A stretch of 32,000 nt of DNA from Endozoicomonas arenosclerae (GTDB lineage: Bacteria; Pseudomonadota; Gammaproteobacteria; Pseudomonadales; Endozoicomonadaceae), in assembly GCF_001562015.1 (NCBI RefSeq), contig NZ_LASA01000143.1, forward strand, positions 15,942-47,941, in the 5' to 3' direction. A model generated the notes under the pieces. That model was given only the letters and a program-made list of their open reading frames with translations, was not told the DNA's origin and made no database searches. Below, one piece after another: positions 1 through 32,000 of this stretch (its first letter is position 1; every line of letters begins with the position of its first letter). The position numbers and the translations under genes are program-made.

Positions 1-1722
1 AAAACCATTCCCGACTCTGATCTGAAACTGATGCTGGTCAACCCTTCCAAAGGGGCAGGTAATATCCCTTCACCCGATGGGCAACCGGTTAAGACCAACA
101 AATTTGGTAAAGCCACCTTTGACCTGTCTTCCATGCCAGCAAGTCCTGGAGGCCTTTATACAAGTGGCTTCACAGTCAAAAGCCCGGGCAGTGAAAGAGG
201 CAGAGCCGATGTTTTCTATCTGGCCATGTCACCCATTCCTGTCTATCACTACAGCTTTAATACCCAGACCAGTGCCGATCTGACAACCCAGTTCAGATCC
301 CTGACCTTTGGACAATACAGTCCGATTGAAGGCAGTATGCCTGCTGTTGCTGGAACCTTTGGGGCAGGCGTTCAACTGGGTCACGGTCATCTGGTCAATA
401 GCGGCCTACCCGATATTCTCAAAGGCGACTTTACTGTCTGCGCTGACCTTCAGCCTTCCCCGGATTCATCAAACTTCACCCTGATGGGTAGACCTGATGG
501 TCTGATGATTGGCCTGATAAACGATAAGGGACAGATAGGCGTATCTGCTGGAAAACAGGCTGTCTTTTCCCATTCCATCCTCGGACAGGATGTACCCTTC
601 CACCATGTCTGCCTTTCCCGATCTGTAAACCCGGAGGGAACGCAGAGTACGGTAGCGATTGCCGTCGATGGCAAGATGGAAGTAGAGAATGGAAAGCTGG
701 ATCACCCGAATGGTGTCAACACAGATATTACCGCCATCGGTGGTTACCTTGATGATGAAGGCCATATCATTGAAGCGGAAGGTAAACTGGACAACCTGAA
801 AGTCTTCAATGAAGCCAACAGAATGGTCGATGCTTCATCGGATCTTTATGTGGTCTGGAGCTGCCCCGACAACGGCAAGTGTGCCCAGAACGAGTATCTG
901 CCGTTGGGCCAGGAAGCTGTACAAATGAGTTCACTGAGTCAGGGCGGTGACCTGTACATTGAATTCGCGGGGCTCAGAGCAGCCTCGAATAAAGGTTACA
1001 CTTTCAATGCAGAGTTTGATGTTCGTTTTAATGGACAGCCCGTTACGGCCGACGCGCAGTCACCGGGATTATTCAAGTTAACCGGTGTCAGTGCTGAAAA
1101 CCTGGGCTCACTGGAAATCAGACCCAGTAACCCCGATTCCATTTATCTGAATGACGGGGGCGACTCGATTAAATCCTATGGCTACACCGTCAAAATGGCG
1201 ACCAGTCTTGAAGGTCTGAACCATCCGGAACTGACCGTCCGATTGGATTCTGATCGTCTTGAGACCAGTGGCAAACTTCACAACGTCCTGTCTCTGCCCG
1301 GCTCACAGGTGGTGATGCATTACCATCAATCTGCGAACCCCGAGGATAAGCCAATGAGGGGTGAAGAACTCAACAGACCGATTCAACAGGATCACTTCCA
1401 TGCGGTCGAAGGGGGCAAAGTTGCTAACTACGACCCACAGCATGACATCATTGATCTCAACAAGTTGTTAAGCGGTGAACATAAGGTACCTTCCGGTGTC
1501 CAGGAACTGGCTGCCCTGCTTTGCACCCGGGAAAAAGCCGGTAGCGAAGGCCTGATTGATCAGGTACTGATTCGCCATAAGGAAAATGCTGGTGACAGTC
1601 ACTGCGATTGCCACTCCAAAGACGATCCGGCTTATACCGTCAACCTGCTGGACCCCATGCATCAGCCACTTCTGGTTGTGAACTATGACGGTCTGCAACA
1701 TGACCTCTATCCTTCTTCCTGA
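1..1722 (+). CDS. 3' part (truncated by the window edge) of a large secreted adhesin/RTX-like protein with a LamG/concanavalin-like region and a probable type I secretion C-terminal target region
   Basis: Frame 1 is open from nt 1 (KTIPDSDLKLMLV...), so the gene continues upstream. GDFTVCADLQPS..FTLMGRPDGLMIGL..HHVCLSRS..AIAVDGK resembles LamG-like jelly-roll domains. HDIIDLNKLLSGEH..VQELAALL near the C-terminus resembles the D-x-(I/L)-DL-x-x-LL signature of T1SS C-terminal target domains (from memory). A strong terminator follows. Confidence 0.6.
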   Translation, partial: KTIPDSDLKLMLVNPSKGAGNIPSPDGQPVKTNKFGKATFDLSSMPASPGGLYTSGFTVKSPGSERGRADVFYLAMSPIPVYHYSFNTQTSADLTTQFRSLTFGQYSPIEGSMPAVAGTFGAGVQLGHGHLVNSGLPDILKGDFTVCADLQPSPDSSNFTLMGRPDGLMIGLINDKGQIGVSAGKQAVFSHSILGQDVPFHHVCLSRSVNPEGTQSTVAIAVDGKMEVENGKLDHPNGVNTDITAIGGYLDDEGHIIEAEGKLDNLKVFNEANRMVDASSDLYVVWSCPDNGKCAQNEYLPLGQEAVQMSSLSQGGDLYIEFAGLRAASNKGYTFNAEFDVRFNGQPVTADAQSPGLFKLTGVSAENLGSLEIRPSNPDSIYLNDGGDSIKSYGYTVKMATSLEGLNHPELTVRLDSDRLETSGKLHNVLSLPGSQVVMHYHQSANPEDKPMRGEELNRPIQQDHFHAVEGGKVANYDPQHDIIDLNKLLSGEHKVPSGVQELAALLCTREKAGSEGLIDQVLIRHKENAGDSHCDCHSKDDPAYTVNLLDPMHQPLLVVNYDGLQHDLYPSS

Positions 1723-1749
1723 GTACGTCTGATACCCGGGACTCCCGTC

Positions 1750-1785
1750 GCCCACCCGAAATCGCTTCGGGTGGGCATTCTTTCT
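1750..1785 (+). terminator. Rho-independent terminator after the LamG/T1SS-like gene
   Basis: Perfect 11-bp stem gcccacccgaa / ttcgggtgggc (1750-1760 / 1766-1776), 5-nt loop atcgc, then T-rich attctttct. Confidence 0.8.
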
Positions 1786-1816
1786 CACCTACAGGTAATT
1801 ATTGTCGAGACGAGCT

Positions 1817-2089
1817 ATGAACAAGAAAGAACTTGTTGAACAGGTCGCGGAACAATCCAACCTTTCAAAGAACAAGGCAGAGCAAGCAGTCAATGCCTTT
1901 ATCCAGAACACTCAGGACACCCTCGCAAAAGGCGATATCGTGCAACTGATTGGGTTTGGAACATTCTCCGTGGTGGATCGAGCGGCTCGCAAGGGCAGGA
2001 ATCCCCAGACAGGCCAGGAAATCCATATTCCGGCCTGCAAGCTGCCTCAATTCAAACCCGGGAATAAATTGCGAGATGTGGTGAAGTAG
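1817..2089 (+). CDS. hup: HU-family nucleoid-associated DNA-binding protein (90 aa)
   Basis: MNKKELVEQVAEQSNLSKNKAEQAVNAF...GFGTFSVVDRAARKGRNPQTGQEIHIPA..PQFKPGNKLRD matches HU/IHF family along the full length. ATG at 1817 gives the canonical 90 aa. The TTG at 1802 in the ORF track adds 5 unlikely residues. Confidence 0.9.
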   Translation: MNKKELVEQVAEQSNLSKNKAEQAVNAFIQNTQDTLAKGDIVQLIGFGTFSVVDRAARKGRNPQTGQEIHIPACKLPQFKPGNKLRDVVK

Positions 2090-2220
2090 TCAGCCGCTTC
2101 CAGCAATGAACATTTGGGTCACTTCTCCCAATTTCATTCATGCCCTATCAGGACAAATACCTGCCATGAAATAAAAAAGCACGGTCTTTGTCCTGATTTC
2201 CGCTGCTGAAGTGTTGAAAC

Positions 2221-2550
2221 TCAGGCCATAGCCTTCATAACGTTGAGAATGGCTCTTTTCTTTTTCAGATTCATTCGATTCAGCGTTCTGATGATTTCAT
2301 CATCCACTTTGGTGTCACAGATGGTATCTACCGGAGCCGACAGATACTGATTCCCTCGACCTGTTGCCAACCATTCAAATGAAACTTCCAGTAACTCAGC
2401 CATTTTTCTGAGATTCTCAAGGCTGGGACTGCTCATCTCGGTTTCCCACTGTGCCAGAGCACTTCTGGAAACGCCGATCAAATCAGCCAGGGCTTGTTGA
2501 GATAAACGCTTTTCCTTGCGTGAACGAAGGATCCTTGTTGTCAGGTTCAT
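2221..2550 (-). CDS. XRE-family helix-turn-helix transcriptional regulator
   Basis: KEKRLSQQALADLIGVSRSALAQWETEMSSPSLENLRKMAELLEVSFEWLATG is a typical Cro/C1-type HTH. Confidence 0.8.
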   Translation of the reverse strand: MNLTTRILRSRKEKRLSQQALADLIGVSRSALAQWETEMSSPSLENLRKMAELLEVSFEWLATGRGNQYLSAPVDTICDTKVDDEIIRTLNRMNLKKKRAILNVMKAMA

Positions 2551-2678
2551 CCTTGAACTCTCATAGATAATCGGAAGAAAGATATCTTATTAAGATTTAG
2601 TGTAACACAAGCTCTGGTAATGACCGGTGGCAATTAAAGATTCCTTTCTCCCATCCACCTACATGAGCGCTTCCCCTC

Positions 2679-3908
2679 TCAACCCGCTTTCATAATCAAC
2701 CCTGATTGATCCAGGGCAGGCCTGATAACTTCAAGGACATGACTGGGCTGGATCGCCTTCAGACACTGATTATCAACGCAGCTGGTTTTCCTGTGGTTAC
2801 CTGCACTGACACAAGGTGAGCAAGGTAAACCGGCATATATAGGGGTGGAATTACCCAATGCACCATAGAGCGCCGGAGTTTCGGGGCCGAAAATCACGAA
2901 AGTCTTCAACTCAGTAACAGAAGCAAAGTGAGGCGGCCCTGAATCATTGGACAACATAAGTTCTGACAGTGAGTAAAGTGGCACCAGCTCCCTGAACTCA
3001 AACACTCCTGCACTGTTCAGGCATCTCTCACTGTCTGTTCGTTCCTTTAAAACCTGAGCTTCTGCCCGTTCACCAGGAGCACCAGTGATCACCACCAGAA
3101 TATCGGAATATTCTGCCAGCAGGGATTGAATCACCTCCACATAGCGATCCTGCATCCAGCGCCGCTGAGGGAGCAAATCACTGGCGTTAGGGTTCACCAG
3201 CACCAGACGCTGCTTACCTGGCTCAAAATCACTGCAAATCGACTTGAGCTTACCCACTACGGACTCTTGCAGACCTTCATCCACTTCTGCTCTGGCCAGC
3301 TTAATTGCTTCGTCGAAACCATCCTTTTGATAGGGCTGATGTGGGTTATTTTGAGAAGCTCTCACCAGAGTCATGAAATTTCGGGAAATATGGGTGTGGG
3401 GGTTATACATCACAGGGTGCGTTAAATGGTCACCACGATACAGCCCTTCTTCATGAACACGGTCAAATCCTGCCCGGTTATCAGCGCCACTCAAACGGCT
3501 TAGAATGGCTGTAAACCGTGAGAACAGTTCCAGATCAATAACTGAATCAATGTTCTTCTTGCGGCACCAGATTAAAAACTTGAGACTGCTGATGGCCAAC
3601 GTAAAAAGATTGTCTGGCTTAATCAGAAAGACATTGTCCTTCTCAATGGTGTTTAACAAATGAAGACTGGCAACATTCTTATCAAATATAACGAAATGCA
3701 GTGTTTTGCCCTGCTCTTTTAACCAGCGCATGGCTGGGTCGGCAAGAATAGCACTGCCCATTTCTGACAATTCAATGAACAGTACGTTTTTGGAATTCGT
3801 ATTCTGATTTCTACGAAGCCTGTCCATTGGCCAGAAAATCAATCTCAGTAGAAAACAAATGGGCACTCCGGCATAGCGATCAACCCATCGCATGGTATCC
3901 ACTTTCAC
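2679..3908 (-). CDS. Glycosyltransferase family 9 (heptosyltransferase-like)
   Basis: VLFIELSEMGSAILADPAMRWLKE..., RLVLVNPNASDLLPQRRW..., VVITGAPGERAEA..., LMLSNDSGPPHFA are typical GT9 segments. The GTG start overlaps the upstream stop (GTGA); an alternative ATG lies at 3893. Confidence 0.75.
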   Translation of the reverse strand: MKVDTMRWVDRYAGVPICFLLRLIFWPMDRLRRNQNTNSKNVLFIELSEMGSAILADPAMRWLKEQGKTLHFVIFDKNVASLHLLNTIEKDNVFLIKPDNLFTLAISSLKFLIWCRKKNIDSVIDLELFSRFTAILSRLSGADNRAGFDRVHEEGLYRGDHLTHPVMYNPHTHISRNFMTLVRASQNNPHQPYQKDGFDEAIKLARAEVDEGLQESVVGKLKSICSDFEPGKQRLVLVNPNASDLLPQRRWMQDRYVEVIQSLLAEYSDILVVITGAPGERAEAQVLKERTDSERCLNSAGVFEFRELVPLYSLSELMLSNDSGPPHFASVTELKTFVIFGPETPALYGALGNSTPIYAGLPCSPCVSAGNHRKTSCVDNQCLKAIQPSHVLEVIRPALDQSGLIMKAG

Positions 3909-5155
3909 AGGTTTGCCCCCTTGGCAATATTGGACTGCCGTCCTGCAAATACAAAAACAGTGGCAATGGTGAAATTAAAGAGCATGCCTGCCATAACACC
4001 GGTTATTAGCGCTAACTGTTTGTATTCCATAAAGAAAGGTATGAATGTCGTTAATAAATAATAAGTGCCCCAGTTGGGTAAAAAACTGACCAGACACATG
4101 CTCAGGTATTTACTCCACTGCTTCAGCTTTTTCTCTTTGGGCACATGTGAAAAGGTAAAAGTTCGGTTCCAGAACCAGTTCCAGCTCGCCGCCACCCAGT
4201 AAGAGCCCCCACGAGCCAGCAAATGAGGCACGCCAAACCATTGACCCAGTAAGGTATAAACCCCCATATCCACCAGGAACCCACTGGCACCGACCATACC
4301 GAACTTGGTTAGCCGCTGCCCCAGCACAAAGCCTTTATTCATAAGGGTTCCAGGCTTCTTCAAATGAGCTTCCAGCTCATCTTTATAGAGTGACACTGTG
4401 CAACGGAAGCAAAGCACCAGGGCCAGAAATGACAAAATGAATTGAAAGTAGAGCACCGGTGCTTCAGAGCGATAACCATTGTCATAAAAAGGTAAGACAG
4501 CAACACACAGCAACCCGAGTAAAATGAACGCAACCCGGCTTTTCAGTCCAGAGACCATTTTACTGGCCAGATAATCCCCAATAACTACAGAAAGAATCCC
4601 CACCCAGGCACCCAGAAAAATATCGAAGGGCCAATGAGCTCCTACTACCACTCTCGACAATCCGGTCAGGCTGGAAAATAATAAAACCAGCCAGCGTATT
4701 TGGGGTTTTAAATAGAGGCACGAAAGTCCAACCAAAAGAAAAACCGTTCCGGTGTGCCCCGAAGGCATGGTATCGGTTTTTAATACGGGACCCAGAACAT
4801 TCACAGCATCCAGACCCAAAGCACCCACCGGTCTTAATGAAGGCAGCAGTGCTTTGCCACCATTTAAAAGAACAGCACCCACCAGCATGGTTAAAATAAC
4901 CGCCAGTTGTTTATCAGGCTTTTTATAGAAGAGCAGCATGGTCAGCGGGAATAGAAAAAATCCGTCCCCGAGATTGGTCAATAAAATCCAGAAAGTCGCA
5001 CCCGGCCATTCACCGCCCCAGCTATTCACCTGATAGAAAACAGAATGATTTAGCGCAGTGACTGAGAGCAAAGCCACAAAGGGAAGCAAAAGGTAGCTAG
5101 CTTTATAGATCGTTGAGCGAGACCGACCAGAATCTACTCCGAACAATTCGGACAT
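3905..5155 (-). CDS. Fusion protein: N-terminal PAP2 (type 2 phosphatidic-acid-phosphatase family) membrane phosphatase plus C-terminal GtrA-like domain
   Basis: The full PAP2 tripartite motif is present: KALLPSLRP (K-x6-RP), PSGH, SRVVVGAHWPFD (SR-x5-H-x3-D). The C-terminal ~130 aa (FGMVGASGFLVDMGVYTLL...WNWFWNRTFTFSH) look like the GtrA family. Multi-pass hydrophobic throughout. Confidence 0.75.
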   Translation of the reverse strand: MSELFGVDSGRSRSTIYKASYLLLPFVALLSVTALNHSVFYQVNSWGGEWPGATFWILLTNLGDGFFLFPLTMLLFYKKPDKQLAVILTMLVGAVLLNGGKALLPSLRPVGALGLDAVNVLGPVLKTDTMPSGHTGTVFLLVGLSCLYLKPQIRWLVLLFSSLTGLSRVVVGAHWPFDIFLGAWVGILSVVIGDYLASKMVSGLKSRVAFILLGLLCVAVLPFYDNGYRSEAPVLYFQFILSFLALVLCFRCTVSLYKDELEAHLKKPGTLMNKGFVLGQRLTKFGMVGASGFLVDMGVYTLLGQWFGVPHLLARGGSYWVAASWNWFWNRTFTFSHVPKEKKLKQWSKYLSMCLVSFLPNWGTYYLLTTFIPFFMEYKQLALITGVMAGMLFNFTIATVFVFAGRQSNIAKGANL

Positions 5156-5398
5156 TCCTTAATAACCTCGAAACCTATCTAAACAGCTTTTAGCGATGGA
5201 ATTATTGATTCATCCTTTAAGGATGAAAATTTCAAGCACTAAAAACTAAGTTACAACAGACAGCAGAATATGCAAAGACAGTATAAAAAGGTTGATGTGA
5301 ATCAAATGTGAAATGAGAGCAGTATAGACACTCTGAAAGGCAAAAAAGTTCAAAGAATGTGAATCATTATGGTTAATTTAAATACATACTCCGTGATC

Positions 5399-5443
5399 CT
5401 GAGCTTGTCGAAGGATGCTGATAAAATACTTCGACAAACTCAG
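5399..5443. repeat. Small palindromic intergenic repeat (ctgagcttgtcgaag ... cttcgacaaactcag), copy 1
   Basis: 15-nt arms at 5399-5413 and 5429-5443 form a near-perfect hairpin. The arm core cctgagYttgtMgaagga recurs at 9228-9245. Confidence 0.6.
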
Positions 5444-5483
5444 TTCGAAAGCTATGAGGTTTAGCGCTGAGTTGCACTATTGT

Positions 5484-7010
5484 TTAGCTTGAGGGCTCAC
5501 ACCGATAAAACTGAAATTGATTTACTTTTATACCATCCAGAATCGCCTCCTGCTCATCCACCAGTGTGCAAGAAAAGCCCTGCAGATCAAGGTGGCCATT
5601 TTCTGGAGCTGATTTTTTATCCCTTACCAACAGCCCATAAGTTTCAACGTCCGGTTTACCATGCCAGAAATCAAACTGGGTCAATCGATCAGTCAGCAAT
5701 TGAACCGGTTGAGGATAGGCATACCAGGCAATTCGGCTGGCCTTACTCCAGTTATCAACCATCAAGACCGGTTCAATGCCCGCTTCCGTCACCCAATCCT
5801 GCCTTAGTGACTCAGCCTGATCTGCGGCTTCTTCCCACCCCACCAGATCCTTGATGGCCGGTGCCATAAATGGGAATGTCGACAAAGGCATAAAGGCCAG
5901 GAATAAAAAGACAAAACCAATCAACGATAAGGACAGCACGGATGAGAACAGTGCCAGGATTTTCACCCAGAGTTTTGACCAAGCTCGGCAGATCCAATAG
6001 GCAGAAAGCGGGGCCAGTAATGTCCAGCCCAGCGCAGGCCAGTTAGGCAAAACCGTTCCATCCCCTGCTGACCAGCTAATGACCAGCAGTACCGGAAAAG
6101 CACTCCAGATAATCAGCCAGCAGGAAGCTCTGTCTTGTTCTGGAATTCTGTTTCGAATCAAGGAAACGGTTGCCGCTATGGCCGCCACATAAGCCAGAAT
6201 GGAATACAGAATCATCTGGGCTAACTGCATGGATATGGCTTCTTTGGCCGACCACTCCTTAACACCCACTCCCCGGTCAAACTGGTAAGCTAGTGATGCC
6301 CAATCATTCTCAGCATTCCAGATGAGTACAGGTGCAATGGCCACCAGTGCAATTATTGCCGCCAGCCAAGGTCCCAAATTCAGCAGCCACTTCAAGCCAT
6401 GGTGCTGAACCATGAAAATAATCATACCCAGAGGAAGGAAAACCGCTGTGTACTTGCTCAAGCCAGCCAGTCCATAGACCAGACCCAGCATGACCCAATC
6501 CAACAATCGGTTTTCCTTATGAATACGACTGATCAATTCCAGAGACAGTAACCCAAACACCATCAGTGGAAGATCTGGCACCAGCCCCCAGCCCATCAGC
6601 TGTAATATAGGAGCGGTATTGATCAGAAAAACGGCGACCAGACCCGTCCAGGCAGGCCCCTCAGGAAACAGTTTGCTGCTCACCCTGTAAGCCAGATAGC
6701 TGCTCAAGGCGTATAAAATGGCTGGAATCAGTCGTACGGTAAATTCATCGTAACCCAGAGGCGCCACCAGCATTTGCAACCAACCCACCATGGGAGGATG
6801 GTCAAAATAACTGAGCGCCGGATACAAGGCATAAAGGGCATAATGAGCCTCATCCACCCCCAGCGGTACACCTGATGCCATTATGAGATGAATCAGGAAA
6901 ACACCAAAAATAATCCCCCAGGCTGCTAAACGCCCACGTTCCTGCATGAATTCTGTCCCGGAAAAGTTGATAGGAGGTGGCCACAAAGCCACCTGCCAGG
7001 TGATCTGCAT
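5484..7010 (-). CDS. ArnT/PMT-like membrane glycosyltransferase (GT39/GT83-type, polyprenyl-phosphate-sugar dependent)
   Basis: Multi-pass membrane protein. It has the N-terminal loop motif GVDEAHYALYA...YFDHPPMVGWL typical of ArnT-like/dolichyl-phosphate-mannose transferase families. Start uncertain (ATG 7010 or ATG 6947). Confidence 0.75.
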   Translation of the reverse strand: MQITWQVALWPPPINFSGTEFMQERGRLAAWGIIFGVFLIHLIMASGVPLGVDEAHYALYALYPALSYFDHPPMVGWLQMLVAPLGYDEFTVRLIPAILYALSSYLAYRVSSKLFPEGPAWTGLVAVFLINTAPILQLMGWGLVPDLPLMVFGLLSLELISRIHKENRLLDWVMLGLVYGLAGLSKYTAVFLPLGMIIFMVQHHGLKWLLNLGPWLAAIIALVAIAPVLIWNAENDWASLAYQFDRGVGVKEWSAKEAISMQLAQMILYSILAYVAAIAATVSLIRNRIPEQDRASCWLIIWSAFPVLLVISWSAGDGTVLPNWPALGWTLLAPLSAYWICRAWSKLWVKILALFSSVLSLSLIGFVFLFLAFMPLSTFPFMAPAIKDLVGWEEAADQAESLRQDWVTEAGIEPVLMVDNWSKASRIAWYAYPQPVQLLTDRLTQFDFWHGKPDVETYGLLVRDKKSAPENGHLDLQGFSCTLVDEQEAILDGIKVNQFQFYRCEPSS

Positions 7011-7222
7011 CCTTCAGGAAGTGAGTAAAGATCTGAATCAAATCTGTTCAGAGGGATTCTAATCGACCCTACCCATACCGAATATGAACACATATCTTTC
7101 ACACTCTACGACGATCACTGTCTAAAAAAAGTGCATTTAATAATTAACACGAAAACGATTAACTTGTCAGTGGTTACCCGACTTCGGTTAAAACATTATA
7201 AGGCTGCTTCCGTTCATCATTA

Positions 7223-7393
7223 TTATGAGAAAAACAGCCGAATGATTTGCTGGTAGGCATGCATGCCCAGATAGATGCCAACAATGCCCATGACACCGGA
7301 AAGGTAGGGAGGCGCAGGAATAGGAAGTTTGAGCGCACTGAACAGAAACCCGACAAACAGCCCTGTCACTGTGGCAATGATGACTTCATACAT
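7223..7393 (-). CDS. XapX-like small membrane protein (DUF1427 type), 56 aa, not in the supplied ORF track
   Basis: Hand translation of the minus strand from ATG 7393..7391 to TAA 7225..7223 gives MYEVIIATVTGLFVGFLFSALKLPIPAPPYLSGVMGIVGIYLGMHAYQQIIRLFFS. The core LKLPIPAPP..GVMGIVGIYLG matches my memory of XapX-domain proteins. It lies directly downstream of a nucleoside transporter. Confidence 0.7.
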   Translation of the reverse strand: MYEVIIATVTGLFVGFLFSALKLPIPAPPYLSGVMGIVGIYLGMHAYQQIIRLFFS

Positions 7394-7494
7394 GGGGAAA
7401 CCACTCTTCAGAGAGTCAGAGGAAAAGCATAAATCTGATCAGGGTGTAAACCCGAATCATCCGATATGAAGAGGGAATATAGAAGAAAATGGCG

Positions 7495-7543
7495 GATTCA
7501 GAAATGAAGAACTGGATGAGCCGGTAAAGACCAGCTCATCCAG
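7495..7543 (-). terminator. Rho-independent terminator after the nucleoside transporter gene
   Basis: Perfect 10-bp stem ctggatgagc / gctcatccag (7512-7521 / 7534-7543), 12-nt loop. On the minus strand it is followed by ttcttcatttctgaatc. Confidence 0.6.
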
Positions 7544-7552
7544 AGACAGGCA

Positions 7553-8815
7553 TTAAATAGCCAGGGTCAGGAACAGACCAGCAATGGTGGCACTCATCAG
7601 GTTAGAGAGTGTACCTGCTACAACGGCTTTCAGACCGAAACGGGCAATATCGTGACGACGGCTTGGCGCCATAGAGCCCAGACCACCCAGCAGGATAGCA
7701 ATAGAAGAAATGTTGGCAAATCCACACAGGGCGAAAGTCAGGATGGCCTGAGAACGATCAGACAGCAATTCAACACCGGCTTTGGCGGCTGCTTCCGGAT
7801 CGATGTAGTTAGCCAGGCTGGAGAAAGCAACAAATTCGTTCACGATCACTTTCTGACCCAGGAAGCTGCCTGCAGTCAGAGCTTCAGACCATGGCACACC
7901 GATGACGTAAGCCAGAGGAGAGAATACATAACCCAGAATCAGCTCAATGGTCAGGTCAGGATAACCGAACCAGCCACCGGCCCAACCCAGAAGACCGTTG
8001 GCCATGGCAATCAGGGAGATGAAAGCCAGCAGCATGGCACCAATCATGGCAGCCAGCTTAAGACCATTGGCTGCACCAGAGGCTGCCGCATCAAAGACGT
8101 TGGCTGGTTTTTCGTCAGCAGATTCTTCTTCGATATCGTCTATGTCATCATTCGGTGTCTCAGTTTCTGGCTTGATAATTTTTGCCATCAACAGACCACC
8201 AGGAGCCGCCATGAAGCTGGCAGCAATCAGGTATTTCAATTCAACACCCATGCTGGCATAGCCAACCATTACTGCACCCGCAACAGAAGCAAGACCACCC
8301 ACCATAACAGCAAACAGTTCGGACTGAGTCATACGGCTGATGAAAGGGCGTACCAGCAGAGGCGCTTCTGTCTGGCCAACAAAAACGTTAGCTGCAGCAG
8401 ACAGAGATTCTGTACGACTAGTGCCCAGCACTTTGCGCAGTGCACCACCAAACAGTTTGATGACGATCTGCATGATTCCGAGATAGTACAGAACCGCTAC
8501 CAGGGAGGCGAAGAAGATGATGACAGACAGAACGTGAACGGCAAAGATAAAGCCAAGCTTAAAGTTGGCCAGATCACCAAACAGGAAACCAATACCGTTA
8601 GAAGCGTATTCCATGATAGCGTTCACGCCATTGGTAATACCTTCAAGAACGTATTGTCCGGCTGGAAAATAAAGAACAAATGCACCAATACCAGCCTGAA
8701 TGGCAAAGGCTCCACCTACCGTTCGTAATTTTATCGCTTTACGATTGTCTGATAATAGAATTGCGATACCAAGCAGGACTGCAATTCCTACCAAGCTTAT
8801 AAGCACGTGTTGCAT
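7553..8815 (-). CDS. nupC: NupC/NupG-family concentrative nucleoside transporter
   Basis: Full-length similarity to the NupC family (LLSDNRKAIKLRTV.., FVGQTEAPLLVRPF.., ELFAVMVGGLASVAG..). ATG at 8815 is preceded by aggtga; the GTG at 8827 in the track is less likely. Confidence 0.85.
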   Translation of the reverse strand: MQHVLISLVGIAVLLGIAILLSDNRKAIKLRTVGGAFAIQAGIGAFVLYFPAGQYVLEGITNGVNAIMEYASNGIGFLFGDLANFKLGFIFAVHVLSVIIFFASLVAVLYYLGIMQIVIKLFGGALRKVLGTSRTESLSAAANVFVGQTEAPLLVRPFISRMTQSELFAVMVGGLASVAGAVMVGYASMGVELKYLIAASFMAAPGGLLMAKIIKPETETPNDDIDDIEEESADEKPANVFDAAASGAANGLKLAAMIGAMLLAFISLIAMANGLLGWAGGWFGYPDLTIELILGYVFSPLAYVIGVPWSEALTAGSFLGQKVIVNEFVAFSSLANYIDPEAAAKAGVELLSDRSQAILTFALCGFANISSIAILLGGLGSMAPSRRHDIARFGLKAVVAGTLSNLMSATIAGLFLTLAI

Positions 8816-9228
8816 GGGAATGATCACCTAAAAACAGATTCTCGGGCATTATACTTATATCAAATGGTTTTTACAGAAAGTAATTACCGAACGAAAGCAT
8901 AATAATGACACACCCTTTACAGGAATCTACAGAGTCCTCCAGTTCCCAGAATTTTCAGTGAATTGACTTAAATCAATCCAGCCCAGACTGTAAGACATCG
9001 ACTTACTATTAAAGCATGTTTTCCAGAATCTTTTTTCTCGTTAAAGAAAATATCAGTACAGGAATGATAAAAACCAGCCACGTTCTTTGGAACAATACGT
9101 ACAACCAAGAACATTCAATCAGCCAGGTATAATAAATATTTAAAATAAACGACTATTTATTCTTAAATAGAAGTACTAAAAATTAATTTCTAAATAACTT
9201 CCCGTTTTACACAAGAATTCCATTCACC

Positions 9229-19622: not shown

Positions 19623-20215
19623 AGCTGCCCATCCCTGAGTTTTTAAAAAGGTACTGGCATTTTCTGACCCGCCCTCTGGCGTTGGCGCTCTGGATTATTC
19701 TGGCATTCGGCTTTTTCGCAGGCATCATTTTCTGGGGTGGTTTTAACACCATGATGGAGATGAGTAACACAGAAGCCTTCTGTACCAGCTGTCATGAAAT
19801 GCGAGACAACGTTTTCGAAGAAATGAAAACCACCATTCACTACAGCAACCGCTCCGGAGTCAGGGCCAGTTGTCCTGACTGCCACGTCCCCCATGAGTGG
19901 ACTCACAAGATTGTTCGCAAGGTTCAGGCCAGCAAAGAACTCTGGGGCAAAATTACCGGCAAGATTGATACCCCCAGAAAGTTTGAAGAGCATCGACTGC
20001 AGATGGCCATGCGTGAATGGGATCGTATGAAAAAGAACGACTCCAGAGAATGCCGGAACTGCCATAACTTTGATTCAATGGACTTTTCACTGCAATCCAA
20101 ACGGGCTGCCCATATGCACAGCACGGCCCTGGCGTCAGGAGAGTTAACCTGCATTGATTGCCACAAAGGCATTGCCCACAAACTGCCTGATATGTCGGGC
20201 GTACCGGGCTGGTAA
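19619..20215 (+). CDS. napC: Tetrahaem cytochrome c NapC (NapC/NirT family)
   Basis: N-terminal TM helix and four CxxCH motifs (CTSCH, CPDCH, CRNCH, CIDCH). ATGA overlap with napB. Confidence 0.9.
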
Positions 20216-20264
20216 TTTACGACTATACTCTTCTATTGTAAGGGCAACACAGAGAGGTCTGTTT

Positions 20265-20405
20265 ATGAGCGTTCTGGAAACAGTCATCTGGTACACACTG
20301 GGCTACATGGTCATGCCCCTGATTTTTCTCGGTGGCTATGCCGCTACCGCCTTTATTGCCTGTCTGTTGATTGACTGGCTGAAGCTGGATCAGAAGACTT
20401 CGTGA
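20265..20405 (+). CDS. Small hydrophobic membrane protein (46 aa)
   Basis: MSVLETVIWYTLGYMVMPLIFLGGYAATAFIACLLIDWLKLDQKTS. ATG 20265 follows agagagg (20251-20257). Its stop overlaps the GTG of the next gene (gtga). A loose P-x-GGY resemblance to NapE-type peptides is unverified. Confidence 0.5.
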   Translation: MSVLETVIWYTLGYMVMPLIFLGGYAATAFIACLLIDWLKLDQKTS

Positions 20406-20671
20406 GAAACACTCTGCTAGTGTCGTTCGCTTTTACAGGCTTAGCAGGCTGTTCGTTTTACTCGCCCGAAGATGGACAGGAGCATTTTATGCCCATGAGA
20501 GCCTTTGAGGTGGGGAAAGTGCTCTATAAAGATGTCGGTGACTGCACTCGGGCAGACTTTAAAAACTGTGTAATACAACCAGCAGCAGACCAGCCTGTTC
20601 TCGGCATTCCGGCTGGTTTAAGTAATCAGGAACTGGAAGCATTAGTTAAAAAGCGATCTGGATCACACTGA
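20402..20671 (+). CDS. Small lipoprotein (89 aa)
   Basis: MRNTLLVSFAFTGLAGCSF has a lipobox (LAGC). The GTG start overlaps the preceding stop. Confidence 0.6.
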   Translation: MRNTLLVSFAFTGLAGCSFYSPEDGQEHFMPMRAFEVGKVLYKDVGDCTRADFKNCVIQPAADQPVLGIPAGLSNQELEALVKKRSGSH

Positions 20672-20675
20672 ATCA

Positions 20676-20723
20676 TCAAAACAACCCCATTCGCACATCA
20701 ATCAGGGTATTAAAATCCAGATT
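20676..20723 (-). pseudogene. Displaced remnant copy of the last 15 codons plus stop of polB
   Basis: tcaaaacaaccccattcgcacatcaatcagggtattaaaatccagatt is 43/48 identical to the true polB 3' end at 25903-25950. The reverse complement reads NLDFNTLIDVRMGLF-stop versus NLDFNTLIDEQMGLF-stop. Confidence 0.8.
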
Positions 20724-20742
20724 AAGGCTATTCGAAGATTCC

Positions 20743-21120
20743 TTAGTTGCTATAAAAAGTATCTATTTGGTCACAAAATTCAGTGGCCTTTAAACCAAGT
20801 AGTGGCTTCCATGAGGATTTATCTAGCCCCCTATAATTCATCATTCCTTCAAGCAACTCAGTAGTGATTAAAGCTTCAACTTCAGAGTCTCTATGCTCTA
20901 TAAACTCTTCAATCAGAGAAAAAAGTTCATCAATACTATCATAATTTTTGTTCAGAATATTTGAAGGAATAAGCTCTGAGAGAGTTACAATTACAATATT
21001 AAACATGAATATTCCATCTAAAGAAATCCAATCATTTGCAGTTGCAACGAGACGTTCTCTATATCCTAGATATACTTTACAAATCCTGTTAAGCATTTCC
21101 AGTTTATTTATTTCTTTCAT
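20743..21120 (-). CDS. Hypothetical small helical protein, immunity-like (125-128 aa)
   Basis: AT-rich ORF with no recognisable catalytic motif or signal peptide. Acidic helical segment ELFSLIEEFIEHRDSEVEALITTELLEGMM. ATG 21120 is preferred over GTG 21129. Context is an immunity-gene array. Confidence 0.45.
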   Translation of the reverse strand: MKEINKLEMLNRICKVYLGYRERLVATANDWISLDGIFMFNIVIVTLSELIPSNILNKNYDSIDELFSLIEEFIEHRDSEVEALITTELLEGMMNYRGLDKSSWKPLLGLKATEFCDQIDTFYSN

Positions 21121-21170
21121 TGCTAGCACTTACCTTTGTTTAAACTTCAAAGCATCTTCAAGATCTTTAA

Positions 21171-21293
21171 TTAAATTTCCAGTACTACAGAGGGTAATTT
21201 GAAGTAGGAAGCGCCTTTTTTGCTTATTTCTTTATCCCAAAAAAGCTCTGAAACACTTTTATCTAACAAAAATGCAAATATTTCATGGTAACC
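21171..21293 (-). pseudogene. Start-less fragment of a paralogue of the 22338-22805 gene
   Basis: 81 nt (21192-21272) are 78/81 identical to 22644-22724. The fragment translates to ..HEIFAFLLDKSVSELFWDKEISKKGASYFKLPSVVLEI-stop, versus SIFLLDKGVSELFWDKEISNKGASYFKLPNDCW in the intact gene. It has no start codon and a premature stop. Confidence 0.75.
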
Positions 21294-21405
21294 TCACTTA
21301 GGCTTATTACATTCTTTACAGTTTTTATATTCCTCTAACGGATTTTTGGACCTTTAGGTGCGCTTCAGAAGTAAGTTTGACGTCTGTGGTGAGAGGGAGT
21401 GAGAG

Positions 21406-21804
21406 TCATGAGAGAAAGTCCATTTTAGATAGCTTAGGTAGAATTTCTGTATCAAGCGTTGAGCGTATCTCTGTTAATGAGTCTCCCACTTCTACCATTC
21501 TGTTGTTAAGTGCAGGTTGGCTTTCCCAGAAACTCTGAGGGAGGTCCAATAATACTGAGGCTAAGTCTCCAACATAGAGGTTTCCGGAACAAAGTGGATT
21601 TTCCTCCAAAAGAGTCAAGGCAATAGGAACCAGATATTCAAGCCCGATACGCTGGCTAATCAGGAGTCTGAGATCTTCAGGAGTAAGATCTTCAAGCTTT
21701 TTTGTACTTGCTTCCCTGAGTCGATCGATCAGTCTGCTATCAAGACCTGATTTTTGCAGTCTGGTTCGAAGTTCGGTTAGTTCATAGGCTGTAGAATGAC
21801 TCAT
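21406..21804 (-). CDS. Contact-dependent-growth-inhibition-type immunity protein (CdiI-like), orphan
   Basis: LTPEDLRLLISQRIGLEYLVPIALTLLEENPLCSGNLYVGDLASVLLDLPQSFW matches the pattern (EDLR-MIGQ-x-L-x-L-P-AL-x-L-x-PL-EGD-Y-GDLL-VL...W). I recall that pattern for proteins annotated as CDI system immunity proteins; from memory, not searched. Confidence 0.6.
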   Translation of the reverse strand: MSHSTAYELTELRTRLQKSGLDSRLIDRLREASTKKLEDLTPEDLRLLISQRIGLEYLVPIALTLLEENPLCSGNLYVGDLASVLLDLPQSFWESQPALNNRMVEVGDSLTEIRSTLDTEILPKLSKMDFLS

Positions 21805-21875
21805 TGATTGATGCCTGATTAACGGAGTATTTTTCCAGAATAATGCAAATTATCAGCATTCTAGACCTTCTCAGT

Positions 21876-22307
21876 TCAAACGTGCTCTGAAAATACAATT
21901 TGTTCTATATCAATACTCTTGCCAGAAAAAACCCTATCCAATCGTTCAATGTACCATGTAACGTCGGTCCTTCGAGATTTGCCAACAACCTTTCGGCCAA
22001 TCGATAGGGTAATTGAGAATGAACTGTCAGTATGAAAAAGTACTTCGCCGCCGCTCATTGTGTCTTGCCAAGTGAATACAACACCTACTAATTCTCCACG
22101 CTTAACTTTTTCGTCTGCGAGCTCGATCAAGGCTTGATCAGTTAATTGTTCATTCTGCCAATTAAAGTCATCAACATCACCAATAGGTAAAAAACTGACT
22201 TTTCCAGAGTCGTTAAGCGTCCAGCCTGCGTCAAGAAACATCTGGATCAGTGTGGGAATAGCAAAGCTTTTGGCAAGTTGTATATCGATACTGGCTGAGA
22301 TTGACAC
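21876..22307 (-). CDS. Hypothetical small cytoplasmic protein, immunity-like (143 aa)
   Basis: ORF with a GTG start and no obvious SD. No motifs recognised. The call rests on context and size; start uncertain. Confidence 0.4.
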   Translation of the reverse strand: MSISASIDIQLAKSFAIPTLIQMFLDAGWTLNDSGKVSFLPIGDVDDFNWQNEQLTDQALIELADEKVKRGELVGVVFTWQDTMSGGEVLFHTDSSFSITLSIGRKVVGKSRRTDVTWYIERLDRVFSGKSIDIEQIVFSEHV

Positions 22308-22337
22308 TTAATGTAACCTGTCAACGACTTAAGGGTA

Positions 22338-22805
22338 TTAAGATACTTTCAAAATATCACCAATTGGTCTGAATAAAATGGCTTCTCTATTTATTGGATT
22401 GGATGGAATCAATATAGGGCAGTCATCATCAATAGCAAGAAAATCATCCCAGAACTCTAAAAAAACACTCCAGCTTGATTCTAGAATAATGCATTTACTA
22501 ATACAGAATCTGACAGTTTCTTTATCGCTCCATTTAAACTTGGATTTCAGAATATTAGATACTGGTATATTGTCGCTTTTATTATAAAAATCTAGCCAAC
22601 TTCCAATAAGATCACTCTCGCCAGAAACAAGCCAGCAATCATTGGGTAATTTGAAGTAGGAAGCACCTTTGTTGCTTATTTCTTTATCCCAAAAAAGCTC
22701 TGAAACACCTTTATCTAACAAAAAGATGCTATTTCTGGGAATAGAGTCAAAATACTCTCTGTAACGAGTGCGCTCAACAGGTAGAGACTCAGCTTTATTT
22801 GTCAT
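22338..22805 (-). CDS. Hypothetical small protein, immunity-like (155 aa); parent of the 21171-21293 fragment
   Basis: ATG 22805 (MTNKAESLP...) is preferred over TTG 22814. A second partial copy in the island indicates a multi-copy cassette family. Confidence 0.5.
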   Translation of the reverse strand: MTNKAESLPVERTRYREYFDSIPRNSIFLLDKGVSELFWDKEISNKGASYFKLPNDCWLVSGESDLIGSWLDFYNKSDNIPVSNILKSKFKWSDKETVRFCISKCIILESSWSVFLEFWDDFLAIDDDCPILIPSNPINREAILFRPIGDILKVS

Positions 22806-22994
22806 CTTGTACAACCCGAGAGATTATCCATAGATTGGTATATAACCTATGCTTTTTCGTCTGGCAACTACCATACCTACAACTAAACAGCGGGATACTG
22901 ATTAACTCTTATATTTTCTCAGGAGAGACTTTTGGTAGCAGGCTTCTGGTTGAAGTGAGTTGGCAAGCACTTATCTGTCGAGAAAAGCCAAACT

Positions 22995-23016
22995 CTGGCT
23001 TCTAGTGGTAAGCCAG
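22995..23016 (-). terminator. Weak candidate terminator hairpin after the second immunity paralogue
   Basis: Stem ctggctt / aagccag (22995-23001 / 23010-23016). On the minus strand it is followed by agtttggcttttct. The stem is short and the T-run interrupted. Confidence 0.3.
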
Positions 23017-23088
23017 CAGAACCATTAGCCACCATCGATGACTTGCCTGCTCAAAGAGGGAGAGCAGACTATAGAGCTATCAATAAGC

Positions 23089-23622
23089 TTATGTGCCTAA
23101 CTCATCAGGGTTTAATACCCGATACGTGCGAGCAGCTGCTTCAACAACATTACTCCAACCTTCGCAATCTATGACCTCTAACGCACTATCACTATTGCAT
23201 GATTTATAAAAGTTGAACAACACCTTAGCCATATGAATCATGGCTTCAGCTTCAGCACTATTTTTAAAGACAGAGCCAATATAACTGTGCGCATTTTCAA
23301 GATAGTCCATATCTTCTATAAGAATGTCAGTGGCGCAATCGTACCAATCACCAACGTCAGGGGGCATGCTGTCGTGAGTCTCCATATAAGGCTGCCATTT
23401 TTTTTGAAACATCTTTTGATAATCAAAATCCCTTAAATCATCCAAACTATGTAATGTATTGTCCCGCATTTGCGGATATATAACTTCTTCACAGCTTTTC
23501 ATTATGGGCTCCAATTGAAACGGGACACTCATACAATTTGATACTATTTCCATTCTCTGAAAATGAGTGTCCTTCATGCCTCCGAACCGGTTTAAGCGAT
23601 TAGTTGAAAGTGGAGCCCTCAT
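23089..23622 (-). CDS. Immunity-like protein, paralogue 2
   Basis: Shares LDDLRDFDYQ / LDDLRNKDYQ, IG-x-x-FKN-x-x-EAE and EGWSNVVEAAARTYR / PEWKNVLDAADKAYR with the upstream gene. The start is either ATG 23622 (ATGA overlap) or ATG 23502. The latter is preceded by ggag at 6 nt and gives 137 aa, close to the paralogue length. Confidence 0.6.
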   Translation of the reverse strand: MRAPLSTNRLNRFGGMKDTHFQRMEIVSNCMSVPFQLEPIMKSCEEVIYPQMRDNTLHSLDDLRDFDYQKMFQKKWQPYMETHDSMPPDVGDWYDCATDILIEDMDYLENAHSYIGSVFKNSAEAEAMIHMAKVLFNFYKSCNSDSALEVIDCEGWSNVVEAAARTYRVLNPDELGT

Positions 23623-23999
23623 GGCATCTGTTTCTCTGGTTTGGTCATAGAACGATATGCTTTATCAGCAGCATCTAGAACATTCTTCCATTCAGGCAAG
23701 TTAATATATTCTTCGTCCGTGAGCTCTGTGCCGTATTTTTTAAAGATTGTATCGAGTTCTAGACATAGTATCCCAACGAGTTCAGCTTCTATTTCGTTTT
23801 TCAAAAACCACCCTATACAGCTATTGGGGTCTGTTGCTAGCTGAGTATCATCAAAGAGGAAGTGAATGGAGTTATCCAGTTCATCAAACTGGACATCGCT
23901 AGTAAAATTCTTATTTACCCATACCGCAATCTGATAATCTTTATTCCTTAGATCATCGAGATAGCCAATCAGTTCTTCATACATTTCCGGATATTTCAT
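23619..23999 (-). CDS. Immunity-like protein, paralogue 1 (126 aa), immediately downstream of the toxin gene
   Basis: MKYPEMYEELIGYLDDLRNKDYQ... Acidic, no signal peptide, 16 nt after the toxin stop. ATG 23999 is preferred over the 24056 start, which would overlap the toxin ORF by 41 nt. Confidence 0.6.
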   Translation of the reverse strand: MKYPEMYEELIGYLDDLRNKDYQIAVWVNKNFTSDVQFDELDNSIHFLFDDTQLATDPNSCIGWFLKNEIEAELVGILCLELDTIFKKYGTELTDEEYINLPEWKNVLDAADKAYRSMTKPEKQMP

Positions 24000-24015
24000 T
24001 TCTGATGCTCTTTTT

Positions 24016-24774
24016 CTAGTTTGGTGAGTCCCATTTCTTCCAAGAAATATATTCACTTAAAGGAATGTGTGCATGTTCTCCATTATTTTTGATAGAGCCA
24101 ACAATTGGCAACCCATCTCTCCCTAGAACTTTACCACTACTGCGAACAATAACATGATCAACCTGTTGAGATGGTAGACTATGGTTAGGATTCCCTTTAT
24201 CAATTCTAATTCCATTTCCTTTATTTTCAGGATCGAACCAACGCTTACCGATGCCTTTTCGAATATCTGTGGGTTCTATCCATCTTTCGGGGATTTTGTG
24301 AATTACTTCATCTGGTATTTTCCATTCCGAATAATACACCGGAACCCCCCGGTGCGCCTCAGGACTCCAAAGGATAACCAGTTCACCTTCTGAGGCTGGG
24401 AGCTCAAGGGTTGTCGGGCCTGAAGTCTCACTAACCGGGGTTGTATAAATAACAACCTGACGGGCATCAAGGTTATCAGGATAACCCTCAATACCTATTT
24501 CAGGGGGCTTTTCCGGGGTCCATGTCAGGCCAATGCCATTGGGCAGCATGACTGTGTTTGAATTGAGTGTCAGGACATCAATGGGTTGGCCCTGAGCATT
24601 ATGGTATACAGGCAGGCCTGAGTGATCTTTCCCCTGGTAGTTGAGCTTTTCACGATGAAACTTCAGATCAGCGTCATCCGATAAAGAAGCTGGCCAGAAT
24701 AAGGCTGATAGGGGAATCGCTCTGGCAGTGACTTGTGGAGCAGGTTTAAGCCATTGTCCCAGATTTTCAAACAT
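24016..24774 (-). CDS. Polymorphic-toxin / S-type-pyocin-like C-terminal module (252 aa)
   Basis: GLTWTPEKPPEIGIEGYP..ARQVVIYTTPVSE..GELVILWSPEAHRGVPVYYSE resembles the S-type pyocin domain pattern (TP...P...D-x-I-x-FP..SG-x-P-x-Y; from memory). The basic, His-rich C-terminal ~90 aa (GKRWFDPENKGNGIRIDKGNPNH..VDHVIV..GEHAHIPL) has no TM segments. Immunity-like genes follow. Confidence 0.55.
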   Translation of the reverse strand: MFENLGQWLKPAPQVTARAIPLSALFWPASLSDDADLKFHREKLNYQGKDHSGLPVYHNAQGQPIDVLTLNSNTVMLPNGIGLTWTPEKPPEIGIEGYPDNLDARQVVIYTTPVSETSGPTTLELPASEGELVILWSPEAHRGVPVYYSEWKIPDEVIHKIPERWIEPTDIRKGIGKRWFDPENKGNGIRIDKGNPNHSLPSQQVDHVIVRSSGKVLGRDGLPIVGSIKNNGEHAHIPLSEYISWKKWDSPN

Positions 24775-24780
24775 CAGAGC

Positions 24781-25077
24781 CTAGTCTGCTCCGGTCATGA
24801 TCTGAGTACTGTCAGCAATGGCTGAAAGAGGGCCAGCCAGCAATACTCCGATATCGGAGAGCTGGTAGAAAGGGCAGGTTTCGGAAGTGCAGTGATCAGT
24901 CACTAAAATTTGATCAGAGAGCAAATCGGCGCCTGAATCTTCGTCGTCTCCCCGGTTTTCTTCAAAACTGAAAGCAGAAAGGTCTGGGAGAATTTGCTTC
25001 TGGTAGTGAGTTTGGTATCGGTGCATGAGGCTTACACTTCTTGTTGCCTGACCAAGAAGGTTGTTTTTTTGAGCCAC
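24781..25077 (-). CDS. N-terminal piece of the toxin reading frame (98 codons), separated from the 252-aa ORF by one in-frame TAG
   Basis: Same frame as 24016-24774 (25077 and 24774 are both divisible by 3). The junction reads ..IMTGAD-TAG-AL-MFENLGQW. GTG start lies 4 nt after the DUF2283 stop. The acidic linker and ..LLAGPLSAIADSTQIMTGAD tail are reminiscent of pre-toxin TG regions (tentative). Confidence 0.45.
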   Translation of the reverse strand: MAQKNNLLGQATRSVSLMHRYQTHYQKQILPDLSAFSFEENRGDDEDSGADLLSDQILVTDHCTSETCPFYQLSDIGVLLAGPLSAIADSTQIMTGAD

Positions 25078-25081
25078 CGGA

Positions 25082-25297
25082 TTAGGTTATATCCATTCCT
25101 ATTATTGAGCCTTCCTCATCAAAATCCAGATAAATATCTGGCCCTTTGTAATCATTGATCAGGTCGGCCAAACGCAGCTGTTTTCTTACTAAACCAGATA
25201 TAGCAACCTGAGGATGTTTAGGAAGATACAAATATGCAACTTCTGGGTCGCTTGAACTGACTTTAAGCTTAATTTTTTGTCTTGGCATTACAATCAC
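25082..25297 (-). CDS. DUF2283-like small protein (68-71 aa)
   Basis: PEVAYLYLPKHP....IYLDFDEEGSIIGMDI matches the DUF2283 pattern (D-x-LY-x-x-L ... -x-D-x-D-x-x-G-x-x-x-G-x-E-I). GTG 25297 overlaps the upstream stop (GTGA); alternative ATG at 25288. Confidence 0.6.
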   Translation of the reverse strand: MIVMPRQKIKLKVSSSDPEVAYLYLPKHPQVAISGLVRKQLRLADLINDYKGPDIYLDFDEEGSIIGMDIT

Positions 25298-25779
25298 TTT
25301 GCTATCAGTACTGTCTTAAGTTTCGCTGAACCATTTTTACTAATTTGATAAACGGCCAACCCATCAAGCCACTGCTCCAGCAAGAACAGAAGCTGGAAAA
25401 CCATGCCGGTTCGAGGTGTGTCGCTCAAATTCTGGAAAAATGCAGTTCTTTGTTCAAAAGCTTCTTGCTCTTCCATCCATCGCCAGTAGAGTGGCAGAAC
25501 AATGGCCAGGCTATCCGCCTCTGAGGCATGCAAGGTAATGAATTGCTCATACGCATGAATAGCCTGATCCGTTTGGCCACGGTCTTCCAGAAGAAAGATG
25601 TGACTTAATGGGTCAACCCAGTCAATGCTCTTTTCTTTGGCGAGCCGAAGCATGGATTCACGACTGTCGGCTTGTTCATAAGAAAGCCAGGGAACAGGTG
25701 CAGCCTGGAGTGCAGCGGTCATCAGCAGAAGTGTCGTACAAAGAAAAAGTCGACCAATAGGGAGAAACACTGCGCTCAT
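25294..25779 (-). CDS. Secreted/periplasmic helical protein of unknown function (161 aa)
   Basis: Signal peptide MSAVFLPIGRLFLCTTLLLMTAALQA-AP. The rest is predicted helical and Trp/Glu-rich. First gene after polB. Confidence 0.55.
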   Translation of the reverse strand: MSAVFLPIGRLFLCTTLLLMTAALQAAPVPWLSYEQADSRESMLRLAKEKSIDWVDPLSHIFLLEDRGQTDQAIHAYEQFITLHASEADSLAIVLPLYWRWMEEQEAFEQRTAFFQNLSDTPRTGMVFQLLFLLEQWLDGLAVYQISKNGSAKLKTVLIAK

Positions 25780-25902
25780 AATTACAGCTTTTTTTGTAAC
25801 GTGACTGATCAGTTAATGAGCGCTTAAAGGTAGATCAGCTGTGAGGGACTGCAAATTTTTGCGTATTAAAATAGACACTCGTAATGAATGGTTATAAACA
25901 GC

Positions 25903-32000: not shown

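Follow-up and report, generated by a model that had tools for sequence, protein, structure and literature searches.

A probable relic of an Endozoicomonas polymorphic toxin, with its putative immunity gene, at the 3′ end of polB in Endozoicomonas arenosclerae

What is encoded by two adjoining open reading frames that share one frame on the minus strand of an Endozoicomonas arenosclerae contig and are separated by a single stop codon? The stretch analyzed here, called the window throughout, is 32,000 nucleotides long (RefSeq assembly GCF_001562015.1, contig NZ_LASA01000143.1, positions 15,942 to 47,941), and all coordinates below are positions within it. The two frames are as follows.

25077-24781, minus strand: upstream ORF, 98 codons, GTG start
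24774-24016, minus strand: downstream ORF, 252 codons, ATG start

The sole break between them is a TAG at 24783-24781, and the sequence joining them reads GAC TAG GCT CTG ATG on the minus strand. A protein search found the 252-aa product to be 100% identical to an E. arenosclerae hypothetical protein. A first-pass annotation, made from the letters of the window, had described the pair as one toxin frame broken by a single TAG and had offered three readings of it: a very small released bacteriocin, an orphan toxin tip awaiting recombination or a recently inactivated gene. Our results favor a combination of the last two. The locus is very likely a decayed orphan toxin/immunity cassette of a polymorphic toxin system that is now a pseudogene in E. 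arenosclerae, and both labels, orphan tip and inactivated gene, apply, through a truncation and a TGG>TAG change, respectively.

The missing N-terminus and the family of origin

The surviving protein-coding sequence upstream of the toxin tip falls into three parts.

25015..25077, minus strand: leader of the upstream ORF, with GTG at 25077; no homologue
24784..25014, minus strand: constant pre-toxin remnant with the acidic motif GDDEDSGADLL, CTSETC (CxxxxC) and GVLLAGPLSAIADS; aligns with P0002, dN/dS 0.13
24325..24774, minus strand: middle domain, ~150 aa, beta-rich; common to P0002/P0060, P0003, P0004 and L003

Homology to P0002, a protein encoded at locus L001 of an Endozoicomonas MAG, starts abruptly, at about 24955 in the DNA alignment and at about 25014 at the protein level (tblastn), and no homologue exists for the ~20-40 codons that come first in the upstream ORF. 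As the first-pass annotation had described, the GTG lacks a Shine-Dalgarno sequence; it lies 4 nt past the stop of a DUF2283 gene. The leader is probably junction sequence that happens to be read in frame and not an authentic N-terminus. P0002, which aligns with the window copy from about residue 187-211 onward, extends more than 210 residues beyond the point at which homology to the window copy starts, and its contig is open at the 5′ end. A second protein, P0174, overlaps P0002 and supplies the true N-terminus, a Sec-type signal peptide (MLSRSRAFFVFCLALFMGPMALANA) followed by a helical region and then a Gln-rich stretch. A Pfam search found no domain anywhere in P0174 or P0002. Judged by these overlaps, the window copy corresponds to the 3′ third of an ~800-850-aa protein and the cassette is 5′-truncated, its last ~310 codons being all that survive. 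The window copy itself has no signal peptide and no delivery domain, a point on which the first-pass annotation was correct.

The relatives allow the order of parts in this family to be assembled. The Sec signal peptide and the helical and Gln-rich region are followed by acidic DEDWGD-like motifs and CxxxxC, and then by G(V/I)LLAG(P/S)LSAI, a conserved Trp, LGQWLKP, ALFWPASLSDD and the beta-rich middle domain of ~150 aa. The middle domain terminates in the boundary motif VPVYYS[EDQS], and an exchangeable toxin tip comes next. The pre-toxin motifs recur in cassette 3 of L003, a metagenomic array, in P0173 and in the L002 ORF. The acidic N-terminal region noted in the first reading is thus real, and it carries the DEDWGD-like motif typical of the family; the pre-toxin TG tail (PF14449) suggested beside it found no backing, as neither the 98-aa ORF nor P0002 has a match to it in Pfam at E<=1. 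Past VPVYYS the sequences diverge completely: the window copy and P0004 share one tip, P0003 has a second, the tip of P0060 matches Tox-REase-3 weakly and the first L003 cassette bears a fourth type. A constant region followed by variable tips after VPVYYS points to the polymorphic toxin design (PMC4436062). Our search of genomes for further family members returned only two loci, both from one MAG, and the search of metagenomes returned none.

The middle domain may be related to Pyocin_S, the inner-membrane-translocation domain. Residues 74-145 of the 252-aa ORF match PF06958 with 17.6 bits (cut-off 22.5, E 0.0056) over the C-terminal half of the model, and a close paralogue scores 17.8 bits, also below 22.5. 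The middle domain adjoins the tip on its N-terminal side, a placement consistent with that of the inner-membrane translocation domain in nuclease bacteriocins and in T6SS effectors (PMC9040868). PF06958 has no match in P0003 (72% identical) or in P0004, a middle-domain profile had no match among PDB sequences, and when the middle domain was aligned by hhalign with a bona fide IMT domain, from a Chimaeribacter PAAR-Pyocin_S-Cytotoxic effector, the probability was 0.56%. AlphaFold modeled the middle domain with low confidence (pLDDT 34-76), too poor for fold comparison.

The toxin tip and the DUF7945 genes

Three features are needed to describe the 3′ part of the cassette and what lies beyond it.

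24019..24324, minus strand: C-terminal toxin domain, ~102 aa; its stop codon is at 24016-24018
23619..23999, minus strand: putative cognate immunity gene, 126 aa, DUF7945 / SCO4402 family (Pfam 7e-21, NCBIfam 9e-40)
23089..23502, minus strand: second DUF7945 paralogue, 137 aa (Pfam 9e-9, NCBIfam 4e-16)

A phmmer search of 1.84 billion cluster representatives returned 524 at E<=1e-3, nearly all of which align to residues ~150-252 of the downstream ORF and do so at the extreme C-terminus of the subject. The carriers span CdiA proteins (TPS, hemagglutinin repeats, DUF637), Rhs, PAAR, WXG100/T7SS-signal, PT-HINT, PT-TG and PT-VENN architectures. No Pfam or NCBIfam model covers the region in any of 122 members, and neither the single sequence nor a profile of the tip matched any PDB sequence. 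AlphaFold predicts two beta-hairpins followed by short helices (pLDDT 94.7, pTM 0.85), and the best Foldseek match of this model in the PDB has an E-value of only 0.47. Judged by where its homologues occur, the last ~100 aa is a true polymorphic-toxin tip, one that is widespread and uncharacterised. The proposal in the first-pass annotation that the C-terminal region is a toxin domain of unassigned fold thus fits both the 524 C-terminal matches and the lack of a Pfam or PDB match.

The near-invariant polar residues of the tip are K173, R178, D181, R190, D192, Q203, D206, H207 and H236 (numbering of the 252-aa ORF). Its Asp-His pair and further His, together with nuclease tips elsewhere in the family, lead us to regard a nuclease-type activity as the most likely one, at roughly even odds, and we infer that the tip would act in the target's cytoplasm. 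It resembles no known nuclease in sequence or in fold, and it contains no known cytotoxic domain of colicins or pyocins (HNH DNase, E3 rRNase, D/E5 tRNase or pore-former). By eye, the tip could be likened to the colicin E3 rRNase (KRW..D..G..I...D...QH...G..LG..D); hhalign gave this pairing a probability of 0.09%, and Foldseek found nothing in the PDB, which includes ColE3.

The gene at 23619-23999 begins 17 nt past the toxin stop. A DUF7945 gene directly follows the tip in all five loci compared, namely the window, L002 (an Endozoicomonas MAG), L006 (a Psychrobacter plasmid that encodes a PAAR protein), L007 (Nocardioides) and L008 (an Rhs gene of Neisseria dentiae), and this adjacency supports the view of tip and DUF7945 as a cognate toxin-immunity pair. 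The gene at 23619-23999 is therefore the probable cognate immunity gene, and the conserved arrangement suggests that its product would neutralise the tip. The second copy is 29% identical to the first; its ORF is open from 23622, and the length of 137 aa, counted from an internal ATG, is also that annotated at L004, the matching locus in a second E. arenosclerae assembly. Our literature search found no paper on DUF7945, SCO4402 or PF25656.

The in-frame TAG

The codon that separates the two frames can be followed through the relatives.

24781..24783, minus strand: nonsense codon TGG>TAG at a conserved Trp; TGG in L001/L009, Trp in L003, TAG in both E. arenosclerae assemblies

The first-pass annotation had suggested a search for an uninterrupted orthologue. 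The relative P0002 is uninterrupted: at L001 the frame runs across the stop site as GAT TGG GCT. L009, a 326-bp contig from another assembly, likewise has TGG at the position of the stop codon, and L003 has Trp at the aligned position, within EWQQM. Compared with P0002, dN/dS is 0.13 in the 56 codons before the stop and 0.24 in the 125 codons after it (0.19 overall), which indicates that both sides of the TAG evolved as coding sequence in a shared frame. TGG in two relatives, Trp in a third and low dN/dS together imply that this was formerly one gene, in keeping with the single interrupted frame first proposed, and that a TGG>TAG nonsense mutation split it. By comparison with its relatives, then, the TAG is a derived nonsense mutation of a conserved Trp codon, and the low dN/dS to either side of it points to an inactivation that is recent when set against the split from P0002.

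We favor a model in which the ancestor would have been an Endozoicomonas signal-peptide-bearing toxin with a VPVYYS boundary and an exchangeable tip. Loss of its 5′ part would have removed the trafficking region and the authentic start, and the gene's own promoter also appears to be absent. The conserved Trp codon would then, or also, have mutated from TGG to TAG, making the nonsense codon a second layer of inactivation. The present copy would be unable to yield a delivered toxin and is presumably not expressed. Promoter and terminator scans found sites no more numerous than in shuffled sequence. The 252-aa ORF is intact and its ATG lies two codons past the TAG, so that some expression is possible.

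This last observation touches on the alternative that survives best, although we regard it as unlikely: that the 252-aa ORF is a functional stand-alone gene, an entry domain plus toxin, whose product is loaded onto or released by other machinery. The ORF starts with an ATG and was called as a gene in each of the E. arenosclerae assemblies, its immunity gene is kept, dN/dS downstream of the stop is low, and gene callers place the starts of P0003 and P0004 near the equivalent position. However, the initiating Met is an internal residue in the uninterrupted relatives (WALMFENL), and the only SD-like element, a GGAG 14 nt 5′ of the ATG, is GGAA in the TGG relative. The apparent starts of P0003 and P0004 (at L003 and L002) are due to the stop of a preceding gene or to an in-frame stop, and family sequence extends upstream of them. 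The region upstream of the window's stop also evolved as coding sequence, and a stand-alone product would lack an export signal.

Somewhat less likely still, in our judgment, is that the tip and DUF7945, as a pair outside the Pfam toxin families with a new fold and possibly a new activity, belong to a system in which stops in the linker deliberately silence or split the toxin. At L002 a 750-aa ORF with DUF637 ends in a TGA, and the frame runs on into P0004, which has the same tip as the window. Both Endozoicomonas loci with this tip thus carry an in-frame linker stop. The codons and positions differ, and P0173, a paralogue, is open where L002 has its TGA. We treat the two linker stops, TAG in the window and TGA at L002, as a coincidence or as parallel inactivation; that two such knock-outs arose independently is mildly surprising and counts a little against the relic reading.

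The compact bacteriocin, a released pyocin-like protein of ~353 aa that was recently inactivated, is a distinctly remote prospect. The weak Pyocin_S match before the toxin tip and the immunity genes downstream, as in pyocin loci, speak for it. By homology, however, the N-terminus is missing and not short: the protein is small through 5′ truncation, and its relatives are several hundred residues longer and have a Sec signal peptide, unlike S-type pyocins and colicins. The locus has no receptor-binding or TonB/Tol-box region, and the Pyocin_S match is under threshold, absent in P0003 and P0004, and not reproduced by hhalign. Orphan modules are, moreover, reported to be absent from colicin loci (PMC4436062).

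We find it even harder to credit that the TAG serves programmed recoding or read-through and thereby holds down the output of full-length toxin. L002, with the same tip, does have its in-frame TGA a few residues ahead of the corresponding position, but the stops at the two loci are different codons at different positions, and neither is conserved: at the site of the TAG, TGG is found in L001 and L009 and Trp in L003, and P0173 is open at the site of the TGA. The window contains no tRNA gene that could supply a suppressor, and a read-through product would still be without a trafficking domain or authentic start.

Finally, a sequencing or assembly artefact is a negligible possibility, as the identical TAG is present in the second E. 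arenosclerae assembly (GCA_001562005.1, locus L004), which matches window positions 22532-27420 with 26 substitutions, all 26 of them in polB, so that the stop recurs in two independent assemblies that differ elsewhere and is in all likelihood real.

An immunity-rich islet at the end of polB

The pseudogene and its DUF7945 neighbors are part of a block inserted at the 3′ end of polB, with these further features.

25903..25950, minus strand: authentic polB 3′ end (NLDFNTLIDEQMGLF and stop), the near islet boundary
25294..25779, minus strand: chimeric 161-aa ORF; its N-terminal part is signal-peptide-like and helical
25082..25297, minus strand: DUF2283 gene (Pfam 3.8e-5), 81% identical to the DUF2283 gene after the intact L003 toxin tip
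22338-22814, minus strand: DUF2947 gene (Pfam)
21876-22307, minus strand: small immunity-type ORF, no family assigned
21406-21804, minus strand: CdiI_3 gene (Pfam)
20743-21129, minus strand: DUF7674 gene (Pfam)
20676..20723, minus strand: duplicate of the polB 3′ end, last 15 codons (NLDFNTLIDVRMGLF and stop), the far islet boundary

The segments at 20676-20723 and 25903-25950 form a 48-nt direct repeat with 90% identity, and the 5.2-kb block between them (20724-25902) has a GC content of 33-44%, compared with ~50% in the flanks. Four small immunity-type genes without a toxin partner occupy 20743..22814 on the minus strand. The islet has neither a recombinase gene nor a full-length toxin gene, and a search for tRNA genes found none in the window. 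Its intact genes would all be immunity genes (two DUF7945, one DUF2283 and the four others), and the islet would then be mainly an immunity island with toxin relics, possibly one that protects its host.

Cdi, Rhs and Maf loci are well known to contain orphan modules, which have neither a trafficking region nor a start codon (PMC4436062). Like these CT/immunity modules of CdiA, Rhs and MafB, the window cassette consists of a tip and an immunity gene without a trafficking region or start (PMC4436062), keeps a stretch of constant region upstream of the tip and lies in an array that also holds further cassettes and additional immunity genes, and its tip is common to other delivery classes. Unlike them, it has no adjoining full-length parent and none detectable in the species, and its frame additionally holds a nonsense codon. 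Its constant region is not that of CdiA (VENN), Rhs (PxxxxDPxGL) or MafB (DUF1020) but belongs to the unannotated VPVYYS family of Endozoicomonas. Upstream of the cassette lie the DUF2283 gene, the 161-aa chimeric ORF and then polB, with no full-length toxin gene of the same family among them, and a protein search found no other E. arenosclerae protein with the constant region. The tip that was earlier described as awaiting recombination thus has no visible partner, either next to the cassette or among the E. arenosclerae proteins searched.

Other systems offer partial parallels. Like Neisseria MafB, the relatives P0174 and P0002 combine a Sec signal peptide with a constant N-terminal region that is confined to the genus, and in the Endozoicomonas family the C-terminal toxins are exchangeable and orphan cassettes occur in arrays. 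The likeness is architectural only: Pfam finds no DUF1020 in P0174, P0002 or P0173, there is no sequence similarity, and no mafA-like partner was seen. With S-type pyocins and nuclease colicins (PF06958, PMC9040868) the locus shares a conserved domain adjoining a cytotoxic tip and an immunity gene downstream; unlike them, it has no receptor-binding/TonB-box region, its PF06958 match is under the cut-off, its relatives have a signal peptide and its tip is not a colicin or pyocin nuclease or pore-forming domain. As in acquired immunity gene islands, about seven intact immunity-type genes of at least five families are present and every toxin part is truncated or broken. In contrast to such islands, the islet is small (5.2 kb), lacks a gene for a recombinase and is located where polB ends at its 3′ side, and any protection it gives is putative.

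The cassette itself is an ordinary relic, and its interest lies mainly in the pairing of an uncharacterised tip with DUF7945, through which this domain of unknown function gains a probable immunity role. For annotation, our reading would turn two "hypothetical protein" genes into the halves of one dead toxin gene and their neighbors into immunity genes. It also defines a family of polymorphic toxins, specific to Endozoicomonas, that have a signal peptide and a switch point at VPVYYS, and it delimits a small islet of immunity genes inserted where polB ends. These results provide leads for the study of competition among sponge and coral symbionts and leave current ideas standing.

The islet also appears to hold the remains of an earlier cassette. 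The last 23 codons of the 161-aa ORF (25365-25297) match the tail of the L003 toxin, GLAVYQISKNGSAKLKTVLIEK, at 91% (tblastn). A toxin tail of 23 codons followed by the DUF2283 partner, as at L003, argues that an earlier cassette was deleted down to its tail; by this comparison the DUF2283 gene is the partner of a toxin deleted upstream. The 161-aa ORF has no homologue except itself, and its toxin-derived part is demonstrable for those last 23 codons only. The possibility that the ORF represents a collapsed N-terminus of the parent toxin was considered, and BLASTP against the N-terminus of P0174 gave no significant match. Elsewhere in the islet, positions 21192-21272 repeat 81 nt of the DUF2947 gene.

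The repeat-bracketed islet at the 3' end of polB

The final 15 polB codons are duplicated as a 48-nt direct repeat whose two copies are 90% identical:

20676-20723, one copy of the 48-nt repeat
25903-25950, the other copy

The 5.2-kb block between these repeats has a GC content of 33-44% against ~50%, and all of the toxin and immunity genes sit inside it. The block resembles DNA inserted at the polB 3' end, but it contains no integrase. A second E. arenosclerae assembly contains a locus (L004) that matches window positions 22532-27420 with 26 differences, and all 26 of them fall in polB (26107-27357); the stretch of the islet that is present in this locus (~3.4 kb) is 100% identical to that in the window. 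The identity of the islet and the confinement of differences to polB suggest either that the islet was shared recently or that polB has undergone recombination.

A sigma-70-like site and other reading frames

The top sigma-70-like match in the islet lies within the toxin ORF, at its 3' end, ~80 nt 5' of the immunity-gene ATG:

24082-24111, minus strand, TTGCCA, 18-nt spacer, AATAAT

It agrees at 10 of 12 positions, with the total count of sigma-70-like sites not above chance. Another reading frame in the islet carries traces of toxin sequence:

25294-25779, 161-aa ORF, a signal-peptide-like N-terminus followed by a helical region

The 3' end of this ORF consists of the last 23 codons from a deleted toxin tip (the exchangeable C-terminal domain), fused to it, and the ORF may be a collapsed remnant of the parent toxin gene's 5' part. 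Its similarity to P0174, a family member with a signal-peptide-bearing N-terminus, was not significant, and no homologues were found outside E. arenosclerae. Two long ORFs, 31-1722 (plus strand, 563 aa) and 9452-11797 (minus strand, 781 aa), had no Pfam match at E≤1e-5. The window also contains an 81-nt direct repeat, 96% identical (21192-21272 and 22644-22724); since one copy lies within a DUF2947 gene and the other is intergenic, the latter is a fragment of another DUF2947 gene.

Related toxin loci in other genomes

An intact counterpart of the array is found on a metagenomic contig (L003, 1-2051), with the following gene order:

middle domain and toxin tip
DUF2283 gene
second cassette (P0003), beginning in frame immediately after the DUF2283 stop
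small gene
start of a third cassette

The toxin tip that has DUF2283 as its partner matched no Pfam family. In an Endozoicomonas MAG, the full-length family member P0174 (L005, 10001-11061) starts ~420 bp 3' of the operon for cytochrome c maturation (ccmA-I), and the contig ends within a Gln-rich repeat common to at least two paralogues (P0002 and P0173). Another Endozoicomonas MAG locus (L002, 7374-10508) encodes a CdiA-like 750-aa ORF with DUF637, which lacks a TPS domain, has no cdiB nearby and stops at a TGA (9624-9626); beyond this codon the same frame continues into a toxin with the window-type tip, and a further copy of the ORF's pre-toxin region (11980-12557) carries a different tip. 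Finally, a plasmid-like Psychrobacter contig (L006) encodes a PAAR protein with the window-type tip together with its DUF7945 gene. This pair resides on a small Rep3/Mob_Pre replicon, adjoining a YafQ/ParE-type toxin gene, and such a replicon would provide the toxin-immunity pair with a mobile route.
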